Origin: Minisyncoccota bacterium
GTDB taxonomy: Bacteria; Patescibacteriota; Minisyncoccia; Phycocordibacterales; CAIZLB01
Direction: 5' to 3'
Length of the DNA stretch: 64,000 bases
Assembly (NCBI GenBank): GCA_021734945.1
Contig: JAIPIA010000001.1
Coordinates: 90,243 to 154,242 of the forward strand
Under the pieces are notes generated by a model. The model saw only the letters and a list, made by a program, of their open reading frames with translations. It had not been told where the DNA came from and searched no databases. Below, in pieces: positions 1 through 64,000 of this stretch; position 1 is the stretch's first letter; the number at the start of each line of letters is the position of its first letter. A program made the position numbers and the translations under genes.

Positions 1-73
1 TTCTCAATCAGTTTTTCTGTTGTTTCAGCCGTAGCCATATATTTAATAGAATTATAGCATGAAAATATGACGC

Positions 74-424
74 CTACTTTTTCCTTTTTTCAGGTAGGCT
101 CTTTGCAATATTAAATAAAATCTTTGATAAACCCGCAATCTGAGAGAGTTGGCTTTCTTCTACAAGGTAGTATGGTTTTGATCCTTTGTAGGCTTCACTT
201 TTCTCACATATATTTTCAAGGGCGGCGCTTGCTGGTACTATTTTTACATACAGTTGCTCATCACATATGAGTGCTACTACCTTACCCGCAGCATACAGTG
301 CGTATTCGCCAAACATTGCTCTAGTAGAGAATTGGTTAGCTGTGTCCGTGTCACTTGCGTTACTACCAATATCTGCCCCGAGTTTCTCTAGTATAAAGTC
401 TACAGTTTCTTTTTGCGTGGACAT
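74..424 (-). CDS. TfoX N-terminal domain protein (competence regulator Sxy/TfoX-like)
   Basis: 116 aa; motif RAMFGEYALY matches TfoX_N core (MFGG-YGLY); size typical of stand-alone TfoX_N. Confidence 0.65.
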   Translation of the reverse strand: MSTQKETVDFILEKLGADIGSNASDTDTANQFSTRAMFGEYALYAAGKVVALICDEQLYVKIVPASAALENICEKSEAYKGSKPYYLVEESQLSQIAGLSKILFNIAKSLPEKRKK

Positions 425-499
425 ATATAGGTGGATTATATCAGTAAAATAGATTAGTAATCTACGTCTGTTCTATCATTTTTATATATAAAGCAAGAT

Positions 500-1801
500 T
501 CATAACTTTTGGGACATCCAAACTTGTGCTTTTCGTCTGGCTTCAAGTTTTTTGATATCCTTAAGGCCTAATCCTCCTTCGTATATAATATCAAGTGCGT
601 ATTTGTAGAATGTACCAACCTGTACTAGGTTATCTGTTTCGATTCTTTTTATAAAAGCAGCTTCTTCGGGTAAGACAATCTTTTGCCACTGCTCTTTCAT
701 TAATGAAATGCATTCCCTAGACCTACCACCTACAAGTGGCTTAATTCCGCAGTAAAATATGAGTACACTATAGACTAAGAAGAGATTCGGGTAAATTTTT
801 TTATGTTTAAGGCTATTTAAAATATTTTCTTTAGTGAGTGGTATACGTATAGACTCATCTAAACTAACTAGATTGTTACCTTCAATACGTAGTCTTTGAG
901 CTTTTTGTACCGCATCAATAGCCCAGAAGAAATGTGTACCGTGCTCAAGGTTAGGGTGCCAACATCCATCAATTCCTGAAAATAATTTTACAACTAAATT
1001 TCTTGTATCTTCATCAAAAAGTATCTTTGAAAAGATATGATTAGGTTGCTCCAAATATGTTGCAAGAAGTGATGTCGCAATAGATTCACCAGGTATTTGA
1101 AATAATTCCGGAACATTTGATCTAATCTTTTCATCAAATAATTTCTTCCAAAGGTAACGATTAGTAAGTGAGACCTGGTCTATATAGGAGTTGATATGCG
1201 GTTTCTCTGCATACTTATGGAGTATTTCTTCGATTGTATCTATAAAAATAGCCTCTTTCTTGTTCTTCGTGTACTTACGTATTTGCCTACCGAGGTTAAA
1301 TGTATTGTGTGTAGGAGAACTGTATATATTGATATTTCGCATCTTGTGAGTAAAAAGACGAAGGTGCGTATCTTTAAATTTTAGACTGCGTCTGTTCCCA
1401 AAGTGACTCACTGAAAGCCCAGAATCAGTGATGGAAATTATAGCTTTGCTTTTTTTTGATATTTCGAAAAATCTGGAGAGATTACCAACGATATTTGGTG
1501 ATAAAAAAAGTGGGTGATTCAATATGTCGTGATGGTCAACAATATTGCAGACCGCCTGATTGCCCAAGTCAAAATCTTTAATACGAATATTACTCCCGTG
1601 CACTCTCATCAATTCTAATTCGACAAACTTTATAAATAACTTCTGACGTTCAATATAAGTAGATGGTGGCACGTATGAATGAATTTTTTTAGAATATACG
1701 TACACATCAGATATACCAAATACAAAACTCGCTGAATGAAGTATGAGTGACCTTAGCGCGCGTAGGGGGTAGGAGAGGTATGTATTGAAGGCTGTAGACA
1801 T
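500..1801 (-). CDS. hypothetical protein (433 aa, no recognisable motif)
   Basis: long uninterrupted ORF filling gap between flanking genes; no signal peptide seen. Confidence 0.5.
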   Translation of the reverse strand: MSTAFNTYLSYPLRALRSLILHSASFVFGISDVYVYSKKIHSYVPPSTYIERQKLFIKFVELELMRVHGSNIRIKDFDLGNQAVCNIVDHHDILNHPLFLSPNIVGNLSRFFEISKKSKAIISITDSGLSVSHFGNRRSLKFKDTHLRLFTHKMRNINIYSSPTHNTFNLGRQIRKYTKNKKEAIFIDTIEEILHKYAEKPHINSYIDQVSLTNRYLWKKLFDEKIRSNVPELFQIPGESIATSLLATYLEQPNHIFSKILFDEDTRNLVVKLFSGIDGCWHPNLEHGTHFFWAIDAVQKAQRLRIEGNNLVSLDESIRIPLTKENILNSLKHKKIYPNLFLVYSVLIFYCGIKPLVGGRSRECISLMKEQWQKIVLPEEAAFIKRIETDNLVQVGTFYKYALDIIYEGGLGLKDIKKLEARRKAQVWMSQKL

Positions 1802-1840
1802 GGCAAATATTGTACAATATACATTTGATATAATGAAAAT

Positions 1841-2233
1841 ATGAAATTTAAAAAAGTAGTAAAAAAGACACCAATAGCTAGTAGAATATACACGATGATA
1901 TTTGCAGATGTGTACCCACTATATATTGCAAAGGTTGTGAGAAAAGGTCGCACTAAGGTAGGTGCCAAAACTGATCTTGACCATATTATCCGTTGGCTAA
2001 CAGGGTATAGCCAAAAAGGGCTAGAAATTCAAATTAAAAAACAAACAACCTTTGAAAGGTTTTTTGCCGATGCTCCAAATATGAATCCTTCACGAAATCT
2101 AATTACAGGTACAATTTGTGGGATAAAACTGGACGAAATAAAAGACCCTCTTATGCGAGAAATTCGATATTTGGATAAGCTTGTGGATGAATTGGCAAAA
2201 GGGAAGGAGATGGAGAAGATTTTAAGAACTTAA
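1841..2233 (+). CDS. DUF2200 family protein
   Basis: 130 aa; near-consensus DUF2200 segments [41 protein letters not shown]. Confidence 0.85.
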
Positions 2234-2254
2234 TTCAAATATTAAAATTCCTCA

Positions 2255-3790
2255 ATGAAATTACTATCTCAGCTACTCGCAAATGTCGATGTTTTGGAAA
2301 TAAGTGGAAATACCTCTGTTGAAGTAGAATCTATAAATTTTTTCTCCAATATAAAAGCTCCAAATTCACTTTTTGTCTCCGCAAAAAATATTGAGCATGA
2401 TGGATTTGACTCAATTTCTGAAGCTATCCAAAATGGTGCAAAGGTAGTGGTTTATGAAGATGACGCAGTTCGATCATTGCTTGATGGTTTAGGTAATGAC
2501 GTGGGTAATCAAAGCAATGCAGCAATAACATTTGTTAAGGTAAAAAATGGCTCAAAGGCACTCGGAATCATTGCTAATAATTTTTTTGATAACCCTTCTG
2601 AGGCTTTTAAGCTTATTGGAGTAACTGGTACAAATGGTAAGACAACTATCGCAACTTCTCTATATTTTGTATTTAAATCTTTAGGTCACAAAGTAGCGCT
2701 TATTTCTACTGTTGAAAATAAAATAAATGACGAAGTTTTTAAAACAACTCACACAACCCCAACGCCCGTAAATCTTGCTTCTGTTTTAGCGAAAGCTAAA
2801 GATGCTGGAGTAGAGTATGTTTTTATTGAATGTTCATCACATGGCATTGAAGAGGAACGAATAGCGGGTTTACGATTTGCTGGAGGTATTTTTACAAACT
2901 TCACACAGGATCACCTCAATTTTCATGGCACCATGGAGAATTATGCTCGCTCAAAGAAAAAGTTTTTTGATAATCTATCAGCTGGTGCATTTGCGCTTTC
3001 CAATGCAGATGACAGTAAAGGTGAATACATGCTTCAGAACACAAAAGCTAAGAAGTATTTTTATGGAATTGAACATAAGGCACATTTTGTAGCTTCAGAA
3101 ATTCATTCCTCATTTCAAGGTACAGATTTTAAGATAGGTGATAAAGCAGTCCACTCAAAGTTAATTGGAAAATTTAATGTACACAATCTGCTGGCAATAT
3201 ATGGTGCTTCACATTTATTAGGAGTATCAGCAAATGAAATTATTAACATTATTCAAGATATTCAACCACCAAGTGGCCGATTAGAAATTTTCAAATCAAA
3301 AACAGGTGTGTTTGGAATAGTAGATTTTGCACATAGTCCTGACGCGCTCGAGAAAGTTATAACAACGTTGAGTGAGATTAAGAATACAAATAATAGAATA
3401 ATAACTGTAGTAGGTTGTGGTGGTGGAGGTGATAAAACTAAGCGACCACAAATGGGTGAAATTGTAACGAGACTTTCTGATTATGCAGTGTTCACTTCTG
3501 ATAATCCGAGGAAAGAAGATCCTGAAGAAATTATAAAGCAGATTGTGGTGGGGATTCCAGTTGATAATGAGGCTGGTACACACGAGACTTTGCCTGATAT
3601 AGCAAACCCATCTAAAAAATATGAGTGTGTTACCGATAGAAAAGAAGCTATTGTAAAGGCAGTTAGTCTAGCAAAAGCAGGCGATATAGTACTAGTCGCT
3701 GGTAAGGGTCATGAGAACTATCAGGTGTTTGCAGATAAGACTATTGATTATTCTGATCAAGAAGAGGTGAAGAAAGCTTTAGGGTTGTAA
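2255..3790 (+). CDS. murE: UDP-N-acetylmuramoyl-L-alanyl-D-glutamate--2,6-diaminopimelate ligase (MurE)
   Basis: 511 aa; Mur ligase P-loop GVTGTNGKTT; DNPR motif (TSDNPRKEDP) characteristic of meso-DAP-adding MurE; C-terminal Mur ligase domain. Confidence 0.9.
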   Translation: MKLLSQLLANVDVLEISGNTSVEVESINFFSNIKAPNSLFVSAKNIEHDGFDSISEAIQNGAKVVVYEDDAVRSLLDGLGNDVGNQSNAAITFVKVKNGSKALGIIANNFFDNPSEAFKLIGVTGTNGKTTIATSLYFVFKSLGHKVALISTVENKINDEVFKTTHTTPTPVNLASVLAKAKDAGVEYVFIECSSHGIEEERIAGLRFAGGIFTNFTQDHLNFHGTMENYARSKKKFFDNLSAGAFALSNADDSKGEYMLQNTKAKKYFYGIEHKAHFVASEIHSSFQGTDFKIGDKAVHSKLIGKFNVHNLLAIYGASHLLGVSANEIINIIQDIQPPSGRLEIFKSKTGVFGIVDFAHSPDALEKVITTLSEIKNTNNRIITVVGCGGGGDKTKRPQMGEIVTRLSDYAVFTSDNPRKEDPEEIIKQIVVGIPVDNEAGTHETLPDIANPSKKYECVTDRKEAIVKAVSLAKAGDIVLVAGKGHENYQVFADKTIDYSDQEEVKKALGL

Positions 3791-3810
3791 GATGATATTA
3801 TTGAATGAGT

Positions 3811-4188
3811 CTATTTCGTCTTTGTAAGCTTCCATTTACCATCTTGTTCAATACTTTCACGTACACGAAAAGTCGTTATCTTTCTAATAAGTGTTAGGGG
3901 AAGTGGTTTATCAAGCGGGAATTGTATAGAACCCTTCGCAATTTTATAACCAGCTTTGGATAATTCTGTAGAAAATGAGGTTATAGCAGATGGCGTAGGG
4001 TAAAATCCTATGTGATGTTTGAAAGCGCCGTATATAACTAGGATACGCTTATATGAAAATGAAGGCATGCCCCATTTAATATCTTCAACAGCACGTGGTG
4101 CAGCTTTCTTGATACACGCTCTCATCTGGCGAAGTTTAGTGCGAGCCTCTTTTGGTGATTTGTTAATGTATTCAGTTACGTTTTTCAT
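3811..4188 (-). CDS. DUF1801 (YdhG-like) domain protein
   Basis: 125 aa; pattern EDIKWGMPSF ... KGSIQFPLDKPLPLTLIRKIT matches DUF1801/YdhG family. Confidence 0.75.
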   Translation of the reverse strand: MKNVTEYINKSPKEARTKLRQMRACIKKAAPRAVEDIKWGMPSFSYKRILVIYGAFKHHIGFYPTPSAITSFSTELSKAGYKIAKGSIQFPLDKPLPLTLIRKITTFRVRESIEQDGKWKLTKTK

Positions 4189-4209
4189 AAGGTTTGCCTG
4201 TCCTATTTT

Positions 4210-5562
4210 TTAAGTTATTTTTGTAGGATTATTTGAATCCCAATTTTCAATAAAATCTAAAGCCGCCTTCCCTCCATATTTTGTGTAATATGCGTCGAAT
4301 TTGACGAAGAATAGGGGGTCGTGTGGGTAAGCTTGACGTATTGCCTCTGTTAACTTTTTCCAATATATGTGTGAGGTTCCTTTTTCTTTTGCTTCAATTG
4401 TTTTTCGTTCAAAATATGCATCAAGAAAAAGTTGCTCATCAATCGGTGTTATTCCTTTAACACAGAAGTTTTTAAATATATTTCTTTCATCTTCGTATTC
4501 TATGGATTGTAAATTTGTTAAAGAACTTGCATATGTCTCTGTCAGGGCTTCATTTAGCCATGTGAACTGAATCTTAGTTATCTTTGTGCCAGTTTCAAGA
4601 CCACCCCAATCAGTGCCGATTGATCCAATAGTTTTTTTATTCCCGTCTGCATCCTTAATAGTCTTTTTACTTAGAATTTGATCAGAAGAGGTAATAGAGT
4701 GCAACATTTCATGACTCATCATGTGTAAAAATCGCTTTTTAAAATATAATGCCTCTTCGTCATTTTTTCCGTCTTCAGACTCTGAGTACATTGCTTGCTG
4801 GATAATAGGTATGGATGAAAAAACTATATGGTTTGAGCCAGTACGAGTAGTTGCGCCTATATGCTTTTCTACAGCAAGTGGATCTTGAACAGTAAAATTA
4901 AAATCATTTAAAATTTCTTTTATTTCCTCAGGTGTTTTAGGCGATTGTAATTTCGGATTTATTTTTTCAATAAATGAATCAACAAAATCACTTTTCAGTG
5001 CCTCAGACTTTTCTTTTAGCCAGTCTCTAGTTTCTTGAACCACACCATCGTATCGCTTAAGAATTTCTAACCAGTCTTCTGCTCCTAATGAACCTTGATG
5101 GAGTGATTTTATTATTTTATCGATGATAACTTCTTTTTGAGTTCCTCCGCTTAAGGATTGTTCAATACCTGCTGATTCCCAAGCTTCTGCTATTGCGGGT
5201 ATGTCTGTTGAATAAACAGCGGCATCTATTAATGGTTGAACATTAAATTCATTCCGTCTTAATTGTAGTATCTTTGCAACAGTATCTAAATACCCTTGGG
5301 CGATACCACTATCAATTTCTTCCTGCGAAATTTTATATAAAAAAGGTCTCTCATACTCATTTTCAAAATATTCTTTAACGCCACTTTTTTCTTCAGCATT
5401 CATAGCTTTTCGTGTGAATAACACATCAATTTTTACAGGAACTGTTAACTCAGGTTCTTGAGTAGGTATATTTTCTACCTCGTTTGTTAATGTAGAGTGA
5501 GGGGCTTCATTAATAACTAAATTTTCTTCTATTATATTTGTTGTGGGAGATTCTGAGCTCAT
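4210..5562 (-). CDS. hypothetical cytoplasmic protein with HExxH (zincin-like) motif
   Basis: 450 aa; HEMLH motif followed about 40 aa later by NEALTE (possible third zinc ligand Glu); no signal peptide. Confidence 0.5.
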   Translation of the reverse strand: MSSESPTTNIIEENLVINEAPHSTLTNEVENIPTQEPELTVPVKIDVLFTRKAMNAEEKSGVKEYFENEYERPFLYKISQEEIDSGIAQGYLDTVAKILQLRRNEFNVQPLIDAAVYSTDIPAIAEAWESAGIEQSLSGGTQKEVIIDKIIKSLHQGSLGAEDWLEILKRYDGVVQETRDWLKEKSEALKSDFVDSFIEKINPKLQSPKTPEEIKEILNDFNFTVQDPLAVEKHIGATTRTGSNHIVFSSIPIIQQAMYSESEDGKNDEEALYFKKRFLHMMSHEMLHSITSSDQILSKKTIKDADGNKKTIGSIGTDWGGLETGTKITKIQFTWLNEALTETYASSLTNLQSIEYEDERNIFKNFCVKGITPIDEQLFLDAYFERKTIEAKEKGTSHIYWKKLTEAIRQAYPHDPLFFVKFDAYYTKYGGKAALDFIENWDSNNPTKIT

Positions 5563-5679
5563 ATCGTTATATAGTATATTTATTTTATCTTTCTTCCAAC
5601 TATTATACCAGTCTAAACGATTGAGTTTTAGTTTCAGATCAATACAAGTATATGTAACTTCTTTGATATACTATAATAT

Positions 5680-6210
5680 ATGTCATACAATATCCACCCA
5701 ATATTTGTTCATTTTCCGATAGCCTTATTATTTGTGTATTCAGTTATCAAAATTCTCCCTTTTAAGAAATGGTTTCCTTCCGTTGCTTGGCATGATATTG
5801 AAGGAGCTCTCCTTTTTGTTGGTGTGTTTGGTGCTTTTGGTGCATTGGCAACTGGTGACACTGCAGAACATCTCACACATCCAAACCGACAATTAGTAGA
5901 TATGCATTCTACTTTTGGTGCAGCATCAACATGGCTATATGGATCACTTCTCCTAGGTGAAATTTCAGCATTTATAAATGCGCGTACGTATACATCTCGA
6001 TATGCTTTTTTTGCAAAATATCCAGTTGTGGTAAAAATACTTGCTTTGCTTGAACAAGTATTTTGCAATAGAGTATTTTCCTCAATATTGGCTCTAGTGG
6101 CTCTTATAACACTTTCAATAACGGGCGTCCTCGGTGGAGTACTAGCATACGGTCTCACGGCAGATCCATTTGCTGCAACACTAGTTAGTTGGTTGGGTAT
6201 AACCTTGTAG
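5680..6210 (+). CDS. integral membrane protein (DUF2231-like, 4-5 TM)
   Basis: 176 aa, hydrophobic segments; N-terminal HPIFVHFPIAL resembles DUF2231 membrane proteins; antisense ORF 5709..6158 judged a shadow. Confidence 0.5.
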   Translation: MSYNIHPIFVHFPIALLFVYSVIKILPFKKWFPSVAWHDIEGALLFVGVFGAFGALATGDTAEHLTHPNRQLVDMHSTFGAASTWLYGSLLLGEISAFINARTYTSRYAFFAKYPVVVKILALLEQVFCNRVFSSILALVALITLSITGVLGGVLAYGLTADPFAATLVSWLGITL

Positions 6211-6285
6211 GTAAGCTAGGTGAGAATCATACATAAAAGCAGAGTGATATTTACAGAATACTTTTGATTCGCTAAAATAAATTAC

Positions 6286-6660
6286 ATGCAAAAATATAAA
6301 AACACGTTTTGGGTTACAACAGTCATTATCTTTTTAATGGAAGGACTTCTTCCTGCGTTTACGTCTCAAAGTCAGATGGCACTCGATGGCATTACACACC
6401 TTGGTTATCCTGTTTATTTTAGTGGTATGCTAGCTGGATTCAAATTCCTCGGTGCTTGTGCACTTATTATTCCAAGAGTGTCAGCTCGAATAAAAGAATG
6501 GGCATACGCAGGTTTTGGTATAGATTTTATCTCAGCATTTATTAGTATCTGGGTAGTAGATGGATTTGTACCTCTACTTATTGGTCCAGCAATCTTCATG
6601 GTAATCCTCGTACTCTCATACAAATCATATCGAAAGATTTCAAGAACATCTCAAGCTTAG
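6286..6660 (+). CDS. DoxX-like family membrane protein
   Basis: 124 aa, about 4 TM helices, sequence pattern typical of DoxX_2 small membrane proteins. Confidence 0.55.
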   Translation: MQKYKNTFWVTTVIIFLMEGLLPAFTSQSQMALDGITHLGYPVYFSGMLAGFKFLGACALIIPRVSARIKEWAYAGFGIDFISAFISIWVVDGFVPLLIGPAIFMVILVLSYKSYRKISRTSQA

Positions 6661-6870
6661 TCTGTGTTTAGATCGACTTGTGTTTAAAAAGTTTATGATA
6701 TAATTCTGGTATTAATAATTTCGCAGCGCGTAAATAAAATATCCAAAATAAAATAGTCGCGTTACAATACATAAAATATATGGCAAATAGAGACCAAAAG
6801 AGTAATAAAGAAAAAAAGAAGCAGCCAAAAAAGAAGAAATAATTTACGAGAATAGTTTGAGCAAGAAAAA

Positions 6871-6900
6871 ACACCAGCTATAAAAGCTAGGTGTTTTTTC
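6871..6900. terminator. bidirectional rho-independent terminator between convergent genes
   Basis: AAAAAACACCAGCT-ataaa-AGCTAGGTGTTTTTTC: GC-containing stem flanked by A-run upstream and T-run downstream. Confidence 0.6.
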
Positions 6901-6923
6901 TTGCTGTACAGGCTTTTGCTAGA

Positions 6924-8213
6924 TTATTTAAATGTACAAACAAATATTTTTGGATGAATATGTGAATTTACAATAGTTGTAATCTGCAGGTTCAATGTTT
7001 TTTCAATATGAAGTTTTGAGCCACGGAGAGCATTTTCAAAAGTATCTATCTCAGTTGTATAAACGACTAGTGTTCCAGTTTGATTTAGGTGAGATTCTAC
7101 ATACTCCACAAAGGCCTTATATAGCTTGTTTAAATCAGTACCTTTAGCAATTTGCATGCCAAAGGGTAAATCAGATGTTATAGTATTAAACATTCCAAAA
7201 TCAGGTTTGTCTAACAAATCAGCCGTCTTTATTTGAATGGATCTTATAAAACCAGCTTTTTTAATATTTTGGATCGCTAGTGAGTTAGTTTTATTATCAA
7301 TATCAAAACCCAGTAGTTTAATTGTAGTAGGAATATTTGTTGGAGTAAGTATACTGTTTCCAAATTGTGCCTGAATGTCAGTACCAGCTTCAAGGAGTAG
7401 TGTAGCGCTTCCCGAGCAAATATTAAGATATGAGAAAGGCGAGACGGTATCCAACTTTTTTAAAGCGAATGTGTTTACTGCGTATGCTACTGCAGAGTTC
7501 ATACCGCCTTTTATGTTTTCTACTTTGTAATTTCGAACCGATATAGGTCGGGGTGTAACTCGAACACCAACTTCCCAAAGTTCACCTGGCTTATGTATAT
7601 ACGTATCCAAGTCAGCATCTTCAGAGAGTGTAAGCTTGAATGTGTCTGAAATATACTTTTGTATCAAAATAGCTTCAGGTGAATCCGAGCCCGCACATCG
7701 AAGCTTAAAAGTCTTGTATGCTTTGATACTTTTAGTTATTGATTTACTTTTGCTCGTTAAGTGGAGATGTAACACAAGTTCAATCATCGTACCCAAGATG
7801 GATTTATGATTGTTGATGTGAATAGGATGAAGTTTTTCTCCTTTTTGAACTAAATAAATATTTGTAATGCTTCTAAGCTGGATAAGTTTTTCGAGAGTCT
7901 TAAGAAATGAATCAACAATAGTAGCTGAATCCTCATTCTCCTCATCTTTAGTTTTTAGTTTCTTAGAGCTATTTGAACTTTCTGATGTATCAGTAGGAGA
8001 ATCTTCGGATGGATTCTCAAGTGAGTTCTCAATAATTGCAGGTATAAAATCAAAATACAGATAATCTACTCCTCGTTCTACAATTCGAATGAGATCTTTT
8101 AGTTCAGGATATTTTGAAATTTCGCTGAGTACAATTTCTTGTAGTCCATGGACGAAAGTAAGCTTTATAAGTATAGGTTGCTGGTTTTTCATGTGATTTA
8201 CACACTCTACCAC
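6924..8213 (-). CDS. THUMP-type SAM-dependent RNA methyltransferase (putative)
   Basis: 429 aa; motif-I-like LNICSGSATLLLEAG (cf. DPMCGSGT) and motif-IV-like SDLPFG (cf. NPPYG); contains acidic Ser/Asp-rich insertion (aa about 70-100). Confidence 0.5.
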   Translation of the reverse strand: MVECVNHMKNQQPILIKLTFVHGLQEIVLSEISKYPELKDLIRIVERGVDYLYFDFIPAIIENSLENPSEDSPTDTSESSNSSKKLKTKDEENEDSATIVDSFLKTLEKLIQLRSITNIYLVQKGEKLHPIHINNHKSILGTMIELVLHLHLTSKSKSITKSIKAYKTFKLRCAGSDSPEAILIQKYISDTFKLTLSEDADLDTYIHKPGELWEVGVRVTPRPISVRNYKVENIKGGMNSAVAYAVNTFALKKLDTVSPFSYLNICSGSATLLLEAGTDIQAQFGNSILTPTNIPTTIKLLGFDIDNKTNSLAIQNIKKAGFIRSIQIKTADLLDKPDFGMFNTITSDLPFGMQIAKGTDLNKLYKAFVEYVESHLNQTGTLVVYTTEIDTFENALRGSKLHIEKTLNLQITTIVNSHIHPKIFVCTFK

Positions 8214-8249
8214 GTAACACTCAAATTACTACTCTGATACTACTCAAGG

Positions 8250-9473
8250 TTACTCATATCTCAATGCTTCAATAGGGTTCAAGTTTGCAGCTCGTTTTGC
8301 AGGGTAATATCCAAATATGATTCCGATACCAGCAGAAACTCCGAATGCGAGCAATACAGAACCAAGTGAGATCGACGTTTGGAGTAATCCAGTTAGTTGA
8401 ACAATCCATGAAATGAGGGCGCCAAGTATCACACCAATAATACCTCCCAGACATGTTAGTACAATTGCTTCAATAAGAAATTGTTTGCTGATGTCTTTTT
8501 TGTCAGCGCCAATAGCTTTACGAAGCCCAATTTCTCGAGTTCGCTCAGTAACAGTTGTAAGCATCATATTCATAATACCAATACCTCCAACAACAAGTGA
8601 TATGCCAGCAACCGCACCAAGAAGGATTGTAAATGTCTGTGTGATACTCGAGGCTGTAGCAACAATATCTGCTTGGTTAAATGTACTAAAATCTGCTTGA
8701 GTTGCATCGCTTATGTTGTGTCGGTCGAGAAGTAGTGTAGTGATTTGGTCTTGCAATGATTTCATTGAATCTGTATCAGCTGCTTGTACACTGATAGTTG
8801 AAACATATTCTTCGCCAGCAAGAAATCGTTGAGCAGAAGTTAGGGGAATGAAGACCATGTCGTCCTGGCTTCCAAATCCAGAACCGCCTTTTGCTTTTGT
8901 TACACCTACTACAGTGAATACAATATTTTTAATGCGTATAGTCTGTCCAATAGGGTCAACTTCATCTCCAAATAAGTCCGTGCGAGCTGTTGGACCAAGT
9001 ACTGCAACCCGAGAGAGACTTTTAAGATTTTGATTAGTGATAAAATTTCCTTCCGATATTTCGACATTCCTTACTTCTGTATAATTTTCATCAACACCAT
9101 TTACACTTGTATTTGTATTTTTACCTTTAGTGGTGATTTGGTATCGGCCTGACAGCTCTGGAGCTACAGCTTTTGCGAGGGTGACTTCATCTCTAATAGC
9201 CTCTGCGTCAGCTTGAGTGAGAGTCTTTGCAGAACCACGTCCTGTACTTACTTGGGCTCCTGGACCACGCTGTGCACCGGGGTATACGAGAATGAGGTTT
9301 GAACCAATAGACTGAATACTTGATGAAATAGAACTTTGAGCTCCTTGTCCAATGGATACCATGGCAATAACAGACGAAATTCCAATGACAATACCGAGCA
9401 TCGTCAAACCCGATCGCACTTTGTTGGCGGATAGGGCAGTGTATGTTTCGTTGAGTATGTCTTTTGTTTTCAT
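8250..9473 (-). CDS. ABC transporter permease, MacB/FtsX family
   Basis: 407 aa; N-terminal TM, large extracytoplasmic domain, C-terminal 3 TM FtsX-like region ending PIEALRYE (MacB-type). Confidence 0.85.
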   Translation of the reverse strand: MKTKDILNETYTALSANKVRSGLTMLGIVIGISSVIAMVSIGQGAQSSISSSIQSIGSNLILVYPGAQRGPGAQVSTGRGSAKTLTQADAEAIRDEVTLAKAVAPELSGRYQITTKGKNTNTSVNGVDENYTEVRNVEISEGNFITNQNLKSLSRVAVLGPTARTDLFGDEVDPIGQTIRIKNIVFTVVGVTKAKGGSGFGSQDDMVFIPLTSAQRFLAGEEYVSTISVQAADTDSMKSLQDQITTLLLDRHNISDATQADFSTFNQADIVATASSITQTFTILLGAVAGISLVVGGIGIMNMMLTTVTERTREIGLRKAIGADKKDISKQFLIEAIVLTCLGGIIGVILGALISWIVQLTGLLQTSISLGSVLLAFGVSAGIGIIFGYYPAKRAANLNPIEALRYE

Positions 9474-9487
9474 GCGATATTTAAATT

Positions 9488-10201
9488 TTAATCATCTTTA
9501 TGAGAACTTTTTCTTTTTATATGATTTGTTGAGTCTTCAACAATCTCTCCGTCTTTAATAACGATTATTCTATCTGCATGTTCTGCGACATCACGTTCAT
9601 GAGTAATAAGTACAACAGTACGTCCAAGAGTTTTATTGAGATGTTCAAATGTTCCAAGTACAATTTCGCCGGTCTTTGAATCAAGGTTTCCAGTAGGTTC
9701 GTCTGCCAAGATAAGACTTGGATTGTTTACAAGAGCTCGCGCAATGGCTACACGCTGTATCTGTCCGCCAGAAAGTTGATTGGAAAGGTTGTTAAAGTGT
9801 TTAGGATCGAGCCCAGCAGATTTGAGTGCGGATGAAGCTCTCTCGACTCGCTCTGTTTCATCGACTTCTGCATATACAAGAGGAAGGGTTACATTTCGCA
9901 GTGCGCTTGTTCGAGGTAATAAGTTGAAAGATTGAAATACAAAGCCAATCTTATCTCGACGAATCTTAGCGAGCTCATCTTCATTGTACTCAGAAACACT
10001 TCGTCCATCGAGAAGGTATGTGCCAGATGTTGGGGTGTCGAGCGCCCCAAGAATATGCATGAGTGTGGATTTTCCAGAACCTGATGGTCCCATTATTGCC
10101 ACAAACTCACCATCATTAATAGTGAAGGTTAAACCCTTTAAAGCGGTAAAGGGTTCGATACCTGAAGTATATGTTTTTACGATGTTTTTTACTTCAATCA
10201 T
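9488..10201 (-). CDS. ABC transporter ATP-binding protein (MacB/LolD-like)
   Basis: 237 aa; Walker [13 protein letters not shown] signature LSGGQIQR, Walker [13 protein letters not shown]. Confidence 0.9.
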
Positions 10202-10230
10202 TGGTGTAATTATTGTCTTTTTTACGTGAA

Positions 10231-12102
10231 TTATCGTCCTCTAGCTGCACCACTTACACCACCAGCACCTCCTGTTCGGGGAACACTAAAGAGAGAGTTG
10301 GTTGTAGCCTTTGTGGTTGTAGCATTCATTATTGTTCGAGTAACTACAAATTCACCCTCAGAGAGTCCACTCAAAATTTCTATAGATGTATCATTTGATT
10401 CACCAACAGTTACGATTTTTTCAATGGGTGGGGTAGGGAGAGCTGTACCACTTTGGCTGTTTGGTCCTATTGGCCCAGTCAAAGGAGATGTTGCGAGATT
10501 TGCGCCAGTAGATGATCCTCGTCTTTTGAACTCACTCATACTCGTACTACCTGTCGTACTACTAAAAGTATTCTTTTTGATTGAAGTTTGTACCGCTGTC
10601 ATGTTTGCAACTTCTACATACTTTGTGCCATTTTTACTTTTTACTGCAGCAGTTGGGATAAGTAATACATTAGGTTTGTTTTTTGTAATAATCGTAGCAC
10701 TAACACTCATACCTGGTTTGATTCTCTCATCTGTAGTGTCAAAAGCAATCTGTGTAGTGTAACTTACGACACCTTGAGAAACAGTTCCGACAAGATCAAT
10801 ATTGGCTACTGTACCAGTAGCTGTCACATCATCGACAGCATCAAATGTGAGTAAAACAGGCTGTCCTACTTTTATGTTTGCCACATCGACTTCGTTGAGC
10901 GTAATTTCTGCAACTTTTTGTTTTGTTATAAAGACACCGACTGAATCAGAAACATTGTCACCAATTTTCACATTTAGTTTTGCCAAGATTCCATCAAATG
11001 GTGCGCGGATATTGTACTTGTCATAGTCAAGTTCCTTTTGAGCTATGTTGAGCTGCTGAGAACGAATATCAAGCGGATCTGCACCCTTGATTGTCTGGGC
11101 TAATGATTCATTTCTTTCTTTTATATTTCGGTCTGCTGCTGATATATCATTCTTAGCATTTTCAATCGCAGTTTTTGCTGACAAGAGATTACTAAGGTTA
11201 GAATTATTTTTTGAAATCCAGCTATTTATATTATTGAGGGCAGTCGTTGCTTGACTTGATATCTGACTGTTGGCACTGTTTCTTATAAATTCTACTGCAA
11301 GACTTGAATTTTTTAAGGACTCACTCAGTTTTGATGTAAGAGAATATGTTTTTAATAGTAATGTTTCAGTAGTGTTTGTCGAATTTGACCTTGCTGTAAG
11401 GCGATATTCTGATTGGAGGTCCTTGTAGTCATTTTGAGCCACATCGAAAAGTGTACCAGCACTATTTCGGTATGTTTGTGCTGTGCTTGAAAGTGTCGAG
11501 ACACTCGTATCGTTTAAAAAACCATCTTTTGCATAAAAAATATCGTTTGTACCTAATATAATAGAAGGTAAATCAACGAAACTACTAGATACTGCAGTAA
11601 GCCCATCTTCGTATGCTTTTGCAAGAGCGACCTCTGCTTTTACTTTTGACTGTTGTGCGTCTTGGAGCGAGTTTTGTGCTTGAGTGAGGGTGTTTGCATC
11701 TGCGGGTTGGGTAAGTTTTTGCAAAGATAGACGCGCACTTTCTAGAGAAATAGAGACATCTCGATTATCAATCTGTGCAATAAGTTGGCCTGCTTTCATC
11801 TCTTGTCCAACTTGGGCATTTATTCGTGTGATGTTACCAGATGCTTTTGCTTTTAGATCAATTTGATTTGAAGCTGAAACTTGGCCAGTACCAACTATAG
11901 TAGTGGTAAGCTCACCAATTGTAGATCGAGAGAGTACATAACGAGTTTCACTACTCGTACCAAATAGTGCGTGATATGAGTAGTATCCACCTGTCGCAAT
12001 AACAACTACTCCGATGGTGCTTATAATCTTGTGTGTTTTTGAATAATTAAATAAAGATCTAAAGAGTTGAGCAGTGCATTTCATAATGTGTATTATACAC
12101 AC
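10231..12102 (-). CDS. HlyD/MacA-family periplasmic adaptor (membrane fusion protein), unusually long
   Basis: N-terminal TM anchor, long coiled-coil, beta-barrel/lipoyl-like region, C-terminal Gly/Arg-rich tail. Annotated start 12102 is GTG; ATG (MKCTAQ...) at 12084 is more likely. First gene of the MFP-ATPase-permease operon. Confidence 0.7.
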   Translation of the reverse strand: MCIIHIMKCTAQLFRSLFNYSKTHKIISTIGVVVIATGGYYSYHALFGTSSETRYVLSRSTIGELTTTIVGTGQVSASNQIDLKAKASGNITRINAQVGQEMKAGQLIAQIDNRDVSISLESARLSLQKLTQPADANTLTQAQNSLQDAQQSKVKAEVALAKAYEDGLTAVSSSFVDLPSIILGTNDIFYAKDGFLNDTSVSTLSSTAQTYRNSAGTLFDVAQNDYKDLQSEYRLTARSNSTNTTETLLLKTYSLTSKLSESLKNSSLAVEFIRNSANSQISSQATTALNNINSWISKNNSNLSNLLSAKTAIENAKNDISAADRNIKERNESLAQTIKGADPLDIRSQQLNIAQKELDYDKYNIRAPFDGILAKLNVKIGDNVSDSVGVFITKQKVAEITLNEVDVANIKVGQPVLLTFDAVDDVTATGTVANIDLVGTVSQGVVSYTTQIAFDTTDERIKPGMSVSATIITKNKPNVLLIPTAAVKSKNGTKYVEVANMTAVQTSIKKNTFSSTTGSTSMSEFKRRGSSTGANLATSPLTGPIGPNSQSGTALPTPPIEKIVTVGESNDTSIEILSGLSEGEFVVTRTIMNATTTKATTNSLFSVPRTGGAGGVSGAARGR

Positions 12103-12223
12103 TATAATATTAAAAAGGTGTGAAGAAAGTATGAAGATATATGTATCAACTCTGTCAAACAGATTTCCAACATCAGCACCTCTTGTTCAATAGTTAGAAA
12201 TTGATTGTGATACAATAAAATTC

Positions 12224-13417
12224 ATGTCATCCCCGTTTTCATTAACGAGCAGTGTTTATTATTTTTTAATAATGGCTTGTATATTAGTTTTGGCTCATGT
12301 GATTGCAAAAAAAAGTTCTTTTTATAATTCACTTACATCAAAAAAACACGATACATTCGAGCCAGAGTCTGTTGTAAATTCAAAACTTAAAAATAGGCAT
12401 GAGATGCTTGATGGCCTTCGAGGTTTTCTGGCATTGGGAGTTTTATTTCAGCATGCTGTCACAAACTTTGCGTATTTTAATACTGGTATTTGGAAAATAA
12501 CAGATGTACGATTTTATCGCCATGCTGGTGGGGAAGCAGTCATCTTATTTTTTATGATTACAAGTTTTTTGTATTGGTCAAAGGCTATTACGAGTAAAGG
12601 ATTCTTAGATACAAAAAGTCTGTATAAGAATAGATTCAAAAGACTTGCGCCTATGTATCTTTTCTCAGCCACAATTGTTACATTATCAGTTTTGGTACAA
12701 AATAATTTTCATATATATTCTGTAATAACTTTTATCAAGGATGTGGCGTCTTGGCTAACCTTAGGTCTGATTACGACAACATCTATTGATGGGATAAGTG
12801 TGATTCCTATAAATGCGGGTATTCACTGGACACTCCATTATGAATGGATTTTCTATTTATTATTGCCTTTTACGGCTATGGTCCTTCGTGGTGGTTATTA
12901 CAGACTTTTTGCAATACCACTTGTATCTCTAGTCTTTATGTTGAACGATCGAGGATATTGGGTAATTTTCTTATTCGGTATTGTTGCGGCATCTATCGTA
13001 CACAAATGGCCTAAAATAGATTGGATATACGGTAGTGGTACGTCAAAGAATTGGTGGGTGTCTCTAATTCCAATAATCGGGTTACTTATGATCTATGAGA
13101 TTCAGTATAAACCATATTCAATGTTGCAGTATGTTATAAGTCTATGTGTACTTCTATTGTTTATATACGGGAACAGTTTCTTTGGACTGCTCAAAACAAG
13201 GGCAGCGTTGTTTTTAGGCACAATTAGTTACAGTGTGTACTTAATGCACGGTATTATTTTATTTGTTGTGTTACACCTAGCAAATACCATTATTCCTATC
13301 AAAGACTTGGCAGCGATCCATTTTTGGGCATTAATACTTATAACAGCATTAGTAACAGTATTGTCTTCAACAATTACCTATAAGTACGTAGAACATCCAT
13401 TTTTAAAGAAAAAGTAG
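12224..13417 (+). CDS. acyltransferase family 3 (OafA-like) membrane protein
   Basis: 397 aa multi-TM; N-terminal LDGLRGFLALGVLFQH motif typical of acyltransferase_3. Confidence 0.8.
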   Translation: MSSPFSLTSSVYYFLIMACILVLAHVIAKKSSFYNSLTSKKHDTFEPESVVNSKLKNRHEMLDGLRGFLALGVLFQHAVTNFAYFNTGIWKITDVRFYRHAGGEAVILFFMITSFLYWSKAITSKGFLDTKSLYKNRFKRLAPMYLFSATIVTLSVLVQNNFHIYSVITFIKDVASWLTLGLITTTSIDGISVIPINAGIHWTLHYEWIFYLLLPFTAMVLRGGYYRLFAIPLVSLVFMLNDRGYWVIFLFGIVAASIVHKWPKIDWIYGSGTSKNWWVSLIPIIGLLMIYEIQYKPYSMLQYVISLCVLLLFIYGNSFFGLLKTRAALFLGTISYSVYLMHGIILFVVLHLANTIIPIKDLAAIHFWALILITALVTVLSSTITYKYVEHPFLKKK

Positions 13418-13572
13418 GGTATATGCCTGTTGGAGTTTTCTTTTGAGCTTATTTTTTAAGGGACAGCTGCCTAGGGCTGCTTTTTACCTAATTAGCTTAT
13501 TTATACTATTACGTGTACTATATAGTCCAAATAAGTCGAATTTAAGAAAAAAATAAAAAAATCACATATATT

Positions 13573-13770
13573 ATGAAAGGAATCGTAAAAACATTGAACC
13601 CAAAGGGCTTTGGCTTTATCTCTCGAGAAGGAGAAGCTAAGGACCTATTCTTCCACTCTTCAGAGTTGGTAGGGGTAACTTTTGACGAATTGAAAGCAGG
13701 TGACGAAGTTACATTCGAAATCTCTCAAGGCGAAAAAGGTCCTGCAGCTACAAACGTAGCTCGGGCATAA
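13573..13770 (+). CDS. cold-shock protein (CspA family)
   Basis: 65 aa; KGFGFI RNP1-like and FFHSS RNP2-like motifs; about 150-nt AT-rich 5' leader as in csp genes. Confidence 0.9.
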   Translation: MKGIVKTLNPKGFGFISREGEAKDLFFHSSELVGVTFDELKAGDEVTFEISQGEKGPAATNVARA

Positions 13771-13824
13771 ATAGCTGTTAAAGCTATAAAAACTATTTAC
13801 TATTAAACTAGTAAATAACAAAAA

Positions 13825-13855
13825 ATACCTAGCGTAAAAACTAGGTATTTTTTGT
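13825..13855. terminator. bidirectional rho-independent terminator (csp / VKOR-like convergent pair)
   Basis: AAAAAATACCTAG-cgtaaaaa-CTAGGTATTTTTTG: 8-bp stem, A-run 5' and T-run 3'. Confidence 0.7.
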
Positions 13856-13866
13856 GTGGTATTTTT

Positions 13867-14259
13867 TTAATTGACTTTCTTAAGAGTAGTAAGTTGTCTT
13901 AAACTAAATATGAATATGATGATAAAGAATAATAAACCTAAAGAACATGTTGATAGCTTGAAGTTTTCTGAGACAACAAAGAAACCTGAAAAAACTACTC
14001 CAACTATAGATATACTAGTTAGAGTCTTAGTATGTGCTTGTGCTTGGATTTTTCCAATTAACCCAAGAATTGAGACAATAAACAAGATTAAAAATAGAGC
14101 AAATCCATAGTAGCAAGCAGGATAACCTAGAAAGTAGGGACATGTTTCACCAAAAGAACAGGTCTTAAGGAAAAACTTTATAGAGCTGAGATACCCTGAA
14201 AAGAGAACTCCGCCAAGACTAATAATGAATAATATTTTATTGAAAAGTTTTTGTTCCAT
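13867..14259 (-). CDS. small VKOR-like (vitamin K epoxide reductase family) membrane protein, putative
   Basis: 130 aa, 4 hydrophobic helices, Cys pairs CSFGETC and CYYG in loop regions as in the VKOR CXXC active site. Confidence 0.45.
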   Translation of the reverse strand: MEQKLFNKILFIISLGGVLFSGYLSSIKFFLKTCSFGETCPYFLGYPACYYGFALFLILFIVSILGLIGKIQAQAHTKTLTSISIVGVVFSGFFVVSENFKLSTCSLGLLFFIIIFIFSLRQLTTLKKVN

Positions 14260-14262
14260 ATA

Positions 14263-14271
14263 TGCTATAAT
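14263..14271 (+). promoter_or_regulatory. extended -10 promoter element (TGcTATAAT) upstream of cyclophilin gene
   Basis: TATGCTATAAT about 65 nt upstream of the ATG at 14338; no good -35. Confidence 0.35.
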
Positions 14272-14337
14272 ACGTCGTATTGTTTATAAATCAAATAGGT
14301 AGAAATATAAAGGAATTATAAAAGTATATAAATATTT

Positions 14338-15048
14338 ATGAAGAATTTTTTAATTTTAGTAGTGTGCGTTGTCGTAGTTGTTGTTTTAAGTTCATTTTTT
14401 TCAAAAAAGAATGATCTGACTCAAATTAATAGTGTCAACAATAGTGAAACATCTATATCGTCAACATCTACTCCAAATTCAGAGAGTACTGCCACAAGTT
14501 CATCTGTAAAAATGGTAACTAGTACTTCAACTGTAAGCATGACTTCTTCATTATCAAATAACACTAAAAAAAGTATGAACGTTACATTTAAAACAAATAA
14601 AGGAAATATTAAGATTGAACTTTTTGATAGTTTAGTTCCAAACACGACTGCAAATTTTAGAAAGCTTGCTGAAGCAGGATTTTACAATGGAGTTAAATTC
14701 CATCGAGTTATTAAAGGGTTTATGATCCAGTCAGGTGATCCACTTACAAAAGATGATAGTAAGAGTGCGGAATGGGGAACTGGTGGACCTGGTTACAAAT
14801 TCGCAGATGAAATAGGCCCTGCAAATCGTAACGATGTTGGCACTATTGCCATGGCTAATGCTGGTCCAAACACAAATGGAAGCCAGTTCTTTATTAATGT
14901 TAATCCGAACAATTTCTTGGATGGAAAGCACACGGTCTTTGGTAAGGTGGTAGAAGGAATAGATGTAGTTGCGGCTATTGAAAACACCCCAACAGATGGC
15001 AGTGACAGACCTCTTTCTCCAGTCGTCATTGAGTCAGTCTCATTCTAA
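14338..15048 (+). CDS. peptidyl-prolyl cis-trans isomerase, cyclophilin type, membrane-anchored/secreted
   Basis: 236 aa; N-terminal TM, Ser/Thr-rich linker, then cyclophilin domain (FHRVIKGFMIQSGDP, HTVFGKVVEG). Confidence 0.85.
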   Translation: MKNFLILVVCVVVVVVLSSFFSKKNDLTQINSVNNSETSISSTSTPNSESTATSSSVKMVTSTSTVSMTSSLSNNTKKSMNVTFKTNKGNIKIELFDSLVPNTTANFRKLAEAGFYNGVKFHRVIKGFMIQSGDPLTKDDSKSAEWGTGGPGYKFADEIGPANRNDVGTIAMANAGPNTNGSQFFINVNPNNFLDGKHTVFGKVVEGIDVVAAIENTPTDGSDRPLSPVVIESVSF

Positions 15049-15121
15049 AATTATTCATTTGCTCAAATCCTATTATTTCTTAGAAATATAAAGATTAATT
15101 CTGATATTACACATAAATATA

Positions 15122-16336
15122 ATGGTACAAAAACGAAAGAGAAGAAGTAGAATTGATCCTAGAAAATTAACTGTTTTAATTCTTTCGGTTATTGTAATTA
15201 TGTTCATAAGTATATGGTGTTATGGCATAGTCAGCAGGACAATTGAAAACTTTCTAAAAAATAACCATGTAGGCGGTTTCACTGGTGTCTTTACGAAGCC
15301 TATATATCCTAAGAAGCCGGAACTTGATAAAGGAGAATATGATCTTCGGATGTCTTACTTGGCCCATAAGTTTAATTTTAACGATGCGACCTCAACAGCA
15401 CTTTTTAAAGAAGCTCTCAAGTTTTCAAATGCTTCAACTACTGTCGCGACATCAACTGTTGCTTCCACAACAAGTACAACTACAAAAGTTTTGACCAAAA
15501 AAATAGTATCAGATTTGTGGCCAGCAAAAGGGACAGCATATCCAAAAGTTGGAGCTATTTTGCCATTTAAGAGGGTGGTTGCGTATTATGGAAACCTTTA
15601 TTCAAAAAAAATGGGAATACTTGGCGAATACGAGTCTGACGAGGTTTTGCGGCGACTTCAAGCACAGGTAAAGGAATGGGAAATAGCAGACCCTGCAACA
15701 CCTGTTCAGCCAGCATTACATTATATTGCAGTCGTAGCACAGGGTGCGGCAGGGAAAGATGGAAAATATCGTACTCGGATGCCTGATGAACAAATTGATA
15801 GAGTTTTGGAGATGGCTAAAAAAATTAATGCAATAGTGTTTCTTGATATTCAAGTTGCGTTGTCTGATGTTCAACATGAGGTTCCTGCACTTGAAAAATA
15901 CCTTATACTGCCAAATGTACATCTAGGTATCGACCCAGAGTTTTCCATGAAAACTGGTAAAAAGCCAGGCAGTGTTATTGGCAGCATGGATGCAAGTGAC
16001 ATAAATTATACTGCATCATACCTAGCAGACTTGGTAAAAAAGAATGACCTTCCTCCAAAGATTTTGGTATTCTATCGCTTCACTCGAAACATGGTCACAA
16101 ATTACAAAAATATTAAAACATTGCCTGAAACGCAACTTGTATTAGCAATGGATGGTTGGGGACACCAAGCACGTAAAGTGGGTACATATAATGCTTTTGT
16201 AAATCCTGAGCCGATTCAATTTGCAGGGTTTAAGCTTTTTTACAAAAACGATCTAAAACAGGATAATTCTCGTTTGATGACACCGTCCGAGGTTCTAAAG
16301 CTCACACCGTCTCCAATATATATACAGTATCAGTAG
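15122..16336 (+). CDS. hypothetical membrane-anchored extracytoplasmic protein (possible TIM-barrel glycoside-hydrolase-like fold)
   Basis: 404 aa; N-terminal basic stretch and TM, Thr/Ser-rich linker; weak resemblance to DUF4015-type putative glycosyl hydrolase domains. Confidence 0.45.
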   Translation: MVQKRKRRSRIDPRKLTVLILSVIVIMFISIWCYGIVSRTIENFLKNNHVGGFTGVFTKPIYPKKPELDKGEYDLRMSYLAHKFNFNDATSTALFKEALKFSNASTTVATSTVASTTSTTTKVLTKKIVSDLWPAKGTAYPKVGAILPFKRVVAYYGNLYSKKMGILGEYESDEVLRRLQAQVKEWEIADPATPVQPALHYIAVVAQGAAGKDGKYRTRMPDEQIDRVLEMAKKINAIVFLDIQVALSDVQHEVPALEKYLILPNVHLGIDPEFSMKTGKKPGSVIGSMDASDINYTASYLADLVKKNDLPPKILVFYRFTRNMVTNYKNIKTLPETQLVLAMDGWGHQARKVGTYNAFVNPEPIQFAGFKLFYKNDLKQDNSRLMTPSEVLKLTPSPIYIQYQ

Positions 16337-16432
16337 ATTTAAAAGCTGGTACAGGTATCCCATTTTAAGCCTTATTTTAAGGTTATTTTGGTGTTTAAAG
16401 GAGTTTTGAGAGTACAATGTTAGTCTAAATAC

Positions 16433-16460
16433 TTGCATTTTCTAAAACTTGTGATATAAT
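16433..16460 (+). promoter_or_regulatory. sigma70-type promoter (TTGCAT, 16 nt spacer, extended -10 TGaTATAAT)
   Basis: good match to consensus about 70 nt upstream of 16529 gene. Confidence 0.5.
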
Positions 16461-16528
16461 ATATCTACTAAGTAAGTTTATTTAAAAACCCTTAACTCTC
16501 TCTAATTTAACTTTAACTCACTAAACAT

Positions 16529-17092
16529 ATGAAAAACATCGTAAAAATTACTTCAAAAATTCTTTCAATTACCCCAACTGCTCTTGCCACTATGTTTGCG
16601 ATAGCGCTTGTCTTTGGTCTAGTAGGTACAACTCAAGTAGAAGCTGCTGCTCAATCTACATACTTCGTTGATATTACTGGAAATGGCTGTGGAAATAATT
16701 GTTCTGACTTCTATAAATATTTAACTGCAAACGGTATTTCTGTTGGAACAAATAATACTAATACTTCAAACTATACTAATAACGGAGCGTCTACATCTAA
16801 TGCAGGATATTCTGTTCCAGTTGGTCAAAATGGTAAAGTTCCATCATCAAATTATACTCAATTCCCATATCAGATTTATACTCCATTTGCGAGTGCTAAT
16901 ACTAACTATCAGCCATATGTTCCAGTTCAATATCCAGAATACATATATATTCCTTATGGTAAGGATGCCACAGAACAGATGAATAAGTATAAAAAGACTT
17001 ACACGTCTACAGCTTCTGCAGGTGCATACTCACCAAACAGTTCAGCCTCAAATGGAAATTCTGGATTCACAATCACATCTATACTTAAATAG
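16529..17092 (+). CDS. secreted low-complexity Asn/Ser/Thr/Tyr-rich protein
   Basis: 187 aa; signal peptide ending VEAAAQ; C-terminal Tyr/Pro/Gln-rich motifs (YQIYTPF, YQPYVPVQYPEYIYIPYG). Confidence 0.6.
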   Translation: MKNIVKITSKILSITPTALATMFAIALVFGLVGTTQVEAAAQSTYFVDITGNGCGNNCSDFYKYLTANGISVGTNNTNTSNYTNNGASTSNAGYSVPVGQNGKVPSSNYTQFPYQIYTPFASANTNYQPYVPVQYPEYIYIPYGKDATEQMNKYKKTYTSTASAGAYSPNSSASNGNSGFTITSILK

Positions 17093-17169
17093 TACAAAGG
17101 TAAGGTTGGGCATAAAGCATTATATGGGTGTTTGCTGGGCTTAATAAAACATGATATAAAAGTGTTACT

Positions 17170-17619
17170 ATGAGAAAACTAAGTTTTCAGAAGGTAACAC
17201 TTTTTGTCGTTTACAGGACTGCTTTGATGTTTTGTTTTACTCTCTTTGTTATTGGGTTTATTTCTCTCACTCAACCTAAAGAGGTCTCTGCCTGTTCTTA
17301 TTATGATACATATGTGTGTGGTAGCTATGGGTATTCTAACTATGGTGCTCCATATTATGGATACGGAAATGGCTACTACGGATACGGTACTCCGTACTAT
17401 GGATCTTACAATTATTCTCCATCTCCCACATATCAATATATTCCTTACCAACAATCTAACCCGGGAAATTCAGGTTCATCTATATTCAATTACAAATACG
17501 TTCAGTACCCATATTATCAGTATGTGCCTTTTCAAAATGCCGCACCTTCAAACTCTCAATATGGTCTAAATACTAATTACGTACAGTATCCGTACCAAAC
17601 ATATATTCCTTATAGATAA
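17170..17619 (+). CDS. secreted Tyr/Gly-rich protein (paralogous C-terminal motif to upstream gene)
   Basis: 149 aa; signal/TM then YGYSNYGAPYYGYGNGYYGYGTPYYG and YVQYPYYQYVPF / YVQYPYQTYIPY motifs. Confidence 0.6.
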   Translation: MRKLSFQKVTLFVVYRTALMFCFTLFVIGFISLTQPKEVSACSYYDTYVCGSYGYSNYGAPYYGYGNGYYGYGTPYYGSYNYSPSPTYQYIPYQQSNPGNSGSSIFNYKYVQYPYYQYVPFQNAAPSNSQYGLNTNYVQYPYQTYIPYR

Positions 17620-17666
17620 ATTTATCAACACGGCTTTTAAAGGTCACATGCTATAATCAAAAGCAT

Positions 17667-19118
17667 ATGAATCCTACGAATTCACCTTGGCTACATCAAC
17701 TCGAACGAACAAGACCTGTCGATACTTTAAAAGATGATATTGCGGTAGATATTGCAATTGTTGGAGCAGGTATTGCTGGGGTAATGACATCTTATTTTAT
17801 ATTGAGAGATACTAAAAAGCAGGTTTTACTTATTGAGGGTGGAAGAGTTGCACATGGTGCAACAGGCCACAATGCGGGACAAATCGTATCTGACTTTGAA
17901 AGAGAATTTTATTCACTTGTTGAAGAGTATGGACTTTCTTTGGCGGCTGATGCAGAAAACTCAGTGAGAGGTGCATGGATTTTGCTTGAGCAAATATTTG
18001 CTGAAGCTAAACTGAGTACACCCATGTCTTCATTTATGGGGTATAACGGATTTACTCATGTTGATCGTATTGTTGATGAATTAAAGAATAATGCATTACG
18101 TCTGGAAGCTGGAATACAAATTTCTCCTATTTATATATCTGATACTGCTCCAGGGTTAGATGAAATTCCAAAGGATTATAAAAATCTATACAATTTGGTT
18201 CCTCATGCCGATATTCTTTCCTTGCTTGAAACACATGATGTACAATATATTGCTGTTATTTCAGAGAAGAAAGGTTGTGTTAACAGTGCAATGCTCGTTG
18301 AAGAAATTGTTGGATATCTACTGGCAACATACAAAGATCGCTTTATGCTTTGCGAGGAGACTCATATTCATGAGGTCACTTTGGAAAGAGATTTAGCATT
18401 ATTGAAAGCAAAGGAACATTCTGTCACTGCGGATAAGGTTATTCTCTGTACAAATGGATTTGAAAAATTTTCTATCAACAATAATGCTGGTGCAGATATA
18501 GATGTTAAATTCCACCATATGGTTAGAGGTAAGATAGGTTATATGGCCGGATTACTTGAGGAATTAAAACATCCTCCAGTTGCATTATCATTTTATGATC
18601 AAACTGCAGAAGATGTGGAGAGTGTAGTGGACCCGTATGATCAAAAGCCATATATCTATATGACACGACGCCCATATGAATTAGAGAAAAATGAGAAACA
18701 CAATCTAGTGTGTGTAGGAGGGCCTGACGTCTCGTTGGATGATACTGGTCAGTACATAAAAGAAGCAGAGTATAGCAAGGAAGCTATTGCGGAAATTGAA
18801 GGATTCCTTCATAAGACATATCAAAATTCACCTAAGGGAGATATTGATTTTCGATTTAAATGGCATGGTTTGATGGGTTATACTCCTACAAGTATTAGAG
18901 TAGTGGGTGAAGAGCCTAAAAATAGAGTCTTGATGTATAATCTAGGTTGTAATGGAGTTGGTATCTTGACCTCAATATATGGTGGCAAAAGAATCTCCGA
19001 GATTGTAGGAGGTACAAAACTGGCACCTTCACTATTTGATCCACGTGCAGTCTATAAAGGCTCAAAGACCTTAAGTCGGAAAAAAAGAATTCATCGGCTT
19101 GTTGCTCAAAAACTATAG
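17667..19118 (+). CDS. FAD-dependent oxidoreductase (DAO/glycine-oxidase-like)
   Basis: 483 aa; N-terminal dinucleotide-binding motif DIAIVGAGIAGV; DAO-family length and C-terminal pattern. Confidence 0.75.
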   Translation: MNPTNSPWLHQLERTRPVDTLKDDIAVDIAIVGAGIAGVMTSYFILRDTKKQVLLIEGGRVAHGATGHNAGQIVSDFEREFYSLVEEYGLSLAADAENSVRGAWILLEQIFAEAKLSTPMSSFMGYNGFTHVDRIVDELKNNALRLEAGIQISPIYISDTAPGLDEIPKDYKNLYNLVPHADILSLLETHDVQYIAVISEKKGCVNSAMLVEEIVGYLLATYKDRFMLCEETHIHEVTLERDLALLKAKEHSVTADKVILCTNGFEKFSINNNAGADIDVKFHHMVRGKIGYMAGLLEELKHPPVALSFYDQTAEDVESVVDPYDQKPYIYMTRRPYELEKNEKHNLVCVGGPDVSLDDTGQYIKEAEYSKEAIAEIEGFLHKTYQNSPKGDIDFRFKWHGLMGYTPTSIRVVGEEPKNRVLMYNLGCNGVGILTSIYGGKRISEIVGGTKLAPSLFDPRAVYKGSKTLSRKKRIHRLVAQKL

Positions 19119-19132
19119 TCTAGATTTTATAT

Positions 19133-19810
19133 ATGATTCATTTTGTTATACATTTTTTAAATACAAATATTTTACCGATTGTTAATCAAATTGGTGTGTG
19201 GTTTTATATCATAGTAGCTATAGTCGCTCTTCTAGAATCTACTATTATCATAGGTACTTTTGTGCCGGGTACTATTATCCTATTATTTTTTGGATTCACA
19301 GCTTCACAAGATAATGTGAGTGTATTTTGGGTGATTGTAGCGACGAGTATTGGTGCAGTGATAGGTGATTTCATAAGTTACTACATTGGTAGGTATGGAA
19401 GTGGTTTTATAAAAAGTGATAAAGGTATTTTGAGGATAAGTCATGTAAATATCGGTAAGGCTTTTTTTGCAAAGCATGGGAGCGTCAGTGTTTTATTGGG
19501 TAGATTTGTGAGTCCTATTAGACAAATTATTCCGTTCATCGCAGGGGCAGTCCATATGACATATCGAAGATTCCTATACTTAAATATTATAGGGGCGCTA
19601 CTCTGGGCGATTTCTTATATATTACTTGGCTATTATTTCGGAGCAAATTGGAGACTAATTGATAAGGTTATTATGCGCGTCGGTGTAGTGCTGACTGTTG
19701 TTATAGTAGGTGCGATAATTTATTTCTTTAATAAAAGAAGAGAGAAAAAATTAAATGCGCTAGGTTCTGTTGACCTAAAGATAGATGGTATAGATACTGA
19801 TGAATTTTAA
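19133..19810 (+). CDS. DedA/SNARE-associated family membrane protein
   Basis: 225 aa; conserved DedA region FVPGTIILLFFGF ... GAVIGDFISYYIGRYG. Confidence 0.8.
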   Translation: MIHFVIHFLNTNILPIVNQIGVWFYIIVAIVALLESTIIIGTFVPGTIILLFFGFTASQDNVSVFWVIVATSIGAVIGDFISYYIGRYGSGFIKSDKGILRISHVNIGKAFFAKHGSVSVLLGRFVSPIRQIIPFIAGAVHMTYRRFLYLNIIGALLWAISYILLGYYFGANWRLIDKVIMRVGVVLTVVIVGAIIYFFNKRREKKLNALGSVDLKIDGIDTDEF

Positions 19811-19880
19811 ATAAAATAAAGTATGTACAGAGTTAAATTTAGGATTTGTTTATAGAAATTTTATTGGTGCTGCGTATGGT

Positions 19881-20384
19881 TTGGTAATGAGACTCAAAGA
19901 TACATATAATACACAGCCGTGCCGGGGGTTTATTGCTCTGTTTTTTGTATTGTCTATGGCTTCGTTCCTTACAGTCCTTATATATAGCGTAAGTCATAAT
20001 TTTAGCTATACATTGAGTATGCTTGTAAATTTCAAGAAACTAGACAACTCTCGTTCATCTGCATTGTATTGCAAATATAAGTTACTCAATAATCTATTAA
20101 TAAATATTGAGTATATACCAGCTGTTAAAACTGATATCACGACACCTTATGGTTCAACGTGTAGGTATGACTCATATAAACATGTATCTTCACAGGAAGT
20201 TGAAGTAGTTATTGTAGGTAAAAATAAGCAGTATCAAAATATATCACCGCAGAACGAATCAAATAATGAACTTATCAACAATCCAATTTCACGAAGTATT
20301 ACGCTAAGGTATACGTACAATATTACGGGCGATTTCTATGATTATGTCAGGAAGGTTGAGGGGGCTCAGATTAGTATGGATTAA
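19881..20384 (+). CDS. hypothetical membrane-anchored protein (possible pilus-associated, lacks canonical prepilin motif)
   Basis: 167 aa; single N-terminal hydrophobic helix following RGFIALFF; sits immediately upstream of two pilin genes. Confidence 0.4.
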   Translation: MVMRLKDTYNTQPCRGFIALFFVLSMASFLTVLIYSVSHNFSYTLSMLVNFKKLDNSRSSALYCKYKLLNNLLINIEYIPAVKTDITTPYGSTCRYDSYKHVSSQEVEVVIVGKNKQYQNISPQNESNNELINNPISRSITLRYTYNITGDFYDYVRKVEGAQISMD

Positions 20385-20471
20385 TTTTTTTGATAGTTGA
20401 AATAGACCAATCCCTAAGGAAATTTATAAAAAATTTATTATGGTTTCATATAGTTCTAGTAACATCTTGTT

Positions 20472-21056
20472 ATGAAACAAAAAATAAATATGTTTAATGT
20501 TTTTAAAATTAAAAAGCATAATAAAAATTACAAATCTTATCAGGATAAAAATGATTATGGAAAAGACAGAAAATCTCGATTTTTAACTACAAAGTCTGTA
20601 GTTCGTTCTAGGGGTGGTTTTACACTTCTGGAAGTGTTGATGGTTATAGGTATTTTGGCAATATTAGCAGGAGTTGTCTTAGTTGCTATAAATCCAGCCA
20701 GACAATTTAAAATTGCACGAGATTCACAAAGAAACGCCAACGTAAGTACAATACTCAATGCTATAGGACAAAATTTGACTGACCACGGGGGTGTGTTTAC
20801 TTGTGAGGGAGTCATTACAGATTTACCGACAACAAAAACAAATATTTCGTCTGAGGAAGGTGACTTCAATGTCGCAAACTGCTTAGTCCCTGATTATATT
20901 TCTGTTTTGCCATTTGACCCCTCAAAGGAAGGTTCTAACTATACTGATGAGTTTAGTTATAATACTGGGTACAGTATAGAATCAGATGTTGAAGGACGAA
21001 TCACTATATCAGCTGATGGTGAGGTCTCAGATAGGGTAATATCAGTTACTCGATAA
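20472..21056 (+). CDS. type IV pilin / pseudopilin (prepilin-type N-terminal methylation domain)
   Basis: 194 aa; G|FTLLEVLMVIGILAILAGVV class-III signal motif with Glu+5; unusually long (about 45-50 aa) basic leader unless start is mis-assigned. Confidence 0.75.
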   Translation: MKQKINMFNVFKIKKHNKNYKSYQDKNDYGKDRKSRFLTTKSVVRSRGGFTLLEVLMVIGILAILAGVVLVAINPARQFKIARDSQRNANVSTILNAIGQNLTDHGGVFTCEGVITDLPTTKTNISSEEGDFNVANCLVPDYISVLPFDPSKEGSNYTDEFSYNTGYSIESDVEGRITISADGEVSDRVISVTR

Positions 21057-21135
21057 TATTGAGCCTGAAATGTGTTTTTATGAGTGTTTACTGATATTTC
21101 TTACCTCAACGATATGATGTATAATTAGTGTTATT

Positions 21136-21711
21136 GTGGTACTCAATTTCAATCGAAATAAAATAAAGGTCTTCAGACAAGTTAGTAAATTCAAAAAAGG
21201 CTTCACTATACTTGAACTATTAATCGTAATTGGAATTATTGGATATTTATCATCTATTGTGTTGACGAATACTCAGTCAGCACGAGATAAAGCTTACACT
21301 GCAAGAGGTCAAAAGGAATTAAATACGATATACCAAGCATTGCAAATGTATATGTCAGATAGAGGTGGGCGCATACCACCTGATGTAAGTCGTGGTTTAC
21401 CACCAGGGCTTGAGAACTATTTACCTACTGGTAAATGGCCTGATGCACCTTGGCCTGGTTCTGTGTATGACTGGGACGTTTGGGATGATCCACAGAGTTC
21501 AACTGATATCGTCCAAGTTAGTGTAAGGTTCTGCCCAGCAGGTGGAGACATTGCAACTTGTAACTTCCCAAAGGAGAGTTGGGCATCAGGTTTCGGTGTT
21601 GATAGTTCTTACTACTATTGTATACAAGGTACCTGTAGATCACATATAAACCAACCTGTAACATACCCTGGTAAGTGCGCAAACTGCTCAGGGACATCAA
21701 CCTCACCGTAG
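21136..21711 (+). CDS. type IV pilin-like protein with Cys-rich C-terminal domain
   Basis: 191 aa; KKG|FTILELLIVIGIIGYL prepilin motif; C-terminal region has 8 Cys. Confidence 0.75.
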   Translation: MVLNFNRNKIKVFRQVSKFKKGFTILELLIVIGIIGYLSSIVLTNTQSARDKAYTARGQKELNTIYQALQMYMSDRGGRIPPDVSRGLPPGLENYLPTGKWPDAPWPGSVYDWDVWDDPQSSTDIVQVSVRFCPAGGDIATCNFPKESWASGFGVDSSYYYCIQGTCRSHINQPVTYPGKCANCSGTSTSP

Positions 21712-21802
21712 TTAAAAGTTGGAACATGTTTGGTATTACAAATCCACAGATAGGGGCGCAATCTGTATTGTGAGTATAGCGTTCATAATATACAATTAGA
21801 GT

Positions 21803-22015
21803 ATGAAAAAAATATTTAGCAGTTCACGATCATATGCATTATTGGCTGTAATGTCTGTAGCTGTATTCAGTCTTGCAGTATGGGGTAAAGTAGTAGCATA
21901 TATCCAAAATGGACTTACTGATTCTGCATCTATTCGAGTATCAGAAAAGGCATCTTGTGACGAATCCTCACAAGATTCAAATACAAAATTCAGTGGTTGC
22001 AATTCAGTCCTCTAA
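21803..22015 (+). CDS. small putative secreted protein
   Basis: 70 aa with plausible signal peptide and 2 Cys; competing antisense ORF; weak. Confidence 0.3.
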   Translation: MKKIFSSSRSYALLAVMSVAVFSLAVWGKVVAYIQNGLTDSASIRVSEKASCDESSQDSNTKFSGCNSVL

Positions 22016-22031
22016 GGATTAGTATTGTCAC

Positions 22032-23684
22032 ATGAAGAAGGCCTCAGAAAAAAATAAAAGAGCAGTATTCTCTATAGGTAGCAAAGACATCAACATCTCC
22101 AACGTCGGGGATGTTGCTTTGCGTTTGCAAGAGATAGCTATTTCGAAGGAGTCACGTTCGAGACTAGTCAAAAACTTTGAGTATCTTAAAGAGAGATCTA
22201 CTAAAGAAGTCATATACGGATTAAATACTGGTTTTGGCCCGATGGCCCATATCTTTATTTCAAAAGAAAAACAGACTGAGCTCCAGTACAATCTCATTCG
22301 AAGTCACGCTGTCGGACTGGGGGATTTTATAGAACCAAGGTATGTTCGAGCAATTATGTTTATTCGATTGCAGACATTGCTAAAGTCACATTCCGCTGTG
22401 CACGGAGACACTTGTCGTTTATTGGTAGAGTTTTTAAACAGAAACATTGTTCCTATAACATACCAGCACGGATCAGTTGGGGCGAGTGGGGACTTAGTCC
22501 AACTAGCTCACATTGCAGAAGCACTCATCGGTGAAGGTAGAGTGATGTATCAGGGTAAAATTATAGAAACACAAAGATTGTTTAAAACCGTCCTAGCTAA
22601 GGATGGAATTGTCCCTTTAAAGATGCATCTTCGTGAGGGTCTGGCATTGATAAACGGCACGTCTTCGATGACAGGTATTGCTGCTTTGAATGTTCATTAT
22701 TCAAAAATACTCTTACAAAATTCTGCAAGAGCGAGTTCGTTATTATTTGAAATAGTAAATGCTTCAGAGGATTACTTTTCTAAGGAAATATCCGATGTGC
22801 GTCCTCATTATGGACAAATGAAAGTCGGGGAATTTTTCAGATCTATTCTTAAATCATCTAAAAGAATATTGCGTGAGGGTGCTAATGCCGCCAATGCTTT
22901 TGCAAAACACCCAGTGGACAGTTTGAATAAAATAAATAAAGATATTGAATCTACTAATTATGATACTCATCATATGGATCGAAGTCGGCAGGAGATTTAC
23001 TCTATTCGGTGTGCTATCCAGGTATTAGGACCTATACTAGATGAAATTAAGAATGCAACACAGGTGGTGGAGATTGAAATGAATTCTGTCACAGATAATC
23101 CTCTTGTCTTTATTGATTCAAAGATTGTTCATGGGGGAAATTTCCATGGCGATTATATATCGTATGAGATGGATAAACTTAAAATTGCTATAACAAAGTT
23201 ATCAATTTTTTCTGAACGAAAGTTAAACTTTTTAGTAAATGATAAAGTTAATAAAATTCTTCCACCATTTTTAAATACGGGTGTAGTTGGTTTAGACTTG
23301 GGTCTTCAGGGTTTGCAATTTGTTGCCACTTCTACTGTAGCAGAAAATCAATCATTATCTATGCCTGTCAGTATTCATTCTATTTCTTGTAATAACGACA
23401 ATCAGGATATTGTGAGTATGGGTACAAACTCCGCATTGATGGCTCAGAAGGTGATAGAAAATACTTTTGATGTATTAGCAATTGAACTTATGTCTATAGT
23501 ACGAGCTGTTCAGATACTTGGCATTGAATCAGATTTAAGTGTAGGTACAAAAGCTTTTTATGAGAGTATTAAGAGATATATTTCAGGCAAAGCGGATTTG
23601 GTAAAGAGAGATGAAGTACAAGCTATTGTCGATTTTCTTAAAAATCAAGAGGTTTCCGATTTTTATAATACAACGCGAAAGTAG
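22032..23684 (+). CDS. hutH: aromatic amino acid ammonia-lyase family, histidine ammonia-lyase-like (MIO cofactor)
   Basis: 550 aa; signature GSVGASGDLVQLAHIA (Ala-Ser-Gly MIO triad); selectivity region RSHAVG with Ser-His as in HAL rather than PAL/TAL. Confidence 0.8.
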   Translation: MKKASEKNKRAVFSIGSKDINISNVGDVALRLQEIAISKESRSRLVKNFEYLKERSTKEVIYGLNTGFGPMAHIFISKEKQTELQYNLIRSHAVGLGDFIEPRYVRAIMFIRLQTLLKSHSAVHGDTCRLLVEFLNRNIVPITYQHGSVGASGDLVQLAHIAEALIGEGRVMYQGKIIETQRLFKTVLAKDGIVPLKMHLREGLALINGTSSMTGIAALNVHYSKILLQNSARASSLLFEIVNASEDYFSKEISDVRPHYGQMKVGEFFRSILKSSKRILREGANAANAFAKHPVDSLNKINKDIESTNYDTHHMDRSRQEIYSIRCAIQVLGPILDEIKNATQVVEIEMNSVTDNPLVFIDSKIVHGGNFHGDYISYEMDKLKIAITKLSIFSERKLNFLVNDKVNKILPPFLNTGVVGLDLGLQGLQFVATSTVAENQSLSMPVSIHSISCNNDNQDIVSMGTNSALMAQKVIENTFDVLAIELMSIVRAVQILGIESDLSVGTKAFYESIKRYISGKADLVKRDEVQAIVDFLKNQEVSDFYNTTRK

Positions 23685-25299
23685 ATATCAATAAGATAGT
23701 TATAAATATATCCTGTCCATTACGTTCAAAGGGAGTTGTGTCTGATTTGTGAGGTACTTCAACAGTTCCGTGTAAAACTCCTTCTTTCCCAAAAGCTAAT
23801 TCTGCTTGTATGTTTCCATTATTGTCTACTATAGCTGATGGGCCAAGGCGGTTTGCGCGTATGATAGGAGTGTTGTTTTCGATTGCTCTATAAACTGTAT
23901 TTCCAAGGTTAAACTCACCCGCTCCACCGCTTGAAAAGAGCGCTTCCGAACCTATAGCAAAAATAAGATCCTTATCAGCAGCATTTGTAGTCTGAATAGG
24001 GTGTGTAACTTCTGAGCAAACAAGAGTTCCAATACTTCGATCGTATAGGAGGGTTTCCAAAGTTGAGCTTCCAGGAGAAGAGTCGATAGGTGTAGTATAC
24101 ATACCAAGTTTTTGAGAAAACATAGGAGTGTAATCTAAGAAAGGAAAAAGTAGTTTTTTTTGAGAATAACCTATAAGTACGCCATTTTTCCAAAAGTGTA
24201 TTTCGTTATAAAAGAGAGTATCTCTATATGTGGTGTTCCATGTAACAAAAATATTATCCTTTTTGATGTACAGTTTTGTCCAATTGCTAAATGTCTCGAA
24301 GTCAGTAGCGATTACTTTCTTGTTAAAGAGATTCTTGTTTTTCTTTTCGGTAATTGCTCCATTCCAAGGCGCAAATGGGTAAATGATTATTTGAGGTTTT
24401 ATCTGATCTTTCTGTGCTTCTAGTACTAATTTTTGAAGCCTAGGGAATGAAAAATAAGTTTCTCCAGTCTGTGTGTCCGTTTTCTCTTCACCAAAAGGGG
24501 ACTCAGTCTTGTCTTGATCTTGAATGAGAGATACATCAATACTAGACTTTTCATTTGTACTTTTTTCCTTTTCAATTTTTATAATCGTCAACTCATGAAG
24601 AACTAAAGCTCCAGCGATACAAAAAAATAGTACCGCTATAGATCTCTTTATATTTTTTTCATCTAGTTTGTGTACCTCCGTGGAACATGACCTGTTACTT
24701 CTCTTTATTAAATAATAAAGTATAGAGCCAATACTCATATTGATAAGTGCAATAGCAAAAATAGTCATGTACACACCACCATACTGTGCGAGTGATGCAA
24801 AAGTTGTATTATGTGCTGGATATCCAATAATGCTGTATTCGATACTAAACATCATTTTGTGTGTACACCACTCGCTAAAAGTCCAACACCCTGCTGCGTA
24901 GAATATATGTGCTACTGCGTTTTGAGATTTGAGCAATCTCAAAAGTAGAATTTGAAATGATGCAAAAATTCCGATGAAAATAAGTATAAAGAGGCTTGAT
25001 ATTCTGATCAATTCTGTAAATAAATAAGTCTCCTCTACCCAATGGAATTGCAGAACGGTTAATGACAAAATAAATGCTGTGAAAATAATACCAAAGAGAA
25101 AACCACCGAGAGCAGTCCTTTTCCATGGGTATGTATCCGAAATTCGTGTAAATAGATATATTGGAACGAGGCATATAAAACAAAGCCACCAAATCTTAAT
25201 CGGCGGAAGTGTTGCAATGACCAGGATCGCAGACACTACAGGTAAAATAAACCATTTTTGTCCATAAGATTTAATTTTGTCATATTCAAGTTTGTTCAT
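23638..25299 (-). CDS. lnt: apolipoprotein N-acyltransferase-like (Lnt family: polytopic N-terminal domain plus carbon-nitrogen hydrolase domain)
   Basis: 553 aa; 6-7 N-terminal TM helices, low-complexity linker, C-terminal CN-hydrolase region with candidate catalytic Cys (GTLVCSEV); 3' end overlaps hutH-like gene by 47 nt (convergent). Confidence 0.7.
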   Translation of the reverse strand: MNKLEYDKIKSYGQKWFILPVVSAILVIATLPPIKIWWLCFICLVPIYLFTRISDTYPWKRTALGGFLFGIIFTAFILSLTVLQFHWVEETYLFTELIRISSLFILIFIGIFASFQILLLRLLKSQNAVAHIFYAAGCWTFSEWCTHKMMFSIEYSIIGYPAHNTTFASLAQYGGVYMTIFAIALINMSIGSILYYLIKRSNRSCSTEVHKLDEKNIKRSIAVLFFCIAGALVLHELTIIKIEKEKSTNEKSSIDVSLIQDQDKTESPFGEEKTDTQTGETYFSFPRLQKLVLEAQKDQIKPQIIIYPFAPWNGAITEKKNKNLFNKKVIATDFETFSNWTKLYIKKDNIFVTWNTTYRDTLFYNEIHFWKNGVLIGYSQKKLLFPFLDYTPMFSQKLGMYTTPIDSSPGSSTLETLLYDRSIGTLVCSEVTHPIQTTNAADKDLIFAIGSEALFSSGGAGEFNLGNTVYRAIENNTPIIRANRLGPSAIVDNNGNIQAELAFGKEGVLHGTVEVPHKSDTTPFERNGQDIFITILLISTFALYYKNRKPLDF

Positions 25300-25324
25300 A
25301 ATATACTCATAACACCTCGGCAGT

Positions 25325-26650
25325 TTATTTTATGTGACTCACTATATGTCTAGTTTTCTGTGTCTGCACTGACAAATTCTCTACAAAATGTATTTCAGGT
25401 TGCAGTGCGAGACCTTTATCAACGGCTGTTTGAAGAGTTGCGTTCGCTGTAAAGTACCACTTATCAAGCAACGCCTGCAAAATCTTTTCCTCAGCTTCTC
25501 TTTTTGAAAATTCATTTATGAAATTTTTAGAAATTTCTATTACTATTTTGATTGTTTCTTTATTTGTTTGAGGTGATAAGGCTGAATAAAAATGAAATTG
25601 ATAATTTGTTCCAATATCATTTCTACATGATGAAAGAGCTTGCTCAATATCTTCGCTTTTAATCTCTAATCCATTTACACGTATCTTGTCTACGTCCATT
25701 CTGCCATCCCATTGTAGGATAGGGCAGGTTGATATGTCCCTAGCGCTATCTTTTGAATCTTCAGGATCTTGCCCAAAGATTTTAAAGAAATCACCCGTCT
25801 TGTAGCGTATGAGAGGGAAGGCTTTGTTTTGCTCCATTGTTAGGATCAATTCACCGTCTATTAACTCAGCGGCAACTACTGCTTCAGTCTGCATGTGCAT
25901 AAGGTCAATCTTACCCTGTATATCATCTATAGATGGATACATGAGTATTTGACCTATCTCACTTGATGCATACACGTTCGCAATTTTTGCGTTTGGATAT
26001 CTACTTTCTAGAACTTTACGCTTTGTTGATGTGAGTGTCTCTGAGAAGAGTACTAATAGTTTTATTTTGTGTGAGTCATATTTCTTATTAATATGATCTG
26101 CTATATGTTCAGCAAGTGTTGGGGTTGTATATATAGTATCGGCAGATGTAGCACTTGCTAAGACGGCGCTTTGTTCGAGGTTTTGATAATCGGCAAAAAT
26201 AGGTGTTAGAGGTTTTTTTGCTTCTCTGCATTGTCGTACAAAGGTGTGCCCAAAATTTTTATTTAACGCAGGATGAAGTATAAGAATATTTTGTACATCA
26301 AGACCGAGAGATGGGTCATAAAAATAGTTATCGACATGTCCCCAATAGAGTATAAGTGGTTTACCGTCTGTTGTCCCTGACGTATATGATATAAATTCAA
26401 TCTGATCTCTATTTATATAAAGTCTTTCATTTGGGTGAGTTGAAGTAATATTTTGGCGCATCAAAAACGGCAATTTTTCAAACATATTGACTAGCTCACT
26501 GCTATTGTTGAAGCTCAAGTTGTTTTTGTTTTTTAGCAAAACTTGTCCCAAAGCAATCAGATAATTTTTTTTATAAAAATCTGAACATGAGCTTTCAATA
26601 ACTCGATTGAGTAGAGCTTCTAGTTTTTCCAAGTTTGCGTAGATTATCAT
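25325..26650 (-). CDS. adenylate-forming enzyme, phenylacetate-CoA ligase (PaaK)/CapK/F390-synthetase-like
   Basis: 441 aa; AMP-binding motif YTSGTTDGKP (cf. SSGTTGKP); PaaK-like size and C-terminal domain. Confidence 0.7.
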   Translation of the reverse strand: MIIYANLEKLEALLNRVIESSCSDFYKKNYLIALGQVLLKNKNNLSFNNSSELVNMFEKLPFLMRQNITSTHPNERLYINRDQIEFISYTSGTTDGKPLILYWGHVDNYFYDPSLGLDVQNILILHPALNKNFGHTFVRQCREAKKPLTPIFADYQNLEQSAVLASATSADTIYTTPTLAEHIADHINKKYDSHKIKLLVLFSETLTSTKRKVLESRYPNAKIANVYASSEIGQILMYPSIDDIQGKIDLMHMQTEAVVAAELIDGELILTMEQNKAFPLIRYKTGDFFKIFGQDPEDSKDSARDISTCPILQWDGRMDVDKIRVNGLEIKSEDIEQALSSCRNDIGTNYQFHFYSALSPQTNKETIKIVIEISKNFINEFSKREAEEKILQALLDKWYFTANATLQTAVDKGLALQPEIHFVENLSVQTQKTRHIVSHIK

Positions 26651-26674
26651 ACTCTGAGGGTTAGAGAATTACGG

Positions 26675-27337
26675 TTAGATAATTTTCAGGAAATCATTCG
26701 TAGCGGTATCGTATTCCCAATATGCATTACTCATGTCTCCAACTTTTGAATTAACTAAAATAGTGTCTTCCTTTGATGGTATTTTTCCTATGAGTATCGT
26801 CTCGAGAGCATTAAAATATTCTGTTATGGCAGCTATGAGTGCATGAGATTTCTCTATATAGTCAGCGTACTCTGGGATGTTAGATACCTCTAACTTTGCT
26901 AACTCAGTGTTAATCTCAGAAATTCTTGAAAGGTTCTGTTCAATTTCAACTTTTATTTCTGTAATAAGATCAAAAATGCCACCCCATTCTGTTTTAATAG
27001 CTTTTTCTTTTAGTAAGAGTAGATCCTCGTAAATTATAGAATTATTACTTTTTGTAATCTCTGAAAAATTTGTTTGGATAATGTTAAAAGATTGAACTAC
27101 TGAAGCAGAACGTGTTGATTGAGTTATTATAGGAGCTTGCCTAAAGGTGAGGGAATTAATATTTACTATTTTATTGTTTGTTGGGGCACCAAAAGTGTTG
27201 AGATAATCAGCCGTTTCAGGAGTAATCAGTAATGTGGGTTTAGAAAAATAAGTCGTGTAATAATAGTGAGCGACAAGTACAGTCACTGTTCCTCCAAAGA
27301 GTATTCCAAAAAGTAATATTGTTATATTTTTTACCAT
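26675..27337 (-). CDS. hypothetical membrane-anchored extracytoplasmic protein (paralog of upstream gene)
   Basis: 220 aa; N-terminal TM, helical low-complexity ectodomain; C-terminal region ...IGKIPSKEDTILVN resembles ...LSGSVPTKEQLNDLN of neighbour. Confidence 0.5.
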   Translation of the reverse strand: MVKNITILLFGILFGGTVTVLVAHYYYTTYFSKPTLLITPETADYLNTFGAPTNNKIVNINSLTFRQAPIITQSTRSASVVQSFNIIQTNFSEITKSNNSIIYEDLLLLKEKAIKTEWGGIFDLITEIKVEIEQNLSRISEINTELAKLEVSNIPEYADYIEKSHALIAAITEYFNALETILIGKIPSKEDTILVNSKVGDMSNAYWEYDTATNDFLKII

Positions 27338-27341
27338 GATA

Positions 27342-28139
27342 TTATTTTTTATTCTCAGAATTCAATTGACTAATAATCAAGAAAAGGTTTGTCCCATCTT
27401 TTCTAAAAGGCTCTGTCTTTAGATTTAAGTCTGCAATATTTAAGTTAAGGTCGTTCAATTGTTCTTTTGTTGGAACACTACCACTAAGAAGTGTATTTAC
27501 TGAAATTAGATATTCATTGAATGAATTTGCGAAGGCTTTACTAGAGTTTATAAAACTATCTGTACTTGAAAGAATTTTTGAATCTTTTGTTGTTGATCTA
27601 TTCTCTTGGTCAAGTTTTGTTAATGAAGTAACAGCATTTTTAATCAGTACTGTGTCGTCCTTGATGGCGAGCTTAACCTGTTTCACTTCTTCAAAAACAT
27701 TTCCCCAGTTACCTGACTGTAATTTTTGAGGAAGGGCCAGCATTATAGGTAAGATAACATCATTATTGTTATTGATAAGTGTATTGAGTGAACTAACAAC
27801 ATTTTCTAAATGAAGTTTGTAGTCTGAGGTCACTGCATTTTGTAGCTCTGGAAGCACAATGGCCTGAGGTAGATTTTCTGGCTTTGTATTTTCTTTGTTT
27901 ACGTTTGTTTGAATTCCAACTTCTAGGTTTTGTTTAGGTACAACAGCAACCTCATTGTCAGTTTCTACACTTGTTTTCGTATAGATTGTATATACCGCGA
28001 ATACTGCGATACTAGTACCTACTAATGATCCTATAATGAATAATAAAATGTTTTTCATAATACGTTTGTAATTGTTTCTAGTATACCATTCTGATATACT
28101 TAAGGGTATAAGAATTGTCAACAGTACTCTAAAATACAA
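27342..28139 (-). CDS. hypothetical membrane-anchored extracytoplasmic protein
   Basis: 265 aa; N-terminal TM; same architecture as 26675..27337; first gene of a minus-strand 4-gene operon. Confidence 0.5.
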   Translation of the reverse strand: MYFRVLLTILIPLSISEWYTRNNYKRIMKNILLFIIGSLVGTSIAVFAVYTIYTKTSVETDNEVAVVPKQNLEVGIQTNVNKENTKPENLPQAIVLPELQNAVTSDYKLHLENVVSSLNTLINNNNDVILPIMLALPQKLQSGNWGNVFEEVKQVKLAIKDDTVLIKNAVTSLTKLDQENRSTTKDSKILSSTDSFINSSKAFANSFNEYLISVNTLLSGSVPTKEQLNDLNLNIADLNLKTEPFRKDGTNLFLIISQLNSENKK

Positions 28140-28141
28140 CT

Positions 28142-28636
28142 ATGGAAAAAATAAAAAATTCAATGCAAGGTCTTGAGGTGGGGAATACTAAGCAAAAATT
28201 TGTATATGGTTTATTTCTAATATTAGGAATTTTGTTTTTTGTTGCTTCATTATCAACATTTTATTCAATGTACTCTTTGATTCAAAATGTAGATCCTCTC
28301 TTTGGAATAAGTATTAAGAAGCTTGTACTCTTTAGTTTATATATTATTCTAAATTTTATAGTTGGGTATGGCTTAGTCTTTTGTAAAAGATGGATTATCC
28401 CTCTGCTTGGATTCAATGCAGGACTTATGGGGTTAACCGCACTATATAGTCAATTTGTTACCTCAAATCAGGTCAATGCTAGTGCTACTACCTCTGCATT
28501 CTGTATCTCTTTTGTTCTCTTATCAATTACATATTTGCTCAGAAAATACCTAAACGATTCATCTTATAAAAAATCTATTGACGTGTTATACATATCATTA
28601 TTGTTAATAACTTTTATTGTGACTTATTTGATTTGA
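28142..28636 (+). CDS. hypothetical 4-TM membrane protein
   Basis: 164 aa; four hydrophobic helices. Confidence 0.5.
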   Translation: MEKIKNSMQGLEVGNTKQKFVYGLFLILGILFFVASLSTFYSMYSLIQNVDPLFGISIKKLVLFSLYIILNFIVGYGLVFCKRWIIPLLGFNAGLMGLTALYSQFVTSNQVNASATTSAFCISFVLLSITYLLRKYLNDSSYKKSIDVLYISLLLITFIVTYLI

Positions 28637-28703
28637 TATACTAGTTATTATAAGTAGTCATTATTTCAAAGACTTAATACTAAGAGACTTAAAAATTTAA
28701 AAA

Positions 28704-29432
28704 ATGAATTTAAAAACGATAAAAACAAAATTCACACTGTATATACAGCTTTTTGCCCTTGTGTTAGGTGTTGCGTCATTTGTTCCGCAACGTTCAGATG
28801 CTCTTTTGATACTTCTCATTATTGACCACAATAGTTGTTGGGTGAACCTTATTTGGGGGTGTGATGGTGGCGATGGAGGAGGAGGCGGTGGTGGCGGGAA
28901 TGTGACATATACATATGAGTCAGACTATCCAGGTGGAGGAAGTAGCACATCAGGTGGAGGTGCAACAGCAAGTACTGATCCAGAAGGTAAACCCATCACA
29001 AGAATGACGGATACTCGTGATTCATTAAAGGATCCATGTACTACAGGGGATACGTGTCCTGGTGATGACTTAGGTGTATTGGCTGGAAAGATATCTGTAA
29101 ATCCTGCATACGCAAGTGCTCAAACAGATACATGTCCACTTCTCTGGACTCAAGGTGGTGATGATACAAACAGTACTGTTGTATGTAATCTCGTAACAAA
29201 TGGAACATCTCAAGTGTTGCCAAAGAGTGCTTCTGGTAAGAATACATTCAATGTGCCAATTGGTAGACACGTACTTTCATGTACACGTACAACCTCAGAA
29301 ACTGTAACTAAGTATGGTACAAAGGAGGGTGAGACCACTAAGACTGCTGTTGATTCTCAGACGAATACCTGGTCTAGTACCGAAGAGCACAATATCCGAT
29401 GCTTGGCTCGACCGAATGTAAATGAAATTTAA
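28704..29432 (+). CDS. secreted Gly-run / Cys-rich hypothetical protein
   Basis: 242 aa; signal peptide; GGDGGGGGGGGN run; 10 Cys in mature part; followed by terminator. Confidence 0.55.
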   Translation: MNLKTIKTKFTLYIQLFALVLGVASFVPQRSDALLILLIIDHNSCWVNLIWGCDGGDGGGGGGGGNVTYTYESDYPGGGSSTSGGGATASTDPEGKPITRMTDTRDSLKDPCTTGDTCPGDDLGVLAGKISVNPAYASAQTDTCPLLWTQGGDDTNSTVVCNLVTNGTSQVLPKSASGKNTFNVPIGRHVLSCTRTTSETVTKYGTKEGETTKTAVDSQTNTWSSTEEHNIRCLARPNVNEI

Positions 29433-29459
29433 AGCTCGGTAGTTATATAGGACTAGTGA

Positions 29460-29502
29460 AGACAAACGGCTTTCTCTAAATGAGAGGGTCGTTTGTCTTT
29501 TG
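29460..29502 (+). terminator. rho-independent terminator
   Basis: AGACAAACG-(21-nt loop)-CGTTTGTCT followed by TTTT. Confidence 0.55.
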
Positions 29503-29553
29503 AAAATGACCACAAAAAAATGCAAAAATGGGGGTTTTCAACTTCTCAAAATA

Positions 29554-29562
29554 TGCTATTAT
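29554..29562 (+). promoter_or_regulatory. extended -10 element (TGcTATTAT) upstream of tRNA-Asn
   Basis: about 28 nt upstream of tRNA 5' end; weak -35 (TTTTCA). Confidence 0.3.
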
Positions 29563-29590
29563 GGACAACGTTCCATTGAGGAACAGATAT

Positions 29591-29662
29591 TCCGTGGTAG
29601 CTCAGCGGTAGAGCAATCGACTGTTAATCGATTGGTCGTAGGTTCGATCCCTACCCACGGAG
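29591..29662 (+). tRNA. tRNA-Asn (anticodon GTT)
   Basis: manual fold: acceptor TCCGTGG/CCACGGA, D-stem GCTC/GAGC, anticodon stem ATCGA/TCGAT with loop CTGTTAA, T-stem GTAGG/CCTAC with loop TTCGATC, discriminator G; CCA not encoded. Confidence 0.85.
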
Positions 29663-31327
29663 CAAGTTAGGACAGACCGACGCAAAAACGTCGGTTTTTC
29701 CTTTGTCTACATCATAATTTCTAGGTTCGAACTGTGGGTTTTTGAGTTTTGCTTCTTTGAGGCCTTGAATGAGTATATCCATCCATTTTGTGTTGATAAT
29801 ACTCACTTTTTCTTCATCCCATATTAGGTTCGAACCAAAACGTGAAAGAACCTCTCTTTTGGAGTTTATATTGTCAGATTGCATAATATCCACAAACTCT
29901 TTTGTGAGGTCAGCAATGTTGATTGCTGTGTCAAACCAGCTAGCATCAACTTTCCTTCTCGAACTTGATAAGATAGTTTTGTTTAATTCCTCAAGTGACA
30001 CTTTTCCATCAGCTGGAGATAGTGCTCCATCGGCCATCATTTCGATAATCTTCTTTTTTCGTTTTTCAGCTGTCTCAACTTCGTCTTTTGCATGAGTTGT
30101 CATTGCTTGCTGTAGCTCTATATCTTTATCCTTTAATTCGTGTAGATACTTTTTACTCCACTCGACAAGACTTGGGGATAGTTGTACGTTTTCTTTTGCA
30201 TAATCAACTATGTGTCCCGTTAGTTTATTCTCACTGATGTATTTAGTCTTTAGGTAGCTTTTTCTTCTTGCAACATTGTAGTAATAAACGTATTCAAGAT
30301 ATGTAGGCTTATCTATCTCCATGATCAATTTTCCACAATCAGGACAATTTGTCTTATTTGAATATGCAAACTTTTTCTTACAATCACAAATAACCTGGAA
30401 CTTAATGTCTGGTCCTATAAAATCACCGTTAGGGGCCTTAATAAAACCGGCAAAAGTGGTTACATGTGTCTTTGTCTTTGGGAGGTTTCTGTCCGAAAGC
30501 ATTCTTAAGATCTTGTTGTGCTGTGCTTCTGTTATCACTCTCGGTAAGCTTGCGTTTAGCTCATAACGCTGCCCATTCTGATAAAAGAAACCAGCGTATA
30601 TAGGGTCTTTTAGCATCGTATGAACTCTTGAGATGGCCATAAGAGCTCCACCAATTCTTTTATGTTTTGGAGTGGTTAGTTTTAATTCTTCACGTACGTA
30701 TCGTGCCAATCTATTTGCAGACCAATTACCAGTAAGGAACATGTGAAAAATCCTTTCAACTAGCGGGTATTTGTCTTTATCGACTAGCCACTTTCTATTT
30801 CCTTTCTCTTCGGTCTTATCATTGATAAAACCGATAGCAGCGACTCCATGAGGGTAACCCTTTAATGCTTTAGTCTTTTGTCCATTTTTTACAAAGGCAC
30901 TTTTATCGTCACTATCTCTTTTTGAAAAAAGGAACTCGAGTCCTAAAGTCATTTTGTCGATAGATGTATTGTAGTAAGTTCTTGTAGGTGTTTTAACACA
31001 AAGCAGTTTACCTCTATCCATTGCATCTATAACTCTTGCTCCATCAATCGCATTACGTGCGAGACGGTTCGGATGTATAGCTAAAATTGCATTGATCTCG
31101 CCTTTGTTTATTTTTGAAATAAGGCCGTCGAAAATCTGTCGACCCACCTTAAAAGCACTTTTCTCTTCCTTCAAGTAAAGACAAACATTCAGGTCCATTC
31201 TCACTGAGAAATCAGCAAGCTCACGTTCTTGAGTCTCGATTGACTGCACCTGCTTATCTTCGGTATCACTTGATTTTCTACAATATGATCCAAAGCGAAG
31301 TTCTTTTTCATTGATATTGTTGTTCAT
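29651..31327 (-). CDS. large serine recombinase (resolvase/invertase catalytic domain, recombinase domain and zinc-ribbon)
   Basis: 558 aa; N-terminal YCRKSSDTEDKQVQSIETQ (catalytic Ser region), recombinase zinc beta-ribbon CDCKKK...CPDCGK; last 12 nt of CDS overlap tRNA-Asn 3' end. Confidence 0.85.
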   Translation of the reverse strand: MNNNINEKELRFGSYCRKSSDTEDKQVQSIETQERELADFSVRMDLNVCLYLKEEKSAFKVGRQIFDGLISKINKGEINAILAIHPNRLARNAIDGARVIDAMDRGKLLCVKTPTRTYYNTSIDKMTLGLEFLFSKRDSDDKSAFVKNGQKTKALKGYPHGVAAIGFINDKTEEKGNRKWLVDKDKYPLVERIFHMFLTGNWSANRLARYVREELKLTTPKHKRIGGALMAISRVHTMLKDPIYAGFFYQNGQRYELNASLPRVITEAQHNKILRMLSDRNLPKTKTHVTTFAGFIKAPNGDFIGPDIKFQVICDCKKKFAYSNKTNCPDCGKLIMEIDKPTYLEYVYYYNVARRKSYLKTKYISENKLTGHIVDYAKENVQLSPSLVEWSKKYLHELKDKDIELQQAMTTHAKDEVETAEKRKKKIIEMMADGALSPADGKVSLEELNKTILSSSRRKVDASWFDTAINIADLTKEFVDIMQSDNINSKREVLSRFGSNLIWDEEKVSIINTKWMDILIQGLKEAKLKNPQFEPRNYDVDKGKTDVFASVCPNLLRG

Positions 31328-32026
31328 TTTTTTGTTAATTTTAGCACGCGCCGGGATCTTTTACCTCTGATCGATAGTAAAAGTTATCCTTATATGACAA
31401 CACATCCGGGGCTTCATCACGATGTTTTCTCAAGACCCTTGATGAAGATCAGATTGATACGACTCACATCAGACGGCTGGGCAAGAGATCCCGGAGAGAA
31501 CTTGTTTTCCCAGCTTTCGCATGTGCACCTTATCAACCCTTATTTGTTTTGTAGAGCGAAGTTGTTTAACCAGATGCTCTAAATCAGCTGGTGTGGATGT
31601 GTATTTGTTCTACGCTTATGAGCTTCGGCAAGCAAGGTCAATAAGAACAAGCCAATCTGTTGTAGATCGTTTTGATCCAAGAGGTTTGACTTATCTTCGC
31701 CGATTTCTAGGCGGAGAGCCTCTTTTAAATCTTCGATTGCTTTAGTGCTCAAAGTTTTCATACTTTTGAGCCGGTTTCGTCCCAAGAACCGGCCATTCAC
31801 GGGCTAGGTTGAATGACTGGTTTTTAAGACCAAACACGTCTAGCCCATAGTATGAGTCTACGAAATAGCACTCAAAACTCCGAGATCAATATCCAAAATT
31901 ATCTTTATTTAACAACGTATTTTTTATGTGTATTGACACCACTTGCATAAAACAAGAAATACTATCTCTTTCTCTACCAATAAAAATAAGCTAGAATGTA
32001 ATTACAACTAAATAAGCCGACCTAAC

Positions 32027-32165
32027 CCATCGAGAGAAATCTCGGTGGTATGGTCAAAAGTCCAGTAACGATCAAAGAACCCATTATGTGGGGTTGTCGT
32101 TACTGGCCATGCAGGGAAACTTGCATGGAGGCCGCAAGGTCTCACTCACGTAGTGGGCTTTTTGG
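32027..32165. ncRNA. candidate structured RNA element (four consecutive hairpins, two GNRA tetraloops), function unknown
   Basis: CCATCGAGA-GAAA-TCTCGGTGG; CCAGTAACGA...(nested AACCC/GGGTT)...TCGTTACTGG 10-bp perfect stem; CCATGCA-gggaaact-TGCATGG; GAGGCC-GCAA-GGTCTC. Lies within the 720-bp non-coding region and directly upstream of a membrane-protein gene. Confidence 0.3.
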
Positions 32166-32172
32166 TTGCCAA

Positions 32173-32511
32173 ATTATGAAAAAGATAATAGGCATTTTGA
32201 AGAAAGATAAAATAGGGAGACTAGATTACATAATTGCTCTAGGCACATTTCTTGTGCTGGAAGTAGTCATTTTCAGCTTCATCTTCTTGCTTGTCGATCA
32301 CATCAGTAACGACACATGGTTATTTATTTTCGGTACTTTGCTTATTACATCTCTAGGTACTCTTGCTTGGATAAATTCAAAGAGGATGCGAGACGCTGGA
32401 AGGAATACTAAGGAGCTTTTTTACTACTTTGTCATCCCTTTATTCTTTGCTGCCCATAGTATTTTCCTTATCTTTTTAACCAGCAAAGATGCACATCTAC
32501 GACAAAAATAA
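32173..32511 (+). CDS. small 3-TM membrane protein (island-encoded)
   Basis: ORF track gives 32050..32511, but the N-terminal 41 aa overlap the structured non-coding element; ATG at 32173 (MKKIIGIL...) followed by hydrophobic helices is the likely start. Confidence 0.45.
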   Translation: MMKKIIGILKKDKIGRLDYIIALGTFLVLEVVIFSFIFLLVDHISNDTWLFIFGTLLITSLGTLAWINSKRMRDAGRNTKELFYYFVIPLFFAAHSIFLIFLTSKDAHLRQK

Positions 32512-32592
32512 AAATCTAAAGGCAATTTTGGACTTCAAAGACGATAAACCTATTTTGACCTTTAACCCTAAATCGTGGGTCAATAAATTAAG

Positions 32593-32823
32593 GTGGAAGT
32601 TGAGGGTAATACTAAAAAAACTACTGCCATGATTACAGCAGTATATGTTCTAGCTATCACAGTCCTTTGCTTTCAGATCTTGGTAGTACTTTTCGTTATC
32701 TTATCCCTATACAACCTTATTAAGGTTTACGTAAAGACCAAAGAGAAAGAATACCTAGCTGTAATTATATTGGTACTCGGAATTATAGGACTTTGTCTTA
32801 TTTTCCCAGATTTGAGGCCTTAA
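32593..32823 (+). CDS. small 2-TM membrane protein
   Basis: 76 aa, two hydrophobic helices; overlaps 3' end of convergent HTH gene by 26 nt. Confidence 0.35.
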   Translation: MEVEGNTKKTTAMITAVYVLAITVLCFQILVVLFVILSLYNLIKVYVKTKEKEYLAVIILVLGIIGLCLIFPDLRP

Positions 32824-33217
32824 CCCAGCCATTACTTTTTGCCATTTTATCAATACGTTCCTGGAGTTCATCATCGCTTAAACCCTCAAAGCCTGTCCGC
32901 ATAGGTTCTGGAGTCTCAACACGTACTCGGTTAGTGTATTCGCTCGGGTAGCGTCTCTCAAGCCACCAGGCGGCCGCTTGCCAGGTCTTTTTACTAGCTT
33001 CTTTAATTATCTTTATATGCTCCATCTTGTACTCGATCTCTTTTTGCCTCATCTGTTCTGAGAAATCTGAGTCTCGTTTCCAAAAAGAAAGAGTGTCTTC
33101 GCTAATACCAGCAAGAGCAGAAGCGTCCCGCTGGCTAGCGCCATGACTGATAGCGTCTAGGATGATCTTAATGGTTTTTGGGGTAGCTTTTGTTTTACCT
33201 TTAAGTATTTGCGTCAT
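32798..33217 (-). CDS. phage-type helix-turn-helix protein (terminase-small-subunit-like / phBC6A51-type HTH)
   Basis: 139 aa; HGASQRDASALAGISEDTLSFWKR HTH and AAAWWLERRYPSEY motif typical of this phage HTH family. Confidence 0.55.
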   Translation of the reverse strand: MTQILKGKTKATPKTIKIILDAISHGASQRDASALAGISEDTLSFWKRDSDFSEQMRQKEIEYKMEHIKIIKEASKKTWQAAAWWLERRYPSEYTNRVRVETPEPMRTGFEGLSDDELQERIDKMAKSNGWVKASNLGK

Positions 33218-33254
33218 GAAAGAATGATAACAAAACTACCCTATATTATCCGAG

Positions 33255-36200
33255 CTATTTTATATTGAGACTTTCCCACGCAGAGATGATTTGTTGCATT
33301 CTGGCTCCTGCAAGTGGCATTGATGCAAAACGAATTCTGATCACGCTGCGAATAAGTTCAATTGCTGTTCGTGCATCTCTTTCAAAGGTCAAAGCATCAA
33401 GAACGGTCATAATCAGACCTTCACGCTCCTTATCGGTAACCGGCTGCTGCCATAGTAAAAACATGAAGTCAGCTAACACACCAACGACTGATCTAAGCTC
33501 CATTTTTACACCTTTAAGCGTGGCCAAGACTTCTTTGAATGGACTTTGGTTTTCCCATTGTGCTTGCCTTGCTGCCTCAATCAGAGTAGTGCTTTCAAGA
33601 GTAACGTGCTGATATCTGCGAAGAACCAGCTTGATGACTGCATCCCAGTATTCTGAACTCGAGATCTTCTTGTCGATAAGAAAGTGCATCAAAATTGCTT
33701 GCGTCCAAACGCCGTTCACTTTGAAGTCATCGTTCTTTGCATACATTCTAGTGGCCAAGTCTTCAGCGTACAACGAGCACTCGTTTTCTTTTGCGATAAG
33801 TATTGTTTCAATTGCATACTTTCCGAGCACTTTTTCCATCTCTTCAAACTGTTGAGTCTTCGGCAATGTTTTGCATGGTGTTAGAGTACAGTTTTCACGT
33901 ATCCATTTTTTCAGAGACTCAAGTGCTTCCACTTCGGTCGCAGCTTGTTCAGGAGTTTTTTCGTCTCGAATAAAGCTACCATCCATTTTTCCTAAAGTAG
34001 TAGATCCTTTTGAGCCCATCCCTTTTCTTTCTGAAATTGCCTCGTTCAGAGTATCTATGGTTGATTGTGTTACAAGAACTTTCTTGAATTTATCTTTGAA
34101 CATTTCAAGCAAGCCAAGTTGAGATAGAGTGAGTAGGGATGTAATGTCTATGGCTATAGTGTCGTTTGTTTTGATTGAGTCGAGGGCGACTTGACGCTCT
34201 TCAAGGGTGCCAACGCAAGACCTTATACCTACGCTTGCTGAAAGGCCATACCATACATCAACAATGTTCTTGTTAATTACACTTGCGAAAGCACCTACCG
34301 TGAGTTTCATGTCAATATAAAGTTTCTCTGCTTGAGAGACATATTCACTGTGATTTGAGACAACCTGCAAAACTTTATCGAGACTCTCTTTTGTCTTTTC
34401 CTCAGAGCTTACATCTACTGAAAAGCGTTCAAGAGACTTTTGTTCGGAAAATCGTTCCGGCATCAGTCGCATAGACTCATGAAGTGCATGCACGTATTTG
34501 TTTTTGATCTCAGTGATTTTAACCACAATTTTACTGATGGCCCCTTCAGACACAACAACATCATCATTAACCGATCTGCCCAAAAGCTTTTCACCAATTC
34601 CAGAAGAAACACCTATTTCATTCAAAGCCATGCTGAGATCTTTTCGGTCTTCAAGTAGGTAGCATGTGATCTGATCAGCGTCGTTTTTCGTGTATACAGC
34701 ACTAGATATGACTGCAGTTTTTGGGATCTCAAGTAGTTTCTCAAGTTTATGGTCTTGCGCCAAAAAGATAGTCATATACTTGGCATGTGCTTCGCCGTCA
34801 TCGAAGTACTTCCGTCTCAACTGATAGGCGGCTTCGAGTGATTTTTCTACCTTATTCCTTTCAGCGTATAGCTGGGCCAACTGGAACCCCGGGTTTATAG
34901 GGAGTTGGGTTATATCAATATCTTCATCGAGAAACTTATCAAGCTTTTCAAACTCATCAAGTCGAAACCAGTGTGTAGCTAGCCGAGTTTTTATTTCCAG
35001 GTCGTCTGGATGAGATAATAAGTATTTTTCTGCAGCAGCAGAAGCAGCAGACAGATCTCCGATGTTCTCGAGAATAGATAGCTCAATCTGCAACAGAAAC
35101 AAACCCTTGTTTTCGTCTGGTAGACGCTTAAACAAGCTTAGTGCTTTATCAACCTCGTTGGCTCTGTAGTACGAATAGAAAAGATTATCTAGGTGAGGTG
35201 ACGGAACTCTGGGGTCAATTATCTTTTCATACAAAGGCCATGACTGCGCGTATTTTTGCATGTTATACAAGTCGTCTGCCAAATTGATGACAATGTGAGC
35301 AGGGGTCATGTCAGTAATATATCCGTAGGCCTCATCAAGTAGATTGCCCGCCGCTTCCTTGTTACCAGCAAACCTTTCGGTACGGCTTGCGGCAATTAAA
35401 TTCTCGATATTCGTTGGATCAAACGATCTAAGTTTATCGACGATTTTTTTTGCTTTCTCATAATTTTTCTCCTTGATATAAACATGAACAAGCATGCGTT
35501 CTTCCTCGGATCGTAATTCAGGCGGGAGGTCGTCGCTGAACGATTTGATCAGTGTCTCCCGTGCCTCTACTAGGTTATTTTCATCAAAATAGATACCAGC
35601 AAGAACATATGCGGCTTCTGGAACCTCTTTTTTACCTACCACAGTCTTGAGTATCTCAATGGCCTGCTTTCTCTCTCCCTTTGAGTAGAGCATGAACGCC
35701 TGCTGTTTCAACATTGCCGCATCTTCAGGCTGGTAGCGCACCGCGCTGGCCATATCAGCATTAGCCTTATCCATTTCACCTAGTAGCTTATAAGCTGTTG
35801 CTCGATTGGCGTACCAAGAGGGACGATAGCTTATACTTTCAGAATTAGAAAGACTGTCTATGGCTTCCGAAAGTAATTGAACAGCTTTTTCTATTTTTTC
35901 CTTGTCTTCTGGGATAAGTTGCATATTGTTTGCGACTTCATGCTTCTGCATAAAAGTCTCAAGGATCGTGGATGCAAGATTTGCTTGAATGTCAGGGTTC
36001 TTCTTTCTGATTTTTATAGAGTCTTCCATTGCAATCTCAAGCCACTTTATAGATGATGCGAGATCACCGCGTTCACGTGCTGCATGCGCAATGGTAAACG
36101 CCACATCTTCTGACTTTCGAAACTCTGCTGGTATATCCTTCAGTATATCTTCAAGCGCTTGAGTCTTTGGGGAGCAGTTTATCAGAATGCCGATTGCTCG

Positions 36201-37532
36201 TGTGCTCGCTGGGTTCTTGTCCAAGACTTTTCTAATGTATGTCTTACACTCTTCTGTCTGATCGAGCATGAGATGACCCAAAGCTCTGTTACAAAGTGAT
36301 TTTTCATCTTCGGGATTGTATTGGTGAGCTTGTATAAAAAGTGACCCTGCCTCTTTTTCTCGATGTAGAGATGCTAATGCGGCGGCCTTGTTCGTTAGTA
36401 TTCGAAACTTAGAGATGTCGTTTGCACTGCTCCAGATCCGCTTCTCCAGACCCTCAAGAAAGTCCAGAGCTTCTTTCGGCTTCATATTGTTGATCAAATC
36501 TCTTCCGTGATCGATCTCAGCGGCATGTTCACTCGCGATTGCAGTAGTGTCAAAAACCATCTGAGCTATTTCCTTTTTTTCTGTTGTGTTAGCGGCAACA
36601 GACTCATTTATGAGAGCAAGACCGTCACCAACCTTTTTTTCAATGTTGCCGAGCTTTTCCGTAAAAGCATCAGAAAGAGAAGGATCGACGTTCGAAGAGG
36701 CTAATGCCGGGTAGTATTTTGAGGCAACATTTCCAAAGTTCCCAAGTTTTTCGAGTATGTCATCCCAAGAGAAGACGTGAACGGAAAACATTCCCTTTGT
36801 TGCGTGCTCCATTGAGATCTTCAGTGCCGCTTGTTGTAGCGACGTGTCTCTTTTACCAGTGTATGCAATAACGAGTTCTGTAAGAGGAGGGTTGAATTTT
36901 TTTGCTTCATCGACAATATCTTGAATATCGCTCACTGATAAAGCGTCAGCAGTTTCATTGCTTGTCGCATCCTTCTTCTTGCACTGTATTGCTCCAAGTT
37001 TTTGTGTCTCTTTAACTTTACCTAAGATGTCTATTCCGTTCTGTCTCTGTCCTGAACGACCATATCTCACTAAGTTGTGATCGTTCCAAATCTCTTGCCA
37101 TAAATCAGCAGAAAGTCTTTCAAATTTCTCCCATTCTCTTGGAGGAGGGACTTGCCACTGGGCAATATCAACAGGACTCGAAGATGTAGACTTTGGCTCA
37201 TTCCCGATAGAGCTGTCTATAAGTTTTTGCAGGCTTAAAATGAAATCGTTCCAGGTCATTTCGCCTTTGTACCAAAGAATACAGATGTCGGTTCTGTGCC
37301 GGAGGACGCGCATGAAGGTTTGCCATGTGAAGCCTTTCGCCTTGAGCTGACTTTTCAGGTTATCCCAGAGGTATTTCGGCAGTTTGTTGCCTGTCCAGAC
37401 GATAGAAGCATCGTCGCTGCTTTCAGGGGAAGACTGCTTCATAGATTGCATCAACGCTTTTAGGTCCAAAGGTTCAGGTGGAGTATTTATTTTCATACCC
37501 CCAGTATATGGGGTATAAAAGTAAAATACCAT
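33255..37532 (-). CDS. 1425-aa multidomain protein: N-terminal Mrr-like PD-(D/E)xK restriction-endonuclease-fold domain, long TPR array, C-terminal PIN-like(?) domain
   Basis: aa about 134-262 match the Mrr_cat pattern (FE.L..LW...GRSGQ.QNGIDI...IQCK...ELVIAYTG, FSWDDIL); aa about 350-1000 tetratricopeptide-like helical repeats; C-terminal DTIAIDITSLL plus later acidic residues suggest PIN-like fold (weak); no Walker A found. Confidence 0.8.
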   Translation of the reverse strand: MVFYFYTPYTGGMKINTPPEPLDLKALMQSMKQSSPESSDDASIVWTGNKLPKYLWDNLKSQLKAKGFTWQTFMRVLRHRTDICILWYKGEMTWNDFILSLQKLIDSSIGNEPKSTSSSPVDIAQWQVPPPREWEKFERLSADLWQEIWNDHNLVRYGRSGQRQNGIDILGKVKETQKLGAIQCKKKDATSNETADALSVSDIQDIVDEAKKFNPPLTELVIAYTGKRDTSLQQAALKISMEHATKGMFSVHVFSWDDILEKLGNFGNVASKYYPALASSNVDPSLSDAFTEKLGNIEKKVGDGLALINESVAANTTEKKEIAQMVFDTTAIASEHAAEIDHGRDLINNMKPKEALDFLEGLEKRIWSSANDISKFRILTNKAAALASLHREKEAGSLFIQAHQYNPEDEKSLCNRALGHLMLDQTEECKTYIRKVLDKNPASTRAIGILINCSPKTQALEDILKDIPAEFRKSEDVAFTIAHAARERGDLASSIKWLEIAMEDSIKIRKKNPDIQANLASTILETFMQKHEVANNMQLIPEDKEKIEKAVQLLSEAIDSLSNSESISYRPSWYANRATAYKLLGEMDKANADMASAVRYQPEDAAMLKQQAFMLYSKGERKQAIEILKTVVGKKEVPEAAYVLAGIYFDENNLVEARETLIKSFSDDLPPELRSEEERMLVHVYIKEKNYEKAKKIVDKLRSFDPTNIENLIAASRTERFAGNKEAAGNLLDEAYGYITDMTPAHIVINLADDLYNMQKYAQSWPLYEKIIDPRVPSPHLDNLFYSYYRANEVDKALSLFKRLPDENKGLFLLQIELSILENIGDLSAASAAAEKYLLSHPDDLEIKTRLATHWFRLDEFEKLDKFLDEDIDITQLPINPGFQLAQLYAERNKVEKSLEAAYQLRRKYFDDGEAHAKYMTIFLAQDHKLEKLLEIPKTAVISSAVYTKNDADQITCYLLEDRKDLSMALNEIGVSSGIGEKLLGRSVNDDVVVSEGAISKIVVKITEIKNKYVHALHESMRLMPERFSEQKSLERFSVDVSSEEKTKESLDKVLQVVSNHSEYVSQAEKLYIDMKLTVGAFASVINKNIVDVWYGLSASVGIRSCVGTLEERQVALDSIKTNDTIAIDITSLLTLSQLGLLEMFKDKFKKVLVTQSTIDTLNEAISERKGMGSKGSTTLGKMDGSFIRDEKTPEQAATEVEALESLKKWIRENCTLTPCKTLPKTQQFEEMEKVLGKYAIETILIAKENECSLYAEDLATRMYAKNDDFKVNGVWTQAILMHFLIDKKISSSEYWDAVIKLVLRRYQHVTLESTTLIEAARQAQWENQSPFKEVLATLKGVKMELRSVVGVLADFMFLLWQQPVTDKEREGLIMTVLDALTFERDARTAIELIRSVIRIRFASMPLAGARMQQIISAWESLNIK

Positions 37533-37603
37533 ATTGCTTGTCAGATAAAACTGTGTCCTGGTTGCATATCTATCTCAATTTAACTTTTTGAGTTAAAGTA
37601 AGG

Positions 37604-38197
37604 GTGTTTATGGCGACTACAACCCCAACAATATGGACTTTCATTGATGCGTCACCTTTTTGGTCGGCTTTTTTTGCACAGCTTCTTGCTACTCTTATTG
37701 TTGTTATTATCGGTTCTGTTGTAATTCCACCAATACTAAAGTGGAGGAAAAGAACAAAATTAAAGTTTTTCAAAACCCATACCTTTTTTAGTAAGAACTT
37801 TGAATTAACAGAGTCATCTGACGGAGAGTATGAGGCCACACTTCATTTATCTATAAAAAACTTTGGATCTGAAACGGTAGAGCGCTTTTATTGGGAGATG
37901 TATTTCCCAAAAGAGATGTCTGTTGAATTGGTTACCAAACCTCCTTACCCTCGTTACTTCACCACAAATCATCAGAAAGGAAATAAATACTTGAGACATT
38001 ATGGTTATGTAGAGTTACCGCTCTTTTCACTTGATGAAGTTGATTTTGTATACGAAATAAAAGTTAAAATTAAAGAAAAGAAAAAGATCAAGATATTCTA
38101 TTTCTTCAACAGCGATAATGGCGTATCGCCAGCATGGACTTGGCTTGCTATTACTCTTAAGAAACATCATTGGCTAAAGTTTTTGGTTCTTGAATAA
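37604..38197 (+). CDS. hypothetical membrane-anchored protein
   Basis: 197 aa; N-terminal hydrophobic helix, Lys-rich C-terminal part; last gene before candidate attR. Confidence 0.45.
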   Translation: MFMATTTPTIWTFIDASPFWSAFFAQLLATLIVVIIGSVVIPPILKWRKRTKLKFFKTHTFFSKNFELTESSDGEYEATLHLSIKNFGSETVERFYWEMYFPKEMSVELVTKPPYPRYFTTNHQKGNKYLRHYGYVELPLFSLDEVDFVYEIKVKIKEKKKIKIFYFFNSDNGVSPAWTWLAITLKKHHWLKFLVLE

Positions 38198-38336
38198 CTC
38201 ATTTCCTCTATTATAGCTATTCGGACAGCGTCCCAGGTTCGGAGCAGTAAAAGAAAGAGTGCCAGCACAAGCTGGTGCTTTTTCTTTTGCATGACTGTGT
38301 GAATACTGTGATCGAATTTCGACCAAGGGGAGGGGT

Positions 38337-38352
38337 GATCCATACCCACGGA
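38337..38352. repeat. candidate attR: 16-nt direct repeat of tRNA-Asn 3' end (15/16 identical)
   Basis: GATCCATACCCACGGA vs tRNA 29646..29661 GATCCCTACCCACGGA; a second weaker copy CCCACGGAGATAAGTT at 39540..39555 resembles tRNA end plus its downstream flank. Confidence 0.45.
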
Positions 38353-38466
38353 ACTCGTCTGTACATAATAGAAATAATGTTATATAAATGTAATGTTCTT
38401 TTGCGTCAGTAAACAATCAATAGGCTTAAAGGAGAGCCTGGTACGATTTGTACCGAATATGTCAGT

Positions 38467-38685
38467 ATGCATTTCAATACAAACGAAATCATGATTCCAC
38501 TCACTTCGTGGACTGCGTTCGACAGAGGAGAAATTATTGAAGCCAATTCGCCAGATGGTATTACTCTTAAGGTGGGAGATACAATCTGGTGGGTATGTGC
38601 TCAGTATGATGGTACGTGTAGCGTTGTGGAAGCAAAATCGACTGTGCCAGGAAGTACTGTGAAGATCAAAAAACTGGCGAATTAA
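38467..38685 (+). CDS. small hypothetical protein
   Basis: 72 aa ORF in otherwise non-coding stretch; no motif. Confidence 0.3.
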   Translation: MHFNTNEIMIPLTSWTAFDRGEIIEANSPDGITLKVGDTIWWVCAQYDGTCSVVEAKSTVPGSTVKIKKLAN

Positions 38686-38889
38686 AAAGCTACCAACGAA
38701 AGCAGGAGGTCACCTCTACTCGTTGGTGGCTTTTCTGTTTTATATAAAATACTATATAAGGTGATTTTTTTACCCTAAAACTTTTCTGAACGAAAATATT
38801 TTTTGTATTTTTATTTTGACACCTAATAATACATGTGTTAATTTATTTCCAGACTGACAATCCCGTCAGCCCGAACAAAGGAGGTTCTT

Positions 38890-39462
38890 TTGAAACCTGA
38901 TATTCTCTGCAGTGTTTTGGCAGGACTTCTCAGTGTCCTCGCCTTCGGCATCTATAATTGGCAAACTTTCCAAGGACAAGTCAGCCCTAACATCACTTCG
39001 TGGGCAGTGTGGAGCTTTATGACGCTCCTCAACTTCACTTCCTATAAAGCAATGACAAAGGATGGCTGGAAAAGTCTTCTTCCGACCATTAGTGGTATCC
39101 AGTGCATTCTCACCTTTGTGCTCGCTCTCTTCCAAGGGCAACTCAAAGTAATTGGAATGAACGACGGTATCGTCCTCGTGGTCGGCATCACGGCAAGTTT
39201 GTTGTGGTGGAAGCTTAAGTCTCCAACAGTCACGAACATGATGCTCCAGCTTGGCATCACCATAGGTTTCATCCCGACGTTTCAAAGTGTCTGGATGCGA
39301 CCTCAAAGTGAAATCGCCCTTTGCTGGTTTCTGTGGACTGTCTCGTTTGTGTTCCAAACTACCGTGGTCATTCAGCGGTGGAAAGAACAAAAGCGAGACC
39401 TTGTCTATCCAATCAATTGCCTTTGGCTTCATCTCGCTGTGGCACTGCTGGCTCTTCGGTAA
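38890..39462 (+). CDS. hypothetical multi-TM membrane protein, GC-rich gene
   Basis: 190 aa; TTG start 8 nt after a strong RBS AAAGGAGG; 5-6 TM helices; noticeably higher GC than genome; antisense 218-aa ORF rejected. Confidence 0.55.
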   Translation: MKPDILCSVLAGLLSVLAFGIYNWQTFQGQVSPNITSWAVWSFMTLLNFTSYKAMTKDGWKSLLPTISGIQCILTFVLALFQGQLKVIGMNDGIVLVVGITASLLWWKLKSPTVTNMMLQLGITIGFIPTFQSVWMRPQSEIALCWFLWTVSFVFQTTVVIQRWKEQKRDLVYPINCLWLHLAVALLALR

Positions 39463-39649
39463 TAACCCACTCAACAGGATACCCCTGCTTGCAGTGGGTT
39501 TTCCTTTTATATAAGTAAACAAGTTCTAATATCCTCAAGCCCACGGAGATAAGTTGTCAGACAATTTGTGAGGTGTATCATTAAGTCAGATTTAAGCGTT
39601 TAAAACCTGCGGAGTTAACATCAACCCACAATACAGAAAGGAGAACTTA

Positions 39650-40561
39650 ATGAAAATCTTTTATGATAGCACTTACGATTTAGAAGGTTACGACACCACA
39701 AGGAAAGCTAAATGGATCTATGATTCTCTGTGCCAAAACCCAATCAGAAATGTCGAGGTCATAAGTCCTCCATTGCTGGATGAGACGCTCTTAAAAAGAG
39801 TTCATTGTCAAAGGTATATAAACACAGTGAGGTCAGGATCACCAATCAGACTTGCTGAATCGCAAGGTCTTCGTTGGTCACCTGATCTTTGGAGATCTGT
39901 AACTGCTTCCACTATGGGCGTAGTAGCTGCTGCACAACAATCATTGAATGATGGTGTTTCTGGTTCATTATCGAGTGGATTGCATCATGCACAGTACGCG
40001 CGTGGAGCAGGATACTGCACGTTCAATGGTCTTGTGGTAGCAGCAGAGCATCTCCATCAAGAAGGAGTTGAACATATTCTCATTCTTGATTTGGATGCCC
40101 ATTTTGGAGGAGGTACAAACTCACTTCTTGTCAAAAGGGGTTATATCCATCATGTTGATGTATCAGTCAGCAGGTTTGATAGGTATCCTGTGTGTCCTTG
40201 TCAGGCTGGCACGAATCCTCGTCCTTTCAGAACAGCTTTGTTGATTACTAATTCCGATGAGTATCTTCGATCAATTGAAATCTGCCTTGAAAAGATTGAG
40301 GAATTAAACATCAAGTTTGGCGCTTGCTTATACAACGCTGGTGTGGATCCACATGAAAATTGTATGGTAGGAGGAATTGATGGAATCACGACTGATACCC
40401 TGCACTGTCGCGATCAGATGGTTTTTGAATGGTGTAAGAGACGGGGAGTACCTATTTCATTTGCTTTGGCTGGCGGTTATATAGGCACACAGCTGTCAGT
40501 GGAGACGCTTGTTGGCTTGCATCGAGGAACGATTGAAGCGGCAGCTAGGACTATTCGTTGA
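39650..40561 (+). CDS. histone deacetylase (HDAC)/acetoin-utilisation AcuC/acetylpolyamine amidohydrolase family protein
   Basis: 303 aa; HDAC motifs GLHHAQYARGAGYCTFNGL and ILILDLDAHFGGGT (variant of D.D.HHGNG); strong RBS AGGAGA; GC-rich. Confidence 0.8.
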   Translation: MKIFYDSTYDLEGYDTTRKAKWIYDSLCQNPIRNVEVISPPLLDETLLKRVHCQRYINTVRSGSPIRLAESQGLRWSPDLWRSVTASTMGVVAAAQQSLNDGVSGSLSSGLHHAQYARGAGYCTFNGLVVAAEHLHQEGVEHILILDLDAHFGGGTNSLLVKRGYIHHVDVSVSRFDRYPVCPCQAGTNPRPFRTALLITNSDEYLRSIEICLEKIEELNIKFGACLYNAGVDPHENCMVGGIDGITTDTLHCRDQMVFEWCKRRGVPISFALAGGYIGTQLSVETLVGLHRGTIEAAARTIR

Positions 40562-40569
40562 GATTTTGT

Positions 40570-40603
40570 GGTGGCGCTGTCCTTAGTTGGACGGCGCCAC
40601 TTT
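40570..40603 (+). terminator. rho-independent terminator
   Basis: GTGGCGCTGTCC-ttagtt-GGACGGCGCCAC 12-bp stem (one G-U) followed by TTTT. Confidence 0.7.
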
Positions 40604-40669
40604 TACGTTTATATTACTTACACTTGATAATAGTGATGAATTTAATTATCATTAGTGTAATTAAATAAT

Positions 40670-41962
40670 ATGAATAGCGATAAAGTAAATGTTCGGAGAG
40701 AATTTTTTGCTGGCCTTGCCACGTATTTGGCAATTACGCATGTATTCATACTTAATCCAATATTATTGTCTAAGGCAGGTATTAATTTAAGTGCAGGTTT
40801 CTTTGCTGTAATAATATCTAGTTTTGTCGCTACTTTGCTTATGGGTATTTGGGCAAAATTACCTTTTGTAGTTGCTCCTGCTACTACGCTAACCACTTTC
40901 CTTGTCTATTATGTAGTTATAGAAAATGGTGTTCCTTGGCAAGGAGCATTAGCTGCTGTGTTTGTATCTGGTGTGCTTTGCATACTGATGACATATTTCT
41001 CAGTTAGAACAAAAATAATTGAGTCTATGGATGGTGTGTTGAAAATTGGACTTCTTTTTTCCCTGGGCTCATTCTTAGTAGCAAATGGACTAGTGCAAGC
41101 TAAGATAATAGTTTTTAATAATGGTCTAATTAAGTTTTTGCCATTCAATTCATTTCAAACGTATACAGGTTTTCTTATTTTATTGGCGGGGCTTGGCACA
41201 ACACTTCTTTTTAGAATTAGATTTATGAGGCTATCTTTTGCTCCAGTTATTGGAATAATTGTCGCTGCACTGCTTGCTTATAGTCTTGGAATTAAGTCTA
41301 CAGTGGGCGCACACTTCTCTAAGGAAATGTTTTTATCTATTGGAAAATTGGATTTTTCGCTTCTTTTGGATTCTCGAGTAATTACCGCAATACTTATTTT
41401 TTTTATAGTTGATTTCTTTGGTAGCGTAGGGAAATTCGTCGGGTTGTTTGGTTTTATAAAAGGAATGGGGTCTATTGAGGAGAAAGAGAAGATGAACAAG
41501 GCGCTATATATTGATGGAGTAGGAAATATAGTTGGAGCACTATTCGGGGCAACTACTTTATCAGTATTTTTATCAAGTGCTGTTGGAATAAAGGTGGGAG
41601 GTAGAACAGGTCTTACTGCTATATTTGTTTCACTATTTATTCTATCAAGTCTATTTCTGTTTCCATTAGTTGGGTCAATCCCTCCTGGGGCAATAGCCGG
41701 CACTTTGATATATATAGGTTGCAGTATGATTCCTGCTAGAAAAATATTCGGTAATAGTAAGGACATGCTTGGTTATTTATCTGTTTTTGCATTTTTAGGT
41801 GCATCTGTTATTTCTTTCATAACATATAGTATTGATAAATCTATATTATTTCTATTTGTAATTCAAACAATACTTAGTTTACGAAATGGGATTCAGAAAA
41901 GTAATATTACTTTTATGGTAATTACTATTATCCTTGGATTAGCTATCTTTCTTCAAAATTAG
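40670..41962 (+). CDS. NCS2-family purine permease (AzgA-like guanine/hypoxanthine permease, COG2252)
   Basis: 430 aa, about 12 TM; N-terminal REFFAGLATYLAITHVFILNPILLSKAG is characteristic of COG2252 permeases. Confidence 0.7.
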   Translation: MNSDKVNVRREFFAGLATYLAITHVFILNPILLSKAGINLSAGFFAVIISSFVATLLMGIWAKLPFVVAPATTLTTFLVYYVVIENGVPWQGALAAVFVSGVLCILMTYFSVRTKIIESMDGVLKIGLLFSLGSFLVANGLVQAKIIVFNNGLIKFLPFNSFQTYTGFLILLAGLGTTLLFRIRFMRLSFAPVIGIIVAALLAYSLGIKSTVGAHFSKEMFLSIGKLDFSLLLDSRVITAILIFFIVDFFGSVGKFVGLFGFIKGMGSIEEKEKMNKALYIDGVGNIVGALFGATTLSVFLSSAVGIKVGGRTGLTAIFVSLFILSSLFLFPLVGSIPPGAIAGTLIYIGCSMIPARKIFGNSKDMLGYLSVFAFLGASVISFITYSIDKSILFLFVIQTILSLRNGIQKSNITFMVITIILGLAIFLQN

Positions 41963-41977
41963 TATATAATTGAACAT

Positions 41978-42322
41978 ATGAATAATACAAACAAAATAGT
42001 AGTAGCGGTTTTAGTCATCGCTGTAATTGGTATATTTGCTTATTATCAAAAAGTCGGTGAACAGCCAGTTGTTTCTGAGGTCACACCAAGTACTGAAACA
42101 GTATCAACAAGTACATCATCAACAGCTACAACATCTACAGATACAGCAGCTATGGGAAAAATAAATATTGATGTGGTCTGTCAGGGCGCTCTTGCATATA
42201 TGAGTTTCAAAGATGGTGCGAGTGCAGATGCTTTTGTTGCAGAATGTAAAGAAGGAAAACATCCAGAAGTTATTGAGCGATTTAAAGCAGATATGAACCT
42301 TGGTGACGGGGCACAAATATAA
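41978..42322 (+). CDS. small membrane-anchored/secreted Ser/Thr-rich protein
   Basis: 114 aa; N-terminal TM, Thr/Ser linker, small C-terminal domain with 2 Cys. Confidence 0.45.
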   Translation: MNNTNKIVVAVLVIAVIGIFAYYQKVGEQPVVSEVTPSTETVSTSTSSTATTSTDTAAMGKINIDVVCQGALAYMSFKDGASADAFVAECKEGKHPEVIERFKADMNLGDGAQI

Positions 42323-42360
42323 CTTGTTTTTTATTTTTATAGGTATGTTAATATAAAAAT

Positions 42361-43434
42361 ATGTTTTTAAAGGTACTTTTTGCCTTATCATTTCTTTTAA
42401 TTCCACTCAGTTCGGCTTCTGCTCATGAGGCGTATGTTCTTCCGTATGATGCCTTTTGGGATGGAATCAAACAACCATTTAGCTTCCATGCTTTTGATGC
42501 ATTAAAAAATCCGGTTGATCTCCATGTAACTATTGTTATTGTATTGTCAGTTTGGCTTCTCCTTGCTTTAAATTTCTTGTTTCGTCTGACTAAGACTGGA
42601 AATAAATTACATAAATTTGCGGAGAGATTTGCACATTGGGGTCCACATTTTACACGTATTACTATTGCGATCGCATTGTTCTTTTCAGCATGGAGTAATA
42701 GTTTTCTAGGGCCAGAGTTACACTCAAATTTATTGCCATATGCAGGTATAGTACGTGGTGTATTGTTTACTATTAGTATTATGATTGCAATCGGATTGTT
42801 TACGGAGATAGCGGCTCTTGCCGGAATCATTATTTTTGGTCTGGGTTTATCTGTATACGGTCCTTATACATTTACGTATTTAAATTATCTTGGAGAACTT
42901 ATTGTCTTGTTTCTTTTTGGTATGCGAGTTTTTTCTCTTGATAAATATATACTCGGTCCACTTCGTCACTTTAATTCGTTTGAAAAATACGAGACATTAA
43001 TAGTGAGAATAATGTACGGCTTGGCGCTTATATATGCAGCTATTACAGTCAAACTTCTTCATCCAGATTTGACTATCGATGTGGTCAATACGTGGAATTT
43101 GACCAAGTTCTATTGGCTCTTCCCGTCAGATCCATTGCTTGTAACTTTTGGCGCTGGTATTGTCGAAGCTGTAATTGGTATTTTTATTATTTTTGGATTT
43201 GAAATGCGTCTAACTATACTGATTAGTCTTTTCTATATTACGCTGTCACTTTTGTATTTTAGAGAATTGGTTTGGCCACATCTTCTTCTATATGGTATTT
43301 CTTTCAATCTTTTAGTTCAACCTGAGGTTTTTACGATGGATCATCTGTTTTTGGAATATCATCGCAAGACAAAAGATTGGTGGAAAAGACCTTTCTCTGC
43401 ACACAATAAGATTGGAAAAAGTGATATCAAATAA
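42361..43434 (+). CDS. hypothetical polytopic membrane protein
   Basis: 357 aa, signal peptide then about 8 TM helices. Confidence 0.55.
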   Translation: MFLKVLFALSFLLIPLSSASAHEAYVLPYDAFWDGIKQPFSFHAFDALKNPVDLHVTIVIVLSVWLLLALNFLFRLTKTGNKLHKFAERFAHWGPHFTRITIAIALFFSAWSNSFLGPELHSNLLPYAGIVRGVLFTISIMIAIGLFTEIAALAGIIIFGLGLSVYGPYTFTYLNYLGELIVLFLFGMRVFSLDKYILGPLRHFNSFEKYETLIVRIMYGLALIYAAITVKLLHPDLTIDVVNTWNLTKFYWLFPSDPLLVTFGAGIVEAVIGIFIIFGFEMRLTILISLFYITLSLLYFRELVWPHLLLYGISFNLLVQPEVFTMDHLFLEYHRKTKDWWKRPFSAHNKIGKSDIK

Positions 43435-43602
43435 ATTATGAAAAAATAAACATTACATGAGATTGTAAAATTTGCGTCTGGGTTAGTATTTGGAGATTTT
43501 CTCTGCTTAGCATGGATCAGTACTCATGATCACTTGACTTTGACGTTGGGTAATAGTTTATACTAAATTCTAGTAGATTTTTTTTATCACTCTTTTAAAG
43601 TA

Positions 43603-44376
43603 TTGAGTGTATATTTACTACTATTATCTATGTCGTACTCTATAAAACAACTTGCCAAGATAGCTAAAGTAAGTGTTCGAACGTTACATTATTATGATGT
43701 TGTTGGACTACTTACTTCCAATCGAAATAATAAGAATCAATATCGTGTCTATGAAGAGACTGATCTTCTAAAGTTGCAACAGATTCTCTTTTTTAAGGAA
43801 CTTGGTTTTGCGCTTAAGGATATTAAAATAATTATTGAAAATCCAAATTTCAATATAGAAGCGGCACTTAATGAGCATAAAAAAATAATTTTACTCAAGC
43901 AAAGACGTTTACTGGGTCTGATACAGACAATTGACAAGACAATTAACAAAATAACAAATAAGAAATATATGAAAGACGAAGAATTATATGACTCATTTAC
44001 TAAAGAAGAAATGAATAAATTAGCACATGAAGCAAAAGAGAGGTGGGGTCACACCGATGCTTTTAAAGAATCTGAAAAAAAGATGAGAAGTATGAGCAAG
44101 GAGCAAATGGATGTTATAAAAATAGAAGGAGATAATATTCTAAGAAAAGCTGCAACTCTTGTAGATAAGGATGTGCACAGTAACGAGGTCCAAAACCTCA
44201 TTGCTGAACATTATAAACATCTTTCAAATTTTTACACACCAACTCCAGAAATGTATAGAGGATTAGCTGAGATGTATATTGGTGATACAAGATTTAAAAT
44301 TCATTTTGAAAAATATCATCCTGAACTACCACAGTTTATGCATGATGCTATGATTGCTTTTGTGGATAATAAGTAA
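43603..44376 (+). CDS. MerR-family transcriptional regulator with TipAS-like C-terminal domain
   Basis: 257 aa; N-terminal MerR HTH (YSIKQLAKIAKVSVRTLHYYDVVGLL); C-terminal helical domain of TipAS/Mta type. Confidence 0.8.
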   Translation: MSVYLLLLSMSYSIKQLAKIAKVSVRTLHYYDVVGLLTSNRNNKNQYRVYEETDLLKLQQILFFKELGFALKDIKIIIENPNFNIEAALNEHKKIILLKQRRLLGLIQTIDKTINKITNKKYMKDEELYDSFTKEEMNKLAHEAKERWGHTDAFKESEKKMRSMSKEQMDVIKIEGDNILRKAATLVDKDVHSNEVQNLIAEHYKHLSNFYTPTPEMYRGLAEMYIGDTRFKIHFEKYHPELPQFMHDAMIAFVDNK

Positions 44377-44412
44377 AATTATAAGAATAAAATGATTCAA
44401 ATTTTTCAGGCC

Positions 44413-44664
44413 CTATCGGTGTATACATCCAGCCCAACAGCATGGTCTACGCTTTCCAGCTGCGAGATTCTCACTCATTATCCTAATTCGACGACTACGA
44501 GTATCTTCTTTTTTGGCTGACTCAACCCAACATATCCATTCGTTTCGCGCTAGGGGAGTTATATCCTCCCATGTATCTATGAGTTTTTTGGAAAATACAA
44601 GTACATCTTGCATATCCCTGGGTATTTTGTGTAGGGAACCATTTGACAGTGTATTCTTAGTCAT
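44413..44664 (-). CDS. YdeI/OmpD-associated (OmdA) family protein
   Basis: 83 aa; pattern NEWICWVESAKKEDTRSRRIRIMSENLAAG matches OmdA domain. Confidence 0.6.
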   Translation of the reverse strand: MTKNTLSNGSLHKIPRDMQDVLVFSKKLIDTWEDITPLARNEWICWVESAKKEDTRSRRIRIMSENLAAGKRRPCCWAGCIHR

Positions 44665-44700
44665 ATAATTATTTTACCAGAAATAATATATAATATTTGA

Positions 44701-45378
44701 ATGATTGGTGAATTCCCCAAAGTAGAAGGTTTTAAAGATTTTCCTGGTAATATCGCCGCAGGCCTTTTAGATGGTATTAAAAAATATAAAAGTAGCGATC
44801 ATCCATATTGGATTCAAATAATGGGTATACCAGGTTCAGGAAAAACGACGTTGGTACAAATGATTAAAAAGGCGCTTAATGATAGTCATCTATATACACT
44901 GGCAGCTTTTGATGAGTATATGGAGCAAATACCTGACTATCATTTGGAGCGCAACAGAGTTCAAGCTTTTACAAAATATGAAGCTCCGGCTCGGGCGGCA
45001 GGTTTTAAAATATTCGAAGAATTAATTGAAAGAAAAGTTAATGTGTTGTTTGAACACAGTACTGTATTTCCAGCGGTCAAAGACCTTATGTATTTTATTA
45101 AGCAGTCTGGTTACACTTTTATTTTAATACGAGTAACAACTGACACTGGTATTGCTAAAAATCGCGTTAAAAAAAGAGAGAAGCGCACAAAGCGTCATGT
45201 ACCAGAATCTTTAATAGATGAGCGAGCAATTGTTACGGCTGAAAGATGGGACGAATTATCAAAAATTTCTGATGCGCAATTTTCTATTGAAAATAACGGA
45301 AAGCAAAAAGTCGGTGAAACGTTTAAAGTTGTTGTCGCAGAGGTTGCTGACTTTGTGAAGTCTTTAAATATTCTGTAA
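44701..45378 (+). CDS. P-loop kinase (zeta-toxin/AAA_33-like)
   Basis: 225 aa; Walker A IMGIPGSGKTTL; size and layout like small-molecule/UNAG kinases; 3' end overlaps convergent gene by about 55 nt. Confidence 0.55.
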   Translation: MIGEFPKVEGFKDFPGNIAAGLLDGIKKYKSSDHPYWIQIMGIPGSGKTTLVQMIKKALNDSHLYTLAAFDEYMEQIPDYHLERNRVQAFTKYEAPARAAGFKIFEELIERKVNVLFEHSTVFPAVKDLMYFIKQSGYTFILIRVTTDTGIAKNRVKKREKRTKRHVPESLIDERAIVTAERWDELSKISDAQFSIENNGKQKVGETFKVVVAEVADFVKSLNIL

Positions 45379-45856
45379 TCATATATTCTATATTTCGTTC
45401 TGGCTTATATAAAATACAGCCAATCTTTTTTAAACGATCATCATTTTGTATTACATTTAAGACTTCTTCATTGTCGGTTATAAAAGTTGAGATTGTAAAA
45501 GTCACCATCCATTGTAGTTGAAAATATTTTAAATGTTCCAAGTCCTCAATGATGGTTATTATTGGTTTTTTGAGGCCATAACCATAGCCACATTCCCATG
45601 AACTGTCTGTGCCAACAGGTCCATCGACCTCGTAGTTAGATTCATAATTTTTCATATATACCAAAAGAGCATCTGCTTCTTGTATTTGTTGTACATCAAA
45701 GAGAGCAATATCTGGGTTAATGTGCATTTGGTTTTGAGGTACATTCATACTGCCTGGTTCAAAAAGCTGTATGCTTGTCCCAAAACTAGTTGAATATCTT
45801 TCTTTAAATTCAGACCGCCAGAGTTTTACTGATCCACAGAGGTACATTTTTATCAT
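45323..45856 (-). CDS. nucleoside 2-deoxyribosyltransferase-like protein
   Basis: 177 aa; MYLCGSV N-terminus and DSSWECGYGYGLKKPIITI resemble NDT family (D.GTAFELGYA..GKPV). Confidence 0.45.
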   Translation of the reverse strand: MIKMYLCGSVKLWRSEFKERYSTSFGTSIQLFEPGSMNVPQNQMHINPDIALFDVQQIQEADALLVYMKNYESNYEVDGPVGTDSSWECGYGYGLKKPIITIIEDLEHLKYFQLQWMVTFTISTFITDNEEVLNVIQNDDRLKKIGCILYKPERNIEYMITEYLKTSQSQQPLRQQL

Positions 45857-45874
45857 AGGCCTTATTTTAACATG

Positions 45875-46729
45875 CTATAGCTTGAGGCTGAAATATACAA
45901 AACCAACAATATAATGGAGATAAATATAGTACTTATAGAGTATGTGTGGAGAAATTTTACTAGAAAGCTGGTATAAAAAGTAAATAAAGTAGAGACTCAT
46001 TGCTATAGATAATTCAGGGAGACCTTGAATCCATAAACCGCACATAAGAATTGCTGTGAGTAGGAGACATACTAATAGTGTTTTTTTGATGGAGCCGATA
46101 AGTACTGCGGTTGTATAAATTCCATCTCTTCTATCGAACTCTATATCTCCAGACGCTGTATATATATGCATAACTGTGGCAAAAACTGCAATCATAGCTA
46201 GAGTAAAATTTGTGGGGAGATTACCTTGAATCAAATAGTAGCCAAACACGCCCCAAAGTGGAAAGTTGAGCGCAAATAAATTATCGACTATTGGTCGCAT
46301 TTTGAAACGGAGAGGAGGAACATTATATGTAACAACTATAAGAATCCAAATTAGGAAAATAGTTTGAGCAATCAAATCGAGACTGAATATTATTGGCAGA
46401 TATAAAAGAACACTGATTAAAGAAATAACCAACAGAGTTTTTTTGTCACTCGAATCAGCTTTTATCTCAAAACCATCTTTTTTGGGGTTGTCTTCATCTG
46501 TGCCGGTATCGTACGCGTCGTTGAGTGCGTATAAAAAAATATTGGCAGGTATAGTGAGCCAAAAAACTGTGTAAATAATTTTCCATGTTGGGAAAGAAAC
46601 CAAAATGTGTGAGGTTGGGATGTTAAATGACTGTGAATAAAATATTCCTAAAAGGAATGAACCAGCCGTATAAATCCAGATTCGTGGTCTTGATATAAGT
46701 AGAAGTCGTTTAAAAGATAGGGAATGCAT
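45875..46729 (-). CDS. UbiA-family prenyltransferase
   Basis: 284 aa polytopic; Asp-rich motif YALNDAYDTGTDEDNPKK (NDxxDxxxD). Confidence 0.8.
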   Translation of the reverse strand: MHSLSFKRLLLISRPRIWIYTAGSFLLGIFYSQSFNIPTSHILVSFPTWKIIYTVFWLTIPANIFLYALNDAYDTGTDEDNPKKDGFEIKADSSDKKTLLVISLISVLLYLPIIFSLDLIAQTIFLIWILIVVTYNVPPLRFKMRPIVDNLFALNFPLWGVFGYYLIQGNLPTNFTLAMIAVFATVMHIYTASGDIEFDRRDGIYTTAVLIGSIKKTLLVCLLLTAILMCGLWIQGLPELSIAMSLYFIYFLYQLSSKISPHILYKYYIYLHYIVGFVYFSLKL

Positions 46730-46788
46730 AAGTACTTTTTGTTGTGTCGTAATTATATATGTATTAGTAACGGTAGTACAATGTAACT

Positions 46789-47187
46789 ATGAACAATGCA
46801 TACAACTGGTATTCAACGCTTATTAGGCCAACATGGTCACCACCCTCATGGCTTTTTGGTCCTGTCTGGAGTGTACTCTATATTTTGATTGCAATTTCTT
46901 TTGGAAAAGTATTCATGATGGCTTGGCAAAAACAGATACCTTTCACGGTAGCCTTACCGTTCATTCTTAATTTGATTTTTAACTTTACCTTCACCCCTTT
47001 ACAGTTCGCACTTAAAAATAATGGACTAGCTGCTGTAGATATAGTACTAGTACTCGTCACTTTAATATGGGCAATGACAGCTATTTTTCCGTACGCTAAG
47101 TGGATTACCTATATTCAGATTCCGTATGTACTTTGGGTCTCTTTTGCGACTGTACTTCAGTTGACGATAACGTATCTAAATCGATAG
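46789..47187 (+). CDS. TspO/MBR family protein (short)
   Basis: 132 aa; RPTWSPPSWLFGPVWSVLY Trp-rich N-terminal motif, 4-5 TM. Confidence 0.65.
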   Translation: MNNAYNWYSTLIRPTWSPPSWLFGPVWSVLYILIAISFGKVFMMAWQKQIPFTVALPFILNLIFNFTFTPLQFALKNNGLAAVDIVLVLVTLIWAMTAIFPYAKWITYIQIPYVLWVSFATVLQLTITYLNR

Positions 47188-47267
47188 GTAGAGTAAAACA
47201 CTGTAGACACATACCTCAGCAGAAATCTTCTGTCAGGGTTAGTTTATCGTGGTACAATTAAAGCATT

Positions 47268-47954
47268 ATGGAAAATATCAAAAACAATAGACCTTTACTA
47301 ATCAGTGGCGCACTCGTAATCTTTGCTCTATTAATTTCGCTTAGTTTCTTTATTTCTGCATACAACTTCTCTAAACAAGGTTCATATGTCGAAGTAAAAG
47401 GTCTTTCAGAAAAGATTGTAAAAGCAGACACAGCTATTTGGTCAATGAGTTTTGATATCAAATCAAACAATGTGGATTCACTCTACTCTGATATTGAGAC
47501 AAACATCGCTACTATAAAATCTTTTCTTGTAGGGAAGGGATTTGATGCTTCAGAGATAAATGTTGCTCCCGTAAATATTTATCAAGATACATATAAAGAT
47601 GCAGCCTTTAGATACAACTCGACAAATCAGGTTTCTGTCTATACAAAAAAGGTTGATCTCGCAAAATCAACATCAAATGAAACTCTACTCTTAGTGAAGA
47701 AGGGGGTAGTTTTAAGTCAAAATAATATCTCATTTGAATTCTCAGACCTAAATGGCATTAAGCCTGAAATGCTTGCTGAGGCTATTAAAAATGCAGAAGA
47801 TACTGCAAACAATTTTGCACAAAATGCCAACTCGACGGTAGGTAGTGTTACAAGAGGGAATCAAGGTGTATTTGAAATTGAAGAGAAGGATCCAGGTTCT
47901 CCTGAATATAAGAAGATTCGTCTTGTTTCTACATTGCGGTTTTTGCTGAAGTAA
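47268..47954 (+). CDS. SIMPL-domain (DUF541) protein
   Basis: 228 aa; N-terminal TM; alternating beta pattern and C-terminal GSVTRGNQGVFEIEE consistent with SIMPL domain. Confidence 0.55.
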   Translation: MENIKNNRPLLISGALVIFALLISLSFFISAYNFSKQGSYVEVKGLSEKIVKADTAIWSMSFDIKSNNVDSLYSDIETNIATIKSFLVGKGFDASEINVAPVNIYQDTYKDAAFRYNSTNQVSVYTKKVDLAKSTSNETLLLVKKGVVLSQNNISFEFSDLNGIKPEMLAEAIKNAEDTANNFAQNANSTVGSVTRGNQGVFEIEEKDPGSPEYKKIRLVSTLRFLLK

Positions 47955-47988
47955 TCTAATTTAACCTATATAAAATATTTGGAGTGTT

Positions 47989-48252
47989 ATGTGCACACCC
48001 CAAAATACTCCTGGAGCAATTAACGGTGGACTTCGAAAAGAAATGGGTACTGATGTAAAAGAACAGACAAAAAGTGTTAATGGTTTCATTAACTTTGTCG
48101 CAGTTGCGGATATTGATGATATCTCAGAAAAAATAAAGTTGAATGGTGGAGAAATAATGCAGCCTAAAATGGCAGTTCCTACAATTGGTTTCCTCGCATA
48201 CTGTTTGGATACGGAAGGAAATATGTTTGGATTGATTCAACCAGAGATGTAA
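47989..48252 (+). CDS. VOC/glyoxalase-family half-domain protein (possibly truncated)
   Basis: 87 aa; C-terminal TEGNMFGLIQP typical VOC beta-alpha-beta-beta-beta end; only one module present; RBS GGAG upstream. Confidence 0.45.
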   Translation: MCTPQNTPGAINGGLRKEMGTDVKEQTKSVNGFINFVAVADIDDISEKIKLNGGEIMQPKMAVPTIGFLAYCLDTEGNMFGLIQPEM

Positions 48253-48331
48253 ATGGCGGAAGAGAAATTATTTCGAAAATTAAATCTTTTCTGCAGACCT
48301 AATATAAAGAAAAACCAACATCATGACCTGA

Positions 48332-48781
48332 TTATGATAGGCTTTTTGCTACACATTTAGAACATCGACACCCAAGAGGTTTGATATGATCATCCCAATA
48401 CTCTTTGCCATAGTCGTAACAAATTTCTTCGCCGGATTTTATGTTCTTTATTGTAAAAATAAAAACTCGGCCTTTGTGAGTTTCTGGCTCTGCATTAGGT
48501 TTACATGAATGGTTTATGTATCGAGCGGTATTTGAACGATCTCTGCCATCTATAGTCTTTCTTGCATGAACTTCAAATAAATATTTACTAGTACTTGTAT
48601 ATTCTTCTTCTCCTTTAATCTGCCTACCAACATACTCAATAAAGCAGACGCCTTTTGGGATGTCCTCACCTGCATATAAGCCAAGTCCTGCGCTAGAACG
48701 TCCGACACGTAGTTTGTGTCCACTTATATCATACTTGGCTTTCTTTTTTGTCTTGTGTGCTGCTTTGGTAGTTTTCGGCAT
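48332..48781 (-). CDS. SET-domain protein (putative lysine methyltransferase)
   Basis: 149 aa; RYINHSCKPN and EICYDYG SET motifs, post-SET Cys cluster CRCSKC; Lys-rich N-terminal tail. Confidence 0.8.
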   Translation of the reverse strand: MPKTTKAAHKTKKKAKYDISGHKLRVGRSSAGLGLYAGEDIPKGVCFIEYVGRQIKGEEEYTSTSKYLFEVHARKTIDGRDRSNTARYINHSCKPNAEPETHKGRVFIFTIKNIKSGEEICYDYGKEYWDDHIKPLGCRCSKCVAKSLS

Positions 48782-48814
48782 GTTGTATATTTTCTGGTTT
48801 TTTAATGCTTAGAA

Positions 48815-49549
48815 TTGTATCATATAAACATGGCTCATCTTAAATTTGAATCTCAAATTTCTCCCTCTTCACTGAGAATACTCAAAAAACTTTCATCCCC
48901 AAAGAAGATTCAGGATTTCTTGGATACGTTGCCAGTCAACCTAGAAGAAACAAGTGATACGTATATGTCAGTCGAGCGAACTCTAGCTTCGGGTGAAGCA
49001 CATTGTCTTGAGGGTGCTCTTGTTGCTGCATTATCATTGTGGATACAGGGGCAACCACCATTGTTATTAGATTTAAAATCTTCAAATGGTGATGACCATA
49101 TTGTGGCGCTTTTCAAACAAGGAGGAAGATGGGGTGCGATAAGTAAGACAAATCACACAACACTACGATTTCGAGATCCGGTATATGAGACTGTACGTGA
49201 ACTCGCACTCTCATATTTTCATGAATATATACACCTTAAAACTGGAGAAAAGATTTTGGTAAGTTATTCTGAACCCTTTGATTTACGTAAGGTAAAAGCT
49301 GTATATGAACCTGGTGAAGATAGAAATAGTGACATGAGTTTGAAACACAAAACAGTACTCACAAATAAGGAAAGTATAATAGACTGGATATCTGGCAAAG
49401 GAGAATTAGACTGGCTGGCAGATTCTCTTGATGAGTCTGTCCACCATAAGATTTACCCGAGTAGAAATAAGAAATACCTAAGGAAAGCTGATAAAGTAGA
49501 GTTGAGTGCAGGGAACATTGTAGAATGGAATAAAAAAGATAAAAAATAA
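48815..49549 (+). CDS. hypothetical protein (possible papain-like/transglutaminase-like Cys enzyme)
   Basis: 244 aa; GEAHCLEGALVAA candidate nucleophile Cys context; otherwise unrecognised. Confidence 0.45.
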   Translation: MYHINMAHLKFESQISPSSLRILKKLSSPKKIQDFLDTLPVNLEETSDTYMSVERTLASGEAHCLEGALVAALSLWIQGQPPLLLDLKSSNGDDHIVALFKQGGRWGAISKTNHTTLRFRDPVYETVRELALSYFHEYIHLKTGEKILVSYSEPFDLRKVKAVYEPGEDRNSDMSLKHKTVLTNKESIIDWISGKGELDWLADSLDESVHHKIYPSRNKKYLRKADKVELSAGNIVEWNKKDKK

Positions 49550-49611
49550 TTTCATACAATATAAAGCTAAACACTAAAACAGTTTTTCTGTTAAGTAAGC
49601 CAAATAAAAAA

Positions 49612-49639
49612 ACACAGTCATTTCTGGCTGTGTTTTTTT
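49612..49639. terminator. bidirectional rho-independent terminator
   Basis: AAAAAAACACAG-tcatttctgg-CTGTGTTTTTTTATTTT between convergent genes. Confidence 0.6.
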
Positions 49640-49723
49640 ATTTTCTTCTAGACTTCGTAGTTTCTTCTCTATACTTTAAAACTTATGTCTCTTGCTTTCG
49701 TAGGGAAAGTTGAGAATCAAGAT

Positions 49724-50389
49724 TTAGTTAGTATGGAAAACTGCTGGCCATGTAACACTTACATTACCACTCTGATCAGTTGTATAGATCATGTAGAAGT
49801 AATTAGTGTTTGATGCAAGATTTGGGATAGCGATACTCTGTGAACTTCTGAAGTTTGTGTCAGTCATAATTGATGCACTGTTGATATCAACTGCATTTTC
49901 TCGTTCGAATGCTACAAGTGGACTTGTACTATAGTACACAACTCCTTTAGCTAATTCATCAGTTGTCCAAGCGATAGTTGGTACATTTCCGTTAATTGAA
50001 ACACCAACATTTGATATCTGCGCTGATCGTCCTCCTGTAACACTTGCACCCATGTTCATACCGAGAGCCATCTGGGCGTTAAGTACAGGGAGAGTTTGAG
50101 GTCCTACTCGGCCTACTGATGAAATACCGTTTCGCACCTGGAAGTTAGATACAGCTGACTTTGTGAGTGAGCCGAAGTATCCAGTTACAAGACCTTGTGG
50201 GTAAATAGTTGCATCAGATGCAAGGAAAGTCTGGAGTGATGAAACATCGTTTCCTCGTGATCCAACTTCAAGCTGTCGGTAGAGTGTATCTGCTGATGCT
50301 AGTGCTGGCACGACTGAAACTGCAAGTGTTGCAGCTAGGAGTCCTGTTGTAAATAATGCGTTTGTGATTTTTTTTGTTGTGATTTTCAT
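49724..50389 (-). CDS. secreted peptidoglycan-binding-domain protein
   Basis: 221 aa; signal peptide ...ALASA; PG_binding_1-like repeat (LQTFLASDATIYPQGLVTGYFGSLTKSAVSNFQ); beta-rich C-terminal domain. Confidence 0.65.
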   Translation of the reverse strand: MKITTKKITNALFTTGLLAATLAVSVVPALASADTLYRQLEVGSRGNDVSSLQTFLASDATIYPQGLVTGYFGSLTKSAVSNFQVRNGISSVGRVGPQTLPVLNAQMALGMNMGASVTGGRSAQISNVGVSINGNVPTIAWTTDELAKGVVYYSTSPLVAFERENAVDINSASIMTDTNFRSSQSIAIPNLASNTNYFYMIYTTDQSGNVSVTWPAVFHTN

Positions 50390-50623
50390 GTTTTTTAAAT
50401 GTAATTAGTATTTATTAGTATTAGGTTTAGAATATTTTAGTATTCTGATATCTCCTTTGGGTAATGCCATAAATATACGACTGATTATCTATCTAGTACC
50501 CTCTGTTCATAAGAGCCGACCAGTATTGAAAGTCATTACAGAGTTTATAATTTCCTTTTCTTGCTAGAGGTGAGTTCTGGAGGTGCTATTACATTATTTA
50601 GATAAAAATGTATACTTAGTCTC

Positions 50624-51244
50624 GTGAACCTTAGAAAGGCACAGAGTGTGGTAAAGCCACCAAAAGTGTCGGAATCGAAGTTACTCTCAAAGGCGCCTAA
50701 GAAGATGACTAGTGGGCAAAAGGTGGAAAGGCAAGACCAGCTTGCTTCAGCACATCTGAATTATCATAAAAGCTTAAATGCATATGCTTCTTATAAGTTG
50801 AGTGACAGTGTATTAAGTCAAGATTTGGTGCAAGATACATTTATAAAAACGTGGAACTATCTGATGAAGAAAGGGGAGATAAAAGGAATGAAATCTTTTT
50901 TGTACCATGTTCTTAATAATTTAATTGTCGATGAGTATAGAAAAAGAAAGAGAAAAACTGTATCATTAGACGTGTTGCTAGAAAATGGTTTTGCTCCAAA
51001 TACAGGGGAATCTGAATCAATAAAAAACCAAAATATATTTGACGGGAGTCTAGTTGTTCTTTTAATAAAAAAACTACCAATCTCGTATCAAGAGGTGATA
51101 AGAATGAGGTATGAACAAGATTTGTCATTAAAAGAGATGTCGGTCATTATGAAAGAAACAGAAAATACAGTATCTGTCCGACTTCATAGAGGTATACAAA
51201 AATTACGTCTTTTACATGAGTCACATGACGTGACCCATACGTAA
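50624..51244 (+). CDS. RNA polymerase sigma-70 factor, ECF subfamily
   Basis: 206 aa; region 2 (LVQDTFIKTWNYL...DEYRKRKR) and region 4 HTH (LPISYQEVIRMRYEQDLSLKEMSVIM); true start may be an internal Met. Confidence 0.7.
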   Translation: MNLRKAQSVVKPPKVSESKLLSKAPKKMTSGQKVERQDQLASAHLNYHKSLNAYASYKLSDSVLSQDLVQDTFIKTWNYLMKKGEIKGMKSFLYHVLNNLIVDEYRKRKRKTVSLDVLLENGFAPNTGESESIKNQNIFDGSLVVLLIKKLPISYQEVIRMRYEQDLSLKEMSVIMKETENTVSVRLHRGIQKLRLLHESHDVTHT

Positions 51245-51312
51245 ATACATAGAACCTTTCATCTAACCGATATAATTAGAGAATTTGTAAGAAATTACTC
51301 ATATAGACGGCT

Positions 51313-51693
51313 ATGACAGTTAGTATGAACTTATCCCAGAAAATCCTTATAATAGAAGACGAAAAGACACTTGCCAGAGCTCTAGAAATTAAACTTGTTA
51401 AAGCTGGATTTGACGTAAGGGTGGTATTTAATGGTGAAGACGGAATCACACTACTAGAAAAGGATACGTTTGATCTAATTCTCCTAGATTTGATAATGCC
51501 TAAAATGGATGGTTTTGGGGTACTGAATAGTCTTTTGGAAAAAAAAATTAAAATCCCTGTAATCGTTTTAAGTAACTTAAGTCATGAGAGTGATATGAAA
51601 AAAGCAAGAGAATTTGGAGCAAGAGAATTTTATATTAAATCAAATACTCCTCTAAATGTAATTATCGAAAAAGTGAAAAAAATACTTAAATAA
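51313..51693 (+). CDS. single-domain response regulator (CheY-like receiver)
   Basis: 126 aa; ILIIEDE...LILLDLIMPKMDG phospho-acceptor Asp, conserved Ser/Lys positions. Confidence 0.85.
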   Translation: MTVSMNLSQKILIIEDEKTLARALEIKLVKAGFDVRVVFNGEDGITLLEKDTFDLILLDLIMPKMDGFGVLNSLLEKKIKIPVIVLSNLSHESDMKKAREFGAREFYIKSNTPLNVIIEKVKKILK

Positions 51694-51722
51694 TCAAGAA
51701 TAATCAGATATTTTAAAATACT

Positions 51723-53165
51723 ATGACAATCCCAAATAATAAAATATATAAAGTAAACAGTGTACGTAAAAATAAGAATTTGAAAAAAGATATTTCTCCA
51801 TCTGTTGATATTGCTCACAAGCTCAAGGTGCGAGCTAAAGAGAAAGAAAACATTAGACGTAAACTCGCAGTTACCGCAAAGCAATTGGCCTTGGTAGCTA
51901 GAGAAAATGAGAATGCAAGACGTAAGCTAGTAATAACAGCTAAGAAACTCGCATTGAGTGCTAGTGAAAAAGAGACAGCAAGACGCAGTCTCGCAGTCAC
52001 TGCTCGCGAGCTTAAGCGCTTACATTGGACGCTTGAAAAGAAAGTTTTGAAACGAACGAAGGATCTTGACCAGGTTAGGTCTAAAAATGAAGCAATATTG
52101 GCAAGTATAGGTGATGGGCTTGTTGTTGTTGATAAAGAAGGGAAAATTACCTATATAAATAAATCATTTGAAGAAATGCTAGGTTGGAAGTCTCAAGAAA
52201 TTATAGGAAAATCTATGGTTGAGATAGTTCCACGTGAAGATGTAGATGGGGTGGAGGTGCAATTTAAAGAAAGAATTTTGACACAGGTCCTATCTGGCAA
52301 AAAGTTTGTTGCCAATCTCACTAACCCTTTCTACTATATTCGTAAAGATAAGAGTCGTTTTCCAGTGAGTAGTATTATTGCTCCAGTTGTTTTAGCCTCA
52401 AAAATTATTGGAGCAGTGGAGGTGTTTCGCGACATAACAAAGGAAAAAGAGGTTGATAAAGCTAAGACAGAGTTCGTATCACTTGCTTCTCATCAACTGC
52501 GTACACCACTTTCGACAGTGAGTTGGTATAGCGAAATGCTTTTGGCGGGAGATGTGGGAGACGTAACTCCAGAGCAAAAAAAATATATTGAAGAGATTTA
52601 TCGTGGAAATCAGCGAATGGTAAATTTAGTCAACACTCTTCTAGATGTTTCTCGTATTGAGCTAGGTACTTTTATAGTCGAATCCAAGCCAACAAACATT
52701 GTAAAGTTGGTGCAGGGAGTAATAGAAGAATACAGATTGCAAATTCGCGAAAAAAGAATACATTTTTCATTTTCATCAGAAAAAAGTATTCCTAATATAC
52801 AAGTCGACCCAAAGATTTTACGCATGGTTGTTCAAAATCTTTTATCAAACGCTATAAAATATACTCCAGAGGGAGGAAGGGTTTTTATTTCGCTTTTTGC
52901 TCAAAAAGGAAATGCCGTGCTTTTTAAAATAGTTGATACCGGCTATGGAATTCCAAAGAATCAGCAGGACAAGATTTTTACAAAACTGTTTAGAGCCGAT
53001 AACGTAGTTGGTAAAGATACAGAGGGTACTGGTCTAGGACTTTATATTGCAAAATCAATAGTAGAACAATCAGGAGGAAAAATCTGGTTTGAGTCAAGTG
53101 AAAATAAGGGTACTACATTCAATGTAACCCTTCCGTTGAAGAGGAAAAATCCAAAAAAAGCATAA
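51723..53165 (+). CDS. cytoplasmic sensor histidine kinase (coiled-coil repeats, PAS, HisKA, HATPase_c)
   Basis: 480 aa; no TM; PAS-like region (GKITYINKSFEEMLGW); H-box FVSLASHQLRTPLSTV; G-boxes DTGYGIP and GTGLGLYIAKSIVE. Confidence 0.85.
   Translation: MTIPNNKIYKVNSVRKNKNLKKDISPSVDIAHKLKVRAKEKENIRRKLAVTAKQLALVARENENARRKLVITAKKLALSASEKETARRSLAVTARELKRLHWTLEKKVLKRTKDLDQVRSKNEAILASIGDGLVVVDKEGKITYINKSFEEMLGWKSQEIIGKSMVEIVPREDVDGVEVQFKERILTQVLSGKKFVANLTNPFYYIRKDKSRFPVSSIIAPVVLASKIIGAVEVFRDITKEKEVDKAKTEFVSLASHQLRTPLSTVSWYSEMLLAGDVGDVTPEQKKYIEEIYRGNQRMVNLVNTLLDVSRIELGTFIVESKPTNIVKLVQGVIEEYRLQIREKRIHFSFSSEKSIPNIQVDPKILRMVVQNLLSNAIKYTPEGGRVFISLFAQKGNAVLFKIVDTGYGIPKNQQDKIFTKLFRADNVVGKDTEGTGLGLYIAKSIVEQSGGKIWFESSENKGTTFNVTLPLKRKNPKKA
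51837..52025 (+). repeat. three tandem 63-bp (21-aa) repeats inside the kinase N-terminal region
   Basis: KEKENIRRKLAVTAKQLALVA / RENENARRKLVITAKKLALSA / SEKETARRSLAVTARELKRLH; the same repeats produce the mirror ORF on the minus strand. Confidence 0.8.
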
Positions 53166-53278
53166 ATTAAAAATGAACGAATTGATTGTACTTTGATTAG
53201 TAGTTCTGACTATAACGTGACATACTTTGTCTTGAAAGACAAAAAACAGACTATGTAAGTTTTTATAACTTCAAATAT

Positions 53279-53785
53279 ATGACACAAATACGAAAAAACA
53301 AGACAAAAGATAAACCAATCGAGCGTAAAACTATTTTGGTTATAGAGGATGAAAGGTCTCTGCTTGAGATTGTCGACTCAAGGCTTAAGAATAAGGGTTT
53401 TGATGTAATGACTGCTCGTAGTGTTGATGAAGTATTTAATGCTGGAATAGAAGCAAAGGGTATGGGGATTATAGCTGTTAAAAGTATTCAACAGGCACTC
53501 GACTATCTCGAAGATTTAGAAAAAGTAGATGCTATTTGGTTGGATCATAACCTATTGGGTAAAGAGAACGGTTTTGATTTAATAAAGAAAATAAAGGCGA
53601 ATGGGGGAAGATGGAAAAACGTACCTATATTTGTAATTTCAAATTCTGAAAAATCTGAGACAATAAACACGTATATTGAGTTGGGTATAAATAAATACTA
53701 TATTAAGAGTAATCATAAACTTGATGATATAATAGGGGATATTCATAAACATTTGGATGCTAAAGTTAATAAAAGAAAATCATGA
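53279..53785 (+). CDS. atypical receiver-domain protein
   Basis: 168 aa; ILVIEDERSLL...IWLDHNL receiver-like with insertions; 3' end overlaps next gene by 4 nt. Confidence 0.55.
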   Translation: MTQIRKNKTKDKPIERKTILVIEDERSLLEIVDSRLKNKGFDVMTARSVDEVFNAGIEAKGMGIIAVKSIQQALDYLEDLEKVDAIWLDHNLLGKENGFDLIKKIKANGGRWKNVPIFVISNSEKSETINTYIELGINKYYIKSNHKLDDIIGDIHKHLDAKVNKRKS

Positions 53786-54378
53786 CAATAAATCATAAAT
53801 TTATAAATAAAAAATTTGCAATATATGGACTATTACTTATTGTGTTTGTCGGATTAGTCTATCTTTTTTATCCTAGACCTATTGTCGACAGTCGGCATGA
53901 TGCTGATGTGTTTGGTGGCCCAACTACTGCTTATACGTTTGATCCAAAAAATGCCACTTATACTATAGAGGGACAGTCAGTGACTTTAGTAAATGGCGTA
54001 GCAGAAACTCCAAGTGCTCCAGGTTCAGCTTCAATGACGACAACTCGATATTTTGGTAACGAAGCATACGGTGATATTGATGGTGATAATGACAATGACG
54101 TCGCGTATCTTATTACACAAGACGGAGGTGGAAGTGGACTATTTTATTATGCAGTAGTTGCATTGCGTACTTCTACGGGCTATAAGGTTACAAATACATT
54201 TTTGGTAGGCGACAGGATCGCATCTCAGTCGACAGAAATTCATGAAGACTCACAAGAATTGCATGTAAATTTTGCTGAAAGAAAGAATGGTGAACCTATG
54301 AGTGCTGAACCATCTGTCGGCGCTGTACTACTTCTCAAAGTAACTCCAGAGGGAGTTCTTGAAGGTTTGATGAAATAA
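53782..54378 (+). CDS. hypothetical membrane-anchored extracytoplasmic protein
   Basis: 198 aa; N-terminal TM; Gly/Asp-rich beta-like ectodomain. Confidence 0.45.
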   Translation: MTINHKFINKKFAIYGLLLIVFVGLVYLFYPRPIVDSRHDADVFGGPTTAYTFDPKNATYTIEGQSVTLVNGVAETPSAPGSASMTTTRYFGNEAYGDIDGDNDNDVAYLITQDGGGSGLFYYAVVALRTSTGYKVTNTFLVGDRIASQSTEIHEDSQELHVNFAERKNGEPMSAEPSVGAVLLLKVTPEGVLEGLMK

Positions 54379-54639
54379 TAAAATAACCACACTTTGATAT
54401 GTGGCTTTTTACAAAAGTCTATTCTCGGAGGAATTCCTCTATGAATGCTACTTTTTCTTCTTTGCGTCTCGAACCGCGTTTCGAGCATGCTTAGTAGCAA
54501 GACGTTTCTTTGTTTTCTTTGATCTCGATGTCTTGAGTCGAGCGTTGATTCTTTTAGGCATAATGACAGTATACTCTAAAAGTCAGATTTTTGGTATACT
54601 TTATGTATACATTAACAGATAATATTTCTATAAAAAAGC

Positions 54640-55104
54640 ATGGCAGATCCAACATGGTTCAATAAAGTACCTGGCACAACAGAACAATCAGCAGAAAATC
54701 CACTGCCTGAAGAAGACCGTGTTAATTTTCTTGATCCTGAGGCGACCGCAGAAAAAACAGACTATGTTGAGTCTGACGCCGAAAGAGATCTAAAAGTAGA
54801 GCTTAGAGGTATTCTAGATGAAAAAAAATCTAAGGAGATGATAGATTTGCCTGAACTTTCTAAACCTTATCCTTTGTCAGTACTTTGGGGACAGCTTAAG
54901 AGAAATTTTGAAAAAGCCCTTAACGAAAGAGGTTTAACTAAAAATGATTTAGTACGAGTAAATCTGTATCATCTGTTGTACGACAGTAGTCCGATTCCTC
55001 AGTTACCTATTGATAAGTTTGACTTGCCTGGTGGAGATATTGAAAGATTTATTAGAACGGGTGAGTTTTTGAGTAATGGACCAATGTCACTCGAAGATAT
55101 TTAA
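54640..55104 (+). CDS. hypothetical acidic protein
   Basis: 154 aa ORF, no motif. Confidence 0.4.
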   Translation: MADPTWFNKVPGTTEQSAENPLPEEDRVNFLDPEATAEKTDYVESDAERDLKVELRGILDEKKSKEMIDLPELSKPYPLSVLWGQLKRNFEKALNERGLTKNDLVRVNLYHLLYDSSPIPQLPIDKFDLPGGDIERFIRTGEFLSNGPMSLEDI

Positions 55105-55156
55105 TTATGTAATATACAGCAAAAGAAATAATAAAATAGTTTAAAACTATACACAT

Positions 55157-55381
55157 TTGCTCATCCACGTCAAAATAAAACCAGATTCAAAAAAAGATGA
55201 AGTTATTATGAAAAATAGCGCTTCATTTATTGTCTCTGTCAGAGAAGAAGCGAAGGAAAACAAAGCAAATTACGCCATGTTGCTTCTTCTCGCTGAACAT
55301 TTAGACGTTCCTGTATCTATTTTGCGTATTGTTACAGGGCATCATTCTCCTTCGAAGATTATTGATGTAATGGGCAGATAG
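55157..55381 (+). CDS. DUF167 (YggU) family protein
   Basis: 74 aa, TTG start; KANYAMLLLLAEHLDVPVSILRIVTGHHSPSKIIDV matches YggU pattern (GKAN...v.G..sr.K.v.i). Confidence 0.6.
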   Translation: MLIHVKIKPDSKKDEVIMKNSASFIVSVREEAKENKANYAMLLLLAEHLDVPVSILRIVTGHHSPSKIIDVMGR

Positions 55382-55548
55382 AGCACTATCACACCATAAA
55401 TAATTGTGTAAATAAAGTGATACTGAGGCGTCTAATTGTTGTGTAACCATCTTTGAATAGGTGTATAATATAAGTATTATAAAGTGTTTTAATTTGGTCT
55501 AGCAGGTTTATATCTTGCGAAGCCTATAAAATAAATAAATCAATCAAA

Positions 55549-55941
55549 ATGAATATCATCATCAAGGGTTCACATATAGAAATTAGTGAGGCAATTGACG
55601 CTTATGTTACAAAAAAGCTCAAAACCCTCGAAAAATTTTTAGATGCTGATTCTCAGGTTGAGGCAGACTTGGGAAAGACATCTAATCACCATAAGTCTGG
55701 AGATATTTTTAGAGCAGAATTTAATGTTAATTCACACGGTCAGTTTTCACGTGTAGTAGCTGAGGATTCTGACTTGTATGCAGCTATAGATAAAGCACAG
55801 AACGATCTGTTTAATGTTCTTGCATCAAAGAAAGATAAGAAACAAACTTTGTGGAAGCGTGGTGCTCAGACTATCAAGGCGCTTGCACACGGTATGGCAG
55901 GTTCAGCAGGGAGAAAGTTGAAGAGATTGAGAGGTAAGTAA
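55549..55941 (+). CDS. hpf: ribosome hibernation promoting factor / RaiA (sigma-54 modulation protein family)
   Basis: 130 aa; NIIIKGSHIEISEAIDAYVTKKLKTLEKF ... FRAEFNVNSHGQFSRVVAEDSDLYAAIDKAQNDL typical of HPF/YfiA. Confidence 0.85.
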   Translation: MNIIIKGSHIEISEAIDAYVTKKLKTLEKFLDADSQVEADLGKTSNHHKSGDIFRAEFNVNSHGQFSRVVAEDSDLYAAIDKAQNDLFNVLASKKDKKQTLWKRGAQTIKALAHGMAGSAGRKLKRLRGK

Positions 55942-55945
55942 AATT

Positions 55946-56878
55946 TTAAGCAATATAATTCTCAAAATCTTTCCAAGTCATTTCTTTTTTACCTTCAGGT
56001 ACGACTCGTAATATTTCCATTGTTTCGAGTGCTGTATTCCATGAAGCTTCCTTAACTTTTACCCGAATATTTACACCACCATCTACCGTTCCATCTACTC
56101 CTTTACTTGCTCCACCTTTATGTGCAAAAAAGAAAAGACCAGGCCATTCAATGAGAGCATTGTATTTGAGAAATGTATTCCAGCCAGCCTCGCCGGTTAG
56201 TTCATCGAGCGTAATAAACCCGTCTTGTTTCTCAATTTTTTTAGTAAAAGTAGCATTCTCATGAATCTGCTCGGTTAGTTTTAATTTTCCAGAAATATAT
56301 CCCTCTAATGAGTCTGTAAGAATGTTTGCACCCTTTAGCGCTAGGTATTTTTCAAGTTCAGGGTATGGAAGTGGCCATCCTGGGATTTTTTCTTCATGCA
56401 TCGCAACTATTGGACCGTGATCCATTTCTTTATCCATTTGTATGATACTTACTCCTGTGTATTCCATGTCTTGAATGATAGATGTTTGAAGAGGTGTTGC
56501 TCCACGAAGTTTAGGTAAAAGTGAAGGGTGAACATTGAGTGCTCCGTGTTTAGGTATTTGCAAAAGGGCTTCGGGAATTATTTTTCCATACGATGCCACT
56601 ATAAAAAGATCAGGGCTGAGCATCTTTAATGTTTCAATGGTATTTTCTTCCTTTAATTTTTCAAATTGAAAGAAATTAACTCCGTGTGAAAGTGCCCATA
56701 TCTTGAGAGGTGGGGAAGCCATCTCCATTTTTCGTCCGGCAGGTCTGTCTGGAACTGTCACTATTGCACAAGGTACAACGCCTCGCTTTATAAGTTGTTC
56801 GAGCGCATATATAGAGAATTCAGATGTGCCAAAATATATTATATGTGTATCGGTACTAATTTTGGAGTTTTTAGTCAT
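55946..56878 (-). CDS. fmt: methionyl-tRNA formyltransferase
   Basis: IIYFGTSEFS N-terminus, formyltransferase motif HGALNVHPSLLPKLRGATPLQ, C-terminal Fmt domain; ORF track start 56944 is an upstream extension, Met at 56878 (MTKNS...) is more likely; ends 4 nt after def. Confidence 0.85.
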   Translation of the reverse strand: MTKNSKISTDTHIIYFGTSEFSIYALEQLIKRGVVPCAIVTVPDRPAGRKMEMASPPLKIWALSHGVNFFQFEKLKEENTIETLKMLSPDLFIVASYGKIIPEALLQIPKHGALNVHPSLLPKLRGATPLQTSIIQDMEYTGVSIIQMDKEMDHGPIVAMHEEKIPGWPLPYPELEKYLALKGANILTDSLEGYISGKLKLTEQIHENATFTKKIEKQDGFITLDELTGEAGWNTFLKYNALIEWPGLFFFAHKGGASKGVDGTVDGGVNIRVKVKEASWNTALETMEILRVVPEGKKEMTWKDFENYIA

Positions 56879-56882
56879 AAGA

Positions 56883-57629
56883 TTATTTTTTCTTCGCAGA
56901 AATCGCAGAACTTTTTTTACTTCTGTTTTGTTCTTTAGGATCAACCTCTTCTAGGTCCTTCGCTTTATCAATAAACAGAATACCATTTAAGTGATCAACT
57001 TCATGTTGAAAGATATGAGCTAATAAGCCGCCAGCGCCTCTCTCAAAAGCTCTACCGAATTGATCGTAGGCTCGAATAGTTACTTTTGTAGATCGTCTAA
57101 CTTTTCCGTATACCCACCGCACCGATAGACATCCTTCTCCTTCCATCCATTTTTTCTCTTTTGATTCTTTTGTCAGTACAGGATTTATAAAAACAAGGTC
57201 ATCAATAACGGTTTGTGAGCTTGCAACTGTAGGTATGGCACTTTTTACTGATTCAGTTTTTGAGGAATTCTTTGTTGTTCCGTCCGTAGTGTCTGTTTCA
57301 GAAGATTTTTGACTTACTTTTATATCTTCTCCATTTGTTTTGTGAGTAGAAAAGATCTTTTTTGAAACAATAAAAATTCGCAGGGGGATACCAATTTGAG
57401 GTGCAGCAAGTCCGATGCCATCTTCTTGAGAATCCAAAGCCAATTTCATATCCTCTATAACTTGCTGTATTTTTGCAGATTTTATTTCAGATAATGAGAT
57501 TTCATCGGCCACCTGTCGGAGTGCAGGATGTTGACCCTCACTTACAATTTGAGGTACATGTCCTTTTTTGACAAGGATTTCCTTCTTTGCAGGTAGTTCT
57601 TTTTTAGAATTTTTTGAATCATTTTTCAT
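56883..57629 (-). CDS. def: peptide deformylase (long form with Ser/Thr-rich insertion)
   Basis: 248 aa; motifs GIGLAAPQIG, EGCLSV, HEVDHLNG; about 55-aa low-complexity insertion and Lys-rich C-terminal tail. Confidence 0.85.
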   Translation of the reverse strand: MKNDSKNSKKELPAKKEILVKKGHVPQIVSEGQHPALRQVADEISLSEIKSAKIQQVIEDMKLALDSQEDGIGLAAPQIGIPLRIFIVSKKIFSTHKTNGEDIKVSQKSSETDTTDGTTKNSSKTESVKSAIPTVASSQTVIDDLVFINPVLTKESKEKKWMEGEGCLSVRWVYGKVRRSTKVTIRAYDQFGRAFERGAGGLLAHIFQHEVDHLNGILFIDKAKDLEEVDPKEQNRSKKSSAISAKKK

Positions 57630-57669
57630 ATGTAGTGTGTATATGGTGTATTCTGCATTATATCGTTAA

Positions 57670-59811
57670 CTAGAGCAAGCTCTCAGGGTTCACATGTACA
57701 GAGTATTCATGAGGAAGACTGAGGAGAAGCGCTCGTAGATGCTCATCAGGCCAATCTTTTTTGTCTATAGAAAGTAACATATGTAGTGTTGATTTTCCTT
57801 TGGCCCCAGGTACAAAAGCAGGGAATACAAGCATTTCAAATTTTGCATGTGATTGCTTTTCACATTCTTCGAGAAGTTGTTGGAGCCGCTTCATCTTGGT
57901 TGTAGCGCCCGAACGAGTATCTTCGATTGTTATTTTTATATGAGTAATAAATGGTGGATAATTGAGCATTTTTCTCATAGAAAGTTCCTCCCTGTATAAA
58001 CTGAGTAAGTTTCCTGACGCAATATGTTTAAGAACAGAATTTTTAGCATTTCGAGTTTGAATCAAAACGTATTTTTCAGTTTTTTCTAAGATACGCAAAA
58101 TTGTGTGAGTGATACGTTCATTGATTTTAAAATCTGGTATTGAGAAAAGACTATCAAGAGAGGCAATGGCGGAATATTCAATCTGAGGGATAAATGCCAA
58201 CGAACTTTCCGTACCTAGCAAAATCCCATCAGAACTATTTTTAAATTCTGCAATAACTGACTGAGCTTGTTTATCAGTCTTAACCATATCTTTATCTAGT
58301 CTAAAGATTTCACGTTTTGGAAAATATTTTTTAATTTCATCAGCAACTGTTTCTATTGCGATACCAAGGGTTATGAGTTTCCAGCTGCCACATACTGTAC
58401 AAGCTTCAACAGCACTCCGTTCCGTTCCACAGTGGTGGCATAGAAAAAAACGATTTGGATTTATATCTAAAGAGTATTCGTTGCCACCAGTTTGGTTCTG
58501 TGACTCATGTCCGTTTGAATTTTGACCAGGTGCAAACGCTATCGGCGCAGATTTTTTTTGGTGAAGCACTATAGGTGCTTTGCATACTTGGCACTCAACA
58601 GTATGCCCACAGTCTCCACAAATAGTTTGAGGAGAGAGACCTCGTCGTGCCGTAAAAATAAACATTGGTAGTGATTTTTTGCCTGTGTACTCAATCATTG
58701 AATGGAGCTCCTCTGAAAATATTTGAAATCCTTTTTTATCATCTTTACTTTTTTCACGTTTAGTTTCGCGAACCGTATCATCTTGATTTGTTTGACTTAT
58801 TGACTCATTTTTATGTTTATCATCTTTTTTGTCTGAAGACATATCGATGATAATGAGATCTGCGTCTTTTTCAACTCGATAAGAAATAGGGAAGAAGTCA
58901 GCTATCTCACCAACTTCTCGACGGTATAATGTCTCAACTCGAAGTAAGGTGTCTCCATATATGAGTCTAGAGCCCTGTAGTTTTGCATATGTCTCAATAT
59001 AGTCTCGAAAATCGATATACGGTGTACGAATAGCAGAGTATGCTCGTGAGGATTCTCTTTCTAAAACAATTGTTTGAATATCCATTCGTGGAATAGATGC
59101 AAAAAGAGGAGTAGTAATAATAAGAACAGGGTGCTCAGTTTCGAGAGATTTTTTCCAGAGTTCAATTTGTTTCTTTTTACTTAAACTGCCATGTAGAACA
59201 ATGACATAGTCTTCAATACCTTTTTGCAGATTTTTGTGTAGCTCTTCAGCAGACATAACTGTTGGAGTGACAATGAGCACCGACCTCTTGCGGGCAAATT
59301 CTTCACGTACAATACTTTTGTATGTACCCATTCTGTCTTCTGTATTTGTTTGAAAAACTAAAACATCGCTCGTAATTCCTAAATTATTAATACCTATTTC
59401 TGAATCATTCTTTGCATTTTTTGAAGCCTCTATTTTTTCTGAACGAACTTTAGTCGTAGAAGATTCTTTCGAAAGAGCATCTTGTAAAATAGCATCAGGA
59501 ATACATGATTTGAGAACACTACCAAGTGGTACTGCATATACCTCAGACATTTTTACACATGCACGAATACATTCTGGTTTGACCACATGAAGTTCTTTTG
59601 TCTTCTCAATTTTACGAGTTACAAAAGAAGCTTGTTTAATGTTTGCTTTCGCATGACTTGCCGGTGTGACAGTTCCAACGAGGGCGGGGATAGTTCTTCC
59701 ACGAAGTGGTACTTCTATGATAGTCCCAATATCAAAAGTATGAGAACTCCAGTAGGTGAGTTCATCTTTGAATGCTCCTCTGATGATTGGATATACGGTT
59801 AGGATGTTCAT
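57670..59811 (-). CDS. priA: primosomal protein N' (PriA)-like helicase, apparently degenerate
   Basis: 713 aa; N-terminal 3'-DNA-binding-like domain, two CxxC pairs (CGDCGH...CQVCK; CHHCGT...CTVCGS) as in PriA Cys-rich region; no canonical Walker A GxGKT found; low-complexity Lys/Asp insertion. Confidence 0.65.
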   Translation of the reverse strand: MNILTVYPIIRGAFKDELTYWSSHTFDIGTIIEVPLRGRTIPALVGTVTPASHAKANIKQASFVTRKIEKTKELHVVKPECIRACVKMSEVYAVPLGSVLKSCIPDAILQDALSKESSTTKVRSEKIEASKNAKNDSEIGINNLGITSDVLVFQTNTEDRMGTYKSIVREEFARKRSVLIVTPTVMSAEELHKNLQKGIEDYVIVLHGSLSKKKQIELWKKSLETEHPVLIITTPLFASIPRMDIQTIVLERESSRAYSAIRTPYIDFRDYIETYAKLQGSRLIYGDTLLRVETLYRREVGEIADFFPISYRVEKDADLIIIDMSSDKKDDKHKNESISQTNQDDTVRETKREKSKDDKKGFQIFSEELHSMIEYTGKKSLPMFIFTARRGLSPQTICGDCGHTVECQVCKAPIVLHQKKSAPIAFAPGQNSNGHESQNQTGGNEYSLDINPNRFFLCHHCGTERSAVEACTVCGSWKLITLGIAIETVADEIKKYFPKREIFRLDKDMVKTDKQAQSVIAEFKNSSDGILLGTESSLAFIPQIEYSAIASLDSLFSIPDFKINERITHTILRILEKTEKYVLIQTRNAKNSVLKHIASGNLLSLYREELSMRKMLNYPPFITHIKITIEDTRSGATTKMKRLQQLLEECEKQSHAKFEMLVFPAFVPGAKGKSTLHMLLSIDKKDWPDEHLRALLLSLPHEYSVHVNPESLL

Positions 59812-60046
59812 TGGTCTGTGTACTCTTGGAAATAGTCACTTCTGATTACTTCCCTCAAGTTTTATTACTCCTATTCTCTCAAATATGAAGGAGGTATACT
59901 ATTGACATTTATATATAATTGTATTACTGTTTATTCATTCACTACCAAAATATTTCGGTTGGCTAACTGCCTAAAGAATTAAAATGGAAGACGGTGAATA
60001 AATCCAGATAGATAGTCAAAACAGACAAAACGCCAAACTTAGACCT

Positions 60047-60727
60047 ATGAAAAAAAATCACATTGTCGTCCTCGCCGTGCTTTTTATTGCGGCAGTTATC
60101 TTTGTATCAATGAAAATGAGTATGCAGGAGGAGAAAGCTTCTCTGGTCGCCCCGTTGGCTTCACCTGTTGTTGCCTCCTCGAACGTCCAATCCACGACCC
60201 CAAATACGGATCTGGTTGATCCGTCAGTTCCCGAGCTGGTAGTGGTCGTTCCGGCCAAAAAAATCTCGCTCGACTTGGGTATTGAGAGGCTCAAGTCGAT
60301 TCGGCTGGAGTTGTCTAAAAGAGGCTTTATCATCAATGATACTGTCCCGTCGGTGCCAGGTGAGGTAGTTCCAATTGAAATCCTCACGTATTCAAAGAAC
60401 TCTTCGTCAAAAGAGAGAATTGAACTCTCAGAGATTTTAGAGGATTTGATGAATGCTGGTTACAGACCAATCAATGCCGTGGAGTTAGTGTCGATGGATG
60501 ATAACTTCAGGGAGATTTCGGAGCAATGCATCTTTGCTTTCGGAACGATTCTCAAGCCGGAGAGTCTTAGTCGTAGGGCGATCATCTTTGGAGGTACAAA
60601 TCATGAGAAGACTTTTAGAGCTCAGCTTTATGATATTCCGTTGACTGGTTGGAATCGGAACGATGAACTGTTGCTTGCTGTCGTCAAGGTGAGGCCTACA
60701 AAATCAGACCTTACAGAAAAAAAATAG
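60047..60727 (+). CDS. hypothetical membrane-anchored protein, GC-rich gene
   Basis: 226 aa; N-terminal TM; Pro/Val-rich linker; clearly higher GC than neighbours. Confidence 0.5.
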   Translation: MKKNHIVVLAVLFIAAVIFVSMKMSMQEEKASLVAPLASPVVASSNVQSTTPNTDLVDPSVPELVVVVPAKKISLDLGIERLKSIRLELSKRGFIINDTVPSVPGEVVPIEILTYSKNSSSKERIELSEILEDLMNAGYRPINAVELVSMDDNFREISEQCIFAFGTILKPESLSRRAIIFGGTNHEKTFRAQLYDIPLTGWNRNDELLLAVVKVRPTKSDLTEKK

Positions 60728-60949
60728 TGGTAAACCACTCATACCGTTGAGGATGTGTCTCTCAATAAAAAGGCTTAAAGCCTTTAAGCGTCCGTGTCCC
60801 ATCTCGAGGTTTCGAGCTCTGCGGTATCGGACGTTTTTCATTTTGTTAATTATGCAAAGTATGTAGGCTTTTCCTATTTCTCATATATATAGTAATATAT
60901 GCCCAACAAACCGGTATAATACTTCTGTGATCCCGGGGCTTTAAAATAC

Positions 60950-61963
60950 ATGTCATTCTTCTCAAAAAAACTTGGAATAGATCTAGGAACTGCAAACACA
61001 CTCGTGTTTTTGCCTGGACGTGGGGTAGTGCTTAATGAACCATCTGTAGTTGCCGTGTCCGAACAAGACAATCAGATTCTTGCAGTAGGAAATGATGCAA
61101 AAGATATGATTGGAAAAACTCCAGACAGTATTATTGCGTATCGTCCAATGAAAGATGGGGTGATTGCTGACTATCGTGTGACTGAAGCGATGCTCCGTTA
61201 TTTTATAAACAAAGCTTTGGGTAAATGGAATATTTGGAAACCTGAAGTTATGATTTCAGTTCCTGCTGGTGTTACGTCTACAGAGCGACGGGCAGTGATT
61301 GAAGCTGCTATCAAAGCTGGTGCAAAAAATGCATACGTTGTGAAAGAACCAATTCTCGCGGCTATTGGTGCCGGTATTTCTATTCAAGAAGCTGTTGGAC
61401 ATATGATTGTAGATATTGGAGGAGGTACTACTGATGTAGCTGTGATTTCACTCGGAGGTATCGTTGCATGTACATCAGTAAAATGTGCAGGTAACAAACT
61501 CGATGCTGCTATTACTGACTATATAAAGAAGACATATAACCTCGCAATCGGAGACAAGACTGCAGAGGAAATAAAAATACAGGTTGGTTCTGCAGTACCA
61601 GTAGAAGAGGAGCTCGCTATGACAATCAAAGGCCGTGATTTTCTTACAGGACTTCCTCGCGCTGTTGAAATCAAAACAAATGAAATAGTAAAAGCAATTT
61701 CAAAAGAACTTCGAGATATGATCAAAGCAATCAAAGATGTATTGCAAGAGACTCCACCTGAACTTGCGTCTGACATTATTGATAATGGAATCATCATGAC
61801 AGGTGGTTCATCAATGCTTCGTAACTTGCCAGAGCTTGTATTTCGGCGAACTGGTGTAAAAGCTGTGCTCGCTGACGACGCACTCTATTGTGTGGTAAAG
61901 GGGACTGGTATAGCTCTCGACCACTTGGATACATATAAGAAGACTATTATTACGAAGAGATAG
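60950..61963 (+). CDS. mreB: rod shape-determining protein MreB
   Basis: 337 aa; actin-fold motifs GIDLGTANTLVF, VDIGGGTTDVAV, IIMTGGSSMLRNL. Confidence 0.9.
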   Translation: MSFFSKKLGIDLGTANTLVFLPGRGVVLNEPSVVAVSEQDNQILAVGNDAKDMIGKTPDSIIAYRPMKDGVIADYRVTEAMLRYFINKALGKWNIWKPEVMISVPAGVTSTERRAVIEAAIKAGAKNAYVVKEPILAAIGAGISIQEAVGHMIVDIGGGTTDVAVISLGGIVACTSVKCAGNKLDAAITDYIKKTYNLAIGDKTAEEIKIQVGSAVPVEEELAMTIKGRDFLTGLPRAVEIKTNEIVKAISKELRDMIKAIKDVLQETPPELASDIIDNGIIMTGGSSMLRNLPELVFRRTGVKAVLADDALYCVVKGTGIALDHLDTYKKTIITKR

Positions 61964-62002
61964 AAATAGCAAACTTTCTGTTTTTACGATATTCTTTAGG
62001 TA

Positions 62003-62734
62003 ATGTTGTCTCACCTCAAAAAAGAATCAATGCATCACGCTTTTGTTATAGAAGGCGATATTAAACAATCGCGTGCGGCACTTTTTGATTTTCTTAAAAA
62101 TGAATTTGGTATGGGGCTTGGGCATAATGACCTCGTCCTTTTGGACCGTGGTGATTTTGGTGTTGAGAATGTTCAGGAAATTATAGATGTAAATTCGAGA
62201 AAGCCAACGGTAGGAATGTATAAGATTATTGTTGTGGTCCTAAATTCTATTTCGCACCAAGCTCAAAATGCAATTCTCAAGACACTCGAAGAACCTCGTC
62301 CAGGTACGTTTATTTTTATACTTGCAAATACTGCGTCTGTTTTTCTACCAACAATACTGTCACGTGTGCAGGTTGTGAGAGGAGTTGCTGGTGCGTCTAA
62401 AGATGAGTTGAAGGATGTGTCTAAATCAGATATTAAAAAAAATGAGAGTCTCGATGCTCAAATTTTCATCAAAAATAGTTCAAGTGAAAGACTGTCTCAG
62501 ATTAAAGAAATTCTTGATCTCAAGTCAGATGAGGAAATAGGAGATGGAGAGATATTTGCTTTTATACAAGGCGTAGAAAAGATTACCTCTGAACTCGCTC
62601 AGAAAAGTAAAGACGCCGCACTGAATACTTTGGTAGCACAGATATTTACAAAAGTTGAAGATTATATGAGAGATACTTCATCATCTAAAAAGCTTTTACT
62701 TGAGTATGTGGCACTAAGATTGCCTGTGCTATAG
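62003..62734 (+). CDS. holB: DNA polymerase III delta-prime subunit-like (clamp loader)
   Basis: 243 aa; HAFVIEGD start, sensor/box motifs LKTLEEPRPGTFIFILANTASVFLPTILSRVQVV. Confidence 0.65.
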   Translation: MLSHLKKESMHHAFVIEGDIKQSRAALFDFLKNEFGMGLGHNDLVLLDRGDFGVENVQEIIDVNSRKPTVGMYKIIVVVLNSISHQAQNAILKTLEEPRPGTFIFILANTASVFLPTILSRVQVVRGVAGASKDELKDVSKSDIKKNESLDAQIFIKNSSSERLSQIKEILDLKSDEEIGDGEIFAFIQGVEKITSELAQKSKDAALNTLVAQIFTKVEDYMRDTSSSKKLLLEYVALRLPVL

Positions 62735-62752
62735 ATTTTAAATATTGTAGGG

Positions 62753-62783
62753 AACAAAAAAGCCACCGTCTAGGAACGGTGGC
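62753..62783 (-). terminator. rho-independent terminator for minus-strand gene 62867..63529
   Basis: minus strand reads GCCACCGT-tcctag-ACGGTGGC followed by TTTTTTG. Confidence 0.6.
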
Positions 62784-62866
62784 CTGCCATTGTATGGCGA
62801 TTGTGTTTGTTGAATACTTTCCTAGTAGTATTTTGATCAATAGTGACCAGTGTGTCCGTTTGGACC

Positions 62867-63529
62867 TTAGGGCATCCTGAAGTCAGGATCTTCAAAGAGT
62901 TTCGTGCACAACTCACGAGCCCGAGCGTTCATCATTTCTTCGGTATCCATAGTTTCGGAGTCTGGAATCACAAGGTTGTATGAACCCATGAGCTCGAGCC
63001 TGACAATTATCGCCAAGGTTGCCTTGACGAATGCGTGCAAGTCAGCGATCTCCGATGTGTGATCTGTCTTCGTGTCTTCTTGAAAGGCTAGAATGAGGCG
63101 AACGGCTGCCCGTACCTCATCTTCTAACACCTGTGCAAGAACACTCGAGCTCCTTACTTCTTCGATCCGGTTTGTTGCCCAGATTCCAAGAAATAACTTC
63201 TCGAGCCGGTGATAGTCTTCCAGGTCGTACGAGTTATCCTTAACCCGGCCTTTCTGGATATTGATCCAGGTGCACAGGACAGATGCGGAGATGATTAGAC
63301 CTCCTGCAGTAAGTGCGAATCTTTCCCAAGACGGTGCCTTGAAGAAGAAACACGTTGCAGCAATCATGACTGCGATTTGGATACAGCTGCTGGTGATATA
63401 GCGAACATCCAAGCTTTTCACCTGCTGTAACATTTTCTTGCAGCTGATGTGTAAGGCCATCCGGGAATCAAAAAGTTCGCGGAAGATTTCCAACATTGCT
63501 GCTGGAAGTTTGCTCTGTTTGGTTTTCAT
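62867..63529 (-). CDS. hypothetical membrane protein, GC-rich gene
   Basis: 220 aa; 2-3 central TM helices; higher GC than flanking genes. Confidence 0.5.
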   Translation of the reverse strand: MKTKQSKLPAAMLEIFRELFDSRMALHISCKKMLQQVKSLDVRYITSSCIQIAVMIAATCFFFKAPSWERFALTAGGLIISASVLCTWINIQKGRVKDNSYDLEDYHRLEKLFLGIWATNRIEEVRSSSVLAQVLEDEVRAAVRLILAFQEDTKTDHTSEIADLHAFVKATLAIIVRLELMGSYNLVIPDSETMDTEEMMNARARELCTKLFEDPDFRMP

Positions 63530-63770
63530 GGAACAAGGTTGTGAAGTGTCAGAACTTCACTCTTTGGTGTGTGTTGTAGAAAGAGGGTGTGGACTTCAGG
63601 TCCCATTCGGTACATTTTCAGACTGCACCTCACTTTTTTCACTCTCCACTAACTGACATTAGTAATATTATTATACAATTCTTATTCATTAAAGTCAAGT
63701 ATAAATATGCCCAAAGTAAAGGCTATTTATTAGACAAAGTTCAAACATTCTATGTTATAATCCTCACCAT

Positions 63771-64000
63771 ATGGCATACAATTTTTCAAAATTTCAGCAA
63801 AAAATAAAAGAAACACAGGAATGGTATTCAAAAGAACTTGCTAGTATTCGTACTGGTCGGGCTTCTACTGCATTTCTTGATCCAGTACGAGTAGAATCAT
63901 ACGGGTCTGAAATGCCTATTACATCACTTGCAACTGTAACTTCAGAGGATGCTCGATCTATTCGAATTTCTCCTTGGGACAATAGTCAGACTCAAGCTAT
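63771..64000 (+). CDS. frr: ribosome recycling factor (5' partial, continues beyond window)
   Basis: ATG at 63771; translation MAYNFSKFQQKIKETQEWYSKELASIRTGRASTAFLDPVRVESYGSEMPITSLATVTSEDARSIRISPWDNSQTQA matches Frr N-terminus (IRTGRA, YG...P, ISPWD); not in ORF track because it runs off the window. Confidence 0.8.
   Translation, partial: MAYNFSKFQQKIKETQEWYSKELASIRTGRASTAFLDPVRVESYGSEMPITSLATVTSEDARSIRISPWDNSQTQA

Follow-up and report, generated by a model that had tools for sequence, protein, structure and literature searches.

A variable region at the tRNA-Asn gene of a Candidatus Pacebacteria genome, probably formed by repeated insertion, and the deacylase homolog beside it

We analysed a 64,000-nucleotide stretch of a Candidatus Pacebacteria (CPR) MAG, hereafter the window, in which a segment at 38337-40610 carrying a membrane-protein gene and an HDAC-family gene (HDAC) had been flagged. 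This segment is more than one unit and not a single acquired block; its 2.3 kb are the distal tail of a ~10-kb variable region at a tRNA-Asn gene. The region has probably arisen from repeated site-specific insertions at the 3' end of this tRNA gene, the HDAC gene belonging to the resident flank. Module 1 would be an integrative island ending at the repeat DR2, and its gene for a large serine recombinase (LSR) abuts and overlaps the tRNA from the opposite strand. Module 2, which ends at the repeat DR3, would consist of orf72 and a cassette complete in itself, with promoter, structured 5' UTR, strong SD, gene and terminator. Newer elements would insert beside the tRNA and displace older ones outwards; module 2 would then be an older relic, unless it was mobilised in trans. 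The HDAC DNA would already have been present when the lineage split from its nearest known relative and would thus be resident flank, not cargo of a recent insertion. The CPR, or Patescibacteria, have tiny, streamlined, scavenging-dependent genomes, and their gain and exchange of accessory genes is poorly understood. The locus offers a concrete route for such exchange, with a tRNA-Asn hotspot, an LSR fused to the tRNA end and small self-expressing cassettes. Its features are listed in Table 1.

Table 1. Features of the tRNA-Asn variable region and its distal flank (window coordinates)
Feature	Position	Strand	Remarks
tRNA-Asn (GTT)	29591..29663	+	ARAGORN; Rfam tRNA model 72.4 bits; anchor, attL-side of the variable region
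Large serine recombinase (LSR), 558 aa	29651..31327	-	PF00239 and PF07508
Module 1 (island 1)	29664..38331		GC 40.5%; right end is DR2
DR2	38332..38354	+	Direct repeat of tRNA-Asn 3' end; right boundary of module 1
Module 2	38355..39515		No recombinase; orf72 and membrane-gene cassette; ends at DR3
orf72, putative gene, 72 aa	38467..38685	+	Followed by hairpin/T-run; no family match
Promoter-like TTGACA-17-TAATTT of membrane-gene cassette	38816..38844	+	Inferred from reading of the sequence; absent from consensus-scan list
5'-UTR hairpin CTGAC-AATCCC-GTCAG, then SD AAGGAGGT	38852..38885	+	Conserved
Membrane-protein gene, 190 aa, TTG start	38890..39462	+	Predicted 7-TM PQ-loop/SWEET/cystinosin fold; GC 48.0%, GC3 0.56
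Terminator-like hairpin and T-run after membrane gene	39484..39506	+	
DR3	39516..39563	+	Composite site; last repeat of the region; ends module 2
Promoter-like TTGTCA-16-TATCAT of HDAC gene	39554..39581	+	-10 region conserved in L002
Class IV (HDAC11-like) Zn-dependent deacylase homolog, 303 aa	39650..40561	+	PF00850 E=2.4e-30, 106 bits; SD AAGGAG at 39638
Intrinsic-terminator-like hairpin	40570..40601	+	13 pairs (9 G-C), 6-nt loop, T-run; closes HDAC unit

The layout is that of a tRNA-anchored island: an intact tRNA gene stands at one boundary, same-strand repeats of its 3' end (DR2 and DR3) lie at the distal module boundaries, and a site-specific recombinase, the LSR, occupies the tRNA-proximal junction, module 2 being without one. 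The last 13 nt of the tRNA, together with 3 more nt, supply the final four codons and the stop codon of the LSR gene. The protein belongs to the LSR class by its PF00239 (residues 14-157) and PF07508 (residues 185-280) domains and by its length, the class being defined as longer than 400 aa; its NCBIfam matches are weak and CcrB/XisF-like. We infer that this LSR catalysed the insertions, and likewise the order in which they occurred. Besides the recombinase, module 1 contains a LOOT RNA, a DUF805-like ORF, an HTH ORF, a gene for a 1425-aa TPR-GreAB-C-PIN protein and orf197. Pfam searches of all island ORFs revealed no replication module (primase, helicase or polymerase), no tyrosine recombinase was seen in the island or in the array loci examined, and neither the repeat nor the membrane gene nor the LSR was found on viral contigs. 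Two scans of genome contigs found no close relative of the window genome, the best non-self match of the permease being 55% identical, and exact look-up recovered the proteins of the flanking genes from the source sample (SRR12088351) only. The assembly of this sample breaks within the tRNA, probably reflecting a tRNA sequence common to several strains, and is not informative.

Over 38337-38352, DR2 agrees with the tRNA-Asn 3' end in 15 of 16 positions, and over 38332-38354 in 18 of 23; none of 20 shuffles gave a local-alignment score as high as its 27. DR3 is composite. On its left is AAACAAGTTCTAATATCCTC, a half that agrees with the cassette repeats of other CPR arrays; next come CCCACGGAG, identical to the tRNA-Asn 3' end, and ATAAGTTGTCAGACA, which is like the sequence after the tRNA. 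Positions 39540-39548 are an exact 9-mer of the tRNA end, for which 0.09 matches are expected per window, and the AAGTT..CAGAC directly after this 9-mer resembles the sequence immediately downstream of the tRNA. Alone, DR3 is statistically weak (SW score 22, inside the shuffle range; nhmmer E-value 0.43). A profile of 58 repeats from other loci found its best window-wide match at 39516-39536, which ends 3 nt short of the CCCACGGAG in DR3, and both profile and alignment assign DR3 to a family of 34-nt repeats lying between the shuffled one-gene cassettes of other arrays. On this independent comparative evidence we consider DR3 credible and extended it to 39516-39563. No third, decayed repeat was found between orf72 and the membrane gene or after the HDAC gene. 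The att sites of LSRs usually have only a short core in common, so that repeats of 16-23 nt are not a textbook LSR signature, a point against our main reading. Two further points against it are that module 2 has no recombinase and that no excision product was observed. We also considered whether the T-arm-like repeat folds like a tRNA; inspection shows a stem that does not pair, which makes a DNA site more likely.

Module 2 begins with orf72, which had no relatives in any fetched locus. L003 and L005 share the TTGAC -35 box of the cassette that follows, and the 5'-UTR hairpin is conserved in the window, L003, L005, L006 and L009, RNAalifold giving 7 pairs of which 2 show compensatory changes. 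The hairpin, A-rich tail and SD had raised the suspicion of a preQ1-I riboswitch, which was ruled out as no Rfam family matched even at E≤10. The membrane protein has 52 homologs and a structure model with a pLDDT of 93, in which the 3+1+3 arrangement of seven helices is present; it is thus predicted to be a 7-TM PQ-loop/SWEET-fold protein and is probably a small-solute transporter. Unlike typical PQ-loop/SWEET/cystinosin transporters (TOG superfamily), it matches no Pfam PQ-loop/MtN3 profile, DUF6962 being the only, sub-threshold hit, and lacks PQ motifs, with PN and PT at the positions expected for them. A minus-strand ORF over the gene (a public Logan call of 188 aa; a 218-aa ORF at 38866-39522) was rejected for its low-complexity-like translation, whereas the homologs and confident fold indicate that the plus strand is the real gene. 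No PADLOC model matched the HDAC, the membrane gene or orf72, ruling out the first two as known defence components.

DNA similarity between this part of the window and other genomes spans ~38826-39475 only, that is, the cassette, and none extends beyond. The whole promoter-UTR-gene-terminator unit recurs in other CPR genomes. The putative PQ-loop-type transporter has 74-87% identity to its counterparts in other CPR-type genomes, while the neighbouring genes are wholly different; one of these genomes, L008, is labelled Ca. Tayloriibacteriota, a different CPR candidate phylum. The protein family is apparently confined to CPR genomes. The cassette recurs near tRNA-like repeats. In L005 it lies 2.1 kb downstream of tRNA-Asn within an array of 10 tRNA-3'-like repeats, in L006 in an array downstream of a tRNA-Glu gene, between copies of a tRNA-Glu-3'-like repeat, and in L009 between the two copies of a perfect 36-nt direct repeat, while in L003 it lies downstream of tRNA-Asn with an exact 16-nt tRNA 3'-end repeat 1.5 kb away. 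The array repeat sites are ~34 nt long with the core GTTCGAAC. When their flanks were compared, 10 pairs had identical right and unrelated left flanks and 14 pairs the converse, indicating that the array repeats are recombination breakpoints. No recombinase was found beside the arrays among the 10 largest ORFs of L023, L027, L030, L031 and L045 or in the L005 gene list. The sole recombinase trace in the L005 and L020-L045 arrays is an LSR C-terminal remnant in L030 (32% identity, E=2e-16), which overlaps an identical tRNA-Asn 3' end in the same way.

The HDAC gene lies outside the repeat-bounded modules, distal to DR3. Its protein is 100% identical to NCBI K9M11_00635, and its nearest solved structures are 9rje, cited in a class IV HDAC study (PMC13325672), and 9gkv, in a bacterial deacylase survey (PMC11532494), with ~25-30% identity to solved members. 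Like class IV HDAC11-like deacylases (cluster 5, Graf et al. 2024, PMC11532494; PMC13325672), it has a PF00850 domain in which the HH pair, D-x-D-x-H, the third Zn-ligand Asp and the GGY tyrosine align (glHHa, DlDaHfGgGt, aGvDPH and GGY against 9rje); unlike them, it has Leu as gatekeeper (SSGLHH), not Phe/Tyr or Thr/Ser. The fold, Zn ligands and catalytic His-His/Tyr of the class are thus recognisable from sequence, and deacylase activity is putative. Among 5.8 billion proteins, its one close relative is P0002 in L002 (62% identity). Gene order and orientation in L002 are the same as in the window, with the HDAC gene followed by a 111-aa gene (60-65%), OmdA (66%) and glyoxalase (83%), and upstream of the HDAC gene the similarity begins within ~10-25 nt of DR3. 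The 200-aa protein upstream of the HDAC gene in L002 was considered as a membrane-gene homolog and is not one. The next matches, at ~50% identity, come from Actinomycetota, Chloroflexota and Planctomycetota, one of them in a defence-island-like context; no GTDB species representative had a match with the patterns of a close relative, and plasmids gave matches at ≤33% identity only. The GC3 of the HDAC gene is 0.34 in the window and in L002 alike, and this unremarkable value, together with the collinearity, indicates that the HDAC gene is either resident flank or an ancient acquisition. Certain traits of the gene, namely its SD in a mostly leaderless genome, its high GC and its single close relative, would fit a foreign, though old, origin.

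Base composition sets the region apart. The first-pass annotation, which had placed both genes and the strong terminator at the segment end correctly, had estimated by eye that they are 10-15 points richer in GC than the rest of the window; the enrichment is real, but the estimate was too high, since GC is 43.1% in the segment 38337-40610, compared with 35.7% ahead of the tRNA and 36.4% downstream (~7 points), the membrane gene exceeds the flanks by 11-12 points and the HDAC gene (43.6%) by ~7. Equal-length windows outside 29.6-40.6 kb reach at most 41.8%, none attaining 43.1%. The GC-raised zone begins at the tRNA (~29.6 kb), not at 38337, and extends to 40.6 kb. At third codon positions the membrane gene is the sole outlier (z=4.6 against 57 ORFs outside the region); the HDAC gene is not (z=0.9), as 4 ORFs outside the region equal or exceed it, and its overall GC is the third-highest among non-island ORFs. 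In 8 of 12 other genomes, too, the membrane gene has a higher GC than its host; part of the excess may thus be inherent in the gene, and it is not clean evidence for recent import. The same annotation had described strong RBSs on both genes as rare elsewhere, and a well-placed strong SD indeed occurs in 2 of 65 ORF proxies, these two alone (AAGGAGGT at 38878 and AAGGAG at 39638). Elsewhere in the window, many ORFs have a TAnAAT box 8-17 nt upstream of the start codon and look leaderless. Neither raw GC nor a strong RBS is a safe guide here, since the HDAC gene has a foreign appearance by eye and yet has probably long been resident.

These observations bear on three other explanations. It is very improbable that the whole of 38337-40610, membrane gene and HDAC gene together, is one degraded block recently acquired from a higher-GC donor, as had been proposed. 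No 2.3-kb window of the sequence is richer in GC than the segment, both its genes are SD-led, and it has a repeat at its left end and a strong terminator at its right; however, the second repeat lies between the two genes and not after the HDAC gene, the two never occur together in 13 other membrane-gene loci or in L002, and the HDAC gene is collinear with its flanking genes in L002 at core-like divergence and is no GC3 outlier. The relatives of the membrane protein all come from CPR or low-GC MAGs, so a higher-GC donor is not established. The tRNA-3'-end repeats reported by the first-pass annotation are borne out by the matches given above for DR2 and DR3, but they enclose orf72 and the membrane gene and not the HDAC gene, and its idea of a second, degraded insertion is supported for 38355-39515, a recombinase-less module behind the first island, and not for the HDAC gene. 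For the latter, the sole close relative occupies a syntenic position in L002, a finding which that annotation had itself named as evidence against acquisition. It is also highly unlikely that the repeats are no recombination sites at all, DR3 being due to chance, DR2 bounding the first island only and the membrane gene being inherited vertically under gene-specific constraints on GC and SD. The score of DR3 alone, within the range of chance, the GC-richness of the gene relative to its host in many genomes and the restriction of its family to CPR would all agree with this; but its 74-87% identity across genomes, Ca. Tayloriibacteriota L008 included, among wholly different neighbours, the repeats on both sides of the gene in three other genomes and the best window-wide match of an independent repeat profile exactly at DR3 argue against it.

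An older insertion carrying the HDAC gene is unlikely as well, though it has more in its favour. The gene would be cargo of a tRNA-Asn-targeted element that arrived before the split from L002 and whose recombinase and distal repeat have decayed. The ATAAGTTGTCAGACA flanking DR3 is similar to CAAGTTAGGACAGAC, the LSR-coding sequence after the tRNA and thus the 3' end of the LSR gene, and could mark an old attL-type junction with the HDAC gene inside a still older element; the accretion model also expects the arm of an older element after an internal repeat. Moreover, promoter, SD, HDAC gene and terminator together make up a compact block, with flanking DNA on both sides that is not shared with L002; the gene is SD-led in two mostly leaderless genomes, and its distribution is patchy, with ~50% matches in three phyla. 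Against this, no repeat or att-like sequence follows the gene in the window or in L002, its GC3 is ameliorated or native, and no tRNA is visible upstream of it in L002, though that contig ends 1.5 kb upstream. We retain repeated insertion at tRNA-Asn beside a resident HDAC gene as the probable explanation.

The region shares features with several known systems. In the SCC elements (CcrAB) of staphylococci and enterococci, with which PMC3146451 also draws a comparison, a large serine recombinase inserts at the 3' end of a conserved gene, and repeats delimit composite, tandem and recombinase-less pseudo-elements. CcrB is the best NCBIfam match of the window LSR; at 42 bits it is weak and far below the family cut-off of 900, so the LSR is not a Ccr, and the window differs further from SCC in having a single recombinase and a tRNA as its target, not rlmH. 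In the ssrA islands of Dehalococcoides, a ~540-aa serine recombinase lies beside attL on the reverse strand, islands stand in tandem with 20-bp repeats between them, not all have integration genes, and beyond the last repeat the sequence is syntenic (PMC3146451). By description, the window is alike in its reverse-strand serine recombinase at attL (DsiB; ~540-560 aa), the targeting of a small stable-RNA 3' end, tandem stacking with short 3'-end repeats, a recombinase-less module and conserved synteny after the last repeat; it is unlike them in its target (tRNA-Asn, not tmRNA), its CPR host, the mere 1.2 kb of module 2, and the absence from the window of a second small recombinase (DsiA) and of the six-gene integration module. 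The tycheposons and tRNA-linked islands of Prochlorococcus contain partial tRNA copies that mark older insertions, newer elements pushing older ones inwards; a minority use large serine recombinases, and their cargo includes transporters and defence genes (bioRxiv 10.1101/2020.12.28.424599). Integration at tRNA genes, a streamlined genome and partial tRNA copies within the island are common to both, whereas lineage and recombinase family differ, and the window island, without a primase or helicase, lacks the tycheposon hallmark gene set.

The arrays of other CPR genomes recall integrons and CALIN. In L005, L028 and other loci, one-gene cassettes of ~0.3-1.6 kb, each followed by a conserved site, run in one orientation from a fixed anchor and are shuffled between arrays, and their cargo is integron-like (small membrane proteins, GrpB, a nucleotidyltransferase and an EamA half-transporter). 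Unlike integrons, they have a tRNA gene as anchor, not attI/intI, many of their cassettes have a leaderless promoter of their own, and their ~34-nt tRNA-3'-like sites are conserved in sequence, with no R/L boxes. On sequence inspection, neither of the defining integron components, an IntI-type tyrosine recombinase and palindromic attC sites of at least ~55 nt with a GTTRRRY core, was present. We tentatively raise the possibility that DR3 and the membrane cassette are a worn-down outpost of an undescribed, Paceibacteria-type CPR cassette system, in function an integron analogue that would use a tRNA gene and another kind of recombinase. Arrays of one-gene cassettes would grow outward from tRNA-Asn (tRNA-Glu in one lineage), a conserved ~34-nt pseudo-tRNA-3' site, AAATAGGTTCGAACATCCTCCCACCTTTGGAGCC, would separate the cassettes, many of them equipped with their own leaderless promoter, and shuffling between arrays would proceed by site-specific recombination, possibly through the tRNA-overlapping LSR family seen in the window and L030. 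Should the repeat arrays be such a dedicated system, they would add a new platform of the integron type, from which many portable CPR genes could be drawn. The LSR gene of the window itself contains two TAGGTTCGAAC boxes, in different reading frames.

The GC-rich segment at 38337-40610, which contains a membrane protein gene and a gene for a class IV HDAC-like deacetylase (HDAC), had been proposed in the first-pass annotation to be a second, degraded insertion with a GC excess of 10–15 points and unusually strong ribosome-binding sites. The coordinates given for both genes were correct. The GC excess is real but smaller, at ~7 points for the segment (43.1% vs 35.7% and 36.4% in its flanks) and 12 points for the membrane gene alone (48.0%, with 43.6% for HDAC and 36.9% for the bulk of the window). 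None of the 2274-nt windows outside 29.6-40.6 kb attains 43.1%, the maximum there being 41.8%. The segment forms the last 2.3 kb of a GC-elevated zone extending from tRNA-Asn to ~40.6 kb, and GC returns to 33-36% at a nucleobase permease gene (40670-41962). Third codon positions set the two genes apart: relative to 57 ORFs outside the region, GC3 is 0.56 for the membrane gene (z=4.6) and 0.34 for HDAC (z=0.9), whose GC surplus lies mostly at codon positions 1 and 2. The remark on ribosome-binding sites was both accurate and informative, as a strong, well-spaced Shine-Dalgarno (SD) sequence was found for only 2 of 65 ORF proxies, precisely these two genes. Many other ORFs in the window carry a TAnAAT box 8-17 nt 5' of the start codon, and the initiation signals suggest that leaderless or SD-independent initiation predominates in this lineage. 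Most ORFs of the window have no SD sequence at all; the other loci L002, L003 and L005 resemble it in their initiation signals, SD-led genes being a minority there.

The only tRNA gene of the window is tRNA-Asn(GTT). The repeat of its 3' end reported in DR2 was recovered, with 15 of 16 positions identical (38337-38352) and a score above that of all shuffles, as was the strong terminator at the end of the segment (13 pairs). The second partial copy, in DR3, stands through an exact 9-mer of the tRNA end (39540-39548; 0.09 matches expected per window), followed by a likeness to the sequence downstream of the tRNA, but its alignment score by itself falls within the range of shuffles.

Coordinates of the features discussed (window positions unless a locus is named)
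Feature	Position	Strand	Details
tRNA-Asn(GTT)	29591-29663		
Large serine recombinase (LSR)	29651..31327	-	558 aa
Module 1 (island 1)	29664-38331		
LOOT RNA	32019-32143	+	Rfam RF03000, full-length, 89 bits, E=3e-15; within island 1
TPR-GreAB-C-PIN protein	33255-37532	-	1425 aa; PIN domain PF20698, E=3e-25
DR2	38332-38354		direct repeat of tRNA-Asn 3' end
Module 2	38355-39515		orf72 and membrane-gene cassette
Conserved 5'-UTR hairpin	38852-38885; L003:7936-7972; L005:7923-7962; also L006, L009		CTGAC-AATCYC-GTCAG
Membrane gene	38890..39462	+	190 aa
DR3	39516-39563		candidate repeat of tRNA-Asn 3' end
HDAC	39650..40561	+	303 aa
Terminator	40570-40601		

The plus-strand ORF of the membrane gene has 52 homologs, with up to 87% identity and a well-conserved alignment sharing a common N-terminus; the minus-strand ORF of the public gene call (38866-39522; Logan, L001 9217-9783) was rejected in its favour. 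The exact plus-strand protein is absent from a collection of 5.8 billion proteins, and the real membrane gene thus appears to be un- or mis-annotated in this genome. No Pfam family matched at threshold. Judged only by its predicted fold, the protein is most likely a 7-TM PQ-loop-type small-solute transporter. Its relatives in GTDB species representatives are mainly CPR MAGs (Tayloriibacteriota, Vogelbacteria and 'Saccharibacteria'-labelled bins), in agreement with a 2025 survey according to which gene transfer in Patescibacteria occurs mostly within the phylum (PMC12455944).

Comparison of 13 other loci with the window indicates that the membrane gene is a portable cassette. The only stretch in common, ~38826-39475, runs from the promoter through a conserved 5'-UTR hairpin, the SD sequence and the gene to the beginning of the terminator, while the surroundings all differ. 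Each of the two closest copies (83% and 74% identity) has a tRNA-Asn gene upstream of it on the same strand, and further copies lie downstream of tRNA-Glu and tRNA-Val. L003 carries, at a distance of 1.5 kb from its tRNA, an exact 16-nt repeat of the tRNA-Asn 3' end. The L005 cassette is part of an array of ten ~34-nt repeats (AAATAAGTTCGAACATCCTCCCACCTTTGGAGC), all ten located downstream of tRNA-Asn and similar to its 3' end, some of them continuing into tRNA-downstream sequence; three copies of a tRNA-Glu-3'-like unit take this role in L006. A perfect 36-nt direct repeat (TTTCGAAAGCCCACAACTTCGGTTGGGGGCTTTTTT) brackets the cassette in L009 (5861-6621), giving a minimal unit of 725 bp. It should be noted that this repeat doubles as a terminator-like hairpin. 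In five genomes, the membrane gene is preceded by the 5'-UTR hairpin, which shows two compensatory pairs and leads into an A-rich tail and AAGGAGGT. The hairpin matched no Rfam family and may serve as a small riboswitch-like or translational control element.

A repeat-core scan of JGI metagenomes returned 26 stretches, many of which are arrays. For example, L028 has nine repeats across 5 kb, each interval holding a single ORF; the ORFs are mostly co-oriented, and the repeat directly follows the stop codon. The repeats are clustered, not dispersed: a 74-kb contig carries them in its first 6.6 kb alone. Among pairs of sites, 10 have an identical right flank and unrelated left flanks, and 14 show the converse, indicating that cassettes have been joined in varying combinations exactly at the repeat. 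Judged from these flanks, the repeat family is a recombination breakpoint. Many cassettes open with the same leaderless promoter as is found after the genuine tRNA. Among the products they encode are small membrane proteins, an EamA half-transporter, GrpB and a nucleotidyltransferase. Apart from an LSR remnant in L030, no recombinase turned up next to the arrays. Dense one-gene arrays occur in L005 (5825-16341), L028, L029, L036, L043 and others among L020-L045, separated by a conserved ~34-nt site (AAATAGGTTCGAACATCCTCCCACCTTTGGAGCC) similar to the tRNA-Asn 3' end. Arrays with a visible start begin at tRNA-Asn, as in L025, L029 and L030, and cassette combinations vary between contigs.

By sequence likeness, DR3 belongs to this repeat family. 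Its left part (39516-39536, TAAACAAGTTCTAATATCCTC), just 5' of the 9-mer, aligns to the left half of the L005 repeat, and the 76 nt at 39461-39536 match the approach to one L005 repeat. A profile HMM made with 58 repeats taken from other loci found its best match on both strands of the whole window at the same 39516-39536 (E=0.43), 3 nt from the independently found 9-mer. These signals are weak singly; their coincidence at one intergenic point and on the correct strand is not, and DR3 was assigned on this basis. A similar isolated site occurs in L015, 2 kb from its membrane-gene copy.

HDAC, a PF00850 protein, is 100% identical to NCBI K9M11_00635 from a 'Candidatus Pacebacteria bacterium' MAG, which places the window in a CPR/Patescibacteria genome. 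The solved structures nearest to it are the class IV (HDAC11-like) 9rje (PMC13325672) and, from a survey of bacterial deacylases, 9gkv (PMC11532494). The alignment retains the His-His pair, D-x-D-x-H, the third Zn-ligand Asp and the GGY tyrosine, and HDAC is probably an active Zn-dependent deacylase. Only one close relative was found among 5.8 billion proteins (P0002, 62% identity); the next matches, ~50% identical, come from Actinomycetota, Chloroflexota, Planctomycetota and others. The P0002 locus, L002, belongs to a mostly leaderless genome of 40% GC and carries, in the same order and orientation as the window, HDAC, a 111-aa gene (60-65%), OmdA (66%) and a glyoxalase (83%), a different transporter gene separating HDAC from the 111-aa gene. 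The similarity upstream, which includes the -10 region, starts within ~10-25 nt 3' of DR3, and HDAC has the same composition in both (43.6% and 43.9% GC in window and L002, GC3 0.34). Thus, HDAC already occupied this neighbourhood when the two lineages split, and DR3 marks the end of the variable region. The proposed second insertion therefore holds for the stretch between the repeats, a recombinase-less, portable CPR transporter-like cassette, but not for HDAC; the original observation was largely right and its interpretation half right. Another HDAC relative, P0004 (52% identity, on 32 contigs), lies in a defence-island-like neighbourhood (L018:1-12918) among McrBC, large helicase/nuclease, DUF6339 and DNA methylase genes.

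The 'first' island implied by the earlier reading corresponds to module 1, which encodes the LSR, the LOOT RNA, an HTH protein and the TPR-GreAB-C-PIN protein between the tRNA and DR2. The last of these combines TPR repeats, a GreA/GreB C-terminal-like domain and PIN with a faint N-terminal Mrr-like nuclease match, and is probably defence or conflict cargo. The LOOT RNA overlaps the start of a predicted DUF805-like ORF (32050-32511), whose reality is therefore doubtful. The LSR has Resolvase and Recombinase domains, and the tRNA-Asn 3' end supplies its last four codons (LLRG) as well as its stop codon. This overlap is not accidental: in the metagenome contig L030, a related recombinase C-terminal remnant (32% identity, E=2e-16) likewise overlaps an identical tRNA-Asn 3' end. 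Two 11-nt TAGGTTCGAAC boxes are kept in both recombinase sequences and fall in two different reading frames (translated as GSNL and FEPR), which hints at DNA-level constraint. The boxes lie 103 nt apart (window 29651-29840; L030:5030-5270 (-)) and correspond in sequence to the cassette repeats' left core and to the tRNA T-arm; they may be DNA sites embedded in coding sequence.

Building on the observed repeats, recombinase-tRNA overlap, cassette recurrence and shuffling, we propose that elements with a tRNA-Asn-end-like site recombine with the tRNA-Asn 3' end, each insertion leaving a site copy at the far end and shifting earlier arrivals outward. The catalyst would presumably be the LSR whose gene runs into the tRNA. 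The predicted crossover, at GGAGC or just 3' of it, would leave the tRNA intact; we infer both this point and the order of insertion events. Module 2 would be either an older arrival whose recombinase has been lost or a cassette that was always recombinase-free and moves in trans, with cargo expressed from its own promoter through an SD-dependent, possibly regulated 5' UTR. The resemblance of the DR3 flank to the LSR 3' end could also be read as an old attL-type junction, HDAC then being cargo brought in by a much older element that has decayed completely; we consider this unlikely, and the likeness also fits similar attB/attP arms.

Under the proposed insertion at tRNA-Asn, the window feature belongs to an already known kind of system. 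Its architecture is like that of the tandem ssrA islands of Dehalococcoides, in which a ~540-aa serine recombinase lies on the reverse strand at attL, repeats are 20 bp long, some islands lack a recombinase and a syntenic region follows the last repeat (PMC3146451). SCC elements and tycheposon-built islands follow the same logic. A tycheposon was rejected as the region has no replication module, a Ccr element as the LSR scores far below the cut-off, and an integron as IntI is missing, the 34-nt sites resemble a tRNA and the cassettes come with promoters. A literature search turned up no account of tRNA-anchored cassette arrays in CPR, and of the two findings it is the arrays in related genomes that offer the more novel lead.

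In the Logan assembly of the source sample, a contig break falls within tRNA-Asn (L046:10923 end; L001:1), so that the island and its upstream flank are on separate contigs; the likely cause is a tRNA sequence common to several strains or species in the sample. Elsewhere, two ORFs without Pfam match, 60047-60727 (+) and 62867-63529 (-), have GC3 of 0.51 and 0.57 and sit in a stretch of 41-44% GC (59.5-64 kb), which may be another acquired region, unless the two ORFs are miscalled.

Follow-up and report, generated by a model that had tools for sequence, protein, structure and literature searches.

This analysis indicated that a soluble histidine kinase carries, ahead of its PAS domain, three 21-aa units which probably form a register-locked, basic coiled-coil rod; this rod would be the N-terminal dimerisation and input module of the kinase, ancient and under selection. 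The three units, in frame and in tandem (63 nt each), span positions 51834-52022 of the + strand, inside the kinase ORF, in the window, i.e., the whole stretch of 64,000 nucleotides that was analysed (Table 1).

Architecture and neighbourhood of the kinase

The 480-aa protein is a HisKA-type sensor histidine kinase, with HisKA at 66.2 bits (cut-off 26.9), HATPase_c at 103.4 bits (cut-off 26.4) and His257, within SHQLRTP (H-box), as the phospho-acceptor. It is an exact match to the NCBI record 'MAG: PAS domain S-box protein [Candidatus Pacebacteria bacterium]' (P0011). In line with the earlier note, which had described a kinase without any transmembrane (TM) segment, hydropathy revealed no TM-like hydrophobic segment outside the PAS core, where the 19-residue maximum of the protein lies, and not in the array. 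No named orthologue was retained among the NCBIfam equivalogs, the top one being PnpS (250 bits vs. a cut-off of 400), with WalK at 244 vs. 725; identity as an ArcB orthologue (171 bits vs. the ArcB cut-off of 838) was also rejected, as was a chemoreceptor (MCP) signalling domain, with no MCPsignal match in Pfam.

At the N-terminus, residues 1-25 were disordered in the AlphaFold model, with the helix starting at residue 26, and relatives display just 8-25 residues ahead of their first heptads; a sensor domain upstream of the rod is absent. Neither Pfam nor NCBIfam had a model over residues 30-120, while the repeat profile, compared with PDB sequences, returned one chance match (Cas11c, E=3).

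The order ECF-sigma/REC/HK/REC, proposed earlier from the letters and ORFs, was recovered by Pfam on the ORFs, and the sigma factor scored 73.9 bits with TIGR02937 (cut-off 42.9). In about half of the related loci, a sigma gene is found less than about 3 kb from the kinase, and a REC ORF lies directly 3' of the kinase in nearly all of them; in the window, the stop of that ORF overlaps the start of the next one, which encodes a 198-aa membrane protein (53782-54378). An Rfam scan of the whole window gave no match at the kinase locus, and in a sequence so rich in AT a scan for promoters, with 22 sites vs. 16 expected, carried no information. A minus-strand terminator-like match inside unit 3 (51994-51978) and an 84-aa minus-strand ORF (51630-51884) were treated as chance.

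Table 1. Features of the kinase locus, with positions in the window.
Feature	Position	Strand	Basis or remark
ECF-type sigma-70 family factor	50624-51244	+	Upstream of kinase; Pfam Sigma70_r2/r4; NCBIfam TIGR02937
Single-domain receiver (REC)	51313-51693	+	29 nt upstream of kinase; Pfam Response_reg 2.4e-21; neighbour conserved
Soluble sensor histidine kinase, 480 aa	51723-53165	+	ORF; Pfam PAS, HisKA and HATPase_c all above gathering score
Short basic leader and helix N-cap, residues 1-30, ending KKDISPSVDI	51723-51812	+	AlphaFold
Lead A-type heptad AHKLKVR, residues 31-37	51813-51833	+	Array phase kept; family consensus
Repeat unit 1, AKEKENIRRKLAVTAKQLALV (AKEKENI-RRKLAVT-AKQLALV)	51834-51896	+	Heptad types E, R, A
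Repeat unit 2, ARENENARRKLVITAKKLALS (ARENENA-RRKLVIT-AKKLALS)	51897-51959	+	Heptad types E, R, A
Repeat unit 3, ASEKETARRSLAVTARELKRL (ASEKETA-RRSLAVT-ARELKRL)	51960-52022	+	Heptad types E, R, then junction heptad
S-helix-like segment HWTLEKKVLKRTKDLDQVRSKN, residues 101-122	52023-52088	+	Inspection against the PMC1592074 definition
PAS domain, residues 123-240	52089-52442	+	Pfam PAS_9 6.7e-16, PAS 7.9e-16
HisKA/DHp domain, residues 247-314	52461-52664	+	Pfam HisKA 2.7e-18
HATPase_c catalytic domain, residues 362-473	52806-53141	+	Pfam 1.2e-29
Second single-domain receiver (REC/cREC_REC)	53279-53785	+	Downstream of kinase; Pfam

Age of the triplication and spread of the array

The threefold repetition is far beyond chance: the offset-21 BLOSUM62 self-comparison of the kinase scored 115, against shuffle maxima of 55 (N-terminal 120 aa, 500 shuffles) and 51 (whole protein, 500 shuffles). 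The earlier note had reported three perfect 21-aa tandem repeats, of which the threefold in-frame repetition stands and the perfection does not, pairwise identity between units being 10-14/21 in protein and 54-65% in DNA. Only 28 of the 63 columns are invariant across the three DNA units, third codon positions agree at 6-8 of 21 between units, and the longest exact word repeated in the array DNA is 9 nt. Tandem Repeats Finder (positions 50000-54000, minimum score down to 30) did not report the array, because its DNA is too diverged. The same array had previously been placed at 51837-52025, one codon further on. Family features frame the units: the consensus xxKLKxLA stands immediately ahead of the first AKEKE heptad, and unit 3 ends in the conserved junction heptad AxELKxL.

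An orthologue, P0013, 84% identical to the kinase, aligns without gaps through the array, with the same three units position for position and with unit-specific residues in common, including the ARENE variant of unit 2; the triplication is thus older than the split between the two. Between these proteins synonymous sites are saturated, which makes the dN/dS of the array non-computable, and amino acid identity of the array is still 76%. Judged from these alignments, the triplication is ancient and probably maintained by purifying selection. By contrast, the duplication had earlier been called recent-looking, a view that does not survive the maximal divergence of the units at synonymous sites and the colinearity of P0013. 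An assembly artefact, which the earlier note had named as what would refute its reading, is ruled out by the presence of the same three units in an orthologue from an independent assembly.

It should be noted that a recent, slippage-prone repeat (contingency locus), or an artefact, does find support in some relatives. Near-identical DNA units able to slip or recombine do occur there, as 42-nt subunits that are 98-100% identical (L004, L007, L016, L024, L029, L040, L041, and L067), and in one pair, L081 (GCA_040384245.1) and L082 (SRR26324622), 105 nt between perfect 42-nt repeats have been deleted. In the window, however, such units were not found, the units being diverged as given above and the 9-nt longest word being far under any assembler k-mer or efficient recombination substrate. 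This explanation is scarcely credible for the window and, on the comparison with the independently assembled orthologue, is refuted: the repeat is genuine and old, probably selected, with no assembly problem.

Arrays of the E-R-A type (see below) were found in at least 127 GTDB species, with nearly all arrays in kinases, and an ERAERA profile matched 83 protein clusters among 1.84 billion. The longer, apparently full-length matches are nearly all PAS and/or HisKA-HATPase proteins, and many of the remaining ones are short fragments without a detectable domain. All but one of the 80 fetched loci came from Patescibacteria MAGs or unclassified 'bacterium' records, the named source organisms being Patescibacteria with one exception. 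A 2727-aa NACHT protein from the profile search (P0186) was taken as a low-complexity false relative. No description of the repeat in Patescibacteria/CPR kinases was found in the literature, in a coverage that is incomplete and does not prove absence.

Comparison of repeat copy number in related genomes, which the earlier note had suggested as a check, indeed showed wide variation: from the first repeat heptad to the S-helix, the distance ranges from 24 to 270 aa, i.e., 3.4 to nearly 40 heptads, almost always in whole heptads. Two protein pairs with 100% identical cores differ by 35 aa in length. In the pair compared at DNA level (P0076/P0108), a k-mer collapse over a perfect 42-nt repeat, in a 1.6-kb Logan contig, could account for the short form.

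Heptad phase and the S-helix-like junction

Each 21-aa unit consists of three heptads, named E (AKEKExV), R (RRKLxVT) and A (AxxLAxT). In about 1550 heptads from 134 arrays, an E heptad was followed by an R heptad in 477 of 488 cases, and A1, E3, K4, E5, R8, K10, L11, and T14 were conserved at 94-100%. Position a is Ala, Arg and Ala, and position d Lys, Leu and Leu, in the E, R and A heptads, respectively, with Leu at d reaching 99-100% in the R and A heptads and Ala at a 98-100%.

Over residues 29-125, the Fourier power of hydropathy was maximal at a period of 3.5 (58.2 vs. a mean of 11.8 in 1000 shuffles, four of which reached it) and low at 3.6. Gly and Pro are absent from residues 28-125 and together account for 0.34% of residues across 153 arrays. 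AlphaFold, run with 60 homologues, predicted one continuous helix over residues 26-119 (pLDDT 70-84), passing through the three units into the S-helix-like segment, toward the PAS domain. For a 220-aa array (P0127), it gave helices with two breaks at a pLDDT of 40-66, a confidence too low to bear on fold-back, and long arrays might thus form a fold-back bundle. The region proposed earlier, from a heptad-like pattern, as a probable coiled coil is heptad-based and predicted to be helical; the periodicity, the unbroken helix and the mod-7 indels described below all agree with an alpha-helical coiled coil, in which two or more helices would pack knobs-into-holes.

The array is strongly basic, with a net charge of +11 over 63 aa here and a family mean of +3.8 per 21 aa, and about 41% of residues 29-125 (40/97) are charged. 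A single alpha-helix (SAH/ER-K) domain was ruled out by the near-invariant Leu at d, Val/Ile at f and Ala at a, which give the family heptads a broad apolar face. This face, which covers about five of seven positions in the R and A heptads with Lys/Arg on its flanks, would suit an in-plane amphipathic membrane anchor, in which the R-A heptads (LVVTA..LAVTA, with a narrow K/R stripe) tether the soluble kinase to an anionic membrane, as would the basic character of the region. Such an anchor is nevertheless highly unlikely: a fully charged belt (KEKE..RRK) breaks the apolar face every 14-28 residues, the hydropathy maximum lies in the PAS core as mentioned above, and the conservation of phase with the S-helix points to helix-helix packing.

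Phase was measured as the number of residues separating the first E heptad from the LExxVxxRT anchor. Among proteins without an inserted PAS, it was 3 mod 7 in 56 of 61 GTDB-locus proteins (24-234 aa) and in 97 of 101 close homologues, a class which, over the two sets together, covers lengths of 24-241 aa; about 26 different lengths are represented among these in-phase proteins. Proteins with an inserted PAS (4 from the GTDB loci and 16 close homologues) belong to another class and were set apart. The off-phase proteins without an inserted PAS have one extra residue each, mostly as RRKKL, RRHKL or RRRKL. The heptad reading was thus borne out by the indels of relatives, almost always multiples of seven residues. 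As to the earlier proposal that repeat number could tune signalling, this near-strict constraint suggests that the phase is protected, and length changes would thus be selected against disturbing the output phase.

The segment that follows the array resembles the S-helix, a ~40-residue helix which lies between signalling modules and whose central heptad carries ERT at c, d, and e (PMC1592074). The triplet of the segment is K-R-T here and ERT in most relatives (E/R/K/Q-R-T), as judged by inspection only. L104, E105, V108, R111, and T112 are invariant in 60 homologues, and R111 occupies position d, as in the published definition and in phase with the repeats. The 21-aa repeats themselves were ruled out as S-helix copies, being devoid of the ERT signature, and by eye the E-R heptads do not fit the ERT heptad in register. 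Nor did the MCP methylation consensus or the c-di-GMP motif of RsiG fit in register by eye, and all three likenesses were rejected.

Proposed role of the rod and comparison with known coiled coils

In the mechanism we propose, the three units would make up the central part of a single alpha-helix, ~95 residues long (26-119) and without interruption, at the kinase N-terminus, continuing in unbroken heptad phase into the S-helix and then the PAS, DHp and catalytic domains. Two subunits would zip their helices into a parallel, in-register coiled-coil rod. At a rise of about 0.15 nm per residue, it would measure ~10 nm over the 66-aa array and ~14 nm over all 94 residues of the helix. The rod would keep the S-helix and PAS domains dimeric and serve as input and dimerisation module, and the kinase may then signal to the single-domain receivers encoded next to it, with the ECF-type sigma factor as a probable further target. 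Across Patescibacteria, the rod may lengthen or shorten by recombination between units, nearly always by whole heptads, so that the phase reaching the S-helix would be preserved.

We infer that packing is dimeric and parallel. The parallel orientation is suggested by PAS-less relatives, in which DHp helix 1 follows the array directly, the junction lying 13-25 residues ahead of the phospho-His; moreover, with an irregular unit order (ER, ERA, ERAA), like units would meet only if the homo-oligomer is parallel and in register. No fixed spacing of the phospho-His from the final heptad of the array was retained, as two PAS-less cases differ in phase (+4 and +2 mod 7). The core is atypical for two strands, since it offers only two Leu and two Ala per 21 residues and has Lys at d and Arg at a. 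Most residues at e, f, and g are apolar (V/A, V/I, T), and b and c are nearly invariant. A bundle of higher order, or a surface that binds a partner, would explain this composition no less well than a simple dimer, and the strong basic charge is expected to make an in-register homodimer unstable, except where counter-ions or a polyanionic partner offset it.

An input module is likewise our reading of the rod, in preference to a passive structural stalk which would stabilise or space the kinase dimer and carry no signal, its length being near-neutral as long as the helix remains in phase. No region other than the array lies ahead of the S-helix, and PAS-less members have the rod alone in front of the DHp, which speaks against a stalk. 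Positions b and c are conserved at 88-98%, unneeded by a mere stalk, one clade with several species has a modal array length of exactly 220 aa, and the S-helix, described as a switch between input and output modules (PMC1592074), sits between rod and PAS. A stalk is nonetheless possible, if doubtful, since there is no upstream domain able to generate a signal, arrays of very different length occur in relatives whose cores are 70-96% identical, and the downstream PAS is a sufficient sensor in most members.

The outward residues, near-invariant (E3 98%, R9 88%, K10 94%), also raise the question of a multivalent docking surface, where each E-R(-A) unit would bind a partner and copy number would set valency. 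A receiver protein, the sigma factor, a polyanion such as nucleic acid or polyphosphate, or an anionic membrane are candidate partners; the conserved REC and sigma neighbours, the family net charge and the apolar e, f, and g positions, which exceed what a dimer buries, are in agreement with it. The Pfam, NCBIfam and PDB sequence searches, however, found no known binding motif in the array, and a mod-7 rule relative to the S-helix is superfluous for a pure docking array, which makes this role unlikely. More speculatively, and with a lower likelihood still, the rod could be a new kind of input module: a marginally stable basic zipper (Lys at d, Arg/Ala at a) whose zipped or unzipped state would be the signal. 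Ionic strength, temperature or the binding of a polyanion or partner at the invariant EKE..RRK surface would set this state, copy number would act as threshold or valency, the 7n+1 variants would have inverted polarity, and the zipper would be the sole sensor in PAS-less members.

Returning to the register-locked rod, its interest lies in the central place of helical register in signal passage through sensor kinases, which has been probed mostly with engineered linker libraries. The family provides a natural series, with the same kinase core, rods covering the whole length range given above, and few +1 exceptions to a near-absolute phase rule. Signalling in the ultra-small Patescibacteria is essentially unstudied, and an ECF-type sigma factor, two single-domain receivers and a soluble kinase, as a compact and conserved module, may constitute one of the few regulatory circuits of these reduced genomes. 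A sensor role would make the rod a new input type, and even as a stalk only it would offer a clean case of heptad-quantised evolution.

Among known systems, the S-helix of sensor kinases and cyclases is a parallel coiled coil of ~5 heptads between signalling modules, with polar core residues (PMC1592074; Anantharaman, Balaji & Aravind, 2006). The likeness resides in LEKKVLKRTKDL (residues 104-115), right after the repeats, with R-T of ERT at d and e; the repeats differ by their own invariant AxEKExxRRKLxVT motif, their N-terminal location and their highly variable number. Coiled-coil linkers of sensor kinases (YF1/LOV kinases) also have discrete, heptad-periodic lengths, with 7n+1 as a recognised special class (PMC6798134), and the lengths seen here likewise run in sevens, the sole off-phase natural variants being 7n+1 relative to the family phase. 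Those linkers, however, join a sensor to the DHp and span few heptads, whereas this rod has a free N-terminus, a far wider range of lengths and near-identical modules. In ArcB, a cytosolic leucine zipper (residues 70-121) precedes the PAS domain and is needed for proper signalling (PMC3364231). A coiled coil directly N-terminal to PAS is common to both, and the NCBIfam ArcB model aligns from residue 34, across the array; unlike the array, the ArcB zipper follows transmembrane helices, is non-repetitive and has a fixed length.

Chemoreceptor cytoplasmic domains fall into heptad-number classes 24H-64H, as cited in passages of PMC6943060 and of other papers. There too, a signalling coiled coil has evolved by gain or loss of whole heptads, leading to discrete length classes, but the chemoreceptor domains are antiparallel hairpins in which indels are symmetric and an MCPsignal domain is present, unlike this kinase. 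In streptococcal M proteins and Lpp+21 length variants, intragenic repeat recombination changes the length of a coiled-coil rod by whole heptads, which the L081/L082 deletion, running exactly between two perfect 42-nt repeats, resembles; these are surface or periplasmic structural proteins, unlike the cytoplasmic kinase described here.

Repeat units and gene context in the window

The repeat units announced by the earlier note exist, are in frame and are non-random. Indeed, BLOSUM62 self-comparison of the kinase scored 115 at offset 21 and 59 at offset 42, versus maxima of 55 and 51 in 500 shuffles each of the N-terminal 120 residues and of the whole protein, and an ungapped repeat finder recovered a 17-nt core at spacings of 63 and 63. 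Kinase residues 38-100 read AKEKENIRRKLAVTAKQLALV / ARENENARRKLVITAKKLALS / ASEKETARRSLAVTARELKRL, three in-frame units of 21 aa; the interval 51837-52025, previously proposed, is the same array shifted one codon downstream. The units are not the perfect copies then described, as they share only 10-14 of 21 residues and 54-65% of bases pairwise, with 28 of 63 nucleotide columns invariant across all three. Third codon positions match at 6-8 of 21 sites between units, approximately the expectation from composition alone. The array was undetected by Tandem Repeats Finder at a minimum score of 30, and no second array was found in the 64-kb window (G+C content, 36.9%).

Features of the window (domain positions in kinase residues, all others in nucleotides)
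Feature	Position	Strand	Remark
Single tRNA gene	29591-29662	+	Rfam tRNA, 72.4 bits
558-aa ORF	29651-31327	-	3' end overlaps tRNA 3' end by about 12 nt
LOOT RNA motif (RF03000)	32019-32143	+	full-length Rfam match, 89.1 bits (gathering score 46.4), E=1.4e-15
153-aa ORF	32050-32511		start overlapped by LOOT match
1425-aa ORF	33255-37532	-	largest ORF of the window
ECF-type sigma	50624-51244	+
REC	51313-51693	+	5' of kinase
Kinase ORF, 480 aa	51723-53165	+	annotated ATG at 51723
In-frame TTG	51780-51782	+	kinase codon 20
Repeat unit 1	51834-51896	+	in-frame 21 aa
Repeat unit 2	51897-51959	+	in-frame 21 aa
Repeat unit 3	51960-52022	+	in-frame 21 aa
PAS domain	residues 123-240	+	Pfam, well over gathering score
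Low-pLDDT segment	52212-52472	+	second half of PAS
HisKA	residues 247-314	+	Pfam, well over gathering score
HATPase_c	residues 362-473	+	Pfam, well over gathering score
REC (second)	53279-53785	+	3' of kinase
198-aa ORF	53782-54378	+	4-nt overlap with end of second REC

The sigma/REC/HK/REC order holds in the window, with all genes on the + strand, and the kinase is devoid of a membrane segment, both as previously stated, since its sole 19-residue hydropathy value above 1.6 (residues 213-235) lies inside the PAS core. The 4-nt overlap suggests that the second REC gene is translationally coupled with the 198-aa ORF. The latter has one N-terminal hydrophobic segment and belongs to no Pfam or NCBIfam family, and at the orthologous locus L083 the RECs are likewise followed by an unannotated protein of ~200 aa that is similar to it. 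In nearly all related loci, one or two REC ORFs lie directly 3' of the kinase; roughly half have an ECF-type sigma gene at most about 3 kb away, and a PG_binding_1 protein is often nearby. The kinase core is orthologous to no named NCBIfam kinase, the best candidate being PnpS (250 bits, against a cut-off of 400).

A start at the in-frame TTG would give the N-terminus MKKDISPSVDIAHKLKV..., a closer fit to the short leader typical of the family (MxKKxxISxSxxIxxKLKxLA) than the start at the annotated ATG, but the closest orthologue, P0013, also has a long leader. No clear ribosome-binding site was seen ahead of either start.

Heptad grammar and predicted helix

Approximately 1550 heptads from 134 non-redundant arrays of relatives were tokenised in register with a downstream anchor. 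The 21-aa unit proved to consist of three heptads, and three heptad types emerged: E, A-[K/E/R]-E-K-E-x-[V/T/A/I] (A1 100%, E3 98%, K4 96%, E5 100%); R, R-R-K-L-[V/A]-[V/I]-T (R1 99%, R2 88%, K3 94%, L4 100%, T7 94%); and A, A-x-x-L-A-x-T (A1 98%, L4 99%). Their order obeys a grammar: of 488 transitions out of E, 477 led to R, whilst those out of R led to A (415) or E (68) and those out of A to E (287) or A (142). The window helix runs from an N-cap (SPSVD) through A, E-R-A, E-R-A and E-R to a junction heptad, ARELKRL, and then through HWTLEKK-VLKRTKD-LDQVRSK-NEAILAS to the PAS domain. Within this last stretch, 60 homologues share an unvarying LExxVxxRT segment (L104, E105, V108, R111, T112) that resembles the S-helix as published, which is recognised by E-R-T at positions c, d and e of the heptad (PMC1592074); the window kinase has K-R-T and most relatives E-R-T. 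With R111 at d, position 1 of each repeat heptad falls at a (A/R/A) and position 4 at d (K/L/L), so that the repeats are in phase with the S-helix.

The coiled-coil reading of the earlier note agrees with these predictions. Hydropathy power over residues 29-125 peaked sharply at 3.5 residues and was low at 3.6; the power of 58 at 3.5, versus a shuffle mean of 12, was reached by 4 of 1000 shuffles. Residues 28-125 contain no Gly or Pro, and AlphaFold, given a 60-sequence alignment, predicted a single helix over residues 26-119 (pLDDT 70-84). In the same model, pLDDT fell to 35-45 at residues 164-250, despite strong Pfam PAS hits and the depth of the alignment.

Age of the array and length variation in the family

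A 383-kb contig at NCBI carries the exact window protein, under the title 'MAG: PAS domain S-box protein [Candidatus Pacebacteria bacterium]'. The closest relative of the protein, P0013 (84% identity), comes from an independent Logan assembly with the locus order sigma-REC-HK-REC-REC, as at the window locus. The two align with zero gaps through the array (76% amino-acid identity) and have unit-specific residues in common, ARENE in unit 2 and A[S/H]EKE in unit 3. At synonymous sites the two genes have reached saturation (pS 0.65-1.0); pN amounts to 0.19 for the array, compared with 0.03-0.10 for PAS, DHp and CA. Since the alignment is gap-free, unit-specific residues are shared and the protein is conserved at synonymous saturation, the triplication is older than the split from P0013 and the array is under purifying selection, somewhat looser than that on the catalytic core. 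This age, together with the DNA divergence between units, contradicts the recent-looking duplication initially perceived. Collapse or expansion by the assembler, the artefact that the earlier note gave as its refutation, is not credible because no word longer than 9 nt recurs in the array, which is moreover gap-free in the independent assembly of P0013. The window array is ordinary for its family; what is of interest is the pattern across the family.

A search with the N-terminal 126 residues matched fragments having the same S-helix and PAS and two to about six units, with indels of 7, 14 and 21 residues, and scanning a single genome for each GTDB species gave 127 relatives. The 80 loci fetched came from Patescibacteria MAGs or unclassified 'bacterium' records, with one exception, a 2.6-kb contig binned as Gammaproteobacteria. 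Named sources included Paceibacterota, Kaiser-, Taylor-, Nomura-, Staskawicz-, Wolfe- and Vogelbacteria, Peribacteria/Peregrinibacteria, Gracilibacteria and MAGs labelled Saccharibacteria. When 1.84 billion cluster representatives were searched exhaustively by HMMER, a 42-residue ERAERA profile matched only 83 clusters at E<=1e-3, 59 of them at E<=1e-10. The longer, apparently full-length ones were nearly all array-PAS-HisKA-HATPase or array-HisKA-HATPase; many others were short fragments without a detectable domain, and a few were multi-PAS proteins. The longest array observed, that of the kinase P0131 (1060 aa, 17 profile matches), has repeat heptads across residues 22-645 (about 620) around an internal PAS, i.e., roughly 70-90 heptads. 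The array falls outside every Pfam and NCBIfam model and is unlike any PDB sequence, and the literature searched yielded no paper that describes it.

Phase was measured as the distance from the first E heptad to the L of LExxVxxRT. It was 3 mod 7 in 56 of 65 measurable GTDB-locus proteins (24-234 aa) and in 97 of 117 measurable close homologues with 56-84% identity to the window kinase (24, 31, 38, 45, 52, 59, 66, ... 241 aa). The commonest values were 45 (18 times) and 66 (16 times), the latter being that of the window, and one Paceibacterota clade had a modal distance of exactly 220 aa in several species. A distance of 1 mod 7 was always accompanied by an extra PAS inserted in the array (4 GTDB-locus proteins, 16 close homologues), and the single case of 2 mod 7, a close homologue, combined an inserted PAS with one extra residue. 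The remainder were 4 mod 7 (5 GTDB-locus proteins, 3 close homologues); in the former set, the one extra residue lay in an R heptad in four (RRKKL, RRHKL or RRRKL) and in a degenerate unit, KQKKISI, in one. All off-phase arrays without an inserted PAS (L025, L033, L051, L057, L061; P0120, P0125, P0129) are long (at least 144 aa) and carry one extra residue, mostly within an R heptad; these exceptions represent one-residue skips. Linkers of 7n+1 residues inverted the response of the engineered kinase YF1 relative to 7n linkers (PMC6798134), and by analogy the off-phase arrays with one extra residue could be natural polarity variants.

At the family level, copy number indeed varies, as the earlier note had anticipated: the distances of 3 mod 7 alone span 24-241 aa, and very similar cores carry different lengths, namely 87 and 108 aa (P0015 and P0024, cores 96% identical), 66 and 45 aa (P0057 and P0071, 94%), 101 and 66 aa (P0052 and P0060, 100%), and 59 and 24 aa (P0076 and P0108, 100% over the C-terminal 383 residues). 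In DNA, the last pair (L081:4064-4210 versus L082) is set apart by a clean, in-frame deletion of 105 nt, which runs exactly between two direct repeats of 42 nt that match perfectly. Unequal recombination, with putative strain-level polymorphism, would leave this product, but so would a k-mer assembly artefact: the short form lies on a Logan contig of 1.6 kb, and an assembler of that kind can skip across an exact 42-nt repeat. Within single genes (L004, L007, L016, L024, L029, L040, L041, L067), identity between 42-nt E-R subunits reaches 98-100%, and duplication is therefore continuing in some lineages. A whole PAS cassette inside the array is present or absent between proteins with 93-94% identical cores (P0025 versus P0038-P0051); the array looks like a target for domain insertion. 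The inserted PAS, of ~140 aa, sits mid-array with its own flanking heptads, and was also seen at loci L005, L008, L011 and L013.

Possible role of the array and comparison with known systems

This work showed a predicted helix that is continuous, breaker-free, heptad-periodic and in S-helix phase, and that evolves by whole heptads. From a mechanistic point of view, the array helices of two kinase subunits would form a parallel, in-register homodimeric rod, because HisKA-class kinases are dimers whose paired DHp helix 1 extends upward as a parallel coiled coil (PMC6798134) and because PAS-less relatives have the array joined straight onto DHp helix 1. The irregular order of ER, ERA and ERAA blocks, in which like can meet like only in a parallel in-register homo-oligomer, points the same way. 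As the array is the sole element upstream of the S-helix, or of DHp in PAS-less members, it probably constitutes the input/dimerisation module of the kinase. Every E-R pair places Lys at d and Arg at a, positions e, f and g are apolar, b and c are near-invariant, and the net charge reaches +11 over 63 residues in the window (+3.8 per 21 residues on average). These properties exceed those of a generic zipper and fit a higher-order bundle, a surface binding a partner or polyanion, or a deliberately marginal zipper whose stability is set by salt, temperature or ligand; AlphaFold modelling of a 220-aa array was too uncertain to show whether long arrays fold back.

Coiled-coil helices of discrete heptad length are already well known in sensor kinases, with the S-helix, sensor-DHp linkers and the ArcB leucine zipper ahead of PAS (PMC3364231) as examples, and chemoreceptors are classed by heptad number. 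The array differs, however, in its narrow distribution (only 83 protein clusters, with named sources in Patescibacteria lineages save one), its free N-terminal rod, its unusually basic composition, its roughly ten-fold length range and its distinctive, highly conserved three-heptad grammar.
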